Source: a virus
Strand: one strand, 5' to 3'
Length of the DNA: 64,000 bases
Virus record (IMG/VR): IMGVR_UViG_3300046373_000172
Location: 23,476 to 87,475 of that record
How positions within the stretch are numbered: position 1 is the stretch's first letter; each line of letters opens with the position of its first letter. A program made the translations under genes and the position numbers. Under the pieces are notes generated by a model. The model was not told the origin of the DNA, made no database searches, and saw only the letters and a program-made list of their open reading frames with translations. Shown here piece by piece: positions 1 through 64,000 of this stretch.

Positions 1-49
1 TGACCAGCCAGACGCTGCAGGCGCTGGTCGACTACCTGGAGGCTTGTGC

Positions 50-262
50 ATGAAGCATTTCTCAGAACACAACCCCCGCTGGCGTTACCTGGAGACCGAG
101 CAGCCGCCGCTCAACACCAAGATTATGCTGTTGACCGTCGGCAATCAGCAGCTAGAGGGCGTGTGGAAGGGCAAGCCACTTGGCCAGAACAAGCACTACA
201 AGGCCTGGTCCGGGCTGCTGTCCCGCGACAAGCTGGTCGAAGCGACGTTGGGGTACCTCTGA
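50..262 (+). CDS. small phage hypothetical protein
   Basis: ATG at 50 after GGAGG; TGA overlaps the next ATG at 262. Confidence 0.65.
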   Translation: MKHFSEHNPRWRYLETEQPPLNTKIMLLTVGNQQLEGVWKGKPLGQNKHYKAWSGLLSRDKLVEATLGYL

Positions 263-657
263 TGGATCCGGCGGTCGCTCGCGTCATCCACCCGAACTGG
301 TTCCCGTCGCCCGACGCCTGGGTCTGGACTCGGCCGGCCGGCGGGCGGCAGGGCTTCGGCACCAACTGGCGCCAAGAAGGGCAGGTCGGCTTGTCCAACC
401 TGCTATGGCTGGTGCTCGATCGCCAGACGCCGCCGGCGCTGTTCGAGGCGGCGTCGCATCCGGTCTACCCGCTGGTGCTGGCCCACTGTCGCGGCGCACT
501 GGAGGTGGTCACCAACCTGGCCGAGATCGGCACCCTGGAAGAGTTCCACAGGCTCCTGTCAGGCCTGATGCGCAACCATGCCAAGGTACCGGGCGTCGAC
601 CTTGGCCCCCTGCTGCGGAAACTGGCAGAGAAGAGGATCCGACATGCGAACGCTTGA
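262..657 (+). CDS. hypothetical protein
   Basis: MDPAVARVIHP start coupled to upstream stop (TGATG); overlaps helicase start. Confidence 0.65.
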   Translation: MDPAVARVIHPNWFPSPDAWVWTRPAGGRQGFGTNWRQEGQVGLSNLLWLVLDRQTPPALFEAASHPVYPLVLAHCRGALEVVTNLAEIGTLEEFHRLLSGLMRNHAKVPGVDLGPLLRKLAEKRIRHANA

Positions 658-2074
658 AGCGGTCCTTCGGGATCATGGATTACCCTTCCCGGACGTCGGC
701 GGCGTGCCGGCTAAGTTAGAAGACCTGCAGATCGAGGACATCAACCGCCTTGCCACGATGGGCCGCGCGCTGGCCGATCTCCCGATTGGCTATGGCAAAA
801 CGGTTATTTCGACTTATTCCGCCCTGATGCTGGAGCCGGACGTCACGCTGATTTTGATGCCACCGATCTTGAAAGCGCAGTGGCAAAAGTGGATCAATTC
901 CATCCCCGGCGCCGGCCAGGTTGTCGTCTACGACGGCACGCCTAGTGAGCGCCGAAAGCTTAACCTGCGCGGCGCCAAGTGGATCATCACCAGCTACGGT
1001 CTGATGCGCAACGATTTCGACTATCTGCTCGCCCAACTTGGGCCGCGCAACTTGCTGACAATAGTTGATGAGGCGCAATGTTGCAAAAATTACAAGAGTT
1101 CGCTGTTCGATTGCGTCAAGCAGATCTCGGAGGGCAAGCCGCTGTTCCTCTTGTCGGGCACCCCGGTGTCCTGGCCGGGCGACACGTACGCCTACATCAA
1201 GCTGAACAACCCGGGCGCCTATGCGAGGTACCGGCAGTTCGAGAACATTCACGTCGCCGAGCGAGACTTCTTCGAGAAGCCGACCGCCTGGCGCGAGTGG
1301 GAATTGATGCAAAGCAATTTCAATGCCAACCGGATCTATCGGTCTAAGGAAGAAGTGCACGCGGCTCTGCCCAAGGCGAACTTCATCCCGGTCTACTATG
1401 AGCTCGACAAGGAGCACATGGCGCTTTATACCAAGCTGATGCAGGAGCAGCTGCTGGAGCTCGATGACGGCACCAAGATCGACGCCACCACCGCGCAGAC
1501 GCTGTACCACCAGAGCCAGCAGATCATCAGCAACTGGGGCTATTTTTCTGGTAATCCGAAGAACGTCGGCAAGGTGTACGAGCTGATCGATGAGATCTGC
1601 GACCAGATCAACCTTGGGCAGCCGGACGCCTCGAAAGTCATTGCCTGGAGTCAGTACAAGCGCACTTCGGCCGCGTTGCAGGATCACATGGACGCCCGAC
1701 TGAAGAAGATCGGCTGTCGCTCGATGGCGGCCTACTCTGGCGCCGACTCGGTCAAGTCGGTGGCGGCGTTCATGGACGACCCCAGGACGGTCAGTCTGGT
1801 GGCCCAACCCGGTTCGGCTGGCGCCGGCCTGAATCCTCAAGCGCTGTGCTGGAACACAATCTTTGTGGAGCTTCCTACAAGGACGATCGCGTTCCTTCAA
1901 GCGGCCGGCCGTATCGACCGTAAAGGCCAGCGCTTCAACCCGAACATCTACCTCTTTATCGCTCGCGGCACCATCCAGGAGGCGCTGCTGGCCAACCTGA
2001 TGTCGAACGATGACGAGGTGATCCGCGCCACCGGTACAAAAAATTCCATCAGGAATCTAATTTTTCCGAAGTAA
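644..2074 (+). CDS. SNF2-family (SF2) DNA helicase
   Basis: motif I LPIGYGKT, motif II IVDEAQ, LSGTP, GAGLN, motif VI QAAGRIDRKGQ; AGGA upstream of ATG 644. Confidence 0.9.
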   Translation: MRTLEAVLRDHGLPFPDVGGVPAKLEDLQIEDINRLATMGRALADLPIGYGKTVISTYSALMLEPDVTLILMPPILKAQWQKWINSIPGAGQVVVYDGTPSERRKLNLRGAKWIITSYGLMRNDFDYLLAQLGPRNLLTIVDEAQCCKNYKSSLFDCVKQISEGKPLFLLSGTPVSWPGDTYAYIKLNNPGAYARYRQFENIHVAERDFFEKPTAWREWELMQSNFNANRIYRSKEEVHAALPKANFIPVYYELDKEHMALYTKLMQEQLLELDDGTKIDATTAQTLYHQSQQIISNWGYFSGNPKNVGKVYELIDEICDQINLGQPDASKVIAWSQYKRTSAALQDHMDARLKKIGCRSMAAYSGADSVKSVAAFMDDPRTVSLVAQPGSAGAGLNPQALCWNTIFVELPTRTIAFLQAAGRIDRKGQRFNPNIYLFIARGTIQEALLANLMSNDDEVIRATGTKNSIRNLIFPK

Positions 2075-2114
2075 AATAGTTGCCCGACCACCGATCCTTG
2101 AAAGACCTAGTGTT

Positions 2115-2621
2115 ATGAAAATAGAATCAACGGAGTTGACATCCGAGGAGCGCAATGAGTTTGACCGCCAGTGGTCTGCTCTGTATGGGAAGAAAATCGC
2201 AGCGTGGGACATCCTGGCCCGGCCGCTCACACACACCGTGCACCGGGCCAAGCGCATGCTGGTCTGGAGCCTTGGGCCTGACGGCACGCCAAGGGTGCTG
2301 CGCACCTACACCATGACCGACCTGCTGATCACGTTCGCCGGCGTGTCGATCACGCTGACCGACGCCGCCGGGGAGGTGGTGACCATTACTCACCGCCCGA
2401 CACAGATCCCCGGCCACCTGATCTACGCCTGGCTGCCGGCCTTCCTGGACGTGCGCTACGCCCCACGCAGCTATTCCGATTCTGACCCCAGCTTCCGACG
2501 CACCACCTGCCGGCTGCGCTCCCGCGCCGCCGGTGACGTCCGCATCAAGCCGGTGCCGGGCGTCTCCTACTTCTCGGATGTCCGCGAGTTCCAGAAAATC
2601 TGCCCAGACTACCAGGGGTAA
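2115..2621 (+). CDS. hypothetical protein
   Basis: 168-aa ORF filling the gap between helicase and primase. Confidence 0.65.
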   Translation: MKIESTELTSEERNEFDRQWSALYGKKIAAWDILARPLTHTVHRAKRMLVWSLGPDGTPRVLRTYTMTDLLITFAGVSITLTDAAGEVVTITHRPTQIPGHLIYAWLPAFLDVRYAPRSYSDSDPSFRRTTCRLRSRAAGDVRIKPVPGVSYFSDVREFQKICPDYQG

Positions 2622-2626
2622 GCGCC

Positions 2627-5600
2627 ATGCCTAATTTCTACTACTACCAGAAGCAGGGTGGCGAGAACGTCTGGCTGCCGTCGCCGGTGGCGGATCGTGT
2701 GCGGCTCGAAGACGAGGATCGGCCGGAGTTCATCTCCGTGCTGGCCGTGTCGCGCATCATCGACGACGAGATCACCTACGAAGACAAGCTCAAGCTGACC
2801 TATGCCGGCCCGCTGTACTTCGACTGGGACTCGTCCGACGAGCAGCTGGTGATCGAGAAGGTGAACCAGTTCCTGGACCACCTGGTCACGCTGCGGGTCA
2901 ACCTGGAGATGTGCAAGCTGTTCGCCACGGGCGGGCGGGGTTACCACTTGGAGATCCCGCAGTCGATGCTGATGGACAAGATCCCGCCCAAGGGTGTGCT
3001 GGGCCTGCCTTACATCTACCGTGAGATGGCCTACGAGATGGCGGTCGACACCTTGGACTTGCGTATCTACTCGGGGCTGAAGGGCCGCATGTGGCGCGTG
3101 GCGAATGTGCGCCGGGACAACGGCCGCTACAAGGTGCCTATCCGTGTTTCGGAGATGCGCGCCATGACGCCGGAGATGTGCCGCGAACTGACCTCTTCGC
3201 CACGCCGGGTGGTCGAAGTGGTCAACGCCGCCTACTCGCCCGAGCTGGCCATGATCTACGAGACGGGCAAGCAGAAGGTCGAAGACATCACGCTCAAGCG
3301 CAAGCGCTTCAAGCCTGACCCGGAAGCGGCCAAGCGGGCGCACTCCGAGTCGATCCAGGCGGCGATGGCCGGCTTTGGCCTGAAGGATGGCGCCGGCTTC
3401 CACCCGATCGGCATGCAACTTGCCCAAGCCGCCTGCACGGCGGGCCTGTCGATGGAGCAGTTCATCACCGAGTGCGCCGGCTTGATCGCCAACCACCGCG
3501 GCGACGGCGAGCGTTACAGCACACCGAAGAAGCGCGAGGACGAACTGCGCCGGATGCACCGCTACATGGACGGCAACGCCTGCTACGAGTTCTCGATCGG
3601 CGCCATCAAGTCGCTGCTGGCCCACCCGGCGCCCGACCTGGACGGCGTGCCGATCTCGGCGGAGGAGCTGAAAGAGGTGATCGCTGCGGCGGACACCTCG
3701 GCCGGAGAGGAAGACGAGTATGGCGACGTGGCGCGCGGCATCACGCTGTCCAAGTACGGCGTGTACAAGTGGGTCGAGGGGATCAGCAAGCGGGTCTGCG
3801 CGGTGTCGTTCGACACCTCGGACCTGCTGCTGTCGTCGGAGAGTTCGACCATCATCGGCTACTCGTCGACCGTGCTGGTCAACGGGCGTTCGGTCGGGCG
3901 CCAGGTGTTGGAGACCGAGATCTTCAGCGCGCTCAATCCGTTCAACCGGTTCGCACAAAAATATGGCCACACCTTCGTGGGCAATGACCAAGACGTGCGC
4001 GTGGCGATGATGCGCTTCGTCGAGGCGGCAAAGAAAAGAGGCAGTCAAATGTACGTGGTAAAACGAGAAGGCCTGGACGTGCTCAGCGTGCCGGATCACC
4101 CGGACGAATTCTTCCGCTCCCCCTTCGTGGTGTGGGCCGAGGCGTCCGAAGTGTGGACGTCGGAAGAACTGGCCGAGCGCGGTATGAAGATGAAGTTCCT
4201 GGGGCACCCCGACCAGCGCGGCGTGATGCGCACCGACCTGTCCCTGGCGCCGTCGCTGCCGTCCTGGCTCAAGGAACCTGGCAACAAGGAGCTGATGCGC
4301 CTGACGCTCGAGAACCTGATGTCGTGCCAGAAGGCGGACTTGATGGGCAAGCTGATCGGCTGGTACGTGTCCTGCTTCTGGAAGCAGATCTTCAACCACA
4401 CCTATTCCAAGTTCCCGCTGCTGCACGTGAACGGCGCAGCGGGGGTGGGGAAATGCTTGGGCAGGGGCACCCCGGTGTTGCTGGCCTGCGGCCAAACCTG
4501 CAACGTCGAAGACATTCGGACTGGGGACCTGCTTATGGCGCCCGACGGAGGTGTGCGCACGGTACTGTCTACGACCCAGGGCTTTGACCGCATGTTCCGC
4601 GTCTCCCAGTGGTTTGAAGGCAAGCCGCTGGAAACCTACACCGTGAATGCTGCGCACATCTTGAGCCTGCGGCATTACCGCACTGGTGAGGTGTTGAACA
4701 CCAACGTCGAAGATTTCCTCGACATTGACGGGCCAGAGGACAATATCTACCTGGGGTGGCAGGTCCCTGGGATTTTGGAGAAGGACTTGACCCCTCGGCT
4801 GGTCGAGATCGAGATTGAAGAGATGCCGGCAGACGATTACTACGGCTTCACGATCGACGGCGATCACCTGTTCCTGTTGGGCGACTTCACGGTCACCCAC
4901 AACACGGAGACGAACGAACTACTTGGCTCCTTCTTCTTCTACAAGCAGGAGGTGCACACGATGTCGCCGTCGTCGACCATCTTCGCCTTAAACCAGCACT
5001 TGGCTGCGTCGGCGTCGATTCCCCTGATCGTCGACGAATACAAGCCGGCGGAGATGAAGGCCGAGCTGCACAACCGGATGAAGCAGATGTTCCGGGACGC
5101 CTACAACCAGCGCCAGATTTCACGCGGCGGCGGTACCCGGGAGTCGGACGACTTCCGCACGCTGCAGCAAGTCGAGATGGCCGCGCCGCTGGTGTTTATC
5201 GCGGAAGCGGCCGAGGACGAGGCGGCGGTGATGGAGCGCGTCGTCTTGGCCACCTTCACCCGTCCGCCGGCGATCATCGGGCTGAAGAACCTGGCCAAGT
5301 TCCAGCAGGTGCGCCAGCACCGCCACTTGCTTGGCATCCTTGGGCAGCACATGGCCGCCAAGATCGTGCGCACCTTGACCTTCGACGGTTTCCGCGCAGA
5401 GTTCGACGCCCTGTATGAGGTGGCGCAGAATACCTACATGCTGACCGAGAAGGACTTGACCAACACCACGCTGACGGACACGGAGCGCATGAACAAGCAG
5501 AACGCCAAGGAGCGCTCGGTGTTCAACCACACGGTGGCCAAGTACGGCTTCCAGCAGTTCCGCGCGCTGGTCAATGAGATCGTCGACGACGAAAGCCTGG

Positions 5601-6016
5601 ACCCGTTGATGGCGACGCTGGAAGACGGCATCTACTCCCGCCTGTCGGACCTGAACGCAGCCACCACGCCGGAGCACATCAAGGTGCTGGCCGAACTGGC
5701 GCAGATGAGCCACCACGTGCACAACGACCACGCCGACGCGATCAACTTAGGTACCGAATACGCCTTCGTGCAGCACGGTGTCCAGGAGTGCATCGAGATC
5801 GCTGTGCGCCCGGCATATGCCAAGTACCGCTCGTACTGCCGCAGCATCGGCAGCCCGGCGCTGTTCACGTCGCCGCAGGCCTTCATGCTGTCGCTGAAGG
5901 ACTCGCCGGCCTTCGTCAAAGAGGGTACCGGCCAGACCCTGCTGGTGCCCAAGGTGTTCACGCTGAACAACGAGGAACTGGCGAAATACGGCGTGGATCC
6001 GTTCAAGAATCGCTAG
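2627..6016 (+). CDS. primase/P-loop helicase fusion containing an intein
   Basis: AEP-like motifs LYFDWD and TGGRGYHL; Walker A GAAGVGK(T) split by intein; Walker B LIVDEYK. Confidence 0.85.
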   Translation: MPNFYYYQKQGGENVWLPSPVADRVRLEDEDRPEFISVLAVSRIIDDEITYEDKLKLTYAGPLYFDWDSSDEQLVIEKVNQFLDHLVTLRVNLEMCKLFATGGRGYHLEIPQSMLMDKIPPKGVLGLPYIYREMAYEMAVDTLDLRIYSGLKGRMWRVANVRRDNGRYKVPIRVSEMRAMTPEMCRELTSSPRRVVEVVNAAYSPELAMIYETGKQKVEDITLKRKRFKPDPEAAKRAHSESIQAAMAGFGLKDGAGFHPIGMQLAQAACTAGLSMEQFITECAGLIANHRGDGERYSTPKKREDELRRMHRYMDGNACYEFSIGAIKSLLAHPAPDLDGVPISAEELKEVIAAADTSAGEEDEYGDVARGITLSKYGVYKWVEGISKRVCAVSFDTSDLLLSSESSTIIGYSSTVLVNGRSVGRQVLETEIFSALNPFNRFAQKYGHTFVGNDQDVRVAMMRFVEAAKKRGSQMYVVKREGLDVLSVPDHPDEFFRSPFVVWAEASEVWTSEELAERGMKMKFLGHPDQRGVMRTDLSLAPSLPSWLKEPGNKELMRLTLENLMSCQKADLMGKLIGWYVSCFWKQIFNHTYSKFPLLHVNGAAGVGKCLGRGTPVLLACGQTCNVEDIRTGDLLMAPDGGVRTVLSTTQGFDRMFRVSQWFEGKPLETYTVNAAHILSLRHYRTGEVLNTNVEDFLDIDGPEDNIYLGWQVPGILEKDLTPRLVEIEIEEMPADDYYGFTIDGDHLFLLGDFTVTHNTETNELLGSFFFYKQEVHTMSPSSTIFALNQHLAASASIPLIVDEYKPAEMKAELHNRMKQMFRDAYNQRQISRGGGTRESDDFRTLQQVEMAAPLVFIAEAAEDEAAVMERVVLATFTRPPAIIGLKNLAKFQQVRQHRHLLGILGQHMAAKIVRTLTFDGFRAEFDALYEVAQNTYMLTEKDLTNTTLTDTERMNKQNAKERSVFNHTVAKYGFQQFRALVNEIVDDESLDPLMATLEDGIYSRLSDLNAATTPEHIKVLAELAQMSHHVHNDHADAINLGTEYAFVQHGVQECIEIAVRPAYAKYRSYCRSIGSPALFTSPQAFMLSLKDSPAFVKEGTGQTLLVPKVFTLNNEELAKYGVDPFKNR
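4454..4903 (+). mobile_element. 150-aa mini-intein in helicase Walker A
   Basis: starts CLGRGTPVLL, block B VNAAHIL, ends HLFLLGDFTVTHN followed by Thr; too short for a homing endonuclease. Confidence 0.92.
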
Positions 6017-6110
6017 ACAGCCGTGCAGAAGTTTGATATCGTAGAATTTCCTCTGGTAAAGAGGTGCTACCCGGAAAGACCGGTCAACATTAACGTTAAA
6101 GGAAACACAA

Positions 6111-6914
6111 ATGGCACTCGTAAACAAAGCACCTGAATTCGACGCTGGCGACGACATGGAAGAAGCAGTCGGTACCGACACAGCTACCCAGACTGTTTCT
6201 GCGGCAGATCGCGTTGCCGCAGCCGCTGCAAAACAGGCAGCTGCTGTTGCAGCTGCGGCCACCACGGCCCCTGCTGTGGTCAAGCCTTCGGCGCTGGCGG
6301 TGGCCAAGCCGGTCATGACGAATCCTCTGGAAGGCCTGAAAGATCTGATCCCGGTCACTTACGGCTCGCTCAAGTCGATCATGGTCACCAGTGGCAACGT
6401 GGTGCTGAAGGACGGCATGGAGACGCTGGGCACCCACGTCGGCCTGGAAATCCTGTCCTACCAAGACCAGTGGGTCTGCTCGCCAGGCGGCGACAGCAAC
6501 GATGAAAAGTCGCTGCCGTACCTGAAATTCTCGGACGATGGCAAAACCGAACGCGAGTCCGGCGAGCCTCTGGCCGACTTTGTGCAGCTGGCCAAAAGCA
6601 ACGGCTACGAAAACGCCAAGATCGTGAAACGTCTGATCGTGGTCGGCGCGCTGGTCTACCCAGGCAAGGACAAGAAGGGCAACCTGATGTCCGAACTGGA
6701 AAACGAAGTCGTGATGATCGATCTGGCGCCCGGCTCGGTCGGCAACTTCATGGCCTACCAGGCCACGTCGATGTTCAAAACTTCGCGGGGTTTGATCACC
6801 CCGGAGCAGGCCCGTATCGTTCGCCTCGAAGCTGTGCCGAAGTCCAAGAAGTCGAAGAACTGGACCGACGCCGAGTTCAAGACGTACAACCCTGAGACGG
6901 ACTACGTCAAGTAA
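6111..6914 (+). CDS. abundant replication-associated protein, possibly ssDNA-binding
   Basis: AAGGAAA RBS, own terminator, high-expression codon style, position after primase; function inferred only. Confidence 0.6.
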   Translation: MALVNKAPEFDAGDDMEEAVGTDTATQTVSAADRVAAAAAKQAAAVAAAATTAPAVVKPSALAVAKPVMTNPLEGLKDLIPVTYGSLKSIMVTSGNVVLKDGMETLGTHVGLEILSYQDQWVCSPGGDSNDEKSLPYLKFSDDGKTERESGEPLADFVQLAKSNGYENAKIVKRLIVVGALVYPGKDKKGNLMSELENEVVMIDLAPGSVGNFMAYQATSMFKTSRGLITPEQARIVRLEAVPKSKKSKNWTDAEFKTYNPETDYVK

Positions 6915-6934
6915 GCCTCCAACGCTTCACCACC

Positions 6935-6959
6935 AAAGCGACCTTCGGGTCGCTTTTTT
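6935..6959 (+). terminator. intrinsic terminator
   Basis: AAAGCGACC-TTCG-GGTCGCTTTTTT. Confidence 0.9.
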
Positions 6960-6972
6960 ATAGCGAGAACGT

Positions 6973-7656
6973 ATGGACGAACAGATAAAACGCTACATCA
7001 TCGGCGACACCGAGACGACCGGCCTGCCGCCGAACAAGCATGCCTGCCAGGTAGGGCTGATCGAGATCGACCCGATCACGTTGGACGTGATGTGGGAGAT
7101 CGAGTCGCTGATTGACCCGCTGCATCCGATCGAGCCAGGCGCCCAAGCGATTCACGGCATCTCCGACGCCATGGTGCGCTGCGAGCCGACGATGGCGGAA
7201 TTCATCGACCGGGACTTGGCCGGCGGCTTGTCGGGCAGCATCACCATGATCTGTCATAACGTCAGCTTTGACCTGAGCCTGCTGCAGCCGATCGGCGGCA
7301 TCGACCGCACCATCTGCACGCTGGTCGAAGCACGCCAGTGCATCCGTGGCACCAAGAGCCACAAGCTGGCCGACTTGGCCGAGCACTTCGGCTTCGTGCC
7401 GGACGTGGCGCACAAGGCCTTGGCCGATTGCCACACCACGCGCCTGCTGCTGATCAAGCTGATGGAGATCACCGGCCAGACGCTGGACCAACTAGCCACG
7501 CCGAAGAAGCGCGTGGTGCACGTTCAGCCTTGGGGCATCCACAAGGACAAGCTGCTGGTCGACATCCCGTCCGGCTACCTGACCTGGCTGTTGACCCTGA
7601 AGGACTTGGAACCCAACCTGCGCGAGAGCGTGGAGAAAGCGCTGGCACTGAAATGA
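6973..7656 (+). CDS. DEDDh 3'-5' exonuclease (ExoX / Pol III epsilon-like)
   Basis: DTETTG, HNVSFD, HKALAD; C-terminal PWGIHK...IPSGYLTWLL domain as in ExoX. Confidence 0.9.
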   Translation: MDEQIKRYIIGDTETTGLPPNKHACQVGLIEIDPITLDVMWEIESLIDPLHPIEPGAQAIHGISDAMVRCEPTMAEFIDRDLAGGLSGSITMICHNVSFDLSLLQPIGGIDRTICTLVEARQCIRGTKSHKLADLAEHFGFVPDVAHKALADCHTTRLLLIKLMEITGQTLDQLATPKKRVVHVQPWGIHKDKLLVDIPSGYLTWLLTLKDLEPNLRESVEKALALK

Positions 7657-7922
7657 CCCCGATTAAAGATCTGCGCGACGTGATGCACGTTGCCAGCTAT
7701 GCAGTAGACACGGCTAAGCTGCTGGCGGCGTTCGGGATTTCTCCGGGCGCTGGCGTGACTCACCTGAACCTGAAAGTGGCGTCCGCTGATATGGTCGAGC
7801 TGACCGTGCGCCGCTACATCACGCAGCCAGAACTGGACGCGCTGATGGTCGCCCTGGAGCAAGAGCCCAGGCCTGTCCTGGTCGACACGCTCTCCGTAAA
7901 GCACACCTTCCCCTGCGTATAA
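7653..7922 (+). CDS. hypothetical protein
   Basis: ATGA overlap with exonuclease stop; MTPIKDLRD. Confidence 0.65.
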   Translation: MTPIKDLRDVMHVASYAVDTAKLLAAFGISPGAGVTHLNLKVASADMVELTVRRYITQPELDALMVALEQEPRPVLVDTLSVKHTFPCV

Positions 7923-7931
7923 GGAACTGCC

Positions 7932-8459
7932 ATGAACATCGGCAAAACCCAAATGATGCAGGACCTCCAACGCTACCTTGCAATCTTCCCGAAAGCACCT
8001 ATGACCTCCTTCGCCCAAAACATCACCACCTTCAACGCCATGTACAAGATGCCAATCGCCCCGGCGCCGCGCTTGATCTCCGCCAAGCGCCTGATCGACT
8101 TCAAGTCGATCCTGGGCAAGGAGCTGAACGAGATCGACGACATCCTGGCCAAGTGGGAAAGCAAGAGCCTGAGCCCTGAAGGCCAGCTCGAACTGCTGAC
8201 TGACATCGCCGACCTGTTGGGCGATCTGCAGGTCTACTGCGCCAGCGAGATGGCCAAGTGGGGCCTGCCGCTGGAAGCCACCTTGCAGATCATCATGGAG
8301 TCGAACTTCAGCAAGATGGGCGCCGACGGCTTGCCGATCTACGACGATCAGGACAAGCTGCAGAAAGGCCCTCACTACTGGAAGCCTGAACCACGTATCA
8401 GCGACATGCTGTCAGGCCGCATCGAAGCCCATCGGCTGCTGATGAAAGCGCCGCTGTAA
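7932..8459 (+). CDS. MazG/PRA-PH-like nucleotide pyrophosphohydrolase
   Basis: KELNE, DIADLLGD, SNFSK.GADG.PIY..DK..KGP.YWKP pattern. Confidence 0.8.
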   Translation: MNIGKTQMMQDLQRYLAIFPKAPMTSFAQNITTFNAMYKMPIAPAPRLISAKRLIDFKSILGKELNEIDDILAKWESKSLSPEGQLELLTDIADLLGDLQVYCASEMAKWGLPLEATLQIIMESNFSKMGADGLPIYDDQDKLQKGPHYWKPEPRISDMLSGRIEAHRLLMKAPL

Positions 8460-8461
8460 CC

Positions 8462-9499
8462 ATGGCCATCGCACAATCCCAAGTGCGCTCGCTGGCCCGG
8501 GCGATCGCCAACGGCATCGCCTTGGCCGACCTCGACTCCGAAGAGGTGGCGCCGGGCCGCATCGTGCACACCGACTTGCCGTGGACTGTCCCCGGCTTGC
8601 AGGTGGGCGCGCAGCTGGCCGGCGCCGAGGTGCAGGACTTCCTGGACGCCCCCTTGAGCGTGGACCCGGTCAAGCTGGCCGCCTTCTGGCACAAGACGCT
8701 GTACGACTTGTGGCACACGCCGGGCACCCAGCTGCGCAAGGGCTATATCCTCAACACCTGCCAGTTCCGGCTGTGGCGCCAAGGCCAGCGCATGCTGCGC
8801 TTTGCCATGCCGCCCGGCTCGGACGACATGCAGCTGGAACTGACGACCGGCTTGCAGCTGTCGATGGAAGTGGCCCACACCGCCTACATCTCGCTGCCGG
8901 TGCGTCACTTCGTACGCACCGACGACGACTACTTCGTCGAACTGGCCAACGGCCAGGAGTTCGGCGTGCGCGCCGGCCGGCCGATCATCGAGTCGCCCTG
9001 GCAGTACGACGGGCGCGGCCAGATGTACGACTTGGCGGAGATGCCACGCGGCCCGACCAGCTACGCCTGCCAGCACGATCAGATTGCCCATGTGCGCTCG
9101 CTGATTTACGTGCACAAGGAGCGCTTCAAGGCCAACTTCGAAGGCCTCGACGTCGCGCTGCAGGCCATGCGCTTCCTCACCAACAACACGCCCTGCCCGG
9201 ACTTGCTGCCGCAGGTGCGCCGGGCGCCCGTGACCACGCAGCTGGACAAGGAGCGTGAGCGGATCCTGTGGGACGCGATCAGCGTCATGGAATCGAGCAT
9301 GGCGGACCGGGCCAAGCTGATCGCGCTGGAGTCCTTGCTGGTGCCGACGGTGATGTCGCTGTCCAAGTTCCGGCGGGCGATCTTCTCGTCGCCGCGCTAC
9401 CCCTTCACGATGACGATACAAAAACACGATGCCGTGCTGAACACGGTGCGCCAACTTTACGAGACGGAGGTCCCATGCAGTCTAAAACGCAATCAATGA
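8462..9499 (+). CDS. hypothetical protein (345 aa)
   Basis: long ORF with genome-typical codon usage; no motif recognised. Confidence 0.75.
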   Translation: MAIAQSQVRSLARAIANGIALADLDSEEVAPGRIVHTDLPWTVPGLQVGAQLAGAEVQDFLDAPLSVDPVKLAAFWHKTLYDLWHTPGTQLRKGYILNTCQFRLWRQGQRMLRFAMPPGSDDMQLELTTGLQLSMEVAHTAYISLPVRHFVRTDDDYFVELANGQEFGVRAGRPIIESPWQYDGRGQMYDLAEMPRGPTSYACQHDQIAHVRSLIYVHKERFKANFEGLDVALQAMRFLTNNTPCPDLLPQVRRAPVTTQLDKERERILWDAISVMESSMADRAKLIALESLLVPTVMSLSKFRRAIFSSPRYPFTMTIQKHDAVLNTVRQLYETEVPCSLKRNQ

Positions 9500-9696
9500 C
9501 CGAGGTGGTCGTGTCGACCGGGGTGGCGTTCTTGATTTCGGCGGTGCTGCAGCAGTTCGTCGTGGCGTCTCTGTTCCACCTCAACACCTCGCCGGCGGCG
9601 AACCTTGGGCTGACCTGCTTCTTCACGGTCGTCTCGCTGGTGCGGTCGTACCTCTTCCGCAGATTCTTCAACTGGCTTCACAGGAGCAATGCATGA
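9475..9696 (+). CDS. small two-TM membrane protein
   Basis: GGAGG RBS; MQSKTQSMTEVVV...SLVRSYLFRRFFN; two hydrophobic segments. Confidence 0.75.
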   Translation: MQSKTQSMTEVVVSTGVAFLISAVLQQFVVASLFHLNTSPAANLGLTCFFTVVSLVRSYLFRRFFNWLHRSNA

Positions 9697-10250
9697 ACCC
9701 TAAATCCATTCTGATCGGCCTGGCCGGGCCGGCCGGCGCCGGCAAGGACACCGTCGCCGATTACCTGGTCGAGAAGCACAGCTTCCAGAAGCTGTCCTTC
9801 GCCGGCCCGCTCAAGGCGATGCTGGCCGCCGGCGGCATGCCGGAGCCGCAGGACCGCGCGCTGAAGGAGTTAGCCATTCCAGGCTTCGACTTCAGCTGGC
9901 GCCAAGCCGCCCAGTCACTTGGGACGGAGTGGGGCCGCGAGCTAGACCCGGACCTGTGGATCAAGCTGGTAGAGAAGCGCATCGCGTCGATCGACAACGT
10001 GCTGTCCTCCCGCGGCTCCCGCATCGTGCTGTCGGATGTGCGGTTTGTGAACGAGGCGGAAATGATTAACCGTATGGGCGGCTCGGTGGTGCACATCCTG
10101 GGTCGCCAAGCAGACTTAGGGCTGGCCGCGTCTCATGTCAGCGAGGCCAAGCTGATGATCGAGGATCAGGATCTGATCATCGACAACCGCGGCGACATCG
10201 AGCAGCTGCACGCCGAGATCGAAGAAGTCATGTACGCGGTGGGCAATTGA
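9693..10250 (+). CDS. deoxynucleoside monophosphate kinase
   Basis: GPAGAGKDT P-loop, FAGPLK, LGTEWGR, DVRFVNE, HVSE. Confidence 0.9.
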   Translation: MNPKSILIGLAGPAGAGKDTVADYLVEKHSFQKLSFAGPLKAMLAAGGMPEPQDRALKELAIPGFDFSWRQAAQSLGTEWGRELDPDLWIKLVEKRIASIDNVLSSRGSRIVLSDVRFVNEAEMINRMGGSVVHILGRQADLGLAASHVSEAKLMIEDQDLIIDNRGDIEQLHAEIEEVMYAVGN

Positions 10251-10513
10251 TGGAGCGCTCCGCTGACCCGATCGACAACGCCAGCGCCGAGACTGACTTG
10301 GCGGACGAGCAGGCGGTGCTGCGCCGGCGCCATGCCGAAGCGCTGCGCATCCGGCGCACCGCCATCGCCTTGGCCGACGGCGACTTCAACGGCATCAACT
10401 GCGTGGAGTGCTACGACGAGTTGCCGGCGGTGCGGATCGCCGACCACCGGATGCTGTGCACACCTTGCGCTTCAGCGCAGGAGAAGAAAGACAAACTGAA
10501 AGGGATACGATGA
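10247..10513 (+). CDS. DksA/TraR-family C4 zinc-finger protein
   Basis: DPIDNA tip motif; CVEC...CTPC. Confidence 0.85.
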   Translation: MMERSADPIDNASAETDLADEQAVLRRRHAEALRIRRTAIALADGDFNGINCVECYDELPAVRIADHRMLCTPCASAQEKKDKLKGIR

Positions 10514-13500
10514 AACGAACCCGCATTGGCTACGATATGTCAGCATTTTTATGGAACGCCCTGCTGTACGGCAAGGACGTAGAGAACGGGCACCAAGCCA
10601 TCCACAAGGAGAAGCCTTGCTGGATCAACTCCTGGCACCACGGCTACGACAACGTCGTGCCGCGCATGGCCGAGTTGCTGACCAAGTACCGCCTGAACCC
10701 GATCGACATGATCCTGGTTTTCGAGGGTAAGAATTCCAAGTCCAAGCGTCTGATGATCGACAAGAATTACAAGCAGGGCCGCGAGCATCCGGAAGATGCC
10801 TACGTTGAATTCCTGACGCTGCGCGACAAGGTCAAGGCGCTCTGGCTCAGCCTCGGCGCCCAGGTGCTGACGCAGGACTATGCCGAGGGTGACGACACGC
10901 TGGCCTGGCTGGCCGAGAACACCGAGGACGATCTGATCATCGCCACCTTCGACAACGACTTGTCGGCGCTCAACGGCGTCAACGGGTATGGCGCCACGAC
11001 CACCGTCTGGGTCAACGACCTGGAGGCGCACAACAAGTACGGCATTTTCGACTACCACCTGATCACCACCTACAAGGCGCTGGTCGGCGATTCGTCCGAC
11101 AACATCAAGGGCTGTGTCGGCTTCGGCCCTAAAACGTTCCTGAAGTTCTGCGACCAGTATGGCTACGACGGCCTGCAGGAGCTGCACAACCTGCTGTCGA
11201 TGTCCGACTTGTCGCCGCTGGCCGAGATGGCCGCCTCCGGCAAGCACCCGCTGGTGGCGATGATCGTCGACCAGGGGCCGGACGTGATCCGCTGCTTCGA
11301 CCTGGCCAAGCTGCGCCCCGAGTGGGTCAACACGATGGCCTACCCGTTGACGTGGGAAGCGGGCATGGTAACGCCGCTGAGTGCTGCGTCAGATCCACTG
11401 ATGAAGAAGTATTACGGCCGCGCGCGGCTGGTGTCAGCCGGCTCGTTCGCCGCGGCGATCGAATGGGCCAAGCCCTTGATTCTGGCGTCGCGGGATGTGG
11501 CGCTGGATATCGAAACCACGACGAGCGAGGAGTCTTCCGAATGGCTTGAACGCAAAGGCAACATCGATGGCGTCGACGTGTTCGGCTCCACCCTGTGCGG
11601 ACTTGGGCTGACCTTCGGTCCGAACAACCAATACACGCTGTACTTTTCCGTCAACCATGCAGACACCGACAACATCGCGTCGGAAGACCTGCGCCAGTTC
11701 ATCGCCTGGATCCCACAGGACAAACACCTGGTGATCCAGAACACGAACTTCGAGCTCCCCGTGCTGTACCAGGCATGGGGCGACAAGCAGCTGGACAACG
11801 GCTTCTACGGCTACCTGCCCAATGTGCTCGATACCAAACTGGAAGCTTCGTACCAGGACGAGAACAGCCCACTTGGGCTGAAGCAGCGCTCCCTGAAGAT
11901 CTTGAATTATAAGCAGCAGACGTACGAGGAAACGACGCGCTTGACCGGCACCCCTTCCGAATTGTTCAAGGGGGGCCGGCTGGTGTCGACGCAGTACAAA
12001 AAGCAAATGGTCGGCACCGGGAAGTTCGAATTGGTGCCTCTGCTGGACGACAGCGGAGTTCCGATGCTGGACGAAGACGGCGCCCAAGTGCTGCAGCAGG
12101 GTGGCGAGATCATGAAGGAAGAACTGGTGCTGGTGCCTTCCGGCCGCACGATGACCGCCGTCGTCGACCTGAAAACCGGCAAGCGCCTGCACTATATTTA
12201 TGCCGATCAGGACGAGATCGATTCCAGCGAAGAGTACGACCCGTCCGACACGGCGCCGGAAATGGTGCCAGTGGTCGATACCGAAACGCGCCAGTACAAG
12301 ATGCATGAGTTGCCGGCTGCGCACGTCTTCGGTTACGGCGCTGACGATCCGATTTGCACGATCGCCTTGCACAATTTCTACAAGCTGTTCATGCAGCTGG
12401 AGCACACGTACGAGACCTACCTGAAGGTCGAGATCCAGGCGGCGTATGCCAACGCCATGGCGTTCGTCTCCGGCATCCCGTTCTCGATGGAGCGCATGAT
12501 GTCCTGCGAGCGGGAGGACAATGCGTCGGTAGCCAAGTCGTGGCCGGTGCTACGCTCCTTCCTGATCGACAAGGGCTGGGCCGGCACCGTGCCTCCCGTT
12601 TACACGGTGGACATCACGGCGGCGCAGGTGAAGGAAGCGTTCGAAATCGTCGCCGGCCGCAAGCTGGAGACGATGATGCGCACGGTCTCCAAGTTGGCGA
12701 TCTTCGCCCGCGAAGACGGCGAGCCGATCTTTGCCGAACTGCTGTCGCGGGTCGACAAGGAGAAAACGCCGGAAGCGGTCCAGGCGTTTAACGCCTACGT
12801 GCTGGGCCGGTTCAAGGGCGAGCCGGAGTTCAACGCCGACAGCCCGGTGCAGATGAAGCGCCTGCTGTACGAGACCTTGGGCCTGCCGGTCCGCTTGACC
12901 AATAAGGTGACGGACGCCCAGCGCGCCAAAGGTGAGACTCAGGGCACCGCGAAGACGGATGACCTGGCGCTGCAAACGGCGCTGCACTATGACAGCGAGT
13001 TCACCGACCTGTCCGTGCTCAAGGCGATCCAGGTCATGAAGCAGTGCGGCACCCGGTCGAAGCTGTACTACAAGCCGTACCGAAACTTCCCCCACTGGCG
13101 TGATGGCTTGTTGCACCCGTCGACGAACCAGTGCGCGACGGTCACGCGCAGGAACAGCGCCAGCGACCCGAACTACACCCAGTGGCCTGCCAAGGGTGAA
13201 GGCTTGCGCTTCCGGGAGTGCATTGTGGCGCGTAAGCGGGGCCGGGTCATCATCTCGTCGGACTGCTCCGGCCAGGAGTTGCGCTTGGCGGCGGACTTTA
13301 GCCGGGACCCGAACATGCTGTCCTGCTATATCGGCGAGAACCTGCGGGACATCCACTCGATGGTGGCTGCGGCGGCAACGAAGTACTTCTGGGATCGGGA
13401 GTGGTCGTACGAAGAATTCTATGCTGCGTTGAAGGGTCTGGACGAAGAATTGGCTGAGAAGGTGGACGCCCTGCGCTCCAAGTCGAAGGCGGTGACGTTC

Positions 13501-14121
13501 GGGGAAATTTATGGAAGCATGGCCAAGTCTTTGTCCGAGCGGTTGATGATTTCGGAAGAGGAGGCGCAACTGTTCCTGGATGCGAAGAAGGCACAGTTCC
13601 CCGGCGTCGACATTTGGAAGGACGAAGTAGTGGCGTTCGCCCGCCGACACGGTTACAGCTTGACGATGATGGGCGGCCGGCGCCACATGAGGGAAGTGCT
13701 GCAGGGTGGCGACAAGTGGGAGATCAACCGGGCCGAACGCCAGCTGAGTAACTTCTGCATCCAGTCTTCCGGCGCGGAAGCCATCAAGATCGCCCTTGGG
13801 AAGTGTGCGTTCAGCGAGGTCATGCACCGCTGTGATGTGCATATCATCGGCAGCCTCCATGATGAACTTATTGTTGACGCGCCCCAGGAACACGCCTATG
13901 AAGTGGCAACGGAGATGGTCAAGTTCTTACAAGCGCCTTACGGCAACATGATCGTACCGTTCATCTCGGAAACCACTCTCGGCCTGGACTTCGGGCACCA
14001 GCTGAAGCTCCCTCTTGGGTTCACCCCGGAGCAGGTGCAGGCCGTCTTGGAGAAGATGAACCGGGAGGCCGACGAACGTAAAAACCCAGCAGCAAAACTC
14101 GTCCTGAAGGAAGCAGCATGA
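10510..14121 (+). CDS. polA: family A DNA polymerase with 5'-3' and 3'-5' exonuclease domains
   Basis: EGDD and GDSSDNIKG (5' exo); DIET, NTNFE, YGADD (3' exo); motifs A DCSGQELR, B KAVTFGEIYG, C LHDEL. Confidence 0.95.
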   Translation: MKRTRIGYDMSAFLWNALLYGKDVENGHQAIHKEKPCWINSWHHGYDNVVPRMAELLTKYRLNPIDMILVFEGKNSKSKRLMIDKNYKQGREHPEDAYVEFLTLRDKVKALWLSLGAQVLTQDYAEGDDTLAWLAENTEDDLIIATFDNDLSALNGVNGYGATTTVWVNDLEAHNKYGIFDYHLITTYKALVGDSSDNIKGCVGFGPKTFLKFCDQYGYDGLQELHNLLSMSDLSPLAEMAASGKHPLVAMIVDQGPDVIRCFDLAKLRPEWVNTMAYPLTWEAGMVTPLSAASDPLMKKYYGRARLVSAGSFAAAIEWAKPLILASRDVALDIETTTSEESSEWLERKGNIDGVDVFGSTLCGLGLTFGPNNQYTLYFSVNHADTDNIASEDLRQFIAWIPQDKHLVIQNTNFELPVLYQAWGDKQLDNGFYGYLPNVLDTKLEASYQDENSPLGLKQRSLKILNYKQQTYEETTRLTGTPSELFKGGRLVSTQYKKQMVGTGKFELVPLLDDSGVPMLDEDGAQVLQQGGEIMKEELVLVPSGRTMTAVVDLKTGKRLHYIYADQDEIDSSEEYDPSDTAPEMVPVVDTETRQYKMHELPAAHVFGYGADDPICTIALHNFYKLFMQLEHTYETYLKVEIQAAYANAMAFVSGIPFSMERMMSCEREDNASVAKSWPVLRSFLIDKGWAGTVPPVYTVDITAAQVKEAFEIVAGRKLETMMRTVSKLAIFAREDGEPIFAELLSRVDKEKTPEAVQAFNAYVLGRFKGEPEFNADSPVQMKRLLYETLGLPVRLTNKVTDAQRAKGETQGTAKTDDLALQTALHYDSEFTDLSVLKAIQVMKQCGTRSKLYYKPYRNFPHWRDGLLHPSTNQCATVTRRNSASDPNYTQWPAKGEGLRFRECIVARKRGRVIISSDCSGQELRLAADFSRDPNMLSCYIGENLRDIHSMVAAAATKYFWDREWSYEEFYAALKGLDEELAEKVDALRSKSKAVTFGEIYGSMAKSLSERLMISEEEAQLFLDAKKAQFPGVDIWKDEVVAFARRHGYSLTMMGGRRHMREVLQGGDKWEINRAERQLSNFCIQSSGAEAIKIALGKCAFSEVMHRCDVHIIGSLHDELIVDAPQEHAYEVATEMVKFLQAPYGNMIVPFISETTLGLDFGHQLKLPLGFTPEQVQAVLEKMNREADERKNPAAKLVLKEAA

Positions 14122-14396
14122 ACAGCACCGTCTACAAATACCCGATTCACCTGACTGGCCTGCAGGTGCTCACACTGCCGGCCCCCGCGCGCATCCTCGA
14201 CATCCAGATCCAGGACGGCTACCCGCAGTTGTGGGCGCTGGTCGAGCCGGACCAGCCGATGCAGAATTACGAGGTGATCACCATAGGCACCGGCCAGACC
14301 TGCTACCACGACCTGCGCGGCTCGATCTTCCAGAAGACGCTGATCGACGGCAGCTTCGTCTGGCACATCTTTGTTCGCCTCCTCCCAACCCTCTGA
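14118..14396 (+). CDS. phage hypothetical protein
   Basis: ATGA coupling; VYKYP...LWALV...GTG...VWHIF pattern common in phages. Confidence 0.75.
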   Translation: MNSTVYKYPIHLTGLQVLTLPAPARILDIQIQDGYPQLWALVEPDQPMQNYEVITIGTGQTCYHDLRGSIFQKTLIDGSFVWHIFVRLLPTL

Positions 14397-14404
14397 AAGA
14401 GACT

Positions 14405-14730
14405 ATGACCATCCACTACATTGACGGCCCTGCGGCCTGCGGCAAGACTCGGCACCTGGACGCGCTGAAAGCGATATACGAGAAGCGTGGTGTCGAGGTG
14501 CTTGGGCCTATCGACCCTGCAGGAGTGCTGGGCTTGCTCCGCTCACCGGCTTACCGGCTTACCTCGACGCCCACCTGAAAGACCGCTCGAAAACGGTCCT
14601 GATGGTGGACGACTGGCAGGAGCGCGGCAAATGGCCGGGGCCCCTGCGAGAGCAGATTAAGGCTGCCGGCTTCCGCAAGGTCTTCATCGCCCGCAGTGAC
14701 ACCGCGCGCAACACCTGGGAGGGCGTATGA
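14405..14730 (+). pseudogene. small P-loop NTPase interrupted by a frameshift (8-bp tandem duplication)
   Basis: GPAACGKT in one frame and VLMVDD in the other; ACCGGCTT duplicated at 14545-14560. Confidence 0.7.
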
Positions 14731-14960
14731 ACCACCGAAAAGAAGACGCCTGCGAGATCTGCCAAGTGCTCGACTCCAAGGCGTACAGCGAGCCCAAGCG
14801 GCAGATGCTGCACCAGCTGCTGGCGTACGAATTCGCCATCCTCGACGTGATGTCGGACCCGGAGAACGAAGGCATCGAGACCGACGAGGACGAGATCGAG
14901 GGCCTGATGAACGAAATTATTGCCGTGTCCGAGGTGGACGCCGGCGTGACGATGAATTGA
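14727..14960 (+). CDS. small acidic hypothetical protein
   Basis: GGAGGG RBS; ATGA overlap. Confidence 0.65.
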   Translation: MNHRKEDACEICQVLDSKAYSEPKRQMLHQLLAYEFAILDVMSDPENEGIETDEDEIEGLMNEIIAVSEVDAGVTMN

Positions 14961-14968
14961 AAGAGATC

Positions 14969-15877
14969 ATGACCAAACCTACACTCTCCTCCCAGCTGGC
15001 CGTCGACTACGAGCCAGGCAAAGCGCGCTTCCCTTTGATGGCCTTCCACAAGGTCGACGGCGTGCGCGGCAACCACTTCACCGGCGGCTTGACCGGCCGC
15101 TCGCTCAAGGCCTTCAAGAACAAGGCCGTCACCGCGGCGTACGCCTCGGACGTGTATGCCGGCATGGACGGAGAATTCACGATCGACGGCCGGCTGACAG
15201 GGCATGACCTGTGCAGCCTGACGACGGGCTTGATGGGCCGGATCGCCGGCGAAGCGAACGTGGCGTGGAACTTGTTCGACTGGCTGGCGCCACATGTGGT
15301 GGACATGCACTACTTCAAACGCTACACGGCGCTGTATGCCTACCTCGAAGCCAGCAAGCCGGCAGGCGTACATCTGCTGCCTTTCGAGTGGGTACACAAT
15401 GTTGAAGAGGCCCAGGCGTTCATCGACAAATCCCTGACGCTTGGGTACGAAGGCGCCATCTTCCGCGACCCCAAGGAGATGCACAAGTCCGGCCGCGCCA
15501 CGGCCAAGTTGAACTCCTTCTGGCGTTTCAAGCCTGCCTCGGACAAGGACGCCATCGTAATCGAGGTCTACGAGGCGGACGAGAACCAGAACGAGGCGAA
15601 GAAGAACGAGCTGGGCCAGACCGAGCGCTCCACTCACAAGGGGAACAAGGTCGCCAAGGGCATGGCCGGCGGCTTCATCTGCACCGACGTCGAATCCGGC
15701 GACCGTATCCGGGTGCCGGCCGGCACCCTGAAGCACGACGAACGTATCGAGGCTTGGGTGAATCGTTCGGCATACCCGGGCCGGGCGCTGAAATACCGTT
15801 CGCTGGACACCGGCGTGAAGGACGCCCCAAGACAGGCCCGCTTCGTGGGCTGGCGTATCGAGGAAGACATGTCATGA
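14969..15877 (+). CDS. lig: ATP-dependent DNA ligase
   Basis: KVDGVR adenylation motif, DGEF, GYEGAIFR, C-terminal PR..RF. Confidence 0.92.
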   Translation: MTKPTLSSQLAVDYEPGKARFPLMAFHKVDGVRGNHFTGGLTGRSLKAFKNKAVTAAYASDVYAGMDGEFTIDGRLTGHDLCSLTTGLMGRIAGEANVAWNLFDWLAPHVVDMHYFKRYTALYAYLEASKPAGVHLLPFEWVHNVEEAQAFIDKSLTLGYEGAIFRDPKEMHKSGRATAKLNSFWRFKPASDKDAIVIEVYEADENQNEAKKNELGQTERSTHKGNKVAKGMAGGFICTDVESGDRIRVPAGTLKHDERIEAWVNRSAYPGRALKYRSLDTGVKDAPRQARFVGWRIEEDMS

Positions 15878-16161
15878 TCTGGACCGCTTGCGCCATCGTT
15901 GCCGCCGTCTGGGTCTACGTTCTTTGGACGTACGACGAAGACGAGACAGCAACCAGGCCTCCGCACCTGCCTGAAATCAGCGTCGCCATTCGGCATGTGG
16001 AATTCGCTGTGGCCAGGCTGCAGCACGACTGCTACAACGGCCACGAACTGCTGCTGGCGATCGACTACGCCGAGCGGCAACTGGCGCTGGCCAGGCGCCA
16101 CATCTACAGTGTGGACGTGGAAGAACGCCCTCCGGCAGCGCCGGAAGACTTGATGCTTTAA
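15874..16161 (+). CDS. hypothetical protein with N-terminal TM helix
   Basis: ATGA overlap; MIWTACAIVAAVWVYVLW. Confidence 0.6.
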   Translation: MIWTACAIVAAVWVYVLWTYDEDETATRPPHLPEISVAIRHVEFAVARLQHDCYNGHELLLAIDYAERQLALARRHIYSVDVEERPPAAPEDLML

Positions 16162-16172
16162 CGGGAGAGACC

Positions 16173-16445
16173 ATGGAACTGAGCCGCGCCGAGATCGCTT
16201 GTGCGCAGAAACTTCGGCACAGGAGCAAGACGATAGCGCGTGCCGCCGGTGCGTTGGAGATGCGCAAACGGCCGGGTACACGTCTTTATGTGTACCAGTG
16301 CTCAGTCTGCAACGATTGGCACCTGACCAAGCGACCGCAGGAGAGTGCGTCTTCTGCGGTCGGCTTTGAGGGCAAGGCCCGGCGCCCGGCGAAGCCTCCC
16401 AAGAGGCGTGACCGAAGACCAACTGACGATTTAACTGGAGAATGA
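16173..16445 (+). CDS. basic zinc-finger-like protein
   Basis: GGAGA RBS; C..K...YQCSVCNDWHLT. Confidence 0.7.
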   Translation: MELSRAEIACAQKLRHRSKTIARAAGALEMRKRPGTRLYVYQCSVCNDWHLTKRPQESASSAVGFEGKARRPAKPPKRRDRRPTDDLTGE

Positions 16446-16645
16446 GAATGGACGTACGAAAAATCATCACCCTGGACACCGAGGACTTGCGCGCGGCGCT
16501 GCACCTGTGGGTCCGCGAGAAGACCGGCTGCATGCTTGGCCCGCTGCTGAGCGCCGACGGCGGCCGGCACCTGGCCAAGTTGGGCGAAGTGTCCGGCGTG
16601 ACCGTGACGTTTGAAATTGTTGAAGTACCGAAGGAAGCAAAATGA
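16442..16645 (+). CDS. hypothetical protein
   Basis: GGAG RBS; coupled on both sides. Confidence 0.65.
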   Translation: MRMDVRKIITLDTEDLRAALHLWVREKTGCMLGPLLSADGGRHLAKLGEVSGVTVTFEIVEVPKEAK

Positions 16646-17316
16646 CCCAAGAAATTAAACTCCTAAACCACGGCTACGTCCGACTGGTCGATCACATGGG
16701 CAACGACCTGTCGGTGGTGCGCAGCGCCCGGGTTTCCTACGACGCGGACTGGCGTGCTGGCGAAGACGACGGCAAGGATGCCAAGCTGATCAACTACCTG
16801 ATGAAGAACAAGCACACGTCGCCGTTCGAGTCGGTCACGTTCACCTTCGAAGTCAAGGCACCGATCTTCGTCTTCCGGCAGTGGCACCGTCACCGCACCT
16901 GGTCTTTCAACGAGATCTCGGCGCGCTACGCGGAACTGCCGGAAGAGTTTTACGTGCCGGAAGTCGACAAGATCACGACACAGTCGGTGAACAACAAGCA
17001 ACAGCGCACCGACGAACAGCTTGCCGATGCCGCCCACTGCGCCAGGGTCATCGAAAATTCCTGTCAGGACTCATTCCACAATTATCACGAACTGCTGAAG
17101 CACGGCTGCCCAAGGGAGTTGGCGCGCGGCGTGCTGCCGGTGAACACCTATAGCAAGATGTTCGCCACGATCGACCTGCACAACCTGCTTGGGTTCCTGC
17201 GGTTGCGCGACCACTCGCACGCCCAGTACGAGATCCAGGTTTATGCTCAGGCCATGGCCGTGCTGATCGAGCCGATCGTGCCTGTCTCGATCGCCGCCTT
17301 CCACGCGAACACATAA
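16642..17316 (+). CDS. thyX: flavin-dependent thymidylate synthase
   Basis: ARVSY, HTSPFE, signature RHRTWSFNEISARY, HAQYEI. Confidence 0.95.
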   Translation: MTQEIKLLNHGYVRLVDHMGNDLSVVRSARVSYDADWRAGEDDGKDAKLINYLMKNKHTSPFESVTFTFEVKAPIFVFRQWHRHRTWSFNEISARYAELPEEFYVPEVDKITTQSVNNKQQRTDEQLADAAHCARVIENSCQDSFHNYHELLKHGCPRELARGVLPVNTYSKMFATIDLHNLLGFLRLRDHSHAQYEIQVYAQAMAVLIEPIVPVSIAAFHANT

Positions 17317-17744
17317 TGCCGTGCCGGTTCCGCGACGAAGATGCTTGCACACACCCGCTTCACGAGGGAAGGCCAACCTGTGTCATGGTCGACCCAAGGG
17401 CGGCGGACTGCCGGATCTGGAAGTACGAAAGGCAGCGGAGCCGGACCGTGGTCGCACCGTTTCTCGGCATACGCCAGTCTGGCGTCACCAAAGAGCCTGG
17501 GCCGAGAGGCAGTCAGATCTTCGGACCACCTCGCCCCACCCCAGCACAACGACGCGCAGCAGACAAGAAAGCCGAAGTCGAAGTGTTAGACGATCAGGAA
17601 TTTTTCAGAGCCGCTGAGAAAGCGGCTCAAGTTGAGCTAACCCGTGCGTCGCCGTTTGACGCCTTATTTCAAGGAACATCATGCCAATCAAAACCGCCGC
17701 AAATCGTGGCAAAACCGCCGAGAAGAAAGTCAGTGAAATCCTGA
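17316..17744 (+). CDS. hypothetical Cys-rich protein
   Basis: TAATG coupling; 3' end overlaps the next gene by 64 nt. Confidence 0.45.
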   Translation: MPCRFRDEDACTHPLHEGRPTCVMVDPRAADCRIWKYERQRSRTVVAPFLGIRQSGVTKEPGPRGSQIFGPPRPTPAQRRAADKKAEVEVLDDQEFFRAAEKAAQVELTRASPFDALFQGTSCQSKPPQIVAKPPRRKSVKS

Positions 17745-18169
17745 AGCGCGCCGAAGCGACCCGGATCTGGTTTACGGCCGGGCGCGTGCCAGATGCGCAC
17801 GCCGCCGGCGGCCGGTTCACACCCCAAGCTGGGGACTTCGCCGCTTACAGCCGGGTGCGTACGATGCCAGACGGCCTCTACCTCTCTCGTAACTTCCTGG
17901 TAGAGGTGAAAGAATTGAAACACGAATTTCGTCTGCCGTTTGCATCCTACTCCGCCGATAAGGTGGCCCGGGTACAGAAGCGCGTGCTGGCCGGCAGCGA
18001 GGCGATCGTCGCTATCCTGCACACCACGACCGGCTTGTGGCGGCTGGTGCCGTTCTCGGTGTTCAACGATCGCTCGACTGGAGGGTCGTGGGACTTGCGG
18101 CCGTTTGCGCCGGTGGCGATTGAAACCGCGTTGCTGGAGTTTATGGGCTTGACGAAGGAGGCGGCATGA
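17681..18169 (+). CDS. PD-(D/E)xK Holliday junction resolvase (RecU-like)
   Basis: NRGKTAE, GDF, LVEVK; AAGGA RBS. Confidence 0.75.
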   Translation: MPIKTAANRGKTAEKKVSEILKRAEATRIWFTAGRVPDAHAAGGRFTPQAGDFAAYSRVRTMPDGLYLSRNFLVEVKELKHEFRLPFASYSADKVARVQKRVLAGSEAIVAILHTTTGLWRLVPFSVFNDRSTGGSWDLRPFAPVAIETALLEFMGLTKEAA

Positions 18170-19209
18170 GCGCCCTCACCGTATTGAACGACTGGCACCT
18201 CGGCGCCATCCGAAGTGCCGGCACCACGCCGGCCACCGCCTACCAACTTCGGCTGGATCTGCTGCACCATTTCGAAGACGTCTTGTACGGAATCGAGACT
18301 GACCTGCTGCTCAACGGCGACTTATTCGACACCGCCAACATCCCGACAGCAGACCTGCTGCGCACATTCCAGACTTTGTCCGACTGGCTGACGCGGACCG
18401 GCAAGCGTCTGCTGGGGAGTAACGGCAACCACGACCTGTCGAAGAACAGCACCATCCTGTCGTCATTCCAGCTGCTGATGAAGCTGCTGCGCGAAGTGCA
18501 CGGCCCGGACCTGGTCTTCCACATCGAGACCGGCACGGACATCGGCGCCGGCCAGTACGTCATCCCGCATGTCGCAAATCAATCACTTTTCGATGTCGAA
18601 TTGGCAAGGGTGCCAGCGTGCGACTATCTGTTCGTTCATTGTAATTATGACAATGAATTCGCCGTTGAGTCGGACCATTCGTTGAACATGTCCAAGGCGC
18701 AGGCCGAGGCTTGCTTGGCGAAGCGGATCGTGTTCGGCCACGAACACCAGGCCCGCACCGAGTTGGGTGGCAAGGTGATTATCGTGGGCAACCAGACGCC
18801 TTCGTCGATCAGCGACTGCCTAGGCAACAGCAGCAAGACCTACTTGCAGATCCTGCCAGGCGTTGGCGAGGTCTTTCCGGTCAGTTGGAACGAGGACGAT
18901 GAATATTCCGAACAGGACTGGCGCGACCTGCAGGACCGCGGACGCTTCATAAGAGTGACCGGCACTGCCACGGCCGAGGAAGGTGCCCAAGTTGTGCAGG
19001 CCATTGCCCGCTTCCGCCAGCAGGCCAAAGCCTTGGTCATCACCAACGCCGTGAAGGTGCAGGGCGTGAACGACCAGGACGACCTCGTGCTGACACAGGA
19101 AGCTGTCTCCGCCTTCAATGTGCAGGAAGCGCTGCTGGAAATCCTGACGCCGGAAGAAGGCGCCAAAATTCTCAAACTGCTGAATCCGGAGACTGAAAAT
19201 GCTCAATGA
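18166..19209 (+). CDS. SbcD/Mre11-like metallophosphoesterase nuclease
   Basis: DWH, GDLFD, GNHD, GHEH. Confidence 0.9.
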   Translation: MSALTVLNDWHLGAIRSAGTTPATAYQLRLDLLHHFEDVLYGIETDLLLNGDLFDTANIPTADLLRTFQTLSDWLTRTGKRLLGSNGNHDLSKNSTILSSFQLLMKLLREVHGPDLVFHIETGTDIGAGQYVIPHVANQSLFDVELARVPACDYLFVHCNYDNEFAVESDHSLNMSKAQAEACLAKRIVFGHEHQARTELGGKVIIVGNQTPSSISDCLGNSSKTYLQILPGVGEVFPVSWNEDDEYSEQDWRDLQDRGRFIRVTGTATAEEGAQVVQAIARFRQQAKALVITNAVKVQGVNDQDDLVLTQEAVSAFNVQEALLEILTPEEGAKILKLLNPETENAQ

Positions 19210-19522
19210 CCAAGACAAAGAACGGCTGCGCCGGCTGTGTGCCAGCGCGGCGCCCGGCCCTCGGCTTCTGTACCCTCGCTGCATAGGCAACAGCGACGCT
19301 ATCGAGAAGGGCGCGGACCCGATTGATGTCGCCGCCGGCAGTGACGACTGGTGCCTCGGCTGGGAAGTCACCGATCACGACGACGTGACTCGAACAGGCT
19401 TCCACCCGATCAGCCGGGGCGAGTTTAACGGACCAGACGCGGCGCTCATTATGGCCACACCGCCGGAAGTGATCCTCGCCCTGCTGGACGAAATCCAACA
19501 ACTGAAAGCCCTCCATGCTTAA
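19199..19522 (+). CDS. hypothetical protein (Ead/Ea22-like C-terminus)
   Basis: DAALIMATPPEVILALLDEI pattern. Confidence 0.6.
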   Translation: MLNDQDKERLRRLCASAAPGPRLLYPRCIGNSDAIEKGADPIDVAAGSDDWCLGWEVTDHDDVTRTGFHPISRGEFNGPDAALIMATPPEVILALLDEIQQLKALHA

Positions 19523-21680
19523 CTCCGTACACCTGGAAAATTTTCGTAAGCACGCCGACCGTACTGTCACGTTCGGACCTGGTATTAACGCGATCCGAGC
19601 CGCAAACGAAAATGGCAAAACGACAATACTTACCGCCATCGCCTACGCCCTGTTCGGCACCACCGCGCTCGACGAGTCGCTGGACGACGTTGTAACTTAT
19701 GGTGTGCCTGTCGGGAAACTAAAAGTCACCGTCGCCTTCGACATGTATGACGTCGACTATATCGTCACCCGCGGCAAGGCCGGCGCCGAACTCTTGGCCA
19801 ACGGCCAGGTGCAGGTCACCGGCCAGCGCGAAGTGACCAAGGCGATCGAGGCGCTGTTCGGCGCCAACGCCGACATGGCCGGCAAGCTGATGATCGCCTC
19901 CCAGTCGTCGCTGCGCGGCGCGCTGGCCGACGGGCCGAAGGCGGCGGGAGAATTAATTGAATATTTGGCCGACTTCGACTTGATCGACCGCGTCATCAAC
20001 TTGGTCCAGTCCAAGCTGGTGAATGGCGCCACGACCAGCGTCGAATCCCGCATCGCGCTGCTGACGACGCAGGCGGAAGAGAAGGCGCTGATCGGCTTGG
20101 CACCGCTGGAGGCGGAAGTGGCAAAAGCGGAAGCCGGCGCGGCGACGGCGCACGTAGCGCTCACGAAGCTGCTGGAGCAGAGCGAGGCGCTGGACGTCAA
20201 CGCTGCGAACACGGTGCTGGCTGACCAGAAACGGCTCCAGGCGTCGATCGACCGCCGGACAGTGGAACTGGCCGCGCTGGACGCCAAACTCGCTGTGGCG
20301 CTGCCTGTGGCGCCGGCGGACGAGGAAGTGGCGGCGCTGCGCATCAAGGTCGAGCAGCAGAAGGACTTGGCGTCCGCCTTGGCCCTGAAAGCCGAGTTGG
20401 TGCGCGCGCCGACGGCGGTGCTGTGGGACGAGCCGCTGGAGAACCTGCACGCCGAGATCGCCAAGGCGCTCGACGCGGTGAAGGCGACCGAAGCGGACCA
20501 TGCGCAGGCGGACGCCGCGCTGCGCAACGCCGAGCGCGCGGCGGCCCGCTTCAAGTCCGACCAGGCCTTGGAGATCGCCCAGCTGGAGGGCCGGCTGATC
20601 AAGGACGAGTCCTGCGCCTTCTGCGGCAAGGACTTGAAAGACATCCCGGAAGTGGCGTTGAACAACAACCCGCTGTACGCCAAGATCCAAGTGGCCAGGG
20701 CGGCTGTGGCGCCAACGACCGAGAAAGAGCAGGCCTGGCTGACCAAGGCGCAGCTTGCCGACTCGAAGTCGCGCACCTACCTCCTGGATCTGCGCGACGT
20801 CGACCAGGCCAACGCCAAGGTGTCCCAGCTTTACGCCCGCGCCGAGCGCTTCATCAAACTCGACACCAGCACGGTGCCGGCGCAGTGGACCTGGATCGGC
20901 CCGACCGGCGCCCCGCAGGACTTCGCCGGCGACCTGGCCAAGTTGGAAGCCCAAGGTCGGGCGGCTGTGGCCGGCGCGGCGGCGCGGCGGGAGCAGACCG
21001 GGCAACGCATACAGCTCGCAGGCCTGATGACCCATGACGAACTGGAGCTGGAAGACCTGAAGACGGTGGAAGCTCAGGCCACGCTTGACACAGCCGCCGC
21101 GCTGAAGCCCCTGCTGGTCGAAGCACAGACCCTGCTGAAGGCGGCGAACGCAGCGGTCGAGGAAGCGCAAGGTGACCTGAACATCGCCCGCACGGAAAAT
21201 CACTACGCCCTCAAGGGTCAGGCCGAAGCCAAGGTGCAGCTGGCTGCCGCCCAGGCTGAGATGCTGGAGATGCAGGCCAACAACGTGCTGATCAAGAAGG
21301 TGCGCGGCGCCCGCGCCACCATCACAGACAAACTGTGGAACATCACGCTGGCGGCGGTGTCGCGCTACGCCGGCCAGGTGCGCGGCGAGGTGTCGACCAT
21401 CACCCGCGGCGAGGGCGGCTTCCGGATCAACGGCAACCCGGTCGCCGGCTTGTCCGGATCGGCCAAGGATGTGCTGGGCTTGGCCATCCGGATCGCGCTG
21501 ACCAAGACCTTCATCCCGGCCACGCCGTTCATGATCCTTGACGAAGCGGCAGCGGCCTGCGACGATCAGCGTGAGATCGCCATGCTTGGCCTGCTGGCCA
21601 CGCTGGACTTTGACCAGGTGATCCTTGTGACGCACTCGGACCTGGTCGACGCCTATGCACAGAACGTCATCACACTTTAA
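19515..21680 (+). CDS. SbcC/Rad50-like SMC ATPase
   Basis: NENGKTT, coiled coils, zinc hook CAFC, signature LSGS, Walker B ILDEA, VTH. Confidence 0.92.
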   Translation: MLNSVHLENFRKHADRTVTFGPGINAIRAANENGKTTILTAIAYALFGTTALDESLDDVVTYGVPVGKLKVTVAFDMYDVDYIVTRGKAGAELLANGQVQVTGQREVTKAIEALFGANADMAGKLMIASQSSLRGALADGPKAAGELIEYLADFDLIDRVINLVQSKLVNGATTSVESRIALLTTQAEEKALIGLAPLEAEVAKAEAGAATAHVALTKLLEQSEALDVNAANTVLADQKRLQASIDRRTVELAALDAKLAVALPVAPADEEVAALRIKVEQQKDLASALALKAELVRAPTAVLWDEPLENLHAEIAKALDAVKATEADHAQADAALRNAERAAARFKSDQALEIAQLEGRLIKDESCAFCGKDLKDIPEVALNNNPLYAKIQVARAAVAPTTEKEQAWLTKAQLADSKSRTYLLDLRDVDQANAKVSQLYARAERFIKLDTSTVPAQWTWIGPTGAPQDFAGDLAKLEAQGRAAVAGAAARREQTGQRIQLAGLMTHDELELEDLKTVEAQATLDTAAALKPLLVEAQTLLKAANAAVEEAQGDLNIARTENHYALKGQAEAKVQLAAAQAEMLEMQANNVLIKKVRGARATITDKLWNITLAAVSRYAGQVRGEVSTITRGEGGFRINGNPVAGLSGSAKDVLGLAIRIALTKTFIPATPFMILDEAAAACDDQREIAMLGLLATLDFDQVILVTHSDLVDAYAQNVITL

Positions 21681-21688
21681 GGAGAATT

Positions 21689-21889
21689 ATGAGCATCCCA
21701 CAAGACGGCTGGATCCCTTCCGCAGAATGGTGCGCCAAGTACAAGGAGGCCGCGCCGACCGTCCGGCGCCGGGTGCAGGATGGCGCCTGGAAGCGCGGCG
21801 TGCACTGGGCGGCGCCGGACGGCGGTTGCTCCTACGTGCACGAGCCGCGCTGCCGGCAGTGGTTGATCGAACGAGGTAAGCTGAAATAA
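21689..21889 (+). CDS. small excisionase-like winged-helix DNA-binding protein
   Basis: AAGGAG RBS; WKRGVHW..PDG pattern. Confidence 0.6.
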   Translation: MSIPQDGWIPSAEWCAKYKEAAPTVRRRVQDGAWKRGVHWAAPDGGCSYVHEPRCRQWLIERGKLK

Positions 21890-21921
21890 ATAAAGCCCGC
21901 GAAAGCGGGCTTTATTTATTT
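21884..21921. terminator. bidirectional intrinsic terminator between convergent modules
   Basis: 17-bp perfect inverted repeat AAATAAATAAAGCCCGC-GAAA-GCGGGCTTTATTTATTT. Confidence 0.95.
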
Positions 21922-22431
21922 ATTTATGGCTTGCTGCTGGCCGAAATAGAAAGCCCGCCACCCAAGGGCTTGCTCACGCCAGGCTCGGCACGACGTGGCG
22001 TTGTGGGTTTCGGTCTCGGCAATGGCAGAGATCGGAATGCCGGCGGGTCCACGGTCAGACTCGGCGGCGGGTCCATCAAGGTCACCTGCCCAGGCGGCGT
22101 TGTATGCGCGCACCCAGCCAACGTTGACGCCATACATAGCATCGTCAGTGGGGACCACCAGGTCGTGAATGATTTGCACACTTTTCTCTCCCTGCACGTA
22201 AATTTTCTGAATCCGATCCCGATACACAGTCTCGGTCTTCGTCACCACTTTCACCTGAGCCTGTGCGATGCGCGTCGTCTCCGTCGCCTGCTTCATCACG
22301 TACTCAGTGTGCTTCTCGCCGGCGCGGCGCTCGCCTTGCAGGTTGCCCAGACCCCAGGCCGCCGTCACGATAACGGCCAGCGCGGCCCAGCGTGCCCAAG
22401 GTGGGAGGACGATCCCGGTGAGGTTCACCAC
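21916..22431 (-). CDS. Rz-like inner-membrane spanin
   Basis: N-terminal TM helix; directly downstream of endolysin. Confidence 0.8.
   Translation of the reverse strand: MVNLTGIVLPPWARWAALAVIVTAAWGLGNLQGERRAGEKHTEYVMKQATETTRIAQAQVKVVTKTETVYRDRIQKIYVQGEKSVQIIHDLVVPTDDAMYGVNVGWVRAYNAAWAGDLDGPAAESDRGPAGIPISAIAETETHNATSCRAWREQALGWRAFYFGQQQAINK
21924..22181 (-). CDS. Rz1-like outer-membrane lipoprotein spanin nested in Rz (start uncertain)
   Basis: lipobox LAGC then Pro-rich sequence, in an alternate frame fully inside Rz. Confidence 0.7.
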   Translation of the reverse strand: MCKSFTTWWSPLTMLCMASTLAGCAHTTPPGQVTLMDPPPSLTVDPPAFRSLPLPRPKPTTPRRAEPGVSKPLGGGLSISASSKP

Positions 22432-22940
22432 AGCACCTTGCGCGCCGCGTCGAACAGCGCCAGGCGCTCGGCCAAGCCGCGCGTGCCTCCGTTGATGCGC
22501 CGGGTCACCTTGACCTGGTCGCCGGTGTCAGCCAGCGCGTTCAGGTTCTTTGTGTCCCAGAACCAGCCGGCGCTGCGCGCGGCGTACTCTGGCAGTTCCA
22601 GCAGTTCCGGGTGGCTGATCAGATCGAGACCAAGGCTGAAGCCGCACGCCTTGTAATTGTCGCGGCCGGTCACCTGCAGCAGGCCGCGGCCCTTGTAGCG
22701 GCGGCCGTCGCCGGGCTGCGTGTTGCCCAAGTCGAGGCGGCCTTCATAAGCGTCGCCGACGGCCAACTCGCGCACCCAGCGCAGCTGACCGGACTCGTGC
22801 GCCACCTGGGACAAGAACGAGGCCTGGCGCGCGGGCGTGCTGATGTGGAACTCGATCATGGTGTCGTTCAGCGGCGCCAGGAACAGGCCGGCCCGGTTGC
22901 CGGCCAGCGGCATGATCGCGCGCAGTTGGTCGAGCGTCAT
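22425..22940 (-). CDS. glycoside hydrolase family 19 endolysin
   Basis: FLSQVAHESG, YKGRGLLQVTGRDNY, SAGWFW, TRRINGG. Confidence 0.93.
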   Translation of the reverse strand: MTLDQLRAIMPLAGNRAGLFLAPLNDTMIEFHISTPARQASFLSQVAHESGQLRWVRELAVGDAYEGRLDLGNTQPGDGRRYKGRGLLQVTGRDNYKACGFSLGLDLISHPELLELPEYAARSAGWFWDTKNLNALADTGDQVKVTRRINGGTRGLAERLALFDAARKVLW

Positions 22941-23218
22941 GCTGGTTTCCGGCGGTCGCCAAGCAGGAACAGCGCGATGCCGACGGCGAACAGGCAGATG
23001 AAGATGTCGGACATGACGAAGCAGGACAGCAAGCCGCAGGCGCCGGCCGTGGCCAGCACGACATAGGCGGCGCTGATGGTCAGCGTGGCCTCCTCCGACA
23101 TCTTGGTCAGGGCGAACACCGCGTGGCCGGTGATGAACAGGCACGCCAAGGCCTGCAGCACCACAGTGAAGTGGTGCATCGTGGGCGTCAGATTGATGAG
23201 TTGTTCAAGGGTTGGCAT
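22937..23218 (-). CDS. three-TM membrane protein (holin or antiholin)
   Basis: three hydrophobic helices; GGAGA RBS; adjacent to endolysin. Confidence 0.7.
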   Translation of the reverse strand: MPTLEQLINLTPTMHHFTVVLQALACLFITGHAVFALTKMSEEATLTISAAYVVLATAGACGLLSCFVMSDIFICLFAVGIALFLLGDRRKPA

Positions 23219-23227
23219 GTCATTCTC

Positions 23228-23548
23228 CTATTTCAGCCAAGGTAGTTGGATGTCTTTCAAACGGTCCACGAGGGCTAGGAGGGCAGGGATGGCGCGCATC
23301 GCCACGAGGCCTGTGGCGAAGATGACAGCGTTGTCTAGGCTGTCGGGTGCTCCGGTAAAGTGCACGATCAAGGGCGCTACGTAAATGGCCGCGATACCGC
23401 CGGTCGCAAACGACAACGCCGCTTGGGTCTTGGTCAGCTCCTTGGCATAGCGCAAGGAGATGGCCGAGCCCGCGAACGCCGCGATCAGGGCGGCGTACTT
23501 GATGCCGGCGATGCTGTCGGGCGTCGGCTGTTCCATCGAAGGCTCCAT
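23228..23548 (-). CDS. putative holin
   Basis: TM segments AALIAAFAGSAISL, FATGGIAAIYVAPLI, AVIFATGLVAM. Confidence 0.75.
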   Translation of the reverse strand: MEPSMEQPTPDSIAGIKYAALIAAFAGSAISLRYAKELTKTQAALSFATGGIAAIYVAPLIVHFTGAPDSLDNAVIFATGLVAMRAIPALLALVDRLKDIQLPWLK

Positions 23549-23597
23549 GACTGTTAATTTGTGGAACATTGTAACGTAAATTGCCTGTGGTTAACAG

Positions 23598-24029
23598 TCA
23601 GCTGAAGAACAGACGGCGCAGTACGAGGTTTTCGTACGACAGCACCGGCGTCGTCAGGACGAAGGCTTTCAGGGCCGCATCCACACCCGGCAGGTCCTTC
23701 GACACCAGCAGGTCGAGCGAGGCGGCGACGTCGGGCCGCTTCAGGTCGACCCAGTTGCGCGCCATGACGTTCTTCACCACCGCCTGCACCTCGTTGTCGG
23801 TGCTGGCCAGCACCGACATGGCCGCCGCGCCGAAGCGGTCGAAGAACGATCCGATGTCGATCAGCCACTCCGTGGGGTTGGGGGTGACGACGTGAAACTC
23901 ACGCGCCGGATCAACAAAAATCGTGCTGCCCACCTGCCAGCCGTACTGGTCTTCGACGTACGTGATAAGGTCAGGGCTCTCGGCGAGCACCTGTTCACCA
24001 CGCCGCAGTTTGTAAATTACGGCGTCCAT
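23598..24029 (-). CDS. tail-fibre-associated protein
   Basis: TAATG coupling to fibre gene; IDIGSFFDRF...VDLKRPDV pattern. Confidence 0.65.
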   Translation of the reverse strand: MDAVIYKLRRGEQVLAESPDLITYVEDQYGWQVGSTIFVDPAREFHVVTPNPTEWLIDIGSFFDRFGAAAMSVLASTDNEVQAVVKNVMARNWVDLKRPDVAASLDLLVSKDLPGVDAALKAFVLTTPVLSYENLVLRRLFFS

Positions 24030-25663
24030 TAGCTCATCCCCAGGAGTTGTGCAATCGTGCCGGCGACCGTTCCGCGCGTGCCGGGGATGACGTTGGCCCG
24101 GTTGTCGAAGTTGCCTCCCTGGGCGTAATCGGTGTTCAGGGTGTAAGTACCCTTCGTACCGATGCGGCACTGCGCGCCCTTAGCCACGGTTTCCAAGGCC
24201 ACGCCGAGTACAGATCGGCGCATGACCTTGTAGACACCGAACTTTGGACCGACACCCGAAGTCGCTCCGACATAACTGAGGGCCAGCAATCCGCTGGAGG
24301 TCAACACGATGCAGGCGTCTGCCATCGAGACGCTTGTGCCAGATTCAAACTGCGCGGCGTTGGGCGATGCGACTCCGGTAGGAGATACGCTGATGAGCCG
24401 AACGTCATAGAATGAGTTGGCATTGTCCCAGCCCACAGTCAACATGGCAAAGCCTGCCGCGCCCAGGCTCACCAGTAGGGTTCCGCAGTTGGACCGGCCG
24501 ACCGAACTCCCACCAGAGCCACCAATCCCGAGCGTCGTAGGAGGGAATATCGTGCCTCCGTTATTGTCAAAAATCGCCAGGCTCTGGTAATTTGCGGATT
24601 GGCGATTAGCGACACCAAACCCCGACGAGGTAACTGCCAACGATGCCCACTCGCCGGGCATGCTGACGAGGGTATTTGTGCCCAGGTCTACAGTTGTAAG
24701 GAGGGAGCCAGCCGAGCTATAGACCAGTAAGTCAATATACCCATCTGTTGTTCCTGTAACCTGGAATACCAAGTTGCCGTTGGTCAGCTCGACGCACATC
24801 TGCTCGTAGTTGCCGCCCCCGTCAGCAGCCTGGCCGGCGTTAGACGCGATTCGCAGAGTGGTCACGGCGCCTTGCAAAGTGCCAGAGGCGTTATACCTCC
24901 CGAAGCGGTATGCCTGGTCAGCGGAACGGGCGTAGGCAATCACAAAACCGCCTGCTGCCAGCGGCCGGACACACACGCCGTTGGCACTGCCACCTCCCAC
25001 ACCCTCTATGAGTGTCTCCACTCCTTGGAGAGCACCGGAAGAGTTAAAGCGGCTGAAGGAAAACGCTCCACCAGTCTTCAGGTACGCAATAGCGATGTCG
25101 CCGTTGGCAAGCACGTCAAAATTCCACACGTACTCTGCCGCCGCGCCAAGTGTTGCCACCGCCGCCACGGCCACGGCAACCGTACCGTCGTTGTTGTAGA
25201 TAGCCAGTTTTAAGCCGGTACTCTCCTGCCACACAATGGCAAAAGTAGTGGCATTGATCTTCTGTACCCGATAGCCAGAAATCCCCGAAGAAGAGCTGAT
25301 GGTTGCTCGTGCGACCGTCCCACCTAGCAGACTCTTGATCCGAAGATTCAGTGCCGTGGTCGCTGTCGTACCATCTCCAGAGTACGTATAGGCAATGTTG
25401 CCATTGCCAAGTTCGCACATGGTCCGGGCGCGCCCGTAGCGCTTGCCCCAGTTTCCGCTAGCTTCGGACAGTGTAGGGGTAGCCACAACCTGGACGCCTG
25501 CCGTCGTGTTGTTCTCGTTGGCCATCCCGGCAATTGGGGATGTAATGACTGCCACCCCCGACTCCGAATTACTCAGGAGGTCGCCTGCCGTGGTCGCCTG
25601 CCCTACTACAAGACGGAACGTCCCTTGTGGGTCCGCGTTTACAAAGTCCAGCATGTCGCTCAT
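24029..25663 (-). CDS. putative receptor-binding / tail fibre protein
   Basis: beta-rich Gly/Ser/Thr sequence with repeats such as FSRFNSSGALQG and FGRYNASGTLQG; visibly lower GC. Confidence 0.7.
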   Translation of the reverse strand: MSDMLDFVNADPQGTFRLVVGQATTAGDLLSNSESGVAVITSPIAGMANENNTTAGVQVVATPTLSEASGNWGKRYGRARTMCELGNGNIAYTYSGDGTTATTALNLRIKSLLGGTVARATISSSSGISGYRVQKINATTFAIVWQESTGLKLAIYNNDGTVAVAVAAVATLGAAAEYVWNFDVLANGDIAIAYLKTGGAFSFSRFNSSGALQGVETLIEGVGGGSANGVCVRPLAAGGFVIAYARSADQAYRFGRYNASGTLQGAVTTLRIASNAGQAADGGGNYEQMCVELTNGNLVFQVTGTTDGYIDLLVYSSAGSLLTTVDLGTNTLVSMPGEWASLAVTSSGFGVANRQSANYQSLAIFDNNGGTIFPPTTLGIGGSGGSSVGRSNCGTLLVSLGAAGFAMLTVGWDNANSFYDVRLISVSPTGVASPNAAQFESGTSVSMADACIVLTSSGLLALSYVGATSGVGPKFGVYKVMRRSVLGVALETVAKGAQCRIGTKGTYTLNTDYAQGGNFDNRANVIPGTRGTVAGTIAQLLGMS

Positions 25664-26592
25664 TTAAGTCTCCATTCAGTGCCGTTGTACCAGACCCGGA
25701 ATCTCGCGCCCGGGATCCGGCATGTCATGTCCTGGGCCAGGCCCATAATGTTCTTGCCATTTCTGGCGATCGTCAGAGCGTTGGTGCCGAAGGTCCCGGC
25801 CATGTCCTCGAATTCATACTCGTCGTTCGCCGCCGGCGTCGCCGGCATAGTCATGGTGATCGGGCCAGTGCGGGTGTCGACCGAGGTGCGCTTATAAAGC
25901 ACTGCACCGGACGTGGTGGCAGACGTCTGGCCAGACTTGAGTAATAGCGACACCGTCGCGTCTACGTCCACCGTTAGCGTGCGCGCTGTCGTCGAGCCGC
26001 CTGTCGCGGTAAACCCGGTCGTCAGCGGCGTGATGCCGGCGCCGGGCGGACCTTGGATACCAGCGATCGACAAGTTCCAGTCGTTGAAGGTGCCGGAGCC
26101 GCCCGTCATCGTGACGTTCAAGACCAAGGTGGTGCCCGAGTACGACACCACCTGGCCGGCCATGTAATTCGAGTTGTTCGCCCGACTCACGCCGGTGATG
26201 AACACACCGCTGGTGTACTGCTCGCCGGTCTGCGTGACGAAGGTCTTGTTGCCGGTGCCGATCAGCAGGTTCGACGCCGACGTGCCGACAAAGGCGCCGG
26301 CGATCGCCGCGGCGCTGGCGGCCGACGCCGCGGCGGCGATGGCCTGGTTGGTGGCGATCGTCGCTTGGGCTGTCGCCGTGCCGGCATTCGTGCTGGCACT
26401 AGAAGCCGACGCCAGGGCGGAATCCCTAGACGCGGTGCACGACGCCTCCAGCGTGGTAACGTTGGATTCAAGCGTATTGAGCTCGTTCTGCAGCGTCGGC
26501 AGCACAGCCATGAGCCCGGCGACGTTCGTGTCGAACGTGTCCTGGTCCTGGTTGCGATCCGGCAGGGTGGCCGGTAGGGAATTAACAGGCAT
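25660..26592 (-). CDS. tail fibre anchor / minor tail protein
   Basis: Ala/Ser coiled coil, IGTGNKTF...GSGTFNDWN, C-terminal VDTRTGPIT...TIARNGKNIMG module. Confidence 0.75.
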   Translation of the reverse strand: MPVNSLPATLPDRNQDQDTFDTNVAGLMAVLPTLQNELNTLESNVTTLEASCTASRDSALASASSASTNAGTATAQATIATNQAIAAAASAASAAAIAGAFVGTSASNLLIGTGNKTFVTQTGEQYTSGVFITGVSRANNSNYMAGQVVSYSGTTLVLNVTMTGGSGTFNDWNLSIAGIQGPPGAGITPLTTGFTATGGSTTARTLTVDVDATVSLLLKSGQTSATTSGAVLYKRTSVDTRTGPITMTMPATPAANDEYEFEDMAGTFGTNALTIARNGKNIMGLAQDMTCRIPGARFRVWYNGTEWRLK

Positions 26593-27644
26593 TACACTTT
26601 TCCTTCAATTTGCAAGGCCATGTTGGACTTGGTGGGGAACGCGATGACATTCTTGAAACTGGAGAAGGTCCCGTACATCTGGGTCCACTCGGACTCTTTC
26701 CAGCCGATCCAGACCACCGGCGTCTGCTTGATTTTGGACAACATGTTCTGTACGGAATCTATCACATCGTTGCCCAGTTGTACATCCACCGACATCCGTT
26801 TGGCGAAGCCGCGCTCCACGGTTTCGCTGGTGCCGTCGACGTTGAAGCGGGTCGTCGAGTAGTCTTTCATCTCGGTCGTCAAGCCGTACTGGGACAGGCC
26901 CAGGCTGCGCACCGGGCCGATGCAGCACATGCCGCACGACGCCGTGCCGCCCGGTTTCCGGATCTCGATCGAGATCGTGGCGCCGATGTAGGCCGGCAGC
27001 GTGATCGAGAAGGCGGTGGTGCGGCGCACAATCTCGTTGAACGACCAGCCCCAGAAGCTGCTGGCGCTGTTCGACTGGACCAGGTTGTAAGTCTCGTCGG
27101 ATACCAAGCCGGCCACCGGGTCGGTCATCGTCACCTGGATCTCGTCACCTTCGACCACGCCCAGGTAGAAGCCGGTCACCATCGAGGTCGATTTCAGGGT
27201 GATCGAGATGGCGTCGGCGCGCGACGTCAGCGTGCTGTTGATGCCGTCGAACATGGCGCGGCGGTTGGTCACCCCAAGCCGGGTCCACTTGAGGGTGTCC
27301 GTCAGCGGCTGATTGAGGTTGCCGGCCACGTTCGACTTGTACAGATCGTGCACGTTGGTGCCGATGTTGGTGACGATGTCGCCCAGGGCGTAGGTGCTGG
27401 TGGTGGAATATGGCGCGTAGACCGTGGCCACCGGCTTCCACCAGGTCGGAGACGACGCCGGCGGGTGACCGTTGTTCGCGTTGTTCAGCGACTGGTAGAT
27501 GACCTGCAGGGTGCCAGTCAGGACACCCACCAAGGTGTCGACCGTGTAGGTGGTGCCCAGCACGAAGGCCGGCGCCAGCGTCTCCGGCACGTTGCTGGTC
27601 AACAGCACCGAATCCGAGATGGTGAGGGGTTGGATCACGTACAT
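26592..27644 (-). CDS. tail tip protein with two CBM5/12-like repeats
   Basis: follows tape measure; TTYTVDTLV..YQSL..WW and STYALGDIV..YKS..KW. Confidence 0.7.
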   Translation of the reverse strand: MYVIQPLTISDSVLLTSNVPETLAPAFVLGTTYTVDTLVGVLTGTLQVIYQSLNNANNGHPPASSPTWWKPVATVYAPYSTTSTYALGDIVTNIGTNVHDLYKSNVAGNLNQPLTDTLKWTRLGVTNRRAMFDGINSTLTSRADAISITLKSTSMVTGFYLGVVEGDEIQVTMTDPVAGLVSDETYNLVQSNSASSFWGWSFNEIVRRTTAFSITLPAYIGATISIEIRKPGGTASCGMCCIGPVRSLGLSQYGLTTEMKDYSTTRFNVDGTSETVERGFAKRMSVDVQLGNDVIDSVQNMLSKIKQTPVVWIGWKESEWTQMYGTFSSFKNVIAFPTKSNMALQIEGKV

Positions 27645-27645
27645 G

Positions 27646-30600
27646 TTATACCTCGGTCCTTTCGTGCGGCAGGCCAGCTTTGTCCCAGCTGTCTTCGATG
27701 TCTTCTATGTTTTTCAGGCTCTTGGCCATGGCGTAGGTGCCTGCCGCAGCCTCTTCCCGGAAGCGCGAGATCTCGCCCAGGACACGCTCCATCAGCGCTT
27801 CCATCGCGCGGTTCGACGAGCCACTGCTGTAGTCGCGGAAGGCTTGCGCGGCGTGCGCCGGCAGCACGGCTTCGCCGGCGTGCAGGTTGGCGCGGTAGTT
27901 GTCGCGCGGGACCGACCACAGGCCGGATGCGTGCGAGCCGTCCGGGTTGAAGAACAGGTACTGCGCTGCCCCAAGTTCGCCGGCCGTGATTCCGGCTATG
28001 CCCGCCGCTTCGCGGTTGGCGGCCTTGGAACTGCCGCCGGCCTGCAGGATCGCCAGCGCGGCGGCCGTGTTGGTGCTGGACGCCGCGGCGCCGAAGATCC
28101 AGGTGGCGCCGTTGGTGCCGGCCGGCGTCGTGACAGCGGGCGTCGTCGGGGTCACCGGCGTGCTGGTGCCGCCCGTCGACGGGATCACCGTCGGCGTGGA
28201 CGTCACGGGCAGGCCGGTCGAGCCACCGCCGGTGACGATCGGGGTGCCGGTCTTGGCGGCCGACACAGCGCCGATCGCCGCCAACACCGAAATGTTGTAG
28301 GCGACCAGCGCATCCTTGATCGAGCGGACCTCGACGAAGGTGCCGTTCATCACGTCCAGCTGATCCTGCGCAGCCTTGATCTGGTCGTCGTAGCCCTTGA
28401 CCTCCAGGTCGTACGCCTTCTGCAACTCGTCGAGCTGCTTCTGGAAGCCGTCGTCGCTGGCGGTGGTCTGCTTCTTCAACTCCTCCAGCTGGTCCTTGGC
28501 CACCTTCAGGTTCTTGTCCGAGGTGTCGACGGCGCCTTTGGTCAGGTCGTTCAGCTCGGTCAGGTTGTTCTTCGTGACCTGGAAGTCGTACAGATAATCG
28601 CTGTACGACTTGAACATGTCTTCGCTCGGCGCGGCGACCGCCTTCAGCGCGCCGGCCAGCGCTTCCGAGTCCGGCGCCACGCCGGTGGTCTTGAAGGTCG
28701 TCAGCGCGGCGGCGATCTTGGCCTGGCCGGCGATGCGGTCGGCCACGGCTTCGGCCTGCACCGACATGCCGTCCAGGGTCGACTTCAAGGCGCTGGCCAA
28801 GGTGGTCAGCTTCTTGTTCTCGTCGTCCTTGACCGTGATCGCATCTTCCGACGATTTCACTTGCAGGTCCAGACTGTTCTTGGCGGCCGTCTTCTGGTCG
28901 TTCAAGACCTTGACCTGCGCGTCGTACGCCGTCTTGGCCGCGTCCTTGCCGGTCGTGATGGCCTTGTTCAGCACCGCAAAATCGGCCGAGGCCTTGTCCT
29001 TCAGCTTGGTCAGCAACTCCGTGGCGTTCCACAGGATCTGCGTGGCGGCGGCGACGGCCGGGTTGAGCAGCTTCAGGGCGGCGGTGTGCTGCTTCTGCAG
29101 CGTTGCGGCAGCAGCAGCGGTGTTGCCAGTAGCCGCGTACAACTGCGACTGCAGGTCCAGGATCGAGTTCTGGTCGGCCAGCGCTTCGGCGGCGGCGGCG
29201 GCGGCGGCCTGCACGTCCCACATCTTGCGGGTCGCGTTGGCCAGCGCCGGCGTCATCTCCATCAGCGCAATCTTGTGCTGCTGCTCCGTGACGTAAGCCA
29301 GGTTCGCTTTGTCGTTCAGCGCGGTGTACATCTGCGCCTGGGCGTCCAGGATGCCGTTGGTCTCCTGCTGCTGCTTGGCCAATTCCTTGGCGTAGTCCTG
29401 CGCGGCCCAGGTGATCTTCAACTGGTCCTGCACGGCCTGGGTCGAGTGCTCCAGCTGGAAGGTGCGTTGCTTCTCCAGCACGATAGCCTGGCCGATCAAG
29501 CTGTTGCTGGCCACGTACTGATCCATTTGCAGACCCAAAAGCGTGCTGGTCTCTGCGTCCTTTTCGTTCTTCGCCTTGAGCGCGATTTCCGCGTCGTTCG
29601 CAGCGCGCGCGGCGGTCTTCAGCACCGGCGTCAGGTCCTTGATCGAGATCTCGAACTGCTCGTGCGCGACCTTGGCCGCCATCACTTTATCGTTGGTGGC
29701 GGCGTACAGGCGTGCCTGGAATCCCAGGAGCGTGTTGTGGTTCTCCATCCGGGTGTTGGCGGCCGTCTGCTTGGCCTCGGCCTCGTGCGCTGCGTTGGCC
29801 CAAGCCCGGATGTTGTCCGGCAGATCGGCCACAGACGCTTCGAACTGCTTCTGCGCGACGGCAGCGGCCAGCGCTTTCTCGCCAGTGGCGGCGTAGAGTT
29901 GCGCCTGGTAGCCCAGGATCGAGTTGTTCTTGGCCGTTTCTTCGTTCGCCGCCTTGGTGGCGAGTTTGGCGTCGTTCGCCTTGGTCGCCATCACTTGCAG
30001 GTCTGGTGCCAGGTCCTGGATCGACTGGTTGAACTGGACCTGCGCGACCTGCGCGGCCAGCAGCTTGTCGCCGGTCGCCTCGGCGTATTGGCCCATGTAA
30101 TCGAGCATGCTGGCGGTGTGCGCCAGTTCGGCGTTGCGCGCCTTCTCGGCCTTCTCGACGGCCCACAGGTCTTTCGACGCGGCCTGCAGGGCGGGCGACA
30201 TGTCTTTCAGCGCGATCGTGTGCTGTTCTTCCAGCACGCGCGCGGCGCCGGCTTCGTCTTTCAGCGTGCCGTACATCTGGGCCTGCAGACCCAGCACCGT
30301 GTTGTGGTCCTCGGTCGCCTTCTTCTCGGCCAGCTTGATTTGCAGGCTATCGTACAGCGCAACATTGGCGCTGTTGATCGTCAGCCGCTCTTTGTCCTTC
30401 AGCTGCTGCGACGTCATCGTGGCTTCGTCGTACTGATCCTGCAGGGTTTTGCCCTGGTCCAGGATCTCGACCATCGTCATGGCGGCAGCGCCCGTGGCGG
30501 CAATCGCCGGGTGCAGCTGTGCAAAGCCGTCCTGCAACTGCATCAGCGAGTTGAAGGTTTTCACTTGCGAGGAGTCTGTCAGGTCCAAGCCGGACACCAG

Positions 30601-33600
30601 GGCCTTGAACTCGTCCCGGGTCTTCGGAATGGACGTCAGCCCAAGGGTGCCCAGGGCGTCGTCCATCTGCTTGGACACGGGCGCCAGCTGCTCGGCTTGC
30701 GTCAGGTAGTTCGTGGCGTAGGACGTCATCGTCTGCGACAGCGCGTCAAGCCCGCCGGACAGGTTGATGAAGTCCTCGCGCGCCTTGATCGAGGCGATAC
30801 CGGCGTTGCCGAAGGCTTCCTTGCCGGTCTTGCCCAGCAACTGCGCGATCGTGTCAGTCGACTTGAAGTTGCCCGACAGGCGCTGCAGCGTAGCGCTGGC
30901 CGCCTCGCCCTGCTTGGCGAAGTCGGCGATGTTCGGGATCAGCTTGGCCGACATCTCGTCGCCGATCGTGGTGAACATGGCCGTCACCGCTGCTTGGTTC
31001 TTGCTGAGATCTTCAGCCGCGGCTGCTGCAACTTCCTCTGGCGTTTTATTCGAAGCCCTGGCCTGCGCTTCCGCGTTATTCGTCAGACGCACGTCGAACT
31101 TGCTGGTGTAGCCCTGCAGCGGCGCGGCACTCACACCAAGCTGCTTGGCGTAGTTCTCGGCTGCCGTCTTCAGTTCGGTGAAGGTGGCCACCAGCGTGTT
31201 TTTGATGTCCGCCGGGATGTCCTGAGATAGGGCCGTACGCTTGTCGCTACGGAACCAGCCACCCTTCTCCAGGATGTTCTGATACGCTTCGCCGCCGACG
31301 GCCGACTCTCCGACCACACCGCGGATACCGGCGCTCTCCAGCGTCGGGTTTTGACGGCCGAACAGTTTGGCGATGGTGGACTGGCCCGACAGGATGTTGG
31401 CCGCCGTATTGCTCATCCCAAGTGCTCGGTGGAAGCTGTCCAGCGCCATGATGCCGCTGCCCAGCACCTGGCCCGTGCCACTTACCGTGCCGTTGTGCGT
31501 GTCCCAGCCCTGGGCATACAGGCCCTTGGCGGCGGACATGCCGGCGATGATCCAGCCGATGATCGGGATGGCCGAAGAAGCGCTGGCGCCGGCGGACAGA
31601 CCGCCGGCGGCGGCAGCACCGCTCTCGGCCGCGGCCGTGCCGGCCGTCAGCTTGATCGCCATCGCGGCGGCTTCGGCGACTTCCTGCGTGGTCATCGACG
31701 AGGCCATACCGGCGCCGAACGAGCTGACCGTCGACGAGGCGGCGCCGGTGAAGCCCATTGAGGAGCCTACGCCACTGATCAGGCCGCCCAGACTGCTGGA
31801 GACGCCGCCGGCGAAGCCGTCGTAGATCGACTTGCCGATCGACAGCCAGTTGCCGGCCGCGCCGAAGGAAGCCAGGCCAGTCGTCGTGCCGCCGCTCAAA
31901 GCCGTGGCAGCATTGGCCGCCATCTGGCCCGACACGCTCTCGCTGATCGACGCGCCGATGTTGATGATCCAGCGTTTCACAGTCAGCTGGTACAGCATCT
32001 CCATGATGCTGGTCTTGAGCACCTTGCCGATCTTCTTGAAGATGCTCTCGCCGTCGGTGCCGACCTTCATCCAGGCGTCGTGCGCCGTCTTCTCGAAGTT
32101 CTTCCAGACGTCGTCCCACACACTGCCAAAAGCGTTGGCCGCCTTGATCGTCTCCTTGTTCAGCGTCGCCACGGCCTTGCCGGCAGCGGCAGCCTTCTTG
32201 GCCAGGTCAGCGTCGTCAGGGCTGGCGTCCGCCAACTCCTTCAACTCGACGACCATCGCCTTCAGGGCCGGGATCATCTTGGCCTGGATATCAGTCGCCG
32301 CTTCCTCCAGCCCAAGCAGTCCGGAAATGCCACCGTCGGCCGACGCAGCGGCTTTAGCCTCGGCCAGCTTCTCCTGCACCTGCGTGAGCGCGGCGTCGAA
32401 GCCCGACTTGTTCATGTCGAAGACGGCGGTCTTCTCGCCGGAGTCCCGCTGCTCAAGGAGGTGCCGCAGCCGCACGGTTTCCGCCAGCTTAGCGTTGTAG
32501 GCCGACAACTTGGCAACGTCTTGCAGGTCCAGCATAAAAGCTTTTCCCGCGTCCTCCAGGTTCAGCTTTGCCAGGTCTGCCTCGATGCCGGCAATCTCCT
32601 TGCCGTAAGTCGCCTGAAACTTAGCAAGGTAAGCCTGCTGCAGGTCGCCCTTCTTCGCGTACATCTCAGCGTCAGACTCAAGGTTCTTCTTGATCAGCCC
32701 GTCGGTGTAAGACTGTTCGGCGATCAGGTACTGCTGCTCCAACTCCCTGGATTTGGCTTTGGCTCCTTCGGCCACGCCGTAGGCTTTTTGTTGGGCGGCG
32801 CGCTTCTTCTCGACACCATCCAGCAGCTTGGCCTCTTCCATGGCCGTCAGGTAAAGCTGCGCCTGCTTGTCCTTTTCCAGCGCCAGTGTCTGCTTCAGGA
32901 AGTCAATCTCCCCGACACGTCCAGCGTTGTGATCGGACTTCAGCTTGAAAGCCTCGGTCGTACGCTGGAGCTCTGCGATACGCTTCAGGGTTTCCAGCTT
33001 CTCCTTGTCGACACCCAGCTCCTGCATGTCGGTCTTCGCTGGTGCTGGCTTGAGCAGGTCGTTGTACTCGCGGCGCGTGACGTTGTAGGCCGCCAGCGCC
33101 TGCTCGTAGGTGTAAGTCTTACTCGCCAGCTTCTCCAGGATCCCAAGGGCACTCTTGGCCTTCTCTTGCGCGGCCGTGGTGATCCCGTCCGTCACCGGCA
33201 CGATCAGGCCCTCCTTCGTGGTCAAGGTGTCGCCGCGGTGCGCCAACTCTTCCAGCTGGTCCATCAGCGCCTTCAAGGAGGTCGCCGACTTCTGCGTCGA
33301 CATGCTCTCGGTGCGATGCTTCTCCAGCTTATCCAGCTTGTCGTAAATCTCTTGCGCCGCCTCATATTGCTTGCGCAGACCCTCGACGTGCGCCACCATC
33401 ATCGCCGTCGAGGTATCGGAGTCCTGCTTCACCTGCAGGCGCGACTGCGCTGCGTCGTACGCCAGGCGGAGTTCCTGTGCACGGTCGCGGGCGTCCTGCA
33501 CCGTCGAGATCTCGCCGGCAGGCGCGCGGTACGTTGTGCCCAGAGTCAGTTTGTTGCGCTTCTCGATCTCCTCTTGCAAGGCGGCGTTGCGCTTGTCCAG

Positions 33601-36117
33601 TGCTTCCGTCTCGTTGTGCAGCATCTCGATCCGGTTCTCGGTCGAGTTCTTGATGCGGGTGTCGTTGTTGGCCGTCTTGTCCGTCTCGTAGTTGTACAGA
33701 GACCACGCCAGCGTGGCAGCACCGATCGCCAGCCCAAGTGGGCCGAGCACCCCGAGCGCCGCGCGCGCGGTGACGCCGAACACGGCGGTCAGGCTCTCGG
33801 CAGCGATGATGCCGCGGTTGTAGACCGCCACGGCCGCCGTGAGAGAACCCCACAGCGCGGGAATCCCTGCCATCGCGGCGTAGGCGGCCACCATCATACC
33901 GATCGAGGCGACGTTGTCGACCAGGGCTTTCGTCACACCGATCGCCGTTACGGCTAGGCCAGATAGCAGACGGACAGCGCCCTCGCTGCGCGCGACAGCC
34001 GCCAGCTGATCCACCAGGCTCTGCAGCGCCGGGGAAGCATCGGAAAAGGCATGCACGAAAGTGGCCGAGGCGCTGTTGCGCAGCCGGCGGAAGGCGCCCT
34101 CGCTGGTGTCCTCCAACTTGATCACGGCGTCCGACATAAACCCGGTCGCGTCCTGGCTCTCCTTCAGCTTTTTGCTGTAGTCATCTAGGTTGGCCAGGAT
34201 CGTGGCCATACCCTTGGTCGCCTTCTTGGTGCCGATGTCCGACAGGAATCCGGCCTGCGCCGACTCGCTGTACTGCGACAGAGCGTTGCGCAGGTCGAGC
34301 AGCACAGCGGTGGAGTTGCGCAACTCGCCGTTGGCCTCTTGCGTGTCCACTTTCAAGATCTTCAGCGCTTTGGCAGCGCCGGCTGTCGGCGTGTACAGGC
34401 TGTCAAGCATACTGCGATACGCCGTACCGGCCGCCGAGCCAGTGATGTTGATCTTGGCCAGGGTGCCCAGGCCGGCCGCCACCTCTTCGATCGAGACGTG
34501 GTACATCGAGGCCACCGTGGAGGCCTGCTTCAACGACTCGGTCAGCGCCGCCACCGAAGTGTTCGAGGCCGCAGCCGTCTTGGCCAGAATGTCGCCGACG
34601 CGCCCAACCTCGGTCACCTGCAGGTTAAACGCCGACAGGGCGCCGGTGGCGGCCAACGCGGCGGCCTCGACGCCCATCTCACCGATGACCGCCAGGTTCA
34701 GCACTTCCGGCAGTACGGAAAGCGAGTCCTTCACGGACAGGCCGTTCTGGGCCAGCGCGCGCATACCTTCAGCGGCCTCCTTGACACTGGCCACCGTACC
34801 GGCCGTGATGTGCAGGAAGTCCTCGATCGGTACAGCCTCTTTGGACAAAGCGGCGACGAACTGCAGCTGGTACTCGACGTCCTTGCCGACTTCAACAATC
34901 TGGCGCAGCGAGCCGGCGATGGCGGCGCCGGCGGCGATCGGGATCAGGGATCCATAGGTCAGCCACAAGCCACCCAGGCTGCCAGACAGGCCGCGCGCGA
35001 AGGCGTGCGCCTCGTTCATGGCGGCGTTGTGGTGCTCGATGGCGTCTTGTGACTTCTTCACCTGCTCCGGCAGTGAGGCGTATTGCGCGCGCAGGGCGGC
35101 GATGTCCGCCGTGGCGGCGCTGCTGCCGAACTTCTGAGTGGCGTTGCCGCCCATATTGGAGTAGACCGCCGCCTTCTCGGCCGCCGCGATCTGCTGGGCC
35201 AGGCTGGAAGTCAGGAAATTCGTGTTCAGGACGCGCTGCTTCTCCAGTCCGGCTTCCCGGATGTGGTACAGCTCCATCTCCTGCAGCTGCGCCGCCTCGA
35301 CTTCCTTGGCTTTGGTGGCCAAGCTGTCCTGCAGCCGCTTGTGGTTCAGCGTGTCTTCGAACTCGATGCGCTTACGCAGCAGCGCCGCGCGCTGGTTCTC
35401 CGCCGCGATGTCGGCTTCGAGGATCTTTTCGTTGGTGGCGATCTCTTCGCTGACGCGCTTGAGCTGGATCGTGTCCTGCAATTCGATGCGCTTCTTCAGC
35501 GCGTTGGCGCGCGCGTTCTCCGAGGCGATGTCCGCCTCCAAGAGTTTTTCGTTGGTAGCGATCTCGGCCTGCAGGCGCTGGTGTCCCAGGGTATCTTCGA
35601 ACTCGATGCGCTTCTTCAGGACGGAGGCGCGCGCATTCTCAGCGGCGATTTCGCTTTCCAGTTGGGCGTCGTGGAACTTGTTGGCCGAGGCCAGCTGACG
35701 TGCTTCGTGCGCCAAGGTGTCGGCTTCCTGCTTGGCCCAGAACTTGTTCGACATGACGACGATGCGATCGCCCTGGGCGGCCAGCGCCGCCTCGTACTTG
35801 TCGTACGTCTCCTGCTGCAACTTGAGCTTGCGGTCGGCATCGGCCTTCTCTTGCGCCAGCAGCTTCTCGGACTCAGTCTTGCGCTTTTGACGGATCTTGG
35901 TGTCGAAATCGCCCAGCTGCATCTCGATGCTTTTGAAGCCCATCGTGACCTGGGTCTGCATGTCCTTGAACTGCTTGGACAGGTCGTCCGGGCCGCGGGA
36001 CAGGCCCAGGCCATCAAAACCCTTGTGCAGCTGCTCGACCGCCGCCGTCAACTCCTTGATCGCGGCAAGGCTGTCGACCTGTACTTGGAGGATGATTGGA
36101 TCAGTAGGCTCGCTCAT
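27646..36117 (-). CDS. tape measure protein (2823 aa)
   Basis: Ala-rich helical repeats, TMP core (GITGSAAGTA-like), C-terminal HASG..VPRDNY.A.LH.GE.VL; follows tail chaperone. Confidence 0.93.
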   Translation of the reverse strand: MSEPTDPIILQVQVDSLAAIKELTAAVEQLHKGFDGLGLSRGPDDLSKQFKDMQTQVTMGFKSIEMQLGDFDTKIRQKRKTESEKLLAQEKADADRKLKLQQETYDKYEAALAAQGDRIVVMSNKFWAKQEADTLAHEARQLASANKFHDAQLESEIAAENARASVLKKRIEFEDTLGHQRLQAEIATNEKLLEADIASENARANALKKRIELQDTIQLKRVSEEIATNEKILEADIAAENQRAALLRKRIEFEDTLNHKRLQDSLATKAKEVEAAQLQEMELYHIREAGLEKQRVLNTNFLTSSLAQQIAAAEKAAVYSNMGGNATQKFGSSAATADIAALRAQYASLPEQVKKSQDAIEHHNAAMNEAHAFARGLSGSLGGLWLTYGSLIPIAAGAAIAGSLRQIVEVGKDVEYQLQFVAALSKEAVPIEDFLHITAGTVASVKEAAEGMRALAQNGLSVKDSLSVLPEVLNLAVIGEMGVEAAALAATGALSAFNLQVTEVGRVGDILAKTAAASNTSVAALTESLKQASTVASMYHVSIEEVAAGLGTLAKINITGSAAGTAYRSMLDSLYTPTAGAAKALKILKVDTQEANGELRNSTAVLLDLRNALSQYSESAQAGFLSDIGTKKATKGMATILANLDDYSKKLKESQDATGFMSDAVIKLEDTSEGAFRRLRNSASATFVHAFSDASPALQSLVDQLAAVARSEGAVRLLSGLAVTAIGVTKALVDNVASIGMMVAAYAAMAGIPALWGSLTAAVAVYNRGIIAAESLTAVFGVTARAALGVLGPLGLAIGAATLAWSLYNYETDKTANNDTRIKNSTENRIEMLHNETEALDKRNAALQEEIEKRNKLTLGTTYRAPAGEISTVQDARDRAQELRLAYDAAQSRLQVKQDSDTSTAMMVAHVEGLRKQYEAAQEIYDKLDKLEKHRTESMSTQKSATSLKALMDQLEELAHRGDTLTTKEGLIVPVTDGITTAAQEKAKSALGILEKLASKTYTYEQALAAYNVTRREYNDLLKPAPAKTDMQELGVDKEKLETLKRIAELQRTTEAFKLKSDHNAGRVGEIDFLKQTLALEKDKQAQLYLTAMEEAKLLDGVEKKRAAQQKAYGVAEGAKAKSRELEQQYLIAEQSYTDGLIKKNLESDAEMYAKKGDLQQAYLAKFQATYGKEIAGIEADLAKLNLEDAGKAFMLDLQDVAKLSAYNAKLAETVRLRHLLEQRDSGEKTAVFDMNKSGFDAALTQVQEKLAEAKAAASADGGISGLLGLEEAATDIQAKMIPALKAMVVELKELADASPDDADLAKKAAAAGKAVATLNKETIKAANAFGSVWDDVWKNFEKTAHDAWMKVGTDGESIFKKIGKVLKTSIMEMLYQLTVKRWIINIGASISESVSGQMAANAATALSGGTTTGLASFGAAGNWLSIGKSIYDGFAGGVSSSLGGLISGVGSSMGFTGAASSTVSSFGAGMASSMTTQEVAEAAAMAIKLTAGTAAAESGAAAAGGLSAGASASSAIPIIGWIIAGMSAAKGLYAQGWDTHNGTVSGTGQVLGSGIMALDSFHRALGMSNTAANILSGQSTIAKLFGRQNPTLESAGIRGVVGESAVGGEAYQNILEKGGWFRSDKRTALSQDIPADIKNTLVATFTELKTAAENYAKQLGVSAAPLQGYTSKFDVRLTNNAEAQARASNKTPEEVAAAAAEDLSKNQAAVTAMFTTIGDEMSAKLIPNIADFAKQGEAASATLQRLSGNFKSTDTIAQLLGKTGKEAFGNAGIASIKAREDFINLSGGLDALSQTMTSYATNYLTQAEQLAPVSKQMDDALGTLGLTSIPKTRDEFKALVSGLDLTDSSQVKTFNSLMQLQDGFAQLHPAIAATGAAAMTMVEILDQGKTLQDQYDEATMTSQQLKDKERLTINSANVALYDSLQIKLAEKKATEDHNTVLGLQAQMYGTLKDEAGAARVLEEQHTIALKDMSPALQAASKDLWAVEKAEKARNAELAHTASMLDYMGQYAEATGDKLLAAQVAQVQFNQSIQDLAPDLQVMATKANDAKLATKAANEETAKNNSILGYQAQLYAATGEKALAAAVAQKQFEASVADLPDNIRAWANAAHEAEAKQTAANTRMENHNTLLGFQARLYAATNDKVMAAKVAHEQFEISIKDLTPVLKTAARAANDAEIALKAKNEKDAETSTLLGLQMDQYVASNSLIGQAIVLEKQRTFQLEHSTQAVQDQLKITWAAQDYAKELAKQQQETNGILDAQAQMYTALNDKANLAYVTEQQHKIALMEMTPALANATRKMWDVQAAAAAAAEALADQNSILDLQSQLYAATGNTAAAAATLQKQHTAALKLLNPAVAAATQILWNATELLTKLKDKASADFAVLNKAITTGKDAAKTAYDAQVKVLNDQKTAAKNSLDLQVKSSEDAITVKDDENKKLTTLASALKSTLDGMSVQAEAVADRIAGQAKIAAALTTFKTTGVAPDSEALAGALKAVAAPSEDMFKSYSDYLYDFQVTKNNLTELNDLTKGAVDTSDKNLKVAKDQLEELKKQTTASDDGFQKQLDELQKAYDLEVKGYDDQIKAAQDQLDVMNGTFVEVRSIKDALVAYNISVLAAIGAVSAAKTGTPIVTGGGSTGLPVTSTPTVIPSTGGTSTPVTPTTPAVTTPAGTNGATWIFGAAASSTNTAAALAILQAGGSSKAANREAAGIAGITAGELGAAQYLFFNPDGSHASGLWSVPRDNYRANLHAGEAVLPAHAAQAFRDYSSGSSNRAMEALMERVLGEISRFREEAAAGTYAMAKSLKNIEDIEDSWDKAGLPHERTEV

Positions 36118-36210
36118 GGTGGCTCCGGGTTTCTGGCAATCAAGAGTATAACCGGCAACGGTTGTTTCGCGGCAATTTTCGTGCCAGCAGGTAATTTCCT
36201 GCAGATAAAA

Positions 36211-36235
36211 TAAAAGCCCGCTCGTGGCGGGCTTT
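36211..36235 (-). terminator. intrinsic terminator after tail chaperone
   Basis: AAAGCCCGC / GCGGGCTTT stem followed by TTTTATTTTA on the minus strand. Confidence 0.8.
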
Positions 36236-36594
36236 CACTGCTTGGGTTTGGCGTCGCTGGCCTTGTTCTTTTTGGCCAGGTAGTCCAGGTACGTATCGTC
36301 CAGGTTGGTGATGTGATCGAACAGACGCCCGCGTTCTTCTACCTGACGGATCTCGAACAGGGTGCAGTAGGCCAGAATCTCAGACACCTTCAGGGGGAGC
36401 GGACCACCCATGCTGACATCCCGGCTACGGGCCAGGCGGTTGTACGCCTGGTAGTAATACCCAAGTCTGGAGGCCAGTTCCGGGCGTGACTCCAAGGCTT
36501 TGGGCGTCACGCCCGTCATTGCTTTGACCTCGATCAGGTGCTCAACGTGGCTTCCCCATTCGAGGTGCCACTGGAGGTAGGTTCGGAGTTTTTT
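36235..36594 (-). CDS. tail assembly chaperone C-terminal extension (gpGT-like, -1 frameshift)
   Basis: open -1 frame KLRTYLQWHLEWG...MTGVTPKALESRP from slippery A-AAA-AAC at 36594-36588. Confidence 0.85.
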   Translation of the reverse strand, partial: KKLRTYLQWHLEWGSHVEHLIEVKAMTGVTPKALESRPELASRLGYYYQAYNRLARSRDVSMGGPLPLKVSEILAYCTLFEIRQVEERGRLFDHITNLDDTYLDYLAKKNKASDAKPKQ

Positions 36595-36995
36595 TCGTCG
36601 ACCTCCTTCGACTTGGCCTGATAGTTGGACAGCTTGCTGGACTCGTTCGAGACCCAGTTGGCGAAGTCTTTGTGCGCCAGGATGGTCTTGGCGGAGAAGA
36701 TGTTGTATTCCAGCGGGGCGCCCTTGTAGGTGACGTTACCGCGCCAGCCCAGCAGGATCGACTTGGCCATCAGGTCGATGTTGATCTTGCGCGACAGGGC
36801 GGCCGAAGCGATCTGCTCGGCTTCGGTGTCTTTCGCGTCCAGGATCACCTTGTTGCCCTCGTACTGCACGTTCAGCATGCGGTTGTACTTCTCGTTGCCG
36901 CTGCGCGCGATCAGGAATTCAGCATCGCCCTTGGCGATCCACACGCCGTTTTCTTCAGCGTCCAGGTCGGTCGCGTAAAGTGCAAAAATATCCAT
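36534..36995 (-). CDS. tail assembly chaperone (gpG-like)
   Basis: MDIFALYATDLDAEENGVW...ILLGW; between tail tube and tape measure. Confidence 0.85.
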   Translation of the reverse strand: MDIFALYATDLDAEENGVWIAKGDAEFLIARSGNEKYNRMLNVQYEGNKVILDAKDTEAEQIASAALSRKINIDLMAKSILLGWRGNVTYKGAPLEYNIFSAKTILAHKDFANWVSNESSKLSNYQAKSKEVDEKNSEPTSSGTSNGEATLST

Positions 36996-37031
36996 GTGAT
37001 AACTTTCTGTGAGGTGGTTTGCGGAAACATG

Positions 37032-37060
37032 ATTATGCAGGGAAAGTTTCCGTGCGTCAA
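37032..37060 (-). promoter_or_regulatory. sigma70-like late promoter
   Basis: TTGACG-N17-CATAAT. Confidence 0.7.
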
Positions 37061-37116
37061 AGTAAAAGGCCGGGCATTTCTGCCCGGCCAGTACCACTTC
37101 CCCACCACGAGAACTG

Positions 37117-38346
37117 TTACGGTACGACGGCGACGCCGACGCGGTCAATGAAGAGGGTCTTGCGCAGCGCCGGCACGGCGTTGCCCAGGTCCTGGTATGC
37201 GGTGTAGTCGAACGATGCCATCAGATCGGAATCCTTGCCGCCGGCCTGGATCTTGGCGCCGGTCAGCTGGACTTTCGGGAACGTGAACACGTAGCCGTTG
37301 CCGTCCTTGTCCTGGGTCGACACCGTGATGCTGGTGTAGGTGTCGTTCAGGTACTTGGCGAACATCGAGCCGTCAGCGAAGTAGACTTCCAGCGTGCCCT
37401 TGGCCATGAAGGTACCGATGCCGGCGCCGACCATGCCCAAGTTGCCGATCGCTTCCTGCGCGCGCAGCGCGGAATCGATGTCGAGGCTCATCGACTTAAT
37501 GTAGGTGCCGGTCAGCGGCGAGCCGCCTTCCCAGATGTTGCCGACGCCACGGACACCATTCTGGATGTCGTACGGCAGCGAGGCGGTAGCGGCGGCCGGG
37601 AACTGGGTCGCGCTCTCGTCCAGGAGCATATCCTTACCGATGAACGAGAAGGTGCCGTCCGTCAGCGCCGACGAGGCGAAGCTGGTTGAGAACTTCGACA
37701 CATACATGCCGCGGTAGGCGAAGAACGAACTGGTGTCGGCCGACTCGCGCTGCAGCGTGAAGCTGGTCAGCGTGACGCCGTTCGCGGCGCGCGAGGACTG
37801 CACGACGCACAGGGCGACACCGGAAGCGGCGACGCCTGGCGTATTGGTATCGAGCGTGATGACGGTCGAGGTCGGCGCAGTGACGGTCGAGACGCGGAAC
37901 AGCTTGCCGTTGTTGGCAGCGTTGCCTGGCGCGACCAGGCGGAACCACTGGCCCTTGGCCAAGGCGGTAAAGATGCTCGAACCCGAGGTCGCTACCGAGG
38001 CGGTAATGGTCGTGGTCGTGATGTCCGCCGTAAACGTGGCGCCGACGCCGTTGGTGCCGAAAGCCACCCACGCGGTACGCATGACGGAGGCGAACAGCGG
38101 GTCGTACTCGCCGTACTGCATGTGGATCTTGATGTCGCCGGACGCGGCGGCGTTGACCGTCGTGCTGGAGGTCAGCTGCGCGGAGCTGTTGATTTCCTTG
38201 TCATTCTCTTTCGTTAGCTGGAAATCCAACGATTCGCCGGTCATGCGTAGGTTTTTCGGCACGCCGGTGACCGGAATTACAGCAAAATCGGCTTCCGGCA
38301 TGTACGACATTTGCACCAGGTTGTTTGAGGCGAGGACGACAGTCAT
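37117..38346 (-). CDS. major tail tube protein
   Basis: LRMTGESL, GTLEVYF, KDGNGYVFTFPKV; position upstream of chaperone. Confidence 0.88.
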   Translation of the reverse strand: MTVVLASNNLVQMSYMPEADFAVIPVTGVPKNLRMTGESLDFQLTKENDKEINSSAQLTSSTTVNAAASGDIKIHMQYGEYDPLFASVMRTAWVAFGTNGVGATFTADITTTTITASVATSGSSIFTALAKGQWFRLVAPGNAANNGKLFRVSTVTAPTSTVITLDTNTPGVAASGVALCVVQSSRAANGVTLTSFTLQRESADTSSFFAYRGMYVSKFSTSFASSALTDGTFSFIGKDMLLDESATQFPAAATASLPYDIQNGVRGVGNIWEGGSPLTGTYIKSMSLDIDSALRAQEAIGNLGMVGAGIGTFMAKGTLEVYFADGSMFAKYLNDTYTSITVSTQDKDGNGYVFTFPKVQLTGAKIQAGGKDSDLMASFDYTAYQDLGNAVPALRKTLFIDRVGVAVVP

Positions 38347-38412
38347 GTTATTGCTCCCAGTAAATTTCCAAGGAGCATATCACTTGCCTGTGGACAAGTG
38401 TGCCGAGTTTGA

Positions 38413-38832
38413 CTATTTGCTCTGACGGTGGTACCAATAGTCGATAATGGCCGGCGTATAGTGCCAACCTTTGAGGTCGTGCGGCTCGGTGGCAACCACG
38501 GCATGGCAACGCACCGGGCCTACAGTCTTCATGTCAAAGTAGTCGGTAAGGAAGTCCAGCAGCGCGTCGGCGCCGGCCGCGCCAGTGCCAACCCGCGCCG
38601 CGGCATACAACAGGATCTGGCCGCGCTGCTCGACCAGCGGCCGGGCGCCGATGTCAGCCTGCCCGCCCCCCATAGGTACGATCTGCACGCTCAGGTACGG
38701 GTAGCTTTGCGTGGCCTGATCGACGACGTCACGGTTGTCCAACTCGACCACCAGTGGGTAGGCAGTCCAGTCAGTCTGGATCTGCTTCAGCACGGCTTGG
38801 ATCGCCGCGCGCGCGTCTGTTAAATGTCCCAT
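38413..38832 (-). CDS. tail terminator protein
   Basis: GGAGG RBS; size and position before tail tube; PYLSVQI, GTG motifs. Confidence 0.7.
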   Translation of the reverse strand: MGHLTDARAAIQAVLKQIQTDWTAYPLVVELDNRDVVDQATQSYPYLSVQIVPMGGGQADIGARPLVEQRGQILLYAAARVGTGAAGADALLDFLTDYFDMKTVGPVRCHAVVATEPHDLKGWHYTPAIIDYWYHRQSK

Positions 38833-38872
38833 GATTCCTCCATGCAATGATTATCGCACGGAAAGAAAGTGC

Positions 38873-38901
38873 TTGCGTAATGTCCTGCATTGTCCTACAA
38901 T
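38873..38901 (+). promoter_or_regulatory. sigma70-like promoter with direct-repeat operator
   Basis: TTGCGT-N17-TACAAT; TGTCCTGCA / TGTCCTACA repeat in spacer and -10. Confidence 0.7.
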
Positions 38902-38922
38902 AGAAACTCACCAGGAGAGACC

Positions 38923-39084
38923 ATGAAAACCCAACCCGTCACCACACCCTACACCCTAAGAATTCCCGCTGACTTGCGGCAGCAGGCCGAAGCCCAGGCC
39001 GCCGCCGAACAGCGCACGCTGAGTGGGCTGATCCGTCTGCTGCTGATCGAACACTTGAAGAAAGTTGCTGATGGCAAAGCTTGA
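38923..39084 (+). CDS. Arc/CopG-like ribbon-helix-helix DNA-binding protein
   Basis: AGGAG RBS; YTLRIPADL...AAAEQRTLSGLIRLLL. Confidence 0.85.
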   Translation: MKTQPVTTPYTLRIPADLRQQAEAQAAAEQRTLSGLIRLLLIEHLKKVADGKA

Positions 39085-40765
39085 AGACTACCTTGAACGT
39101 TTGCGAGAAGTGCATGGTGACAAGTACACCTACCTGCGTATGGACGTAAAAGGGTGGAACTTCTCTATCACGTTCTCCTGCCCAGAGCACGGAGAACACA
39201 CCCAAGGCCTGCACAACCACTTAAAGGGCCGAGGCTGCAGGAAGTGCGGTTCGGCCGCACGTAAGAGAACTTTTGCAGATTGGGTAGCTAGCTTCAGAAA
39301 GGTGCACGGAGATGCTTACAGCTACCTGAGGGTCGAGGAAGTCAACGGAAATGCGTATGTGCACTACCTCTGCGAAAAGCACGGAGAACACCGGCAGACC
39401 GCGCATGATCACCTCAAAGGTGCCGGCTGCGTTCGGTGTGCTTATGCTTCTCGGAAAAGGACCGAGTCAGATTGGATCGAGGCGTTCAAAGCTGTGCACG
39501 GGACTACTTATGGGTATCTCGGCATGGAAGAGAAGAGGGAAGGCTACTTTAACGTGCTAGCTGTCTGCCCGGATCACGGAGAAGTGAAAATTGACGCCAA
39601 CACCCATCTGGCCGGCGCAGGTTGTCGGCTATGCGCCTGGAAATCGGCAGGAGAAAAGAATAAGGTAAGCCGGGAGGAGTACGTCGAACGCGCCAGAAGC
39701 GTACATGGAGAGCTTTACACCTACGGAGATCTGGTGGAGCCTGGACCTCTTCAAAAACTAGAGGTATTCTGCCCGGAGCACGGCCTGTTCGTGCAGAGGA
39801 TATCTGGCCACCTGTCTGGCTACGGTTGCCCCAAGTGCGTGGGCGTGATCTCCAGGCCGAACCTGGAGTTGCAGGGTTTCTTGGAAAGTCACGGCGCCGA
39901 GACGCGCCTGGAAGAACGCATCCCCGGAACCACCAAAAAGATGGACATCTTCCTGCCCGCCCAGCAACTTGGCATCGAATATCACGGCAACATCTGGCAC
40001 TCCAGCCGGTGGCAGCGCAGCGACGACGCCCATCTGACCCGCCTCCAGCTAGCTCAGGCGGCCGGGATCCGCCTGATCCAGATCTTCTCGGACGAGTGGA
40101 CCTGCCGGCGCCAGGCGGTGGAACTGCTGCTCAAGCGCGCGGCCGGCGTGCCGGAAGCTGCCGTGCACGGCAGGAAGTGCACCATCGTCGACGTCAGCCA
40201 CAAGGATGCCTCCAGCTTCTACGACCTGTGGCATGTGCAGGGGAAGACCACGGCCAGTTCTCAGTACGTCGGCCTGCAGCACGGCGACGACCTAGTGGCG
40301 GTGATGGGCTTCTCCTACAACACCTCGGCGCGGCGCGAGAAGGCGGCCCAGCACAAGGTGGAGTTGACCCGCTTCGCCACCTGCAGGTCGGTGCGCGGCG
40401 GCTTCTCGAAGTTGCTGCAGCACTGGCTTAAAAGCCACCCGGACGTCGAGCAGGTCGTGTCGTATTCCGACAACCGGCTGTTCCTGGGCCGGATGTACGA
40501 AGCGTGCGGGTTTGTGAAGGACGGCGAGGTGCCGATGGATTACACGTACCTGGACCAGCGCACCGACAAGCGCCTGCATAAGTCACACTTCCAGAAGTCG
40601 AAGTTGCGCAAACTCTTGGGCGAGCAGTACGATGACAGCCAGACCGAGAAGCAGATGACGCATGCGGCGAAAATCTTCCGGATCTACGACTGCGGCAAAA
40701 CACGCTGGGTGTTCAACGCTTGTACTTGGCGTTCATGTAGCTCAGCAGGCGCTGGCCGCCGTTGA
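39071..40765 (+). CDS. Hef-like free-standing endonuclease with four zinc-binding repeats
   Basis: 4x C..HG...HL.G.GC..C; nuclease MDIFLP...GIEYHG..WH; C-terminal ELTRFA...SYSD...RIYDCG domain. Confidence 0.8.
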   Translation: MAKLEDYLERLREVHGDKYTYLRMDVKGWNFSITFSCPEHGEHTQGLHNHLKGRGCRKCGSAARKRTFADWVASFRKVHGDAYSYLRVEEVNGNAYVHYLCEKHGEHRQTAHDHLKGAGCVRCAYASRKRTESDWIEAFKAVHGTTYGYLGMEEKREGYFNVLAVCPDHGEVKIDANTHLAGAGCRLCAWKSAGEKNKVSREEYVERARSVHGELYTYGDLVEPGPLQKLEVFCPEHGLFVQRISGHLSGYGCPKCVGVISRPNLELQGFLESHGAETRLEERIPGTTKKMDIFLPAQQLGIEYHGNIWHSSRWQRSDDAHLTRLQLAQAAGIRLIQIFSDEWTCRRQAVELLLKRAAGVPEAAVHGRKCTIVDVSHKDASSFYDLWHVQGKTTASSQYVGLQHGDDLVAVMGFSYNTSARREKAAQHKVELTRFATCRSVRGGFSKLLQHWLKSHPDVEQVVSYSDNRLFLGRMYEACGFVKDGEVPMDYTYLDQRTDKRLHKSHFQKSKLRKLLGEQYDDSQTEKQMTHAAKIFRIYDCGKTRWVFNACTWRSCSSAGAGRR

Positions 40766-41198
40766 TCAGGTTGACCGGGCGCAGGTTCAGCGTCACCGCC
40801 TGGGCGTCGGTCACAGTGGTGCCGGTCAGCCCAAGTGGGGTGGCGTTGACGAAGCGCACCTTGTCGTTGATGCCAAAGGCGACGAACTTGGCCCGGGTGA
40901 AGGCGAAGTTGACCGCATCCGGATCGCCTTTCTGGAAAACCCGGGACTCGGCCAGGTCCCATTTGCCGTGCCCGGTTTTCGCCGGCCAGACACGGTAATC
41001 CGCCTCGGTGCCGTTGACGACCAGGCGCCAGTTGCTGACAAAATCGCCCGAATACTGCGGCGACACGTTCAGCAGATCCTTGAACATGTAGAACACCTTC
41101 TGCCGGTACTGCTTGTCAGCCTCGGTGGCGACGCGCTTGATCAGCTTGGTGAAGGTGGCGGCGTTCTTGGCGCGCGCGTCGGCGCGGATTCGGAGCAT
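40713..41198 (-). CDS. neck / tail completion protein
   Basis: SPQYSGDFVSNW pattern; position. Confidence 0.7.
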   Translation of the reverse strand: MLRIRADARAKNAATFTKLIKRVATEADKQYRQKVFYMFKDLLNVSPQYSGDFVSNWRLVVNGTEADYRVWPAKTGHGKWDLAESRVFQKGDPDAVNFAFTRAKFVAFGINDKVRFVNATPLGLTGTTVTDAQAVTLNLRPVNLINGGQRLLSYMNAKYKR

Positions 41199-41200
41199 GG

Positions 41201-42034
41201 TTACCGCCGTACGTGCAAGGCGTAGGCGTCCAATTCCGGCACCACGGCCAGCACGCGCCAGGTCACGCCCAGCATCGTGATGGTGGCGCTGACCTTCGGC
41301 GCCGTCACGGATTGCGCGATGAAGACGGTGCGGTCGCCCGGCTGGCGGTCGGCCTCGGCGGCGTCGCGGAACTGGTAGTACTTGGCCTGGTCGGTCTGCA
41401 CGCCGTGCGTGTTGACCGTCACCGTCGCCATGGTGTCGGTAGCGATGTCGATCGTCCCGTTGTGGGTGAACGTGATGGCCTGGTAGGCGTCGTCGTCGAA
41501 CTCGTCCGACTCGGCGACTAAGTACTCGTCGACCGTCTCGTAGACGCTGCGAATGCGGTAAATGCGGCTACCCTGGCGCAGGAACTGGCCGCGCGCCATC
41601 GGCTCGCTGAAGGGGCAGAAGATGTTCCACATGACGTCGAGTTCGGCTTCGGTCAGCTGGTTCTGGGTGTCGCGGTAGAACTCGCGGTGCGCGTGGAAGC
41701 TGACGCCGGCCTGCCCAAGGCTGGCCTGCGCCGGCGTCAGGCGCTCCATCAGACCTGTCGACTTCTTCAAGCCGAAGCTTTTCCGGATGCTGGTGCCGCC
41801 GAACGAGTCGACGTTGCTGTTGCCCATCACCCAGAAGCTGTCGTCGATCTTGACGGCGCGGCGCGTGGGCGCGTTGACGCCGACGGCGGTGCGCATGGTG
41901 CGCCGGCGCGAGGTGGCGCCCGAGCTGGACTGGTCGTCATGCGCCTTGGTATGGGCGCGAAAAAGATACGCCCCCGAGTAGGCGTCGAAAATGGGGTCGT
42001 CGTTGAAGTACCGACTGACGTTGGCCAGCTTCAT
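41201..42034 (-). CDS. head closure / head-tail joining protein
   Basis: TAATG coupling, MKLANVSRY; position. Confidence 0.7.
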   Translation of the reverse strand: MKLANVSRYFNDDPIFDAYSGAYLFRAHTKAHDDQSSSGATSRRRTMRTAVGVNAPTRRAVKIDDSFWVMGNSNVDSFGGTSIRKSFGLKKSTGLMERLTPAQASLGQAGVSFHAHREFYRDTQNQLTEAELDVMWNIFCPFSEPMARGQFLRQGSRIYRIRSVYETVDEYLVAESDEFDDDAYQAITFTHNGTIDIATDTMATVTVNTHGVQTDQAKYYQFRDAAEADRQPGDRTVFIAQSVTAPKVSATITMLGVTWRVLAVVPELDAYALHVRR

Positions 42035-42522
42035 TAGCCGGTCACAGGGTCGGTGCCCAGCGGGGAGGCGATGACCAAGGTGCGCGCCGGGGTCTCCGGC
42101 ACGGCCGGCTCGGACGGGAACAGTTCGCCATACAGCGCGCCGATCTTGACCTTCAGGTTGTCCAGCATGGCCTCGATGTCGCCGCGCAGGTTGCTGTACG
42201 GGTCGAGGATGCGGTCGAACTGGTCCTTCTCGGACTTGATCGTCTTCGGGGCGAACATCTTCACCGACAACACCAGCTGCTGCGCCACCTGATAGGCGGA
42301 CCAAGTCGCCACGACGTTCACGAAGCGGGCCTGCGTGCGCGTCTTGGGGGCGGTCTCCTGGACGATGGCGAAGTGGTCCGGCAGGTCGAGGCCAAGGTCA
42401 TACAGGGCCTCGTCGAGCACGGTGCTGTAGACGGGGTCCAGGATGGTGACGTCTTCCAACTCCTGCTCGGAGACGCCCAGGATGGCCCGGATGCTATCGG
42501 GGCTGGTGTAGGCGGTGATCAT
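42034..42522 (-). CDS. head-tail adaptor protein
   Basis: YTSPDSIRAILGV; position after capsid. Confidence 0.7.
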   Translation of the reverse strand: MITAYTSPDSIRAILGVSEQELEDVTILDPVYSTVLDEALYDLGLDLPDHFAIVQETAPKTRTQARFVNVVATWSAYQVAQQLVLSVKMFAPKTIKSEKDQFDRILDPYSNLRGDIEAMLDNLKVKIGALYGELFPSEPAVPETPARTLVIASPLGTDPVTG

Positions 42523-42525
42523 GAT

Positions 42526-42771
42526 TTAGTCTTTTTCGATCTTCGGGCTGTTCGGCTGCTTGGGCTTTTGCACCTTGGGCGTCACGTCCTCGGCCATGTC
42601 GGTCTCGACCAGGGTCGGCTGGCCGGCCATCCAGTCGTCGGAGTCGATCAGGTACTTCACGCCCGGCTCGAAGTAGTGGTCGCGCAGCGGGTGATGCATG
42701 CGATACGCGCCGACGTTGACGAACAGCGTGGTGGATGCTTTGTCGATGACCTTGATGTCGTTGATGCTCAT
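42526..42771 (-). CDS. small head-associated hypothetical protein
   Basis: GGAG RBS; MSINDIKVIDK. Confidence 0.65.
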   Translation of the reverse strand: MSINDIKVIDKASTTLFVNVGAYRMHHPLRDHYFEPGVKYLIDSDDWMAGQPTLVETDMAEDVTPKVQKPKQPNSPKIEKD

Positions 42772-42848
42772 GCGGTTTCTCCGGTTGTGGTATGGGAATT
42801 GCTTCTGCGAAATTATGCCACGGAAATGACAGTTTGGACACGCCAATA

Positions 42849-42874
42849 AGAAACGGCCCTTTCGGGCCGTTTCT
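42849..42874 (-). terminator. terminator after major capsid gene
   Basis: AGAAACGGCCC / GGGCCGTTTCT stem with GAAA loop on the minus strand. Confidence 0.85.
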
Positions 42875-42890
42875 GCGGGGTGCTTTTCGA

Positions 42891-44108
42891 TTACGCGATG
42901 GTCAGCACATCGAAGCCGAGCACTTCGGTAGGGAAAAGTCTTGCGACCGTCTCGCTCCAGTGCACGACTAGGCTTTCGCTGCGGCGCAGGACGAACGCTT
43001 CGGTGGCGGTGTAAGCCGCTTCCGTGTTTTCGATGATCATGAACGCCTGCTTCGAGTCCAGCGCCCATACGGTGTTGGCCGGTACTGGGCCGCCGTCGGT
43101 GGCTGCGTCGACGATCATCCAGCGGACTTCACCGCCGAACGGTACTGGCGATGCCGGCACCAGCTGCGGGTCGATGCGCGCCAGGGTCGGATCGTAGTTG
43201 TTCGAGCCAGGGCGACCGGTGCGGCTTTCGATTTTCAGGTACGTATCGATGTCGCAGATCAGGTAGTCGATGTGACGCTTTTTGCGGTTGCGGGCCAGGA
43301 ACTTGACCCACGATTTGTGCGTCACGACGCCGCCGGTCGCAGCCGAGTCCAGGGACGTGGTCGTCACGGCCGCGATGGCCGAGGTACCGAAGTCCAGGTC
43401 GCCAGCGAACAGGTCGGTCAGGTAGCCGTAGACGCGGGCATCCTTCTCGATCTGGAAGAAGCGCTTCAGGGTCAGGTTGAACAGGTCCAGGGACGTGTTG
43501 TTCAGCGCCTTGTCCGACATCTCGATACCCACACCGAAGGTTGGGATCGTTTTGTAGGTGTCGCTGGTGGTCAGCGCCAACATGGTTGGCACTTGCGACA
43601 GCTGCGTCACGCGCGAGGCGCGCGCCTGGTTGGCGCCGGTATTGGCACCGCCGACGTTGTTGTAGTTCAGCAACGGCTGGGCGAAGGTGTCACCCGCCAC
43701 TGGCAGGCTGGTGGCCGACATCTGGCGGAACACGACATCGTCGGTCACGCGATCAGGCTGGATCTGGTCTTCAATCGCAGCGACCACGGCCAGCGGGAAC
43801 AGCGTGCGCGACTGGTTGCCGAACGGATCGGTCTTGCGTTCGACGTTGGTCGCTGCCGAGTAGCCGCTGGTGCCGTCCATGATGGAGGCCAGGGTCGGCG
43901 AGCGCAGGCCGAAGGCGTTGTTGTTGCCTGCCAAGCCTTCGGAGGCCAGGATCTGCTTGAACGGCGAGCCGTACTTCGGATCGTGGTCCGCATACTTGCG
44001 GTTGAGCAGCTGTTCGACGCTCAGTTTGGCATCGCGTGCCTCGGTGTAGACCGAGAACGCGATCGGCGTGTCTTGCTTAACGCCAGCCTTGTCGATGATA
44101 AATGCCAT
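42891..44108 (-). CDS. major capsid protein
   Basis: 405 aa, AGGAG RBS, follows protease and decoration genes, own terminator. Confidence 0.85.
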   Translation of the reverse strand: MAFIIDKAGVKQDTPIAFSVYTEARDAKLSVEQLLNRKYADHDPKYGSPFKQILASEGLAGNNNAFGLRSPTLASIMDGTSGYSAATNVERKTDPFGNQSRTLFPLAVVAAIEDQIQPDRVTDDVVFRQMSATSLPVAGDTFAQPLLNYNNVGGANTGANQARASRVTQLSQVPTMLALTTSDTYKTIPTFGVGIEMSDKALNNTSLDLFNLTLKRFFQIEKDARVYGYLTDLFAGDLDFGTSAIAAVTTTSLDSAATGGVVTHKSWVKFLARNRKKRHIDYLICDIDTYLKIESRTGRPGSNNYDPTLARIDPQLVPASPVPFGGEVRWMIVDAATDGGPVPANTVWALDSKQAFMIIENTEAAYTATEAFVLRRSESLVVHWSETVARLFPTEVLGFDVLTIA

Positions 44109-44132
44109 GGTAGTGCTCCTGTAAGGGTTGGG

Positions 44133-44675
44133 TTAGCGGCCGGTCGAGACGCGCTCGATGGTGATCTCGGTGCCGACGGCGCCGGTGCCAACCGCGCCCA
44201 GGGAAACGACACGCCAGGCGTTCAGCGATGCGAGCACTTGTGCGCCGGCGGCGGTCAAGTCCGCTGGGACAGCGCCAGGCTGCACGGTGGCCTTGCATAC
44301 TTTCGGGTAGCCGGTACTGGCCGACAGGTAGGTGCCTTTGGCTACCACGGTGCCGGTGACGACATAGTCGCCAGCGGCGATGGTGCCGGTGCCAGGCGTG
44401 GCTTGCAGACCGTCAGCGATGACGGTAATCTTGTCGCGGCGATTGATCGCGCCGATGGTCCAGCCACCCGCGGTGGCTGGTTCGATCGAGGTGATGATGC
44501 CTTCGATCGGATTGCCGGCTGCGCACAGGTTGTAGGTGTCGGTAGCCGACAGCTTGACGAATTTCCAGATGTCAGCAGGACCCAGGTTGTTCGAGGAGCC
44601 GGTGCCGGCGCCCAGACGGACGGTTTCCGAATCCGACGAAGGGCCGGCCGGACGAATGTAGTGAAGTTTGGACAT
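44133..44675 (-). CDS. capsid decoration protein
   Basis: small Gly/Thr/Ala beta protein between scaffold and capsid. Confidence 0.75.
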   Translation of the reverse strand: MSKLHYIRPAGPSSDSETVRLGAGTGSSNNLGPADIWKFVKLSATDTYNLCAAGNPIEGIITSIEPATAGGWTIGAINRRDKITVIADGLQATPGTGTIAAGDYVVTGTVVAKGTYLSASTGYPKVCKATVQPGAVPADLTAAGAQVLASLNAWRVVSLGAVGTGAVGTEITIERVSTGR

Positions 44676-44686
44676 GGCTTACTCCG

Positions 44687-45253
44687 TTATTTGGATTGGA
44701 AGGTGCTGGTACGCGCGAGGAAGTCGGGGTCGATCGCCGGCTTGGCCGCCTCGCTGGCCGACTTGGTGACCTGTCCCGGCTTGAAGCGCTCCAGGAACAG
44801 CGGCTTGACGCGCGCATGTTCGGCGATCACGGTGGTGGCGTCCATGGCGTCGGCCGCGGCGGCAGTACCACCCATCGGCACCAGCATGTTGGCGACGGCG
44901 CCGCGCGCGATGGCCAGCAGGCCGTCGTGGTTGGCGGTCATCGACTGGGTCGAGGCTTTCAGGTTGGTCAGTTCGACGTTGGCGGCCAGCAGGCTGGCGT
45001 TGGCGACGGACAGCTGCGACTTCAGCAGGTCATTGACCGACTCGGTCGCGGCGACCACTGGAGGCACGACCACCGTATCGGCAGCAGCCTTGGTCGCGGC
45101 GTCGGTTGCCGCTTGCGCAGCCAGACGTGCGGTTTCCGCTTCGGCCGCCAGGCGGTCGATTTCAGCCTGCTCTTCCGGCGTGATGACGATCCCCAGCGAG
45201 GCCAGGGTGGCGCCACCAGCGATGGCGGCAATTTGTTCAGCGGTCAAATACAT
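44687..45253 (-). CDS. nested scaffolding protein (internal in-frame start)
   Basis: AAAGGTG RBS before MYLTAEQ; promoter just upstream. Confidence 0.65.
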   Translation of the reverse strand: MYLTAEQIAAIAGGATLASLGIVITPEEQAEIDRLAAEAETARLAAQAATDAATKAAADTVVVPPVVAATESVNDLLKSQLSVANASLLAANVELTNLKASTQSMTANHDGLLAIARGAVANMLVPMGGTAAAADAMDATTVIAEHARVKPLFLERFKPGQVTKSASEAAKPAIDPDFLARTSTFQSK

Positions 45254-46096
45254 AGTGGCACCTTTAGAATTTGAAGAAGTATGTTTCCCAGAAGAACCCT
45301 TGTCAAGCAATTTTAATGCCTGCGGATAAGATCCGATGCTGTCGGCCAAGCCGGCGGTAATCGCGCGCTGGCCGAGGAAGGTCCGACCGTCGGTTGCTTC
45401 CTTCAGCTGGTCGGCGCTCATGGTGGGGCGATTCTTGCGGACGGTGTCCTTGAACATCTTGTGCAGGTCGTCGAGCTGGGACTGGACCTGGGCTTCCGCT
45501 TCCGGGGTCAGGGGCTCGAACGGGTTGACCCGCGCCTTCATGTCGCCGGCGCGCAGCACCTTGACGGTGATGCCCTCGGCGGCCAGCTGCTTGCTGTACT
45601 CCTTGGCCACCATCAGGATCCCAAGGCTGCCCACCTCGGCCGTTGGCGCCATGACGATCGGGCCGGCCACGGACGAGCCGGACCAGAACGCAGCGGAGGC
45701 CATGGTGTCGGGGACGTAGGTCAGAGACGGCTTGGTCTTGCTGAGCTTGTTGAGGGTGGCGGCGAATTCGGCCAGGCCGTGGACGTGGCCGCCGCCGGAC
45801 GAGACGTTGAACATCAGGCTCTTGACTTCCGGATCGGACGCGGCGGCGGTGGCAGCGGCGGCGATGTCGTCGTACCCGACCACGCCGTACAGCTGCATCC
45901 AGCCCGCGGAGCCGTTGATCAGGCTGCCGGAAATCTGTACCACGCCGGTCGAGCCGATCTTGTCCCACAACGGCGGCAAGTCGGCCGCGGTCGGGGCGTT
46001 ACCGTAGCGGCCCTGTTTCTGGCCTTCGGCCACTTTCTGTTCGGCCAGCGTGACGGCGTTGAAGGAGGTCTCTGTGCCTGCCCAAAAAATATACAT
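44687..46096 (-). CDS. S49 prohead protease with C-terminal scaffold
   Basis: SSGGG, MASAAFW, VGSLG, AGDMK, GLADSIG. Confidence 0.9.
   Translation of the reverse strand: MYIFWAGTETSFNAVTLAEQKVAEGQKQGRYGNAPTAADLPPLWDKIGSTGVVQISGSLINGSAGWMQLYGVVGYDDIAAAATAAASDPEVKSLMFNVSSGGGHVHGLAEFAATLNKLSKTKPSLTYVPDTMASAAFWSGSSVAGPIVMAPTAEVGSLGILMVAKEYSKQLAAEGITVKVLRAGDMKARVNPFEPLTPEAEAQVQSQLDDLHKMFKDTVRKNRPTMSADQLKEATDGRTFLGQRAITAGLADSIGSYPQALKLLDKGSSGKHTSSNSKGATMYLTAEQIAAIAGGATLASLGIVITPEEQAEIDRLAAEAETARLAAQAATDAATKAAADTVVVPPVVAATESVNDLLKSQLSVANASLLAANVELTNLKASTQSMTANHDGLLAIARGAVANMLVPMGGTAAAADAMDATTVIAEHARVKPLFLERFKPGQVTKSASEAAKPAIDPDFLARTSTFQSK
45278..45306 (-). promoter_or_regulatory. internal sigma70 promoter within protease gene
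   Basis: TTGACA-N17-CATACT in an AT-rich patch of coding sequence. Confidence 0.75.
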
Positions 46097-46097
46097 G

Positions 46098-46856
46098 CTA
46101 AGCCTCAGCTTTCTCAAGTAAATACCAACCTTTACAGGTTTTACTGGTACCTAGCCTTAATTTATTTAGACTGGAATTTGTTTGGTAGGTCAGTCTCATT
46201 TCTGCCTCAGACGCAAAAACTTCCCTGCCGTCTTTATGCTTGTACCAGGCCTTGAATAACCCTGGCCACCTACTCTGTACAATTTGCCTTCTTTCAGACA
46301 TAAACCACCCGAACAATATAAGAGCTTTTCCCTCCACTAGCCGGTCTAAATCGCACCAGGCTCCCTCAAGGTATTCTGGTATATGTAATCTACGTAAATC
46401 CCACTTTGAGCAGGTTACTGACCTGCCGTCTACGTGTTCGAAGTTCCAGACTTCCGTGTCTGTTGCTTCCTTTCCGTTGACCCTTGCGTACTCTCGGACT
46501 TTCTGCCGGAGGATGTTCTTGGTAGTTTCCGTCAAGGTCTTTTTAGAGTTTCCGCCGGAGTCAAGGTTATACCCGTGAGGTGCGACACAGTTTAGTGAGG
46601 CGATCCACGAAACTTCTAACATGTCCAGCTGGCTTTTTAAGCATAATTTCAAAACTCGAAAAGAGAAATTTTCTGCCCCATACTTCAAAAGAGCAGAGGA
46701 TATTGCAGATTTATTTTTTGAGCAGAGATGCGCGGACCACCTACTGAATATGTGCACAGACTGTCCGACGTAAACTTTACCGTTCAGATTGTTGGTTATA
46801 CTGTAAATCCCGCAGAGCCTACTTTTAGACTTTTTAAGGACTTTGCGCTTACTCAT
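46098..46856 (-). CDS. GIY-YIG homing endonuclease
   Basis: GIYSITN..NGKVYVGQS..I..RW..H, GYNL..GG; much lower GC than flanks. Confidence 0.9.
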   Translation of the reverse strand: MSKRKVLKKSKSRLCGIYSITNNLNGKVYVGQSVHIFSRWSAHLCSKNKSAISSALLKYGAENFSFRVLKLCLKSQLDMLEVSWIASLNCVAPHGYNLDSGGNSKKTLTETTKNILRQKVREYARVNGKEATDTEVWNFEHVDGRSVTCSKWDLRRLHIPEYLEGAWCDLDRLVEGKALILFGWFMSERRQIVQSRWPGLFKAWYKHKDGREVFASEAEMRLTYQTNSSLNKLRLGTSKTCKGWYLLEKAEA

Positions 46857-48331
46857 TTTGCAGGCCCTTTCGGCTGAGTCGGCGCCTTGTTGCGGTTGGC
46901 GCCCAGGTTGGAAGTTTGCGAATCCGGGTTGGCGGCCGGCGCCACGGCGACCGGGTTCTTGAAGTCGGTGCCCATGCGCGGCGTGTAGCCTTTTGGCGGC
47001 AGTTCGCCGGTCAGGCGCAGGCAGACTTCCTCGTCGGTGACCAAGCCGAGGGACAGCAGGTTGGTCCAGTATTCGTAGGCCATCTGGCGGTAGGCCATCA
47101 GTTCGGACTTGGGGCGCAGTTCGATCTCGTCGAATTCGAAGGCGACCGTCACGTCCAAGCCAAACAGGCGCACGGCTAAGGTCATGGCCTTGCTGTACAG
47201 CTCCTGCAACTTCAGGCGGATCATGCCGTTGGCGTTGAGCATGAACAGCTGGATGTCGGCGTCGGCCGCCGAGGCGGCGCGGTTACCATGCCCAAGGATG
47301 GTGGCCGGTGTCTTCATGGCCGTGCTCATCTTGCCGTTCAGGATGTTCTGCACGCCGTCGAAGGTCTTGCTCATGTCGGCCTGGGTGCCGTCGACGTACT
47401 TGTATTCGAAGAAGTCGTAGTGGACCAGCGCCTCTTCGACGCCCAGGTTGTTGACCGCGGCCTCGACGTCGGCGATCACGCCGTTCAAGTAGGCGGTCAG
47501 CGCGGTCTCGTCGTTGAGCAGGTAGCGCGGGATGCGCGCGCGCAGCTTCTCTTCGTCGATCGAGATGTCGATGCGCGGGTAGACGGCGCGGCCACACACC
47601 CGGCGCAGGTCGTTCAGGAAAGTCGTACTGCCCAGCACCGGCTGGATTGCCGCTTCCAGCGGTGACTGCGGGTAGGCGTCGCGCAGGTCTGGGTCCAGCG
47701 CCACATAGAAGAAGGTGGCGATGTCGAGGTCGATGTCTTTGCCGCCGATGCGCTGGACCGGCCGGGTGCCGTTGCCATCCTCGAAAAAGATCAGGTGGGT
47801 GACGTCGACCGGCATGAACTGGGACGGTAGGCGCGACTTGTCGAGCACCAGTTCCAGGCCCATGGCGCCGGTCTGCTGGATCTGCTTGCCCAAGGCTTCG
47901 GACACCGAGCGTAGCGAGCCGACGTGCGAAAAGCCGTTGTCGTAGTCGGCCATGGTGTTCATCTGGCGCAACAGCTGCATCGCCAGGCGGGTGGCGTCGA
48001 CGTTGAAGCTGCCGTCCGGGTCGCGCGCGATGGCGATGAATTTCTCCGGGATGCCGACGCGGTTGTGCGCGGCCTGGGAGGCGTTCAGCTCGGGGTTGAC
48101 GCGCGACAGCGACCGGATCGTATCGATCGAGGTCGCGCCATTGCGGTAGGTGCTGGTCAGATCAACGTTGGCGACGTTGAACGAGGGTTTCTGGATCTGA
48201 GCTTTGCCCGGTTCAGCCGACTTGCGCCAATCCGGAATAGCCAAGCCGCCGCCTTTTGGCGGTTTTGGGGGCGGCTGAGGCGGCAAAGCCGTCAGGGCCT
48301 GGTAGTCCGGTTGGTAGTCTTCTGGGCGCAT
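46853..48331 (-). CDS. portal protein
   Basis: 492 aa between terminase and protease; SPLEAA, TPATILG. Confidence 0.8.
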   Translation of the reverse strand: MRPEDYQPDYQALTALPPQPPPKPPKGGGLAIPDWRKSAEPGKAQIQKPSFNVANVDLTSTYRNGATSIDTIRSLSRVNPELNASQAAHNRVGIPEKFIAIARDPDGSFNVDATRLAMQLLRQMNTMADYDNGFSHVGSLRSVSEALGKQIQQTGAMGLELVLDKSRLPSQFMPVDVTHLIFFEDGNGTRPVQRIGGKDIDLDIATFFYVALDPDLRDAYPQSPLEAAIQPVLGSTTFLNDLRRVCGRAVYPRIDISIDEEKLRARIPRYLLNDETALTAYLNGVIADVEAAVNNLGVEEALVHYDFFEYKYVDGTQADMSKTFDGVQNILNGKMSTAMKTPATILGHGNRAASAADADIQLFMLNANGMIRLKLQELYSKAMTLAVRLFGLDVTVAFEFDEIELRPKSELMAYRQMAYEYWTNLLSLGLVTDEEVCLRLTGELPPKGYTPRMGTDFKNPVAVAPAANPDSQTSNLGANRNKAPTQPKGPAK

Positions 48332-48340
48332 AGTAGTTGA

Positions 48341-48369
48341 ATTCTGGCATGGAACTTGCCTTTGGTCAA
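48341..48369 (-). promoter_or_regulatory. late promoter copy 2
   Basis: TTGACC-AAAGGCAAGTTCCATGC-CAGAAT. Confidence 0.75.
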
Positions 48370-50103
48370 TTAACGCATGCTGCCGTAGACCATTGTCTCC
48401 TTCCGGGTGGCTACTTTGATGCGGTGCGCAATGCTGATATTGGTCAGCGGGAACTGGATACTGGCGGTTGGCATCAGCAGGGTGGCGATGTTCAAATAGC
48501 CCAAGGCGTGGTGGTAGTGGTCCTCGTCGTTTGGCTTTTTGACCCAGGTGTAGCGGCCGTCGCCGAAGGCGTCCTGGACCAAGGTGCGCTTCATGTCAAG
48601 CATCTGGTTGACGAACAGCGTGTCTTCCTGCTCGCTCTGGGCCTGCCACAGGACCTGCTTGGTCTTGAACAGCTTCATCAGTTCGTCGAAGCCGACGTCG
48701 CGGTTGAGCTTGGCGATCAGCAGGGGCAGCTTGCCTTCCGCCTCGTTCTGCTCCCGGGTCACGATGTCGAACAGCGCCACGTTGCGCGTGGTGTTGTAGC
48801 GTCCGGCGTACATGTTCAGGTCGTCTTTTTGCAGGTCCAGGATCAAGTCGGTGTAGGGCTGGTGATCCCAGACGCTGGTCAGCACGCGGTATTCCTGCTT
48901 GAGCTTGGCGGAACGCTCGCGCAGCATGGGCAGCGCCACCCGCTCGCGGTGTACCACGATCAGCATGCCTTCGTTGGTGCGGCGGCCGATCGTGATGTGG
49001 CACACGGCGCCCAAGTCGACGCCCATGGCGTGCAGATCGGACGACAGCAGGCCGCCGGCGGTGTACTTGCACTGCTCGATGTCTTCCCGGGTCAGCGTCT
49101 CACTCGTTTCGCTGCTGGTCTCGCCCAGGGTCTGGTTGCAGAACTCGCCCCAAGGGAACTTGGTGGACTCCTCGACGATGCGGTGCACTGGCACGATGTT
49201 CGGCACTGAGAACGGCGTCACATAGTAGCCGTGCGCGTTCAGCTGGTCGTTCGGATTTTCGAAGACCCACTCGCGGTGCTCGAACTGCAAGCTGGGGGCG
49301 CGTCCACAGTGCGGGCAGCAGACGTACGCCTCCTTGTAGCGGATCGTCATCAGGTTGTGCGCGGAGATTTCGTTCTTCGGCTTGTCGTAGCCGGGGATGA
49401 CGACGTGCTCGTGGTAGGTCGGGGCGAAGTGATGGTTGCACTTGTCGCACTTGACCAGGTGGCGCTTGCGCTTGCTCTCCTCCATGGCGGCAGCGATGCC
49501 GACGCCGTTGAAGGTCGGGGTGCCGAACTTGCGGGTGAACTGCCAGATCGAGTGCTTCAGACGCGACTGGTACTGCTTCAGGGTGAACGGGTCGCTGCGG
49601 TCGACCTCGTCGTGGATCAACATGTCGGCCGGCACGGACAAGGCTTGGGTGGTGCCGCGCGTGCCGCGGCCGTGCAGCAGGTTGCCGCCGATGTCCTTGG
49701 TCTGGGTGTTGTTGATCTCCTGGCGCACCACCTCGGCCAAGTCTGGGCTGTCGTTGATGACCGGATCGATCCGGGTCTGGAAGAACTTGGCGCAATCCTG
49801 CGCGCCCGGCATCGTCAGGATGCAGTCGAAGTACGGAATCACGCGGCAGATGGCCAAGGCGTAGCGCGCCATGACTTCCGACATGCCGACCTGCGCGCAT
49901 TTCTGGACATTCACGTTGACGTGCGTGTCCGAGATGATGTCCTTTTGGTACTCGTGGTCCTTGAACGAGTACAGGTCGCCGTTCAGGTAGGTCTTTTCTT
50001 CGATGTAGCGGACCACGTCTTGCAGGTTGTAGGTGCCAAAACAGGCCGTGTGCAAGCGCAAAATGTGCTCCTGCACCGCTTTATCGTCGTGAATGAACTC
50101 CAT
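48370..50103 (-). CDS. terL: terminase large subunit (lambda gpA-like)
   Basis: KCAQVGMSE, HDEVD, GTPT, CDKC/CPHC, GVDLG, DHYHHA. Confidence 0.92.
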   Translation of the reverse strand: MEFIHDDKAVQEHILRLHTACFGTYNLQDVVRYIEEKTYLNGDLYSFKDHEYQKDIISDTHVNVNVQKCAQVGMSEVMARYALAICRVIPYFDCILTMPGAQDCAKFFQTRIDPVINDSPDLAEVVRQEINNTQTKDIGGNLLHGRGTRGTTQALSVPADMLIHDEVDRSDPFTLKQYQSRLKHSIWQFTRKFGTPTFNGVGIAAAMEESKRKRHLVKCDKCNHHFAPTYHEHVVIPGYDKPKNEISAHNLMTIRYKEAYVCCPHCGRAPSLQFEHREWVFENPNDQLNAHGYYVTPFSVPNIVPVHRIVEESTKFPWGEFCNQTLGETSSETSETLTREDIEQCKYTAGGLLSSDLHAMGVDLGAVCHITIGRRTNEGMLIVVHRERVALPMLRERSAKLKQEYRVLTSVWDHQPYTDLILDLQKDDLNMYAGRYNTTRNVALFDIVTREQNEAEGKLPLLIAKLNRDVGFDELMKLFKTKQVLWQAQSEQEDTLFVNQMLDMKRTLVQDAFGDGRYTWVKKPNDEDHYHHALGYLNIATLLMPTASIQFPLTNISIAHRIKVATRKETMVYGSMR

Positions 50104-50535
50104 TTAGACGCCTTTTCCCTGCAAAATCTCGCTGTAAATGGTGAAAAAGTGCTCTTTTGCCTCGTTATCGGGCAAAAGTTTGAGGGTGGAGAGCATGGCA
50201 GCCTCAAAACGCTTCAAACGCTCCTGGCTGTAGACTTCGCTGCGCAGTTTGATGATCTTTTCCAGTTGCGCGCTGACGCTGTTGAAGACTTGCGCGCGCT
50301 GCCCGGCCGGCGTGAGTTTGTCGTCCTGCAAGCTCGATAGCAGCATCTTCCCCTGCCGATACTGCAAGCCGATCTCGTCCGGCAGGTTCAACTGGCTGAT
50401 TTCGATGTGCAAGATGGCGTCGAGCTCGTTGCGCACAACGATGGCGTCGGCTTCGGAGAGGTCGCGCATGGCGCGGAGGATGATTTTGAGCGGGCCGTTC
50501 TCTTCGCTCGAGCGCTTTAGGCTGTAGTCTTGCAT
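50104..50535 (-). CDS. probable terminase small subunit
   Basis: helical 143-aa ORF immediately upstream of terL. Confidence 0.6.
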   Translation of the reverse strand: MQDYSLKRSSEENGPLKIILRAMRDLSEADAIVVRNELDAILHIEISQLNLPDEIGLQYRQGKMLLSSLQDDKLTPAGQRAQVFNSVSAQLEKIIKLRSEVYSQERLKRFEAAMLSTLKLLPDNEAKEHFFTIYSEILQGKGV

Positions 50536-50831
50536 TTCAGTCGCTCCAGGGTGCGGTGGATGGTCTTCACGCTGCAGTGGGCGGCAGAAGCGGCTTGTTC
50601 GGGGGTCATGGTGGTGGCGACCAGCGCCTGGTACTCCTTGCGGGCGTGGTAGAGCGCGCTGGCCTTCTGGCGTTCGCTGGGTGCTTTGACGATCCCAAGG
50701 TCTTTCAGGGTCCTGGACAGGTGCGCTTCCGAGACGCCGAGGCGCTTGGCGACGTCCCTACTGGTGACTTTCCTTTCGGCTAAGTCGTCCAGATAGGGAG
50801 TCACGGTCTGTTTGAGCGTCGGCTTTTTCAT
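50517..50831 (-). CDS. HTH DNA-binding protein with two HTH-like segments
   Basis: SRDVAKRLGVSEAHLSR and PEQAASAAHCSVKTIHR. Confidence 0.75.
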   Translation of the reverse strand: MKKPTLKQTVTPYLDDLAERKVTSRDVAKRLGVSEAHLSRTLKDLGIVKAPSERQKASALYHARKEYQALVATTMTPEQAASAAHCSVKTIHRTLERLKCKTTA

Positions 50832-50837
50832 TTCCGG

Positions 50838-50866
50838 ATTCTGGCACGGAAGTTGCCTGTGGTCAA
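50838..50866 (-). promoter_or_regulatory. late promoter copy 1
   Basis: TTGACC-ACAGGCAACTTCCGTGC-CAGAAT. Confidence 0.75.
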
Positions 50867-50885
50867 ATTTGCCGTGGTTTGCTGT

Positions 50886-51001
50886 GGCCTGTGGATAACT
50901 CTATGGAAAATTTGGAAAAATTTTTTCTTGGGCGAGTGTTGGCCGTGTTTGGCCACGTTTGCGATGCGGCCTGTGGATAACCCTATGGAAAATTTGGAAA
51001 A
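50886..51001 (+). repeat. 34-bp direct repeat (x2), each with a perfect DnaA box
   Basis: GGCCTGTGGATAACYCTATGGAAAATTTGGAAAA at 50886 and 50968; TGTGGATAA at 50890 and 50972. Confidence 0.85.
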
Positions 51002-51114
51002 TATTTTGGGAGCCTGGGCGCGGCGCGCGTCGCCCGTACTGCAAATAACCCTATACGTCAAACAGCGCCGCCCGTACCGCCATCCGTATAACCGGCCGCA
51101 TAACTGCCGCCAAT

Positions 51115-51130
51115 TGTTCCACGTGGAACA
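51115..51130. promoter_or_regulatory. parS-type palindrome
   Basis: TGTTCCACGTGGAACA, perfect 16-bp palindrome. Confidence 0.85.
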
Positions 51131-51176
51131 TAACCGGAATCGGCCGTGCCGGTTGCGTTGCCGGTTGCGTGCGCAT

Positions 51177-51192
51177 TGTTCCACGTGGAACA
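51177..51192. promoter_or_regulatory. parS-type palindrome
   Basis: second identical TGTTCCACGTGGAACA. Confidence 0.85.
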
Positions 51193-51468
51193 AATGACGC
51201 TGCCGGTTACGCTGCCGTTTGCATTGCCGTTTGCATTGCCGTTTGGCCAGCTCGGCACGATGTTGTCATTATGACCACTATACTCGAACGCGTATAGAAA
51301 TGCAAATCGGTATAATCGAACTAGTATTGGTATTCTCACTTTCAACCGACTACAATAGATACATCGGTTGAGTGAATACAGCCGGTTCCCTGGTAACGCG
51401 GGGTTTGCGGGATCGCGCATGGTGCGCGCCCGCTGGGCATCTGTGCCTGTTCATTTGGAGATTATGCC

Positions 51469-52323
51469 ATGAAATCCGCTATTCTCGGCGCACCTGCTGC
51501 GCCTGCATCCCAGCTTGCCGCTATGTCGGGCGTGTCTGTCGCCGCATCGCAAGCTATCGCCTTGCCAACGTCCCAAGCTGGGCAGTACGTCCGCGCTGAT
51601 GTCAAAGGCGGCGACGCACAGCACGCATTCCGCGTCGGTATCATCCGTACGGCCGTGCTGGAATCGCTGAAAGGAAACGGCGTCCCGATGGCGGAAGCGC
51701 TGGATCAAGCCGAAGGCAAACGCACGATCGCCGTTTGCTACCGCGCCGGCATCGCCGCCATTGGTGAGCTGGCCCGGCTTGATCGCGCTGGCGACGTGTT
51801 CGCCGACGTGGTCGAAAACGAGATCGTCACGGGCCGCAAGCTGCTGAGCGCTGGCAAGTGGGCCGATGCGGACAATAAAGCCGTGCGCGCCGATGCGGAA
51901 ACGCTGGCCGATGCCGCTGCCGTGCGCTTTGACAGTGCGTTTACTACGTGCGCCAAAGACTTGAAAGAGCAGGCCAAGGCGGATAAGGCCAGCAAAGCGG
52001 CCGAAAAAGCGGCCGCCGATGCGCTGGCTGTTGCGCTGGTGAAAGCGGCGAATGATGCGCCCTTGAACACGGCAGGCGACGATGCCGGCTCGGATGCGGG
52101 CGCTGGCGCTGGTTCGATTGATCCTGATACGCTGGCTAGCGCTGCGGATCAAGCCTCTGTCATGCGCGCCGCTGCGCTGGCCACAGTACTTGACGCGATC
52201 AAGCAGGGCATGCTGTCCGGGCCTGAATTGGAAGCGATCAACGCCGCATTGGATAGCGTCGCATTGGGTATCGCGTACTTGCCTGTAACCGAAGCGGCCG
52301 CACCTGAGCTGGCTGTCCACTAG
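51469..52323 (+). CDS. Ala-rich early protein of unknown function
   Basis: GGAGA RBS; 284 aa; first gene of the rightward early block. Confidence 0.8.
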   Translation: MKSAILGAPAAPASQLAAMSGVSVAASQAIALPTSQAGQYVRADVKGGDAQHAFRVGIIRTAVLESLKGNGVPMAEALDQAEGKRTIAVCYRAGIAAIGELARLDRAGDVFADVVENEIVTGRKLLSAGKWADADNKAVRADAETLADAAAVRFDSAFTTCAKDLKEQAKADKASKAAEKAAADALAVALVKAANDAPLNTAGDDAGSDAGAGAGSIDPDTLASAADQASVMRAAALATVLDAIKQGMLSGPELEAINAALDSVALGIAYLPVTEAAAPELAVH

Positions 52324-53190
52324 ACCACATATCAAGCGCCTTGCTCTACAGGGCGCTTGAGTATGTTGTCTGTAACACAGCGTTTCATCCGATTGCCATA
52401 ACGCGCGGCGCGTTGCTCTAAAGGGGCGTGCCACTAATCGGAATGCTAGCCGTACTGTCTAGAGCATCGCCTTGCGCGCCGCTTTAGCTGTACAGCACAC
52501 CTGTTCTTTATCCGCCCGGCGCAACGCGCCCGGCCACAATTGAGACTCTATCCGGCCCTACCGGAAGAACCCATGCATGTATGACGTGATTGACGCGCAT
52601 CGTGCCGCTTAGGCGGCATGCCGCGTTGTTAGGCACATCAAGCATGGTGCGGTTTGGACAGTAGCAGGATAGATGCGTTTTAGTAGAAACGCTAACTTAC
52701 TACTCTTGCCGATTCAGGATGACGAACGATGATATCGGCTTGTATGCACAATCTAGGCTTGAATGTAAGCCATCTCTACCGGGTTTGGATGACGGTACAG
52801 GTTCGCAAAAGGGGCACAGGTAACGCCGAACGGCGCCCTTGTGATTACGCAATAGCAGAACAAGAGAAAACGGATTGCACAGACCATCGTGAAAATCGCC
52901 AAAAGGCGCCCGGCCAAACGGGCATACAAATAACGCTTACCCAAGCGGCAAGAGGAAAGGTTAGAGCAAATGTAGGTAGACCGTACGGGAGTCGTCCGTA
53001 CGGCTATGACAACGGCCCGACAAGCCGTTAAGCGCCGGTTTCGGGGCGCATATACCGAACGATAGCAATGCCCTTCCATGCTTGAGGTATGGAAGGGCGG
53101 CAAATTAAAACGCATTCCGCGAGTGCTTTTTAATGTGCTGTATCTTCCGCCTGGCCTTTTTGGCTAGGCATTGCCACGTCCAAAAGGAGA
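52322..53190 (+). ncRNA. candidate large structured non-coding RNA (boundaries approximate)
   Basis: no credible ORF; many local and long-range helices, several with G-U pairs on this strand. Confidence 0.55.
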
Positions 53191-53196
53191 ATCACT

Positions 53197-53439
53197 ATGT
53201 CCAATCGTTGCACGTTCAATCTGTTCACGGCCGCGGAACGTTCGGCCAATTGGGAAGTCCGCAAGGGCGAAGATCGCCGCGCACTGCTGGCAATTATCTT
53301 CGAAGCGAATCACGCTTGCGTGCATCCGTTGAATCACAACTACGTTGCCGACATCAGCGACAAAGAGCGCCTTGAGTATTGGGCGCGCAGCAATGGCCTG
53401 TTGTCGTCGGCCGATGAGCGGACTTTGCGCGGATACTAA
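53197..53439 (+). CDS. early hypothetical protein
   Basis: AAGGAG RBS. Confidence 0.75.
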   Translation: MSNRCTFNLFTAAERSANWEVRKGEDRRALLAIIFEANHACVHPLNHNYVADISDKERLEYWARSNGLLSSADERTLRGY

Positions 53440-53574
53440 GCGCAATATCCGGTAATACATAACGCTTTTCACCCTGTACCGCCTTGGCGGTACTATCTTT
53501 TCAGCACCGCTGTATCCAAACCTATATAACGCCTGGCCAAGTGGTCGGGCATAGTCACGTCCGGAGAAAACATC

Positions 53575-53754
53575 ATGAGCAAAGCACAACACTATGAGCT
53601 GGCTGAGAAAATCCATGCTGCATCGGTTGCACGCTGCAATCGCATGCTGGCCATGCTCGACGGTCAGCAGCAAGCGGAAGCGATTCGCGCGTCGGTTGCG
53701 GCGCAGTTGGCGCTCGATGCCTTCATGGAATCGCTGGTGCATCGCCATGCGTGA
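53575..53754 (+). CDS. early hypothetical protein (59 aa, not in ORF track)
   Basis: GGAGA RBS; MSKAQHYELAEKIHAAS...HRHA. Confidence 0.65.
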   Translation: MSKAQHYELAEKIHAASVARCNRMLAMLDGQQQAEAIRASVAAQLALDAFMESLVHRHA

Positions 53755-53863
53755 ACTGGGCCGAATCCTCACCAACGGCGCGCTATTTTGGCTGTGGTTC
53801 GGCTATGCCGTTTGGGCCGCGCTTGAAGTCATCAACGTGCCTTGGGCCTTGTATGTCGGCTAG
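53747..53863 (+). CDS. 38-aa membrane peptide
   Basis: MRELGRILTNGALFWLWFGYAVWAALEVINVPWALYVG; overlaps upstream stop. Confidence 0.5.
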   Translation: MRELGRILTNGALFWLWFGYAVWAALEVINVPWALYVG

Positions 53864-53936
53864 GCAACGAAGCCGAACAGCAGTACAGTAGTGCTCATAG
53901 GCAAATCGTGTTGCCTTTCAACTTTGGGAGTTCATC

Positions 53937-54182
53937 ATGCGTGATTTTCCTGTAATGCCATCGGACGATGTGCCGGCTTTCCGCGAAAAAGAGCACAAAT
54001 TCAACCTGCACGCTTCGCAAGGCAAATGGCGTGTTGGTATTGCTACCAACACCGCGACCGGCGTTTACTCGTTCGACAAGGGCGACGCGATCCGTTTCCA
54101 CGTCATAGGCAAAACGGTACCTTTCCAGGACTTGCCGAACGCGGTGCGCTTGCTGCTGTGCGAGCTGGGGTTTGAAGCCTAG
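53937..54182 (+). CDS. early hypothetical protein
   Basis: GGGAG RBS; followed by terminator. Confidence 0.7.
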   Translation: MRDFPVMPSDDVPAFREKEHKFNLHASQGKWRVGIATNTATGVYSFDKGDAIRFHVIGKTVPFQDLPNAVRLLLCELGFEA

Positions 54183-54185
54183 TTA

Positions 54186-54211
54186 CAAAAGCGCCCGAAA
54201 GGGCGCTTTTG
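54186..54211. terminator. bidirectional terminator
   Basis: CAAAAGCGCCC-GAAA-GGGCGCTTTTG. Confidence 0.9.
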
Positions 54212-54736
54212 TCATAAGGGCCAAAGCCGACCATGTTTGATGCTAGCGATCGTCGAAACAGTTGTTGAAAAACTAGCTGCGATCTGCTTCACCGAAACAC
54301 CGTCAAAAATCTGCTGGCGTATAAGCGCAACGATTTCAGGTGTTAGACGCTTGGCCCGTTTTGGGTTGTTGGCACCGTGAAACCTTCCTGTCTTGGCCGT
54401 ATGCTGTTGATTCTCTTTTGGCGTGACCCATTCAAGATTGTTGACGTGGTTATTAGCCTTATCGAAGTCTTTATGGTTGACCTGCGGCCGGGTGTCGGCC
54501 GGCAGGAAGTGCAAAGCTACAAGTCGGTGAATTGCGTGTTTGCGCACTACGCCTTCGCGTGACAAGCAAACATAGCAGTAACCTTGAGCATCTCGAACTT
54601 GAGTAGGATTGCGACCAGCAACCGCTCGACTTCCGCCTGGACTTTTAACCCTTCGAGAAAGACTCTTGACATTGCCGAAGTTACTGACAATGTATAAGCC
54701 GTGAAAACCTTGGATAGACGCCCAAACTTCAAGCAT
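54212..54736 (-). CDS. NUMOD4-HNH homing endonuclease with C-terminal HTH
   Basis: EVWASIQGFHGLYIVSNFGNVKS; IHRLVA..F...VNHKDFDKANNHVNNLEW; AGGAG RBS. Confidence 0.9.
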   Translation of the reverse strand: MLEVWASIQGFHGLYIVSNFGNVKSLSRRVKSPGGSRAVAGRNPTQVRDAQGYCYVCLSREGVVRKHAIHRLVALHFLPADTRPQVNHKDFDKANNHVNNLEWVTPKENQQHTAKTGRFHGANNPKRAKRLTPEIVALIRQQIFDGVSVKQIAASFSTTVSTIASIKHGRLWPL

Positions 54737-55424
54737 TAGGTTCTCCTGGAAACACGGGAAAGCACTGCTGCGTAGTCGAGTCAAACTTCATATGGGTCGC
54801 GCCGTCCAAAAAGGCTTGACACCTAACCTTATAATCGTCAGCAGGACAAATTGCTGGCGGCACCGAAACCCATTGATTCGCGTGCCAATACCAAAGACGG
54901 CCCGGAACGTCGGCCGGCGGCTTTCTAACCGGCTTCTTGATGACAAGTCGCGGCGTACGCATCGGCCGATGATAAGCATCAGCGGGCCGCCCCAAGTCGC
55001 GCGCCCGTTCGAGTTCTAGCACGTGCTGCACTTCGAGTTCCATTTCCCGCCAGACGCATGCGGCCCAATCTTGTCGTGCGACTTCGATCGACGGGAAATA
55101 GACGCCCGGCGACAAGATGTGATGAAAACCGCGTGCACAAGCCTTGCAGTTGAAGCGGCGCCGCGCGATGCGGATCGGCACCAAGTTGCGCACGGAAAAG
55201 TCAAACGGATCCCCGTTCAGTTGGGTAATCTGAAACATCGGAGCTGATCCGTAGAGCAAGACCCAAGCCAAGTCCGGCCCTTGGTATAGCTGGCCGTCGA
55301 CATGGGCCACGAGTCGGTTTTGCACGACCGAAGTCAGTAGTTTTAGTGTGCCGTCCGCCTTAATGCGGTAGAGCTGCGTGTGTAAGAGTCGAAAATTTTG
55401 TGTCACCAGTGCGGTGTTGATCAT
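54729..55424 (-). CDS. protein with degenerate HNH-like domain
   Basis: DLAWVLLYG..P...TQLNGDPFDFSVRNL follows HNH spacing but lacks the His/Asn residues. Confidence 0.55.
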   Translation of the reverse strand: MINTALVTQNFRLLHTQLYRIKADGTLKLLTSVVQNRLVAHVDGQLYQGPDLAWVLLYGSAPMFQITQLNGDPFDFSVRNLVPIRIARRRFNCKACARGFHHILSPGVYFPSIEVARQDWAACVWREMELEVQHVLELERARDLGRPADAYHRPMRTPRLVIKKPVRKPPADVPGRLWYWHANQWVSVPPAICPADDYKVRCQAFLDGATHMKFDSTTQQCFPVFPGEPNA

Positions 55425-55924
55425 GGGAAACTTTCTAAAGTTGGACATTTCTGCCAAAACTTGCGTAAAAAGATTTTAGCACAAGGTTCTCACCCAAGTC
55501 CACACGATCCCAAGTCGAAAAGCCCCTATATATAAGACAAACCTAGTAGATATCTCATTAGTATGGGGAGTTCTCATTTTCGTGTTCGAAACGCGCTTTT
55601 GACTTTTTGACTTTTTTTTTGTGTCAGTCCATTTTTTCTGTGGCGTGATTTTCCTTATTAGGCGATTTTCAAAAAGTGGCCCTTAATCATGCGATTCTCA
55701 CAGGTCGTCTGTCATGCCTTTCATGCAACCTTGGGCATGTGACAACACCGAAACAGTGTTTTCGTTACCCTGACGCAATGTTGTTTATTTTGGATGTCTA
55801 AAAGAGTATACATTACGTAAATGTTTCTTCTGTTACTACATATATTCTCACACCAAAAAACCTGTTACTAGTAGCATGACTTTCGCACTTACACGAACCC
55901 AAGCAACATACTATAGGAAGTGAG

Positions 55925-56167
55925 ATGTTTACATTTTTGAAAGAACTTGTCTTTCCGACACCGTCTGTACCAAAATTACTACGCTCTGCGCTCGAAGATA
56001 GCCAGCGCGAGTTGCTTTTGCTTGACATCCAGCAGCAGCACATGCTAGCCGAGGCTGAAAATTACTCCGCGGCAAGGTTGAAGCACGAAAACAGGGTAAA
56101 ACGACTGACTGACTCGCTTAAAAGGCTTGAGAATCAAGCACTTACCCGCACTGGTCCGGATGATTGA
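55925..56167 (+). CDS. helical hypothetical protein
   Basis: AGGAAG RBS; amphipathic coiled-coil sequence. Confidence 0.55.
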   Translation: MFTFLKELVFPTPSVPKLLRSALEDSQRELLLLDIQQQHMLAEAENYSAARLKHENRVKRLTDSLKRLENQALTRTGPDD

Positions 56168-56313
56168 CACGCCACTGACTCAACTGACTCGATTTTTGTC
56201 AATTGACACTGACACAGCCGTGTCAGTCAGTTTTGTGTCATCTGTGTCATACTGCGTGTCAGACCCGCACAAGTTGTGCGGCCTCCCGCACAAACCTCCA
56301 AAAGGACCAAGAA

Positions 56314-57144
56314 ATGATCCAAAATCCTGCCATCGGCCAGGCCTCCGGCATGTTCACCATCATCGGCAACGCCCCTAGTCAGAGCGGCCACCGCTACTGG
56401 GTGGTGAGGTGCCACTGTGGCGCCGAGCACGTCGCACGCGGCGCTCACCTCAAGGTCGGCCGCATGCCCAAGTGTGACCACGCACAGGGCAAGATGACCC
56501 TGATAGACAGGGAAATCAGCAAGCAAGCCCAGAACCTGCCACCCGAGGGCTTGGGCAAGTTCGTCCAGGGCCAGTCCAACGAGATCCAGGACCTGAGAGA
56601 CACCGTCGAACTGTTCGACGGGCGCATCAGCGCCGCAGTGCGCCTGGCCAGCCACACCGCCGACAGCCTGAAGGACGTGCAACGCTTGGACATCGCCGAC
56701 ATCCGGGACCAGCTCCGGGAACTCAAAGCCTACGTCATGCGCATGCCCGAGCCGCCCGAAGCCCCTCCCACGCCCGAGGTGGACGAGCACGGCCGGACTT
56801 GGGTCGACACCGACCGCAACGCCGAGACCGACCCGAAGACGCACCAGCGCAATCCCTTCCACTTCGACAACCTGTTCCGGGACTTCCCTAAGGAGACCTG
56901 GCCAGAGCGCCGCAAGGCCAACTTGGAAGAGGCCCACCGCCTGCTGGCCCTGCCGTACAACTTTCGCACGCTGGAACAGATGGAAGAGTGCCTGTCGCGC
57001 TTCACGGTCGAGTACCGCCTGCTGGTCAAGCAGAGCCTGCAAACGACCCATGACCCTGTGCTGAGCCAGCAGCTCAGCGACTTGAACCTGTTGATGCGCC
57101 GGCAGGTGAATCCGTTCGCCTGGAACCGTAAACCCGAGGAGTAA
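56314..57144 (+). CDS. hypothetical protein with N-terminal zinc ribbon
   Basis: AAGGA RBS; YWVVRCHCG...HLKVG..PKC. Confidence 0.7.
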   Translation: MIQNPAIGQASGMFTIIGNAPSQSGHRYWVVRCHCGAEHVARGAHLKVGRMPKCDHAQGKMTLIDREISKQAQNLPPEGLGKFVQGQSNEIQDLRDTVELFDGRISAAVRLASHTADSLKDVQRLDIADIRDQLRELKAYVMRMPEPPEAPPTPEVDEHGRTWVDTDRNAETDPKTHQRNPFHFDNLFRDFPKETWPERRKANLEEAHRLLALPYNFRTLEQMEECLSRFTVEYRLLVKQSLQTTHDPVLSQQLSDLNLLMRRQVNPFAWNRKPEE

Positions 57145-57147
57145 CCC

Positions 57148-57309
57148 ATGCTTGCCCTGAAGATCCAACAGTACCTCGCCACCCTGGACGACGAAGTCGT
57201 CCGGGACGACCAGATGACCGAACGCCAGGCCGCAGAAGCCCTGCTGAAAGACTTCAGCCAATTCCTGCAACCCAGCCCAACCACAACCCTCCAACCACAG
57301 GATTGCTAA
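57148..57309 (+). CDS. small hypothetical protein (53 aa, not in ORF track)
   Basis: GAGGAG RBS; MLALKIQQYL. Confidence 0.55.
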   Translation: MLALKIQQYLATLDDEVVRDDQMTERQAAEALLKDFSQFLQPSPTTTLQPQDC

Positions 57310-57310
57310 C

Positions 57311-57679
57311 ATGCCCACCATCCGAGAAAACCTGATCCAGGCCATCGCCGCCGTCAAGGCCCGCCCTGAACACCTCTTCGACCTCGACAAGTACATACAA
57401 GAGCGAGAGTGCGGCACCCTCTTCTGCACCGCGGGTCTGCTCTGCCACACGCCACACTTCCAAGGGATGGGCTGGCACATGGAGGGGTCCTATCCTGCGG
57501 TTTCTGACACTGGAAGCTTCGACGAGCAGGCAGAGATCGCTTTGGGCGAGCACACCTACGGCCGCCTCTTCTGTCAGCGTGGCGGCGGTTACTGGGACGG
57601 CGAGTTGCTCGAACCAGGCATGACCGACAAAGACCTGGCGCTGGCCCGCCTGCACCGACAACTGGAGGAGTACGCATGA
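57311..57679 (+). CDS. paralog family A, copy 1
   Basis: ECGTLFCTAG...DKDLALARL. Confidence 0.8.
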   Translation: MPTIRENLIQAIAAVKARPEHLFDLDKYIQERECGTLFCTAGLLCHTPHFQGMGWHMEGSYPAVSDTGSFDEQAEIALGEHTYGRLFCQRGGGYWDGELLEPGMTDKDLALARLHRQLEEYA

Positions 57680-58059
57680 GCATCCTGAATAACCTCGACA
57701 TCGCCATCCAGGCCGTCACCGACCAACCCGAAAAGCTGTTCGACTTGGCCTCCTACATCTGCAAGACCGAGTGCGGCACGCTGTACTGCACCGCCGGCGT
57801 GCTGGCGCAGCACCCGCACTTCCAGGCCTTGGGCTGGACGCTGGCCTGCGGCTTGGTCGGGATCCGGAGCACCCAAGGCACGCTCAGCCTCCAGCAAGGC
57901 GCAGACAGCCACCTCGGCGAAGACGCCTGGAATCGCCTGCTGGCGCCGCGCGGAGAAGGCGTCTGGGACCAGATCTACATGACCAAGCCCATCTCCGACA
58001 AAGGCCTCGCGCTGGCCCGCCTGAAGGCCCAGGGCGCCATCTACGCCCGCAATCCATGA
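57676..58059 (+). CDS. paralog family A, copy 2
   Basis: ECGTLYCTAG...DKGLALARL. Confidence 0.8.
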   Translation: MSILNNLDIAIQAVTDQPEKLFDLASYICKTECGTLYCTAGVLAQHPHFQALGWTLACGLVGIRSTQGTLSLQQGADSHLGEDAWNRLLAPRGEGVWDQIYMTKPISDKGLALARLKAQGAIYARNP

Positions 58060-58292
58060 CGCCCTACGCCCTGCCGGTGCAAGTCGTCGGTAACTACCTC
58101 CTCGACGCCTGCGGTCAGGAAATGGCGCACCTGCTTGACGCCAGCGAAGAACAAAAGGCCTTCCTCGTCAAGTGCATCAACGACCACCACACCCTCATCC
58201 AGGCCCTGAAACAGGCCACCCACTTGGCCCACAGCCAGCAAAACGCCGATCTGTTCAAGATCGTCACCCGAACCTTGGAGAAGACGAAATGA
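58056..58292 (+). CDS. hypothetical protein (family D)
   Basis: ATGA coupling; LPV...DACG...FLVKCINDH..L..AL. Confidence 0.7.
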   Translation: MTPYALPVQVVGNYLLDACGQEMAHLLDASEEQKAFLVKCINDHHTLIQALKQATHLAHSQQNADLFKIVTRTLEKTK

Positions 58293-58672
58293 CACCACGA
58301 GAAAATATCCAACTGCTCATCAGCCTGATCGAGCAGGAGCCTGGATCCCAGATCAATCTGAACAAGTTCAACAGCGACTGCGGCACGATTCACTGCAACC
58401 TTGGGCTGGCCGGCACGCATGAACACTTCAAGGCGCAGGGCCTGGTGATGGGCTGGCACGGCAAAAAGCCTCGCCAAGTCCTCGTCCTCACTCTGAACGG
58501 CAGCAGCCCAATAAACGAGACTGAAACGCTCAACGCGATGTTCGGCCCGCAGTCCTGGGAGCGCTGCTTTGCGCCGGCTGGCTTGGGCCTGTGGGACATC
58601 GACCTGCTGCTCGGATCGCACAAAGACCTGGCGCTGGCCAGACTCAACAAACAACTGGAGCAACTGCCATGA
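58289..58672 (+). CDS. paralog family A, copy 3
   Basis: DCGTIHCNLG...HKDLALARL. Confidence 0.8.
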   Translation: MTPRENIQLLISLIEQEPGSQINLNKFNSDCGTIHCNLGLAGTHEHFKAQGLVMGWHGKKPRQVLVLTLNGSSPINETETLNAMFGPQSWERCFAPAGLGLWDIDLLLGSHKDLALARLNKQLEQLP

Positions 58673-59058
58673 CCCTGCAAGAAATCTTCGACAAAGTCAG
58701 TGCCCACCTGCTGACCCAGAACGCCAAGTCTATGGACGACGGCATCTGCTCTTACCGCGGCCAAAACGGCCGGATGTGCGCAGCTGGCCGTCTCATCAAA
58801 GACGAGTTTTACGCTAGCGCTTTCGAGGGCCGCACTTCAAGGAGCAAAGCCGTCGTGAAAGCCTTGGTCGCCTCGGGCGTGTTCGACTGGAGTGAGGTTT
58901 CCCTGGTCCGGCCAGACTCGGAGAACTTCGAAGGCCACAAGCTCGACCTGGTGTGCTCGTTGCAGATTCTCCACGATGACGATCGTCCGGCCTACTGGCC
59001 TAGCCGGCTGCGTGTCCTGGCACGGCGTTACGACCTCACCTTCAAGGAGCCAAAATGA
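58669..59058 (+). CDS. phage hypothetical protein
   Basis: QEIFDKV..HL..Q...CSYRG..G.MCAAG...LQ.LHD. Confidence 0.75.
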   Translation: MTLQEIFDKVSAHLLTQNAKSMDDGICSYRGQNGRMCAAGRLIKDEFYASAFEGRTSRSKAVVKALVASGVFDWSEVSLVRPDSENFEGHKLDLVCSLQILHDDDRPAYWPSRLRVLARRYDLTFKEPK

Positions 59059-59306
59059 GCCTTTTCGAAATCGTCGAATCCGACATCGCCGTCCTGCACG
59101 GCGACCAAGGCTGGGTCAACGTCGGCGCCCACGCCATCAGAATCACCAACCACGGCGGCAACCTGCAAGTCGAGGCCTTCGCCAACACCAACGAGGACGA
59201 CGCGCTGGCTTGGCTGCGCGTGAACAAGGAGACGGCCGTCAACGCCGGCGGGCAAGGGCCGGACGAGCTTGGGCAGGCCTTCGAGGAGACCTTCCATGCA
59301 TCCTGA
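59055..59306 (+). CDS. hypothetical protein
   Basis: AAGGAG RBS. Confidence 0.7.
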   Translation: MSLFEIVESDIAVLHGDQGWVNVGAHAIRITNHGGNLQVEAFANTNEDDALAWLRVNKETAVNAGGQGPDELGQAFEETFHAS

Positions 59307-59610
59307 CACCGCCAAAGTGCTGCGACAGGCTATTCAGGCCCTGGGCGGAGTCCAGTACACCTGCTTGGCCATCTGCGACGCGGTGCCGGAAGACTTGGAG
59401 AGCGCCGAGGACTTGAAGGACGACGCCATCTGGCTGTACCGCACAATCGCTTTGGCCGGCCCCGACAACAGCGCAGCAGACGGCTTCGACGGTACAAGCA
59501 AGCCCTGTTGGTGGAACAAGGAGTCACCCTTCAAAGAGGAACGCACAGCCATGCTCGAACTTGCAGCGCTGTCGGCCGAGCGCGTACTGGAGATCGAAAA
59601 TGCATCCTGA
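59296..59610 (+). CDS. paralog family B, copy 1
   Basis: MHPDTAKVLR..YTCLAI..WWN..ER..ML.LAALSAER. Confidence 0.8.
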   Translation: MHPDTAKVLRQAIQALGGVQYTCLAICDAVPEDLESAEDLKDDAIWLYRTIALAGPDNSAADGFDGTSKPCWWNKESPFKEERTAMLELAALSAERVLEIENAS

Positions 59611-60271
59611 CACCGCCAAGATCCTGCGCCGGGCGGTCCACTACCTGCCCATCACCACGTACAGCTGCCTGGCCATTAACCGAGCGGTCCAAGAGCGGAA
59701 GGATCTGTACACAGGGTGTGAGCGCTTCGACCTGCGCAGTGACGCCGGCCAACTCTACGGCCAAATCAGCTTTGCCCTGGGAGACGATCCCGACAACTGG
59801 GAGGCGAACGAGTGCCACCCGCCGCCCTGGTGGAATAGCCCGGACCCACACCTGCAAGAGCGCACCGACATGCTCACCTTAGCCGCCCTTTCCGCTGAAC
59901 GCATCCTGGAGGCCGAAATGGCACTGCGCGCTGAAAAGCTGGCCATCCTGAAGAGGGCCTATAAGGTCCTGGGGACCAACAACCTTGGGCTGTGCTACGC
60001 CATTGAGTATGCTGCGCTCCCTGGCTCCTTCGAGTCCAAGGAGCGCAGGGCCATGCGCTACCTGCTTGGCTACGTCAAGCGAAGCCTGAAAGGCTACTCC
60101 TGGTTACAGGGTTGGCTGGAGGGTCAAGACATCGTGGTGTTTCCCAGGGATTCCCGAGGCCGTCTTACCTACGGCCCTGTACAACACGCACGCCTCCTGG
60201 CTACCCGAAAGGCATGGTGTCAGTGGCTCGCCAACTGCTACGAAGAAGACCTCCAGAAAGGATTGACATGA
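59600..60271 (+). CDS. family B + family C two-domain fusion
   Basis: MHPDTAKILR..YSCLAI..WWN..LAALSAER, then GLCYAI...RKAW. Confidence 0.75.
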   Translation: MHPDTAKILRRAVHYLPITTYSCLAINRAVQERKDLYTGCERFDLRSDAGQLYGQISFALGDDPDNWEANECHPPPWWNSPDPHLQERTDMLTLAALSAERILEAEMALRAEKLAILKRAYKVLGTNNLGLCYAIEYAALPGSFESKERRAMRYLLGYVKRSLKGYSWLQGWLEGQDIVVFPRDSRGRLTYGPVQHARLLATRKAWCQWLANCYEEDLQKGLT

Positions 60272-60621
60272 CCATCCAAGACAACCTCAAGACCCTCATC
60301 GACTTGGTCGAGAACGAACCTGAACACCTGATCGATCTGGCCTTTTACGAGTGCGGCAGCGCCTGCGGCACCCTGCACTGCACGCTTGGGCTGGCCGCCG
60401 CGTCGGGCAAGTTCCCTTTCGGCGTCAAAGACGGGACGCTCACGAGCGTCCTCGGAGACGACTTCAGCACCAAGAGCCTGGACCCACTCTTTGGCCCGAA
60501 AGCCTACAGCAACCTGTTCGCCACAGCCGGAGTTGGGCTCAGGGATAAAAAATTCCCATACATTGGCGACAAAGCCTTGGCCCTCGCCCGCCTGCGCGCC
60601 CAGCTGGAGTCCCTGTCATGA
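60268..60621 (+). CDS. paralog family A, copy 4
   Basis: ACGTLHCTLG...DKALALARL. Confidence 0.8.
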   Translation: MTIQDNLKTLIDLVENEPEHLIDLAFYECGSACGTLHCTLGLAAASGKFPFGVKDGTLTSVLGDDFSTKSLDPLFGPKAYSNLFATAGVGLRDKKFPYIGDKALALARLRAQLESLS

Positions 60622-60986
60622 ACCCGCCAAGACTCAACATCGACAATCTCCTGTACGGAGACCAGCCTGTGCCAGCCAGAAACGCCTTGGAGCGCAAGGT
60701 CGTCTGGAACCTGCTCACCTACCTGCAAACGGCTGGCTTCCACGTTCAAGCTGTCAACGACGGCGAGAACATCGACAAGGTCGCCACGCCGCAAGAGGCC
60801 ATGGAGCTGGTCTTCAACCTGGACGATTGCGTCGTCTACATGCACAAGCCCGGCTACGGCAGTCACGGCGTCCAGATCGTGCTTGGGAACGGCGTCGACG
60901 TCATCAGCGACCACAGCTATTTCGAAGACGACCGGGACGGCTTCCGCCAGGTGATGGACGACTTCGACGCGGAGGACTTGGGATGA
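60618..60986 (+). CDS. hypothetical protein
   Basis: GGAG RBS; ATGA coupling. Confidence 0.75.
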   Translation: MNPPRLNIDNLLYGDQPVPARNALERKVVWNLLTYLQTAGFHVQAVNDGENIDKVATPQEAMELVFNLDDCVVYMHKPGYGSHGVQIVLGNGVDVISDHSYFEDDRDGFRQVMDDFDAEDLG

Positions 60987-61234
60987 ACCTGCCAGAAACG
61001 ATCAGCGCCATGCGAGAGATGGCCTCCAGCCCGGTCTACGCCTTCCGCCAGCCGGCGCTCACGTCCGCCGCCTTCTACCTGAACGCCCAGCGGATCGAAA
61101 ACGACGCCTTGCGCCGCAAGGTCGAGGTGTTGAGCGCCATCGTCAGCCGTCGGCGGCCAGCGCCGCTCGACATCACGCCTGAAGAATTCGAAGCCCTCCT
61201 CGAAATCGGCGTCATCCAAAGGAGCAACACATGA
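60983..61234 (+). CDS. hypothetical protein
   Basis: GGAGG RBS; MNLPETIS. Confidence 0.7.
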   Translation: MNLPETISAMREMASSPVYAFRQPALTSAAFYLNAQRIENDALRRKVEVLSAIVSRRRPAPLDITPEEFEALLEIGVIQRSNT

Positions 61235-61581
61235 CCAAGATCGCACTGCTCCAGGCAGCCAGGCTCTACCTGACGACCCACGAGGCTCACAGGTGGCGCG
61301 GCCTGTGCATTGCCTTGGGCGAGTCCGCCTATGCCGACCACCCCGACGACTACGACCTGCAAGCCTTGTGCGACGAGGTGCAGCAGCAGATCACCGACGC
61401 GCTGGAAGACCTGGGTGGCTACGGCTACGGCTACCTGGGTAAGTACTTGGATAACCTCTGGGGTCATGAGGTGACCCCAGAAGCGCTGCTGCAAGCCCGC
61501 CTGCTTTGGCTGGACAGAATCATTCTGGCCGAGACCATGGGCGAGCCCTTCCCACTGCCACCTATTCCGGAGCCAACATGA
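61231..61581 (+). CDS. paralog family C
   Basis: GLCIAL...RLLWLD...GEPFPLPP. Confidence 0.75.
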   Translation: MTKIALLQAARLYLTTHEAHRWRGLCIALGESAYADHPDDYDLQALCDEVQQQITDALEDLGGYGYGYLGKYLDNLWGHEVTPEALLQARLLWLDRIILAETMGEPFPLPPIPEPT

Positions 61582-61916
61582 ACCACCTCCACACCCTGCT
61601 CGTTCGCACCCGCGAAATCTTCTCCTACAGGGACCAAGGCTACTATGAGGGCATCTGCCTCGCGGCGGAGATCGCCCGTGTAGAACTTGGCTATGGCCAG
61701 AACAACCTGCAAGGTTACCGGGCCTACGAAGGCCTGGACTTCCATATCGCCCAAGCCCTGGGCGCCCAAGAGTACTACCCTCAGTGGCTGCGCCGGCAAC
61801 TCGACCGGCCTGTGACTGATGAGGAAGCGTACCGAGGCCGCCTTGCCTGGCTGGACGCGATGACCATTGCCGCTGAAAAGGGCGAACCCCTACCACCGCC
61901 TGCTTTACCGAAGTAA
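61578..61916 (+). CDS. paralog family C
   Basis: GICLAA...RLAWLD...GEPLPPP. Confidence 0.75.
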   Translation: MNHLHTLLVRTREIFSYRDQGYYEGICLAAEIARVELGYGQNNLQGYRAYEGLDFHIAQALGAQEYYPQWLRRQLDRPVTDEEAYRGRLAWLDAMTIAAEKGEPLPPPALPK

Positions 61917-61937
61917 TCCACCATCCAGGACCCCAAC

Positions 61938-62162
61938 ATGACCACGCCCATCACCAAAGAGCAGCAAGCCTCCATCGAAGCAGGATGGCGCAGCCGCGCC
62001 GCCACGCAAGGCTACAACCCTCGGCACATGGAATACAAGCGCGCCGAACTCGAATACTTTATGGGCGCCATGCAGGCGCTCGACTCCTTGGGCCTGTCCG
62101 GGCCGCCGATCTGGATCTTCAATGTGGTTGGCGGCAGGCCTATTGTGGAGGAGATCAAGTGA
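61938..62162 (+). CDS. hypothetical protein
   Basis: AGGA RBS; ELEYFMGAM. Confidence 0.7.
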   Translation: MTTPITKEQQASIEAGWRSRAATQGYNPRHMEYKRAELEYFMGAMQALDSLGLSGPPIWIFNVVGGRPIVEEIK

Positions 62163-62713
62163 GCTATCCACCCCTGCCCGACGCCATCGCCCACGACACC
62201 ATCAACGGCAAAGTCGTCCGCCAATACTTCGACGCCGACCAGATGAAAGCTTACTTCGATCTTGGGGTCAAGGAAGGGCAGTTCGAGCGCTTGATAGACG
62301 AAGTTGTGCGCGAATCCAAGATGGCCGAGGCCCTAAAGATCCTGGGCGAGTATTTCCGCCAGATCGAGGACAACGCGCAGCAATTAGGCGTGGAAGACGT
62401 TCGCACAAGGGCCAAGCATATGGCTGACTTGGTCGACCGCGTGCTGGCCGAGACCAAGACGCCCACGACGCCCACGACGCCCACCCCACCCCTCGAACCT
62501 GTCGACGGCGACCTCTTGCCGCCCATCGGTAGCCGGGTGCGCATCCACCTGAACAGCCAAGACGCCTGGGTCGAGCACACCGTGGTCGGCTACTACGTCT
62601 GGGGCGCAAAGATCCAGTTCCACCACCGCGTCTTCGTGCGGGTGGTGGACGACCAAGGCTATCTCAACGCCCGCCTGCTGTGTGACGTCCGGCCTGTCAA
62701 GGCTTCAACGTGA
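62159..62713 (+). CDS. multi-domain hypothetical protein
   Basis: GTGA coupling after GGAGGAG; TPT linker. Confidence 0.65.
   Translation: MSYPPLPDAIAHDTINGKVVRQYFDADQMKAYFDLGVKEGQFERLIDEVVRESKMAEALKILGEYFRQIEDNAQQLGVEDVRTRAKHMADLVDRVLAETKTPTTPTTPTPPLEPVDGDLLPPIGSRVRIHLNSQDAWVEHTVVGYYVWGAKIQFHHRVFVRVVDDQGYLNARLLCDVRPVKAST
62458..62484 (+). repeat. 9-bp tandem repeat x3 encoding a Thr-Pro-Thr linker
   Basis: GACGCCCAC x3. Confidence 0.8.
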
Positions 62714-62763
62714 TCCCGCCGCGCTTACCCGACCCACCGCACAAACCCACCCAAGGACCCAAT

Positions 62764-63495
62764 ATGAACGACTACGTAGAATTTGACCTGGCCGCCGCCA
62801 AGGCCGGCGCCCCGTACAGCTGCCGCAACGGAGATGAGGCGACCGTGCTGAACTGGGGAAGCCGCGCGCCGGTGTACTCCCTGCCCGGCGTGCGCACGGC
62901 CAAGGACATCACTACGGCGTGGATGGCTGACGGGTCTTACAGCAAGGAAGACAAGCACCACCTGTACGACCTAGTCATGCGTCCCCTCGGCACGATCGAC
63001 GGCAAGCCGGTGTTCGTCGGCGACCGTCTGGTTGACATGGTGGGCCAGGAGTTCACCGTGACGCCGTCGCACAAGGCTCTGACCAGGTACACCTGGCCAG
63101 AGCCTCCTCGGGAGTACCCGAAAAGCCAGATCGACTTCACCGGGTTCTGCCAGGCTATGAGGGAAGCCGGTTTCGAGACGGCCGCCAGCGTGAGCCGCAC
63201 AGGTAACCTGAGCCTCACGCTCAACAGCGTTGAAAGCCTGAACAGCCTGTCCCAGTGCCTGGTCAACGCCATCATCAAGTTCGCCATCGACGCCGAGATC
63301 GTCGTGCCGACGGAGGACGTGCGCAAGCGGCACGACCTGGCCAAAGAAGTGCTGTTGCGTGGCCAAGCCGCCCGTGACCTGGCCGTCGCCGAGGCTGTCG
63401 CCAAGGCCACATTTAACGCGGCGAACATGGAGCGCCGTGCCTACTCCGACCTGGGCCTCAACCTCCCAGCCATCATCGCCAAGGTGCCGACATGA
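62764..63495 (+). CDS. hypothetical protein
   Basis: AAGGA RBS; FDLAAAKAGAP..CRNG...DLVM N-terminal module common in phages. Confidence 0.75.
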   Translation: MNDYVEFDLAAAKAGAPYSCRNGDEATVLNWGSRAPVYSLPGVRTAKDITTAWMADGSYSKEDKHHLYDLVMRPLGTIDGKPVFVGDRLVDMVGQEFTVTPSHKALTRYTWPEPPREYPKSQIDFTGFCQAMREAGFETAASVSRTGNLSLTLNSVESLNSLSQCLVNAIIKFAIDAEIVVPTEDVRKRHDLAKEVLLRGQAARDLAVAEAVAKATFNAANMERRAYSDLGLNLPAIIAKVPT

Positions 63496-63774
63496 TCTGC
63501 CCCCTTCCCACTGCCGGTCCGGCTGAAGTTAGTGACCGTCCGGGACGCGGCCGGCGAGCAGCTGTACCACCGCAACGACTACGGCTCAGAAGGGCGTGAC
63601 GAATTCATCGTCCACGCCGTCAACAACCACGCCAAACTGCGCGATGCGCTCCAGGCGATCGTCGACGCCAACGACGAGGTCCTGACCGGCCCTGAAGACC
63701 AGATTATGACGGCCGTGCTGAACCGGGCGAAGGCGTTCGAGCAGGCCAAACAAATGTTGAAGGAAACCCCGTAA
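63492..63774 (+). pseudogene. family D paralog with +1 frameshift near the start
   Basis: ATG 63492 is out of frame with FPLPVRLK...FIVHAVNNH; C5 run at 63500-63504. Confidence 0.55.
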
Positions 63775-64000
63775 TGAACACCATGCAAGCTTTTCTCATG
63801 GGCGTAGCCCACCGCGACAGCCCGATGAAGGTTTTCGATTGGTGCAAGGCCGCCACCGTCATTGCCGAGCGCCACCCTAGTTATGCCAGCGCCGGCCTGG
63901 AGGGTGACCTGGAATACACGGAAGGGTGCATCTGGAAGACGAACTGCGTGCCGGAGCGTGGCGATAGCTACTTGGCCTCCGTCTGGGCCACGCCACTGTT
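63774..64000 (+). CDS. phage hypothetical protein (truncated by window edge)
   Basis: AAGGAAA RBS; MNTMQAF..G...KVFDW.KAA...ASAGL. Confidence 0.7.
   Translation, partial: MNTMQAFLMGVAHRDSPMKVFDWCKAATVIAERHPSYASAGLEGDLEYTEGCIWKTNCVPERGDSYLASVWATPL

Follow-up and report, generated by a model that had tools for sequence, protein, structure and literature searches.

Bacteriophage phi29 offers the closest described parallel to the locus analyzed here. It carries five parS sites bound by the host protein Spo0J, it exploits the host segregation machinery and becomes trapped in the prespore, and host Spo0A boxes lie at its promoters and origins (PMC2731898). The presence of host-type parS in the virulent Bacillus phages phi29 and Nf goes back to Meijer et al. 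(2005, EMBO J), whose findings we give as they are described in PMC2731898. The idea that a phage draws on host partition proteins is thus not unprecedented, since phi29 exploits host-type parS sites. Loading of host ParB onto phage DNA has so far been studied only in this Bacillus phage, and our literature search turned up no report of orphan parS in a phage with a Gram-negative host.

Several arrangements outside phages are also relevant. In Caulobacter, DnaA binds beside parS, and ParA moves the ParB-parS complex under the license of DnaA-ATP (Mera et al. 2014, as summarized in the review PMC6399470). Caulobacter ParB spreads ~2 kb from a single parS (PMC5815017). In Pseudomonas aeruginosa, parS2 and parS3 are the highest-affinity sites for the ParB of that species, and one such copy together with parAB stabilizes a plasmid (PMC4368675). 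SGI1 hijacks the parABS system of its IncC helper plasmid through cis sites (PMC10954446).

Here, we describe a non-coding gap in an uncultured phage genome that combines two parS palindromes with two DnaA boxes. We establish the sites, their identity to real host sites, the lack of phage-encoded partners, and the recurrence of such sites in relatives and in viral metagenomes. Judging from these sequences, host ParB and DnaA are most likely recruited to the DNA of the phage.

Genome and gap organization

The phage is represented by IMG/VR record IMGVR_UViG_3300046373_000172 (87,475 bp, 61% GC); the window, meaning the whole stretch of 64,000 nucleotides that was analyzed, corresponds to its bases 23476-87475. 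Record positions 10-135 are identical to the final 126 bases, and because of this 126-bp end overlap, we regard the assembly as circularly closed and the genome as in effect complete. CheckV completeness is 100%, and the IMG/VR label is “linear.” An earlier note, made from the window, had suggested that the position beside the terminase genes might place the locus near a genome end. This idea found no support, as the assembly is circular and the contigs of relatives end elsewhere. Relatives flagged as having DTRs end 1.5-14 kb away in inconsistent places, and the contig closes by its 126-bp overlap, so a genome end at the locus appears unlikely.

The gap (50832-51468, 637 bp) parts a leftward HTH/TerS-like/TerL/portal operon from rightward early genes. 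ORFs overlapping it have clearly negative coding scores and the flanking genes have positive ones, indicating that the gap is truly non-coding. On its minus-strand side lie hth104, a conserved 143-aa protein (p143), a gpA-type large terminase, the portal, and an S49 protease (Table 1). On its plus-strand side, p284 is followed by a long series of small early genes without assigned function, and this rightward run crosses the contig join to reach helicase, a 1129-aa primase, PolA, ligase, thymidylate synthase, SbcCD, and endolysin. Nearly all genes point outward from the gap, the exceptions being a few inverted cassettes, and the parS sites and DnaA boxes are located where early and late transcription diverge, just as the earlier note had placed them.

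Table 1. Features in and around the 637-bp gap, in window coordinates.
Feature	Position	Strand	Evidence or remarks
Large terminase, gpA-type ATPase	48370..50103	-	phrog_675 E=1.6e-87; PF05876 E=1.3e-21
p143, conserved small protein directly upstream of TerL, probable small terminase	50104..50535	-	positive coding score
hth104, HTH DNA-binding protein, first gene of the leftward packaging/late operon	50517..50831	-	PF13384 HTH_23 E=4.5e-8
Conserved sigma-70-type promoter, TTGACC-17-(TG)CAGAAT	50838..50866	-	promoter scan
Direct repeat A: DnaA box 1 (50890-50898; TTATCCACA on the minus strand), ATAG(A/G)GTTAT motif, 25%-GC A/T tract	50883..50925	.	
Direct repeat B: DnaA box 2 (50972-50980), same flanks, 82 bp from repeat A	50965..51007	.	
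Family-conserved box (minus strand TGACGTATAGGGTTAT)	51045..51058	-	syntenic in at least 14 distinct relatives; conserved CCAGG..CCC element before it, ~51008-51020
parS-1, exact 16-bp chromosomal-type predicted ParB site	51115..51130	.	motif scan; sequence identity
12-bp tandem repeats TGCCGGTTGCGT x2, iteron-like	51147..51170	+	
parS-2, identical to parS-1, 62 bp start-to-start	51177..51192	.	motif scan; repeat analysis
12-bp tandem repeats TGCCGKTTRCRY/TGCCGTTTGCAT, ~4 copies (TGCCGTTTGCAT x2.8), iteron-like	51201..51246	+	
40%-GC stretch, 122 bp, candidate unwinding region	51251..51372	.	divergent promoter-like sites: minus 51306-51277, plus 51327-51356
p284, first rightward (early) gene, Ala-rich, all-helical, family-conserved	51469..52323	+	coding score +0.31 vs -0.21 for the antisense ORF; syntenic homologues

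PHROG and Pfam searches gave no family match for p143; its homologues occupy the same position in nearly all family loci, and those of hth104 are syntenic in about half of the relatives. The hth104 promoter has the same architecture in relatives (TTGACC..TGCCAGAAT or TTGGCA..TGGCATACT, six nucleotides before the ATG), and this spacing suggests that the hth104 mRNA would be leaderless. A sigma-54 promoter considered for CTGGCATACTTATTGCATG in relatives was dropped in favor of a sigma-70 extended -10 element homologous to the TTGACC..TGCCAGAAT of the window. On the other side of the gap, we considered p284 as a Rep initiator and found no support in 10 aligned homologues, an AF2 model (pLDDT 70, all helices), or a fold search, with Foldseek against the PDB returning nothing below E=2 and no Rep, Pfam, or PHROG match for this protein. 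Rfam searches gave nothing above threshold in the 50-57 kb region, and no tRNAs were found in the phage genome.

Absence of partition, initiator, and lysogeny genes

The earlier note reported no ParA or ParB in the window, and six-frame HMM searches extend this statement to the whole 87-kb genome. At E<=1, they found no ParB_N, HTH_ParB, AAA_31, CbiA, DnaA_C, or tyrosine integrase anywhere in the genome, and the models PF02195, PF17762, PF13614, and PF01656 gave no match at E<=1 in the circularly closed sequence. Identical searches did match in control genomes. Because the phage has neither parA nor parB, its parS sites are orphans rather than parts of a complete ParABS module. PHROG scans of ~50 proteins revealed no integrase, ParA/B, or recognizable repressor, and with no such markers in these scans, lysogeny or a phage-plasmid nature was set aside. 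The replication module is of the lytic type, including its own helicase, primase, PolA, ligase, and SbcCD. With replication genes of its own and no integrase or recognizable repressor found, the genome looks virulent, and this makes a benefit from partition less obvious.

Such a lytic appearance is relevant to one alternative, in which inheritance is not the point and the motifs, as real host ParB and DnaA sites, would titrate both proteins and block host segregation, division, and re-initiation to the benefit of the phage. Hundreds of replicating phage copies would each contribute two parS sites and two boxes. A genome that looks strictly lytic fits this possibility, which accounts for both motifs by a single logic without requiring dormancy. 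A plasmid-borne strong parS lowers Caulobacter viability ~1000-fold, and this toxicity of extra strong sites fits sabotage at least as well as partition (PMC5815017). In addition, plasmids with perfect palindromes are not maintainable under ParB excess (PMC4368675). However, two sites per genome would make a weak sponge early in infection, the DnaA-box clusters of relatives sit between iteron arrays in an origin-like manner, and phi29, the only studied case, uses parS for segregation. In some likely host groups, P. aeruginosa among them, ParB is also not essential, according to a preprint (bioRxiv 10.1101/151340). We regard titration of this kind as unlikely, though serious enough to be kept in view.

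parS palindromes in the gap and across viral contigs

Exact copies of TGTTCCACGTGGAACA start at 51115 and 51177, the positions at which two parS palindromes had been noted earlier, and the two share an 18-nt repeat. The sequence fits the 16-bp palindrome of the TGTTNCACGTGAAACA-type consensus by which chromosomal-type parS is recognized. By chance, the exact 16-mer would be expected 1.3e-5 times per genome, and it was found twice. No other parS-like sites occur at <=3 mismatches in the window or at <=2 mismatches in the 87,475-bp record. The view that the palindrome is a genuine chromosomal parS variant was also borne out, as it is identical to parS2/parS3 of P. aeruginosa and occurs in 47 of the 401 Pseudomonadota genomes sampled, often paired, compared to 0/401 for the reversed control.

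The same 16-mer is present in at least 120 IMG/VR contigs. Composition-matched control palindromes were found in far fewer, with 3 contigs for the reversed sequence and 2 for one keeping the CACGTG core, equal to an enrichment of at least 40-fold across unrelated viral contigs. Flanks of the listed matches fall into 92 unrelated clusters of 30-70% GC. ParB_N was absent from 48 of the 50 parS-bearing records tested, including 14 of the 15 that were at least 90% complete. Listed sites were found in non-coding-like DNA more often than random positions (13.6% vs 2.7%, p = 5e-4), and a second parS was present in 11 of 120 listed loci, ~20 bp to 3.6 kb away and mostly within 1 kb. One such pair (L188), accompanied by extra half-sites, lies between spanin and RecET-type genes with virion genes nearby and belongs to an evident phage. 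A general linkage of parS and DnaA boxes in viral contigs was rejected (5 of 123 listed sites vs ~3.8 expected). We note that many of the IMG/VR parS sites lie inside long ORFs.

The position of the palindromes among promoter-like sites also allows for a regulatory role, in which ParB spreading or roadblocking would silence the divergent early promoters or the leftward transcript and make an early/late switch or dormancy ParB-dependent. Measured from the promoter-like sites, parS-2 is ~80-95 bp downstream in the leftward case and 135 bp upstream in the rightward case. There are precedents in ParB repression of promoters beside parS3/parS4 of P. aeruginosa, as reported in bioRxiv 10.1101/151340, and in P1 ParB, which silences genes flanking its own centromere according to a reference in PMC6399470. 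However, the promoters in question are consensus matches only, with 3 found vs 1.5 expected, and promoter control is unlikely for the many IMG/VR parS sites within long ORFs. Silencing of promoters by ParB therefore strikes us as quite improbable, although both it and the titration of ParB and DnaA are serious alternatives.

DnaA boxes and origin-like features

The classical consensus of the DnaA box is TTATNCACA, including one degenerate position. Two boxes of sequence TGTGGATAA are found at 50890-50898 and 50972-50980, in agreement with the coordinates given earlier, and the direct repeats around them, previously described as 34 bp long, extend to 43 nt at 91% identity (50883-50925 and 50965-51007). 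Across the 87 kb, TTATNCACA occurs only as this cluster of two boxes 82 bp apart, compared to chance expectations of ~0.27 exact boxes per genome and 0.002 per 637 bp. Both boxes lie inside one duplicated 43-nt unit, which shares ATAGGGTTAT with the family-conserved box, so they count as a single evolutionary event. Judged in this one genome alone, the DnaA boxes are only suggestive.

The remainder of the gap contains the sequence features of an iteron origin. These include ~6 12-bp repeats, a 122-bp stretch of 40% GC, and tracts of 25-33% GC by each box, in addition to the two boxes themselves. Exact matches to the tandem-repeat 12-mer are concentrated here, with 4 of the 5 in the genome falling within the 51201..51246 array region. 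No initiator gene was recognized beside the repeats, the adjacent p284 being without a Rep-like fold. Based on the single divergence point, the iteron-like repeats, the A/T-rich segments, the DnaA boxes, and the layout seen in one relative (L034, described below), the 637-bp gap is probably a replication origin.

Conservation of the locus among relatives

The phage has no DNA similarity to GenBank phages, and the best GenBank phage TerL proteins are at most ~31% identical (Vibrio SHOU24-like phages and Caulobacter phage Seuss). Its relatives instead form a large uncultured family of 80-93-kb phages with TerL 37-62% identical; our locus comparison covers those at up to 59% TerL identity. The order p284 - gap - hth104 - p143 - TerL - portal is kept in the family, and the gap has a conserved backbone consisting of the hth104 promoter, GAAAATTT-type A/T repeats, a CCAGGTGCCC-like element, and a TGACGTATAGGG box. 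The family-conserved box at 51045..51058 may be a packaging or regulatory signal. Past this box, there is a hypervariable stretch with tandem repeats particular to each phage (8, 12, 18, or 25 bp), at which the contigs of several relatives break. In our phage, the promoter and the conserved box enclose the DnaA boxes, and the variable stretch holds the parS sites and 12-bp repeats. This interleaving of the motifs with family-conserved elements indicates that they are phage DNA and rules out a simple host/phage chimera.

If the module were a conserved feature, the sites should be found at the syntenic locus in relatives, and this was the case for only a few. Three distant relatives (L026, L030, and L034) have DnaA-box clusters and one (L024) has parS, and ~23 of the 27 distinct loci have neither. 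Given these ~23 loci without both motifs, the module is dispensable for the family and not a conserved family trait. Still, where TTATNCACA occurs in relatives, it is concentrated at this locus, with 8 in 23.4 kb of syntenic upstream regions vs 2 in the remaining 288 kb (densities of 0.342/kb for the syntenic 900 bp and 0.007/kb elsewhere, or ~49-fold). In L034, 18-bp repeats, five direct and at least four inverted, lie on either side of three perfect boxes, and this sequence arrangement is the classic textbook layout of an origin. L030 has two adjacent boxes, and in L026 there are four to five, reading TTATGCACA or TTATACACA. The clusters of these three relatives share CTGTGNATAAC flanks, and the common flanks C-TGTGNATAA-C are found around the boxes of the window and all of the relatives’ clusters. 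The base that varies among the relatives’ boxes is the degenerate position of the generally known DnaA consensus TTATNCACA. Counting one event per phage (4/27), the probability of this pattern by chance is ~1e-2 under a uniform expectation and ~3e-5 under the empirical background.

The parS-bearing relative, L024, is a complete genome of 93 kb in which TGTTCCACGTGAAACA lies ~600 bp upstream of TerL, inside a small ORF, and in which no ParB_N was found. The chance of a parS of this type across the family loci is ~1e-3, and by sequence, it is an independent occurrence of parS at the locus. TGTTCCACGTGAAACA is also present twice, 56 bp apart, in the chromosome of a Sphingomonadaceae MAG that holds a binned fragment of another relative. 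This MAG, with its fragment of one relative, is the sole named host link. The relatives of the phage point to Pseudomonadota, which are non-sporulating, as hosts.

These comparisons bear on whether the repeats and palindromes serve phage proteins instead, such as the terminase small subunit (pac/cos), an initiator, or the HTH protein, in which case their likeness to host sites would be meaningless. A cos/pac function has to be considered because the locus adjoins the TerS-like/TerL genes and contains family-conserved boxes, next to phage-specific tandem repeats where several relatives’ contigs break. Relatives also have other palindromes (ATAGGC-N3-GCCTAT) in place of parS. However, the palindrome matches the host site at 16/16 positions, twice, with an expectation of 1.3e-5, and the enrichment of the 16-mer by at least 40-fold extends across unrelated viral contigs. 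The variable base in the relatives’ boxes is exactly the degenerate position of TTATNCACA, and homologues of hth104, p143, and p284 are also found in relatives without the motifs. A purely phage-protein explanation is accordingly unlikely, and in our estimate very much so.

The module could also be a recently captured, functionless scrap of host DNA or the product of a chimeric assembly, given that most relatives are without it and that it lies in the hypervariable part of the gap. However, family-conserved elements alternate with the motifs along the gap, synteny holds for the genes on both sides, plasmids show no similarity to the region, and both parS copies and both boxes are free of mutations. 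Their recurrence in L024, L026, L030, and L034, along with the IMG/VR-wide enrichment, argues for selection. A neutral passenger or artefact is thus unlikely as well, and we give it very little weight. A captured plasmid origin or host fragment was likewise rejected, with no meaningful plasmid match and with the motifs set among family-conserved elements.

Discussion

We propose that the gap, a probable control hub and origin, offers host ParB and DnaA docking sites that work in cis only; this is the best reading of these sequences and, on balance, a probable one. Such a cis-acting role had been put forward in the earlier note. At the sequence level it is supported by the identity of the parS sites, the absence of partner genes, and the syntenic boxes in relatives, but the locus is not a conserved family trait, and a position near a genome end found no support. 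If the host has ParABS, ParB binding to the phage parS is very likely, because chromosomal ParB loads promiscuously at any copy of its site.

Under this docking model, the gap would serve as the central control hub from which nearly all genes are transcribed outward, and probably as the replication origin. The two perfect parS palindromes would load host ParB-CTP clamps, and ParB spreading over ~2 kb of promoters, repeats, and packaging genes would build a host-type partition complex on each phage genome. The two high-affinity DnaA boxes would draw host DnaA beside A/T-rich DNA and iteron-like repeats. As a result, the phage genome would be handled like a host origin/centromere region, and replication and/or late transcription would be coupled to the DnaA status of the host. 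During a slow or delayed infection, host ParA/ParB could position the unintegrated genome and pass it to daughter cells, and this carrier-state inheritance would be the non-sporulating counterpart of the Spo0J-mediated spore trapping of phi29. We infer in vivo binding, origin function, and benefit from the sequence arrangement, and the benefit that we favor is DnaA-coupled replication or late transcription together with ParAB-based positioning and inheritance of unintegrated genomes.

Should ParB and DnaA of the host truly act at these sites, ~50 bp and no genes would provide either plasmid-like inheritance or a jamming of the host cell cycle. Pseudolysogeny and carrier states are common in nature and poorly explained, and such an action would, if true, make them accessible at the molecular level. 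The IMG/VR census suggests that phi29 is the visible tip of a broad phenomenon, and with its two perfect sites, adjacent DnaA boxes, and defined promoter/origin context, the locus is a good test bed. More tentatively, phages might imitate the host centromere without any protein of their own, and in some lineages the host origin too, and this strategy could be widespread beyond sporulating Firmicutes. Diverse phages, including lytic-looking ones of Gram-negative hosts, would carry host parS (here with DnaA boxes) in their control regions. The unintegrated genome would then behave as a transient plasmid that host ParABS/DnaA replicate, position, and pass on, or else the cell cycle of the host would be derailed. 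Our phage would be a compact origin-plus-centromere example of this strategy, a generalization that we consider possible rather than probable.

P1 oriR, F ori2, and RK2 oriV are iteron-type plasmid or prophage origins with DnaA boxes. The phage gap resembles them in having DnaA boxes, an A/T-rich segment, and short tandem repeats adjoining one another, but its repeats are without a recognized Rep gene alongside, and the phage has its own helicase, primase, and polymerase. The chromosomal parS2/parS3 of P. aeruginosa have the same 16-bp sequence as the phage sites, but they lie near oriC with their cognate parAB, whereas the phage sites are orphans (PMC4368675). The Caulobacter centromere, as summarized in PMC6399470, is similar to the gap in that DnaA sites and parS lie side by side. 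However, that case concerns a locus on a host chromosome, the boxes and parS of the phage are 135-240 bp apart, and the phage host may not be of this group. SGI1, like the phage, is a mobile element with only a cis site that uses the Par proteins of another replicon, although it is an integrative mobilizable island relying on a helper-plasmid Par system, where our reading of the phage involves a chromosomal one (PMC10954446).

The closest comparison is still with phi29. Both phages look virulent, have no parAB, and carry copies of host-type parS, and both have sites for a host master regulator, namely Spo0A boxes in phi29 and predicted DnaA boxes here. In phi29, the five parS sites are dispersed, whereas our phage has two perfect sites 62 bp apart at one control hub. 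The phi29 sites lead to forespore trapping in a sporulating Firmicute, whereas this phage has 61% GC, is known from sequence alone, and probably infects non-sporulating hosts. Because its probable hosts do not sporulate, any segregation role here would differ from that in phi29. The evidence partly supports the view that this locus is a variant of the phi29-type exploitation of host ParB, occurring in a different setting of phage and host, with DnaA boxes added in what is probably an origin.

parS sites in other viral genomes

At least 120 viral contigs in IMG/VR, a diverse set (parS-bearing loci numbered L090–L209), contain the exact host-type parS, compared with 2–3 for control palindromes of the same base composition. 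ParB was absent from nearly all of the records tested, and some contigs carried tight parS pairs. At one locus, L188, two parS and half-sites lie between the lysis and RecET genes. Two chromosomal copies of TGTTCCACGTGAAACA, spaced 56 bp apart, occur in the Sphingomonadaceae MAG in which a relative's fragment was binned. L024, a complete 93-kb relative, carries this variant as its parS.

Conserved features in and beside the intergenic region

At least 14 relatives keep a TGACGTATAGGG box, then a CCAGGTGCCC-like element, ~200–550 bp upstream of hth104, the HTH protein gene that opens the leftward packaging/late operon; the box may act as a signal for packaging or regulation. The hth104 ATG lies six nucleotides beyond the end of a family-conserved sigma-70 promoter, and this spacing therefore implies that the first gene of the operon would be leaderless.

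On the rightward side, homologue alignment of p284 revealed a conserved N-terminal motif, D.KGG...KGN...GK...Y.AG, followed by a linker that is acidic and Ala-rich; the C-terminal domain is small and helical. A Foldseek search of the p284 AF2 model against the PDB matched no known fold. Past this gene (window 52324–56200), coding density is low, with negative coding scores for ORFs at 52.7–53.1 kb and for several minus-strand ORFs, and GC drops to 39–41% at 55.4–56.0 kb. An Rfam search of window 50–57 kb gave no match above threshold.

Coordinates of features in the window, the whole record and related or parS-bearing contigs
Feature	Location	Strand	Remark
TGACGTATAGGG box	window 51045–51058	minus	conserved in relatives
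TGACGTATAGGG box in relatives	L004 1567; L006 5058; L012 4464; L024 4679; L025 5110; L082 4734; others
Sigma-70 promoter, extended -10	window 50838–50866	minus	family-conserved
p284	window 51469–52323		conserved first early gene of family (homologue alignment)
parS examples	L188 5860–5995; L108 1505/1802; L145 310/334
TGTTCCACGTGAAACA pair	G006:C12:1545–1616		Sphingomonadaceae MAG
Terminal overlap	G000 10–135 and 87350–87475; window 63875–64000		126-base identity
ATAGGC-N3-GCCTAT palindromes	L007 ~4267–4400; L010 ~4720–4740; L027 1974–1988; L082 ~4465–4640
Repeat/DnaA-box/hairpin array	L034 4110–4560

Genome ends and origin-like repeats

The two ends of the whole record (G000) overlap by 126 bases without a mismatch, at an offset of 9 nt. 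The assembly thus closes into a circle, despite the IMG/VR label of "linear" for this genome. Several ATAGGC-N3-GCCTAT palindromes occur in relatives at the variable stretch that holds parS in this phage. In the relative L034, classed in IMG/VR as a provirus, 18-bp repeats (GGGCCACCCCTCGGGCGG), five of them direct and four or more inverted, bracket a hairpin and three perfect DnaA boxes. The layout of this array is origin-like.

Follow-up and report, generated by a model that had tools for sequence, protein, structure and literature searches.

A gene-free stretch behind an alanine-rich gene

In the window, the whole 64-kb stretch of viral DNA analysed here, the gene of an alanine-rich, all-helical protein of 284 amino acids is followed by an 869-nt stretch (52322-53190) and then by the gene 53197-53439 (Table 1). 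The 284-aa protein has no match in Pfam, PHROG or the ESM Atlas, its AF2 model (pLDDT 75) matches no fold in the PDB and just two distant homologues, both on contigs of about 2 kb, were found among approximately 5.8 billion clustered database proteins.

A preliminary description, made from the window sequence only, had regarded the 869 nt as non-coding and extensively paired, and both statements hold. There is no coding signal: a codon-usage log-likelihood, trained on 20 genes of the window phage, stays below zero between about 52300 and 53150 whichever of the six frames is read, and both flanking genes (51469-52323 and 53197-53439) score clearly above zero. Substitutions in the gap of six aligned relatives have no 3-periodicity (p=0.26) and substitutions in the upstream gene are 3-periodic (p=3e-12, alignment A6). 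The minimum free energy (MFE) is -346.7 kcal/mol, in comparison to -294.2 +/- 10.3 kcal/mol for dinucleotide shuffles (z=-5.07), and the GC-regressed residual of -49 kcal/mol is the lowest of 107 segments of 869 nt in the 64 kb. The minus strand folds equally well (z=-5.24); energy alone thus names neither the strand nor an RNA, and both come from the relatives. All motifs that the preliminary description listed are present where it had placed them. The single-sequence MFE structure lacks some helices that are supported by covariation, for example TTGTATGC/GCATACAA, and it also lacks the helix proposed to close the first domain (52453-63 / 52653-63). No sigma-70 promoter was recognised inside the element of the window.

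Table 1. Features of the window copy and its flanks in 5' to 3' direction
Feature	Position	Strand	Remarks
Alanine-rich, all-helical gene, 284 aa	51469..52323	+	conserved; flanks the RNA on the left in every relative
Structured RNA, proposed extent about 810 nt	52324..53131	+	both ends inferred: from past the upstream stop codon to the terminator-like hairpin
H1, GC-rich hairpin TCAAGCGCC..GGGCGCTTGA	52332..52360	+	9 nt past the stop codon
Motif CAUAACGC	52387..52394	+	family version CAyAACGC
CACAAUU	52535..52541	+	window form of the family-wide unpaired block (UUUAACAAU / CCACAAUUG)
Long irregular hairpin CCATGC..GTGCCGC-TTAG-GCGGCAT..GCATGG	52571..52647	+	in MFE and centroid structures
A-rich linker AGUAGAAAC	52682..52690	+	joins 5' and central domains; family CAGyAkAAAACG
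Closing helices of the central domain, 5' strands CTAACTT, CTCTTGCCG	52692..52711	+	pair with 52946-52964
Block 1 GACGAACGAUGAUAUCGG	52721..52738	+	near-invariant among type-A copies
Mini-hairpin CGAU-GAU-AUCG	52727..52737	+	within block 1
Px, 5' strand TTGTATGC	52740..52747	+	pairs with 52922-52929
Hairpin CCCG-GCCAAA-CGGG	52909..52922	+	immediately 5' of the Px 3' strand
Px, 3' strand GCATACAA, then block 2 CAAAUAACGC	52922..52936	+	block 2 at 52927-36
Closing helices of the central domain, 3' strands CGGCAAGAG, AGGTTAG	52946..52964	+	
Pa hairpin CCGTACGG-GAGTCGT-CCGTACGG	52981..53003	+	opens the 3' domain; aligns with Pa of model R1
Pc hairpin AACGGC-CCGACAA-GCCGTT	53011..53029	+	
Pd hairpin GCGCC/GGCGC	53032..53059	+	stem 53032-36 / 53045-49
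H-type pseudoknot	53040-44 with 53055-59	+	Pd loop UUCGG with CCGAA
Pe, terminal hairpin GCCCTTCCATGC-TTGAG-GTATGGAAGGGC	53070..53098	+	
Terminator-like hairpin GCAUUCCGCGAGUGC, then UUUUU	53112..53131	+	absent from relatives; possible 3' end of the window RNA
Leader hairpin GCCTGGCC..GGCTAGGC and GGAGA ribosome-binding site of gene 53197-53439	53149..53190	+	outside the conserved RNA

Related loci in uncultured phages

Relatives were retrieved from IMG/VR with a TerL alignment; IMG/VR searches with single flanking proteins or with TerL alone found none, and blastn of the stretch against 50,697 GenBank phages returned no match. The terminase of the window phage has at most 31% identity to that of any cultured phage, and its closest TerL relatives (P0005-P0010) have 62%. 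Downstream of a homologue of the alanine-rich gene, about 650-800 nt are free of genes in one MAG fragment and in at least 15 related phage contigs of IMG/VR. By tblastn, homologues of this gene, which fall into two subfamilies, occupy the same place in 20 TerL-related loci, with the element behind them. About 16-20 copies of the element were found, all on phage contigs and all in one phage lineage. The carriers are uncultured, siphovirus-like tailed phages of approximately 82-93 kb that keep the RNA just past the first early gene. An N4-like phage with hairpin promoters was considered and rejected: the 2823-aa ORF encodes a tape-measure protein and not a virion RNA polymerase.

With nhmmer, positions 52590-53046 of the window match two of the relatives (L018, E=2.4e-6; L005, E=9e-5), in both cases at the syntenic position about 2.6-3 kb upstream of TerL. 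Like its relatives, the window RNA directly follows the homologue of the alanine-rich gene on the same strand and occupies the space up to the next gene. Conservation among relatives extends from the stop codon to the Shine-Dalgarno sequence (SD) of the next gene; this downstream gene differs among them, and the RNA and the upstream gene persist. A search pattern for the 3' motif had 13 matches in IMG/VR, 12 of these in contigs already known via TerL, and 35 matches in genome contigs, with a Sphingomonadaceae MAG fragment as the sole real one. The block 1 pattern, alone or joined to block 2, found no further copies in viral, metagenome and genome contigs; its other matches are due to chance or are coding (MNDEIG peptides). 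Two contigs (G001 and G002) end at the Pe hairpin. In G001 the contig breaks inside the element, and a cos site or genome end at this position was rejected as the 127-nt overlap between contig end and start indicates a circular assembly.

A family of RNAs with three domains

The comparison of these loci reveals a structured RNA family that is very probably real. The RNA lies on the early-gene strand, between the conserved alanine-rich gene and the next small early genes, and measures 650-810 nt with its central domain and about 470 nt without it.

In the 5' domain, GC-rich hairpins that covary are combined with conserved unpaired blocks. At the position of H1 the relatives have a hairpin of other sequence (AGCGCCC/GGGCGCT in L020, GATAGCGCCA/TGGCGCTATC in L018). 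In relatives, the motif CAyAACGC is found 56-94 nt past the stop codon and forms the loop of hairpin H4, the stem of which has compensatory changes in 4 of 5 pairs. Within the family-wide unpaired block, which is also present in L003, L005, L010, L015, L021 and L023, the ACAA is invariant (alignment A5). On inspection, the spacing of the conserved UUUAACAAU block to any -35-like hexamer is wrong, and a sigma-70 promoter at this block was therefore rejected. The last arm of the domain is the long irregular hairpin of the window, which has a positional counterpart in the long, GC-rich H7/H8 of relatives. Across ten sequences, 32 of the 56 pairs in this domain are compensatory, and none of 500 shuffles reaches the observed value on any of five measures. 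Such shuffle controls overstate significance because the sequences are interrelated, a flaw from which controls with slid pairing partners are free: 90.5% of the positions are paired, compared with 31-46% when partners are slid.

Stacked long-range helices close the central domain, which is multi-branched and exists in at least two unrelated versions. It is missing from L016, and its type does not track the subfamily of the upstream protein. The sequences of the closing helices are unrelated between relatives (GCAUAAUCC/GGAUUAUGC in L018, CAGCAAAC/GUUUGCUG in L003, GCGCGAUUGCA/UGCAAUCGCGU in L020), and strands of the same RNA pair over 8.8 bp versus 6.6 bp when strands of different RNAs are combined (0 of 5000 permutations). 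The inner helix Px covaries too: UUGUAUGC/GCAUACAA of the window corresponds to CUGUAUG/CAUACAG in L018, CUGCUAG/CUAGCAG in L005, CUGUC/GACAG in L003 and UUGCG/CGCAA in L008. The small hairpin that precedes the 3' strand of Px has the counterparts CCGG-CAAAA-CCGG (L018), GCGG-CCACA-CCGC (L003), UCCG-CCAAA-CGGA (L005) and CCGG-CCACA-CCGG (L008).

The 3' domain consists of Pa, Pb and Pc with near-invariant loops, Pd with a loop that forms a pseudoknot, and the terminal hairpin Pe. Pa covaries across the family. In all 15 RNAs, the Pd loop pairs over 5-9 bp with a sequence 5-8 nt downstream of Pd (UUCGG/CCGAA in the window); there are 12 distinct complements among the 15, and the pairing extends over 6.3 bp within the same RNA versus 4.3 bp between RNAs (0 of 5000 permutations). 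Pe is present in every relative with a different sequence and is there enclosed by the covarying helix Pf, which likewise beats its cross-pairing control (0 of 5000 permutations). The U-rich tail behind Pe pairs with an AAUAC stretch to form Pf, and Pe was consequently rejected as an intrinsic terminator in relatives. The whole element was also considered as an array of intrinsic terminators or a cluster of RNase III sites; this was discarded because the long-range closing helices and the pseudoknot covary and the U-rich tail is a helix strand. In 12 sequences, 11 of the 22 pairs of the 3' domain are compensatory versus 5.3 in shuffles (0 of 500 reach the observed value), and 90.5% of cells are paired versus 31-44% with slid partners.

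The relatives also define the strand. Family-wide, the ratio of G·U to A·C is 112:20 on the plus (gene) strand, and RNAalifold yields -236 kcal/mol for the plus strand versus -205 kcal/mol for the minus strand. The preliminary description had argued for RNA from G-U pairs; this is a weak argument when made from one sequence, and the family bears it out.

The window copy is a divergent member

Judged by its sequence, the window copy is a divergent member of this family. Its central domain has two near-invariant blocks and covarying helices in common with four relatives, and as L018 and L008 carry these type-A blocks together with canonical 5' and 3' domains, they link the window to the family. 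In the 3' domain of the window, three of the four family hairpins and the pseudoknot are kept: Pb (4 bp, GAUGA loop) is missing or degenerate (CUAUGAC, 53004-53010) and Pf is absent. Model R1 of the 3' domain scores the window weakly (52968-53089, plus strand, Pb missing; 11.9 bits, E 0.64 in 1.29 Mb), compared with E 1e-13 to 1e-34 for thirteen relatives, but this match is the only one in the window and lies at the expected place and strand. The central and 5' domains of the window are modelled largely by analogy, as there are just five type-A sequences.

Several helices of the preliminary description have covarying counterparts in relatives, namely both closing helices of its second domain (CTAACTT/AGGTTAG and CTCTTGCCG/CGGCAAGAG), the inner helix TTGTATGC/GCATACAA and the hairpins now named Pa (CCGTACGG..CCGTACGG), Pc (AACGGC..GCCGTT) and Pe (GCCCTTCCATGC..GTATGGAAGGGC). 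That description had overlooked the pseudoknot between 53040-44 and 53055-59 as well as the two conserved blocks at 52721-38 and 52927-36.

Comparison with Rfam and tRNA-like genes

No match at the gathering threshold was found for any of the 4,227 families of Rfam 15 in the 64-kb window and eight related loci. These families include GOLLD, ROOL, OLE, HEARO, raiA, RNase P, tmRNA and 6S, as well as group I/II introns, ribozymes and riboswitches. Even at E<=10, the window and a canonical member only returned miRNA-like or REP-like hairpin noise far below threshold. ARAGORN identified no tRNA or tmRNA gene in the window or the eight relatives. The RNA thus probably does not belong to a described family. 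The central proposal of the preliminary description, a large structured plus-strand RNA of no recognised class, agrees with the homologues, their covariation, the pseudoknot, the G·U bias and the Rfam and ARAGORN negatives. On balance, the sequence comparisons favour the view that the stretch belongs to a family of large structured phage RNAs that had not been described before.

Possible function and alternative explanations

The RNA is probably transcribed from an early promoter upstream of the alanine-rich gene, within the early transcript, an origin made probable by the absence of a promoter or canonical terminator inside the element. It would then probably act as a folded particle: the invariant loops, with the sequences GAUGA, UUGGCA and UAGNA in canonical members, would bind a phage or host protein, and the RNA might be released from the early transcript by processing. 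Provided that it is an RNA, we lean towards a function in trans as scaffold or decoy. More tentatively, it could represent a novel class of ornate phage RNA with a particle as its working form. This would be either a ribonucleoprotein with the always adjacent alanine-rich helical protein or an RNA-only complex that assembles by itself, as in GOLLD and ROOL; it would serve host takeover or counter-defence in early infection, and the exchangeable central domain would be its specificity module.

A cis-acting role, the main alternative but a clearly less likely one, has to be weighed against this. If it were a leader or intercistronic element, the RNA would stay in the mRNA of the early operon and control the genes behind it, for instance by rendering RNA polymerase resistant to termination, by protecting downstream mRNA from RNase E or by positioning ribosomes at the SD. 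The element is indeed located early in a rightward operon that begins in a divergent control region, there is no internal sigma-70 promoter and, in relatives, no canonical terminator. Moreover, the structure of relatives takes up the gap completely, with 1-8 nt left between its last helix, Pf, and the next SD; as the U-rich tail is a helix strand, the RNA must at least initially be part of the mRNA, and a role in cis fits this too. However, cis-regulatory RNAs of bacteria and phages are usually smaller than about 300 nt, and this element has 650-800 nt and three domains. Across the family, it is the upstream gene that is conserved and not the downstream gene, and the central domain can be swapped or lost (L016), its type not tracking the upstream protein subfamily. 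In the window, there are also about 95 nt with a terminator-like hairpin between Pe and the ribosome-binding site. The remaining alternatives concern the nature of the element itself. That it acts as single-stranded DNA, being a replication origin, a primosome-assembly site or a packaging site near the DnaA-box, parS and iteron region at 50883-51250, is highly improbable: DnaA boxes, palindromes and iterons form an origin-like cluster about 1 kb away, both strands fold equally well by energy and G·T wobbles are tolerated in single-stranded DNA hairpins as well, but known origins, cos and pac sites have neither a covarying pseudoknot nor long-range helices that bridge about 250 nt. In addition, the 112 G·U versus 20 A·C fall on the transcribed strand of the operon, the element contains neither iterons nor an AT-rich unwinding element, and the break in G001, with its 127-nt overlap, is an assembly artefact rather than a genome end. 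Small unannotated genes or a decayed gene have next to no likelihood: ORFs of 100 codons (52729-53031, plus strand, with AGGA 9 nt 5' of the ATG at 52729) and 120 codons (52753-53115, minus strand) do exist, but codon usage scores negative in every frame, substitutions in relatives are not 3-periodic, and base pairing rather than the ORFs is conserved. It is also very unlikely that the RNA is a diverged GOLLD, ROOL or degenerate intron that covariance models fail to score. Size and phage origin are like those of GOLLD and ROOL (PMC12286853; PMC5737381), and single hairpins of the RNA could be among the 8,495 candidates of the IMG/VR 3.0 survey, the motifs of which have only 29-151 nt (PMC10690425). 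Against this, Rfam returns nothing beyond hairpin noise, tRNA genes are absent nearby and there is no flanking interrupted gene as expected for an intron.

Significance and relation to known RNAs

To our knowledge, bacteria and phages have very few large and intricate RNAs: ribosomal RNAs, RNase P, group I/II introns, tmRNA, OLE, GOLLD, ROOL, HEARO and raiA. Each of these classes has opened new biochemistry. If the RNA described here adds one more, its size of about 0.7 kb, clear covariation, pseudoknot, near-invariant loops and modular central domain would make it well suited for cryo-EM and for a search for partners. Its tie to the first early gene of a phage lineage suggests that uncultured phages are still under-sampled for host takeover or regulation by RNA. 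The element also demonstrates that space left between the genes of a compact phage genome can itself encode an RNA.

Folded RNAs of the early operon that act in cis on transcribing polymerase are known from processive antitermination and provide the model for a leader function: the put RNAs of HK022 have about 70 nt and two hairpins and directly follow early promoters. At ten times this size, the new element is situated behind the first gene, and a pseudoknot and an exchangeable central domain set it further apart. The primer RNA II of ColE1, which is folded, and the packaging RNA of phi29 (pRNA, about 170 nt) are likewise structured RNAs of mobile elements, with folds that matter for replication or packaging, and the window phage, too, encodes a polymerase of the Pol I type and has an origin-like region close to the element. 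The new RNA, however, shares neither sequence nor architecture with these two, its relatives lack an AT-rich origin at the 3' end of the RNA, and nothing ties it to portal or polymerase.

The survey of IMG/VR 3.0 yielded 8,495 short candidate RNAs of 29-151 nt (mean 67) that were, like the RNA described here, found in uncultured phages by intergenic comparison, with covariation used for scoring; the survey describes no element with a length of about 700 nt (PMC10690425). The new RNA differs from GOLLD and ROOL in several respects: it does not match their Rfam models and it is confined to one phage lineage. GOLLD and ROOL often adjoin tRNA genes, whereas there are no adjacent tRNA genes in the 64-kb window and the eight related loci. 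Both are large (about 600-800 nt), multi-domain and phage-borne RNAs with covarying helices and pseudoknots, their biochemical function is unknown (PMC5737381; PMC12286853), and together with OLE they were recently shown to form RNA-only assemblies, which is unprecedented (PMC12286853). The RNA described here resembles them in being a covarying, phage-carried RNA of about 650-810 nt with three domains.

Genome setting of the gap

The IMG/VR virus record is 87,475 nt long and rated complete (CheckV), and the window comprises its bases 23476-87475. It describes a siphovirus-like phage with a 2823-aa tape-measure protein, a portal, a Pol I-type polymerase and a large terminase of the lambda GpA type that is at most 31% identical to that of any cultured phage. 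The leftward late genes extend up to about 50.8 kb, and a divergent control region (50.85-51.47 kb) has DnaA-box repeats, two identical palindromes and 12-nt iterons. The origin-like cluster within it consists of two 43-nt direct repeats, each with TGTGGATAA, two identical 18-nt palindromes (ATTGTTCCACGTGGAACA) and tandem 12-nt iterons of the TGCCGTTTGCAT type; ORFs called across it (50828-51193, 51058-51420) are probably spurious. The rightward operon starts with the gene of a 284-aa Ala-rich protein, and the proposed RNA lies between this gene and the next convincing one. The host may be proteobacterial: the parS-type palindrome fits Proteobacteria, and a Sphingomonadaceae MAG fragment as well as distant prophage terminases in beta-proteobacteria point in the same direction.

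Features of the window and of the proposed RNA
Feature	Window position	Strand	Detail
1129-aa ORF	2627-6016	+	Hom_end-associated Hint (intein) domain, residues 610-687 (Pfam E 1e-18)
Large terminase, lambda GpA-type	48370-50103	-	
Origin-like cluster	50883-51250		between late and early operons
Ala-rich protein gene	51469-52323	+	first gene of the rightward operon
Proposed RNA element	52324-53131	+	
Block 1	52721-38	+	GAyrAACGAUGAkAUCGG
Block 2	52927-36	+	CArAUAACGC
Pa			loop UAGnA
Pb			4 bp, loop GAUGA
Pc			loop UUGGCA
Pd			loop pairs downstream (pseudoknot)
Next convincing gene	from 53197	+	GGAGA ribosome-binding site ahead
Similar GC-rich hairpins	53149-53169; about 53531-53562		directly before ribosome-binding sites of two consecutive small early genes; outside the conserved RNA
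89-aa early protein	53594-53863	+	sub-threshold Lambda_CIII match (E 0.0026; 18.2 bits vs cut-off 25.7)
NUMOD4 + HNH_3 homing-endonuclease gene	54212-54784	-	antisense to early genes (Pfam E 4e-11, 2e-6)
Sharp fall in G+C	55350-56100		38-42% vs about 58% elsewhere; apparently intergenic, oppositely oriented genes on either side

The gap is non-coding and unusually stable

A log-likelihood of codon usage, for which 20 long genes of the same phage served as training set, is below zero in all six frames of 52300-53150 and above zero in both flanking genes. The preliminary description had proposed a large structured RNA here, and all its motifs were found at the positions it gave. The 869-nt stretch (52322-53190) is also more stable than its dinucleotide shuffles (-346.7 vs -294.2 +/- 10.3 kcal/mol; z=-5.07), and when MFE was regressed on GC, its residual (-49 kcal/mol) was the most negative in comparison with 106 other 869-nt segments of the 64-kb window. 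The reverse complement folds equally well (z=-5.24), thus folding energy alone shows neither RNA nor strand. The RNA family is matched by no Rfam family, consistent with the new class that had been suspected: with Rfam 15, the stretch has no match at gathering thresholds and just one chance miRNA-like match at E<=10, eight relatives have no match and a relaxed scan of one canonical member returned hairpin noise only. ARAGORN found neither tRNA nor tmRNA, and blastn of the stretch against GenBank phages gave no match.

An element conserved behind the Ala-rich gene

Protein searches identified a terminase family (45-62% identity) whose contigs are 80-94 kb long, and an alignment of 42 terminases (A1) retrieved 53 IMG/VR loci. 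Against these, window 52590-53046 has weak but syntenic matches (blastn, nhmmer) in L018 (E=2.4e-6) and L005 (9e-5), on the expected strand and about 2.6-3 kb upstream of the terminase. Two blocks (Table) are near-invariant in five distinct sequences (window, L018, L003, L005 and L008=L009), and the bases just within them pair and covary, forming helix Px (UUGUAUGC/GCAUACAA, CUGUAUG/CAUACAG, CUGCUAG/CUAGCAG, CUGUC/GACAG, UUGCG/CGCAA). All five loci have a same-strand gene of 231-284 aa that ends 334-402 nt before block 1; these genes are homologues of the Ala-rich gene (tblastn), fall into two subfamilies and occupy the same place in 20 loci. When the 1 kb after their stop codons was aligned, conservation was wide even in loci without the two blocks: hairpins are fixed in position and vary in sequence, unpaired blocks such as UUUAACAAU are retained and the 3' part is strongly conserved. 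In relatives, the element reaches from 6-10 nt past the stop codon to a few bases from the SD sequence of the next gene. These comparisons indicate that the element in this gap is conserved throughout the phage lineage; the family has about 16-20 copies from one lineage, all of them metagenomic.

The Ala-rich family is always directly upstream of the RNA (window and loci L003-L036). Searches of Pfam, PHROG and ESM Atlas and a PDB fold comparison gave no match for the protein; it is predicted to be all-helical (AF2, pLDDT 75), with a helical bundle at the N-terminus, a helix of roughly 60 residues rich in K/A/E (Lys/Ala/Glu) and, at the C-terminus, a small conserved helical hairpin. By adjacency only, it is a candidate RNA partner.

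The 3' domain contains a covarying pseudoknot

Twelve 3'-domain sequences (alignment A3) support four nested helices, Pa to Pd: 90.5% of cells are paired, in comparison to 31-44% with partners slid by 1-3 columns, and 11/22 pairs have compensatory changes (5.3 +/- 1.5 in shuffles), with the observed covariation reached in 0/500 shuffles. The Pd loop and a stretch few bases downstream form an H-type pseudoknot, with 12 different complementary pairs among 15 RNAs (for example UUUCCC/GGGAAA, UUUACCG/CGGUAAA, CCCUCCCC/GGGGAGGG and UCGCACAA/UUGUGCGG; UUCGG/CCGAA in the window); loops pair with their own downstream stretch over a mean of 6.3 bp and with those of different RNAs over 4.3 bp (0/5000 permutations). 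The hairpins Pa (CCGTACGG), Pc (AACGGC/GCCGTT) and Pe (GCCCTTCCATGC/GTATGGAAGGGC), which had been read from the window sequence, covary in relatives. There, Pe is enclosed by a further covarying helix, Pf (GUAAU/AUUAC, GAAAUA/UAUUUC, CAAUA/UAUUG, GGAAU/AUUCC; 0/5000), thus the U-rich stretch after Pe, which pairs within Pf, is a helix strand and not a terminator tail. The ATTAAAA/TTTTAAT pair of the preliminary description flanks a terminator-like hairpin (53112-53131) that is absent from relatives.

Covariance model R1, built for the 3' domain, finds 13 members (E 1e-13 to 1e-34), with a new one on the Sphingomonadaceae MAG fragment. Weak matches at the syntenic place and strand are L005 (E 0.2) and window 52968-53089 (11.9 bits, E 0.64; 1.29 Mb searched); the window copy has Pa, Pc, Pd, the pseudoknot and Pe and lacks Pb and Pf. 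The weak R1 match, synteny and the type-A central domain (below) suggest that the window belongs to the family; in L018 and L008, this type of central domain is combined with canonical 5' and 3' domains. A degenerate Pb + Pc pattern has 13 IMG/VR matches, 12 of them in contigs already known via TerL, and among prokaryote genomes (596 Gb) its one genuine match is the MAG fragment.

A genome end within the element in one record (G001) was rejected as a circular-assembly break, given its 127-nt overlap. In G002, the record of L015 (82.5 kb, rated complete and linear), the contig stops at 82468, exactly at the Pe 5' strand, and the hairpin is not resumed at the opposite end; either an assembly break or a real terminus could explain this.

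The central domain varies between phages

The central domain is closed by stacked long-range helices with wholly different sequences between phages: CUCUUGCCG/CGGCAAGAG plus CUAACUU/AGGUUAG in the window, GCAUAAUCC/GGAUUAUGC in L018, CAGCAAAC/GUUUGCUG in L003, GCGCGAUUGCA/UGCAAUCGCGU in L020 and GCGCAAUCA/UGAUUGCGU in L014 (self pairing 8.8 bp vs cross pairing 6.6 bp; 0/5000). Covariation in relatives bears out both of these window helices, as well as the inner TTGTATGC/GCATACAA, all proposed earlier. Its interior exists in two or more unrelated versions: type A, marked by blocks 1 and 2, and type B. L018 and L008 have the window-type blocks, yet in the upstream protein and in the RNA domains on either side they are like the type-B phages L020, L019, L036, L014, L013 and L017. 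L016 (5221-5723, minus strand) has the 5' and 3' domains and no central domain; its 3' domain begins about 327 nt past the stop codon, vs about 580 otherwise. Type A is found with both subfamilies of the upstream protein, which argues that the central domain is a module exchanged between lineages.

The 5' domain and the functional strand

For ten 5' domains, RNAalifold predicts 56 pairs, 32 of them with compensatory changes. This structure pairs 90.5% of cells, vs 31-46% with slid partners, and exceeds all 500 shuffles on all five measures; hairpin H2 by itself has double changes in 12/15 pairs. Only shared landmarks (H1, CAUAACGC, CACAAUU and the AGUAGAAAC linker) assign the 5' domain of the window to the family. 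Its long arm (52571-52647) is present in MFE and centroid and plausible as a real helix; the helix that had been proposed to close Domain 1 of the preliminary description (52453-63 / 52653-63) is not in the MFE, and the homologous segment in L005 is a local hairpin. Two further pairs of that description, GTTCTT/AAGAAC and CAATCT/GGATTG, are candidate helices.

Across six full-length type-B sequences, 89/199 predicted pairs have at least two Watson-Crick types, 112 cells are G·U and 20 are A·C, and the consensus fold reaches -236 kcal/mol on the + strand vs -205 on the - strand. The G·U excess and the consensus energy indicate that the functional strand is the strand of the genes. From one sequence, the earlier argument from G-U pairs was weak; across the family, it holds. 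Substitutions have no codon periodicity (p=0.26; upstream gene p=3e-12).

Possible function and known RNAs

The element shows no sigma-70-like promoter, and in relatives no terminator precedes the next gene, thus the RNA is most likely made as part of an early transcript that would start upstream of the Ala-rich gene. It probably acts as a folded particle, which could be a scaffold or decoy for a protein or an RNA-only assembly and is perhaps freed by processing. The main rival is a cis-acting role in antitermination, mRNA protection or ribosome loading, as the element tightly abuts the next SD sequence. A folded particle is favoured over a leader dedicated to the downstream gene by the size of the RNA, its build from three domains, its pseudoknot and its hairpin loops, which are near-invariant. 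The downstream gene is not conserved, the upstream gene is constant, and phages can lose or exchange the central domain, which points the same way. A role at the DNA level is unlikely, given the pseudoknot and the strand bias.

The sole large survey of IMG/VR intergenic RNAs that we found in the literature describes motifs of 29-151 nt (PMC10690425). The nearest analogues are GOLLD and ROOL (PMC5737381, PMC12286853), which resemble the RNA in kind, not in sequence or structure.
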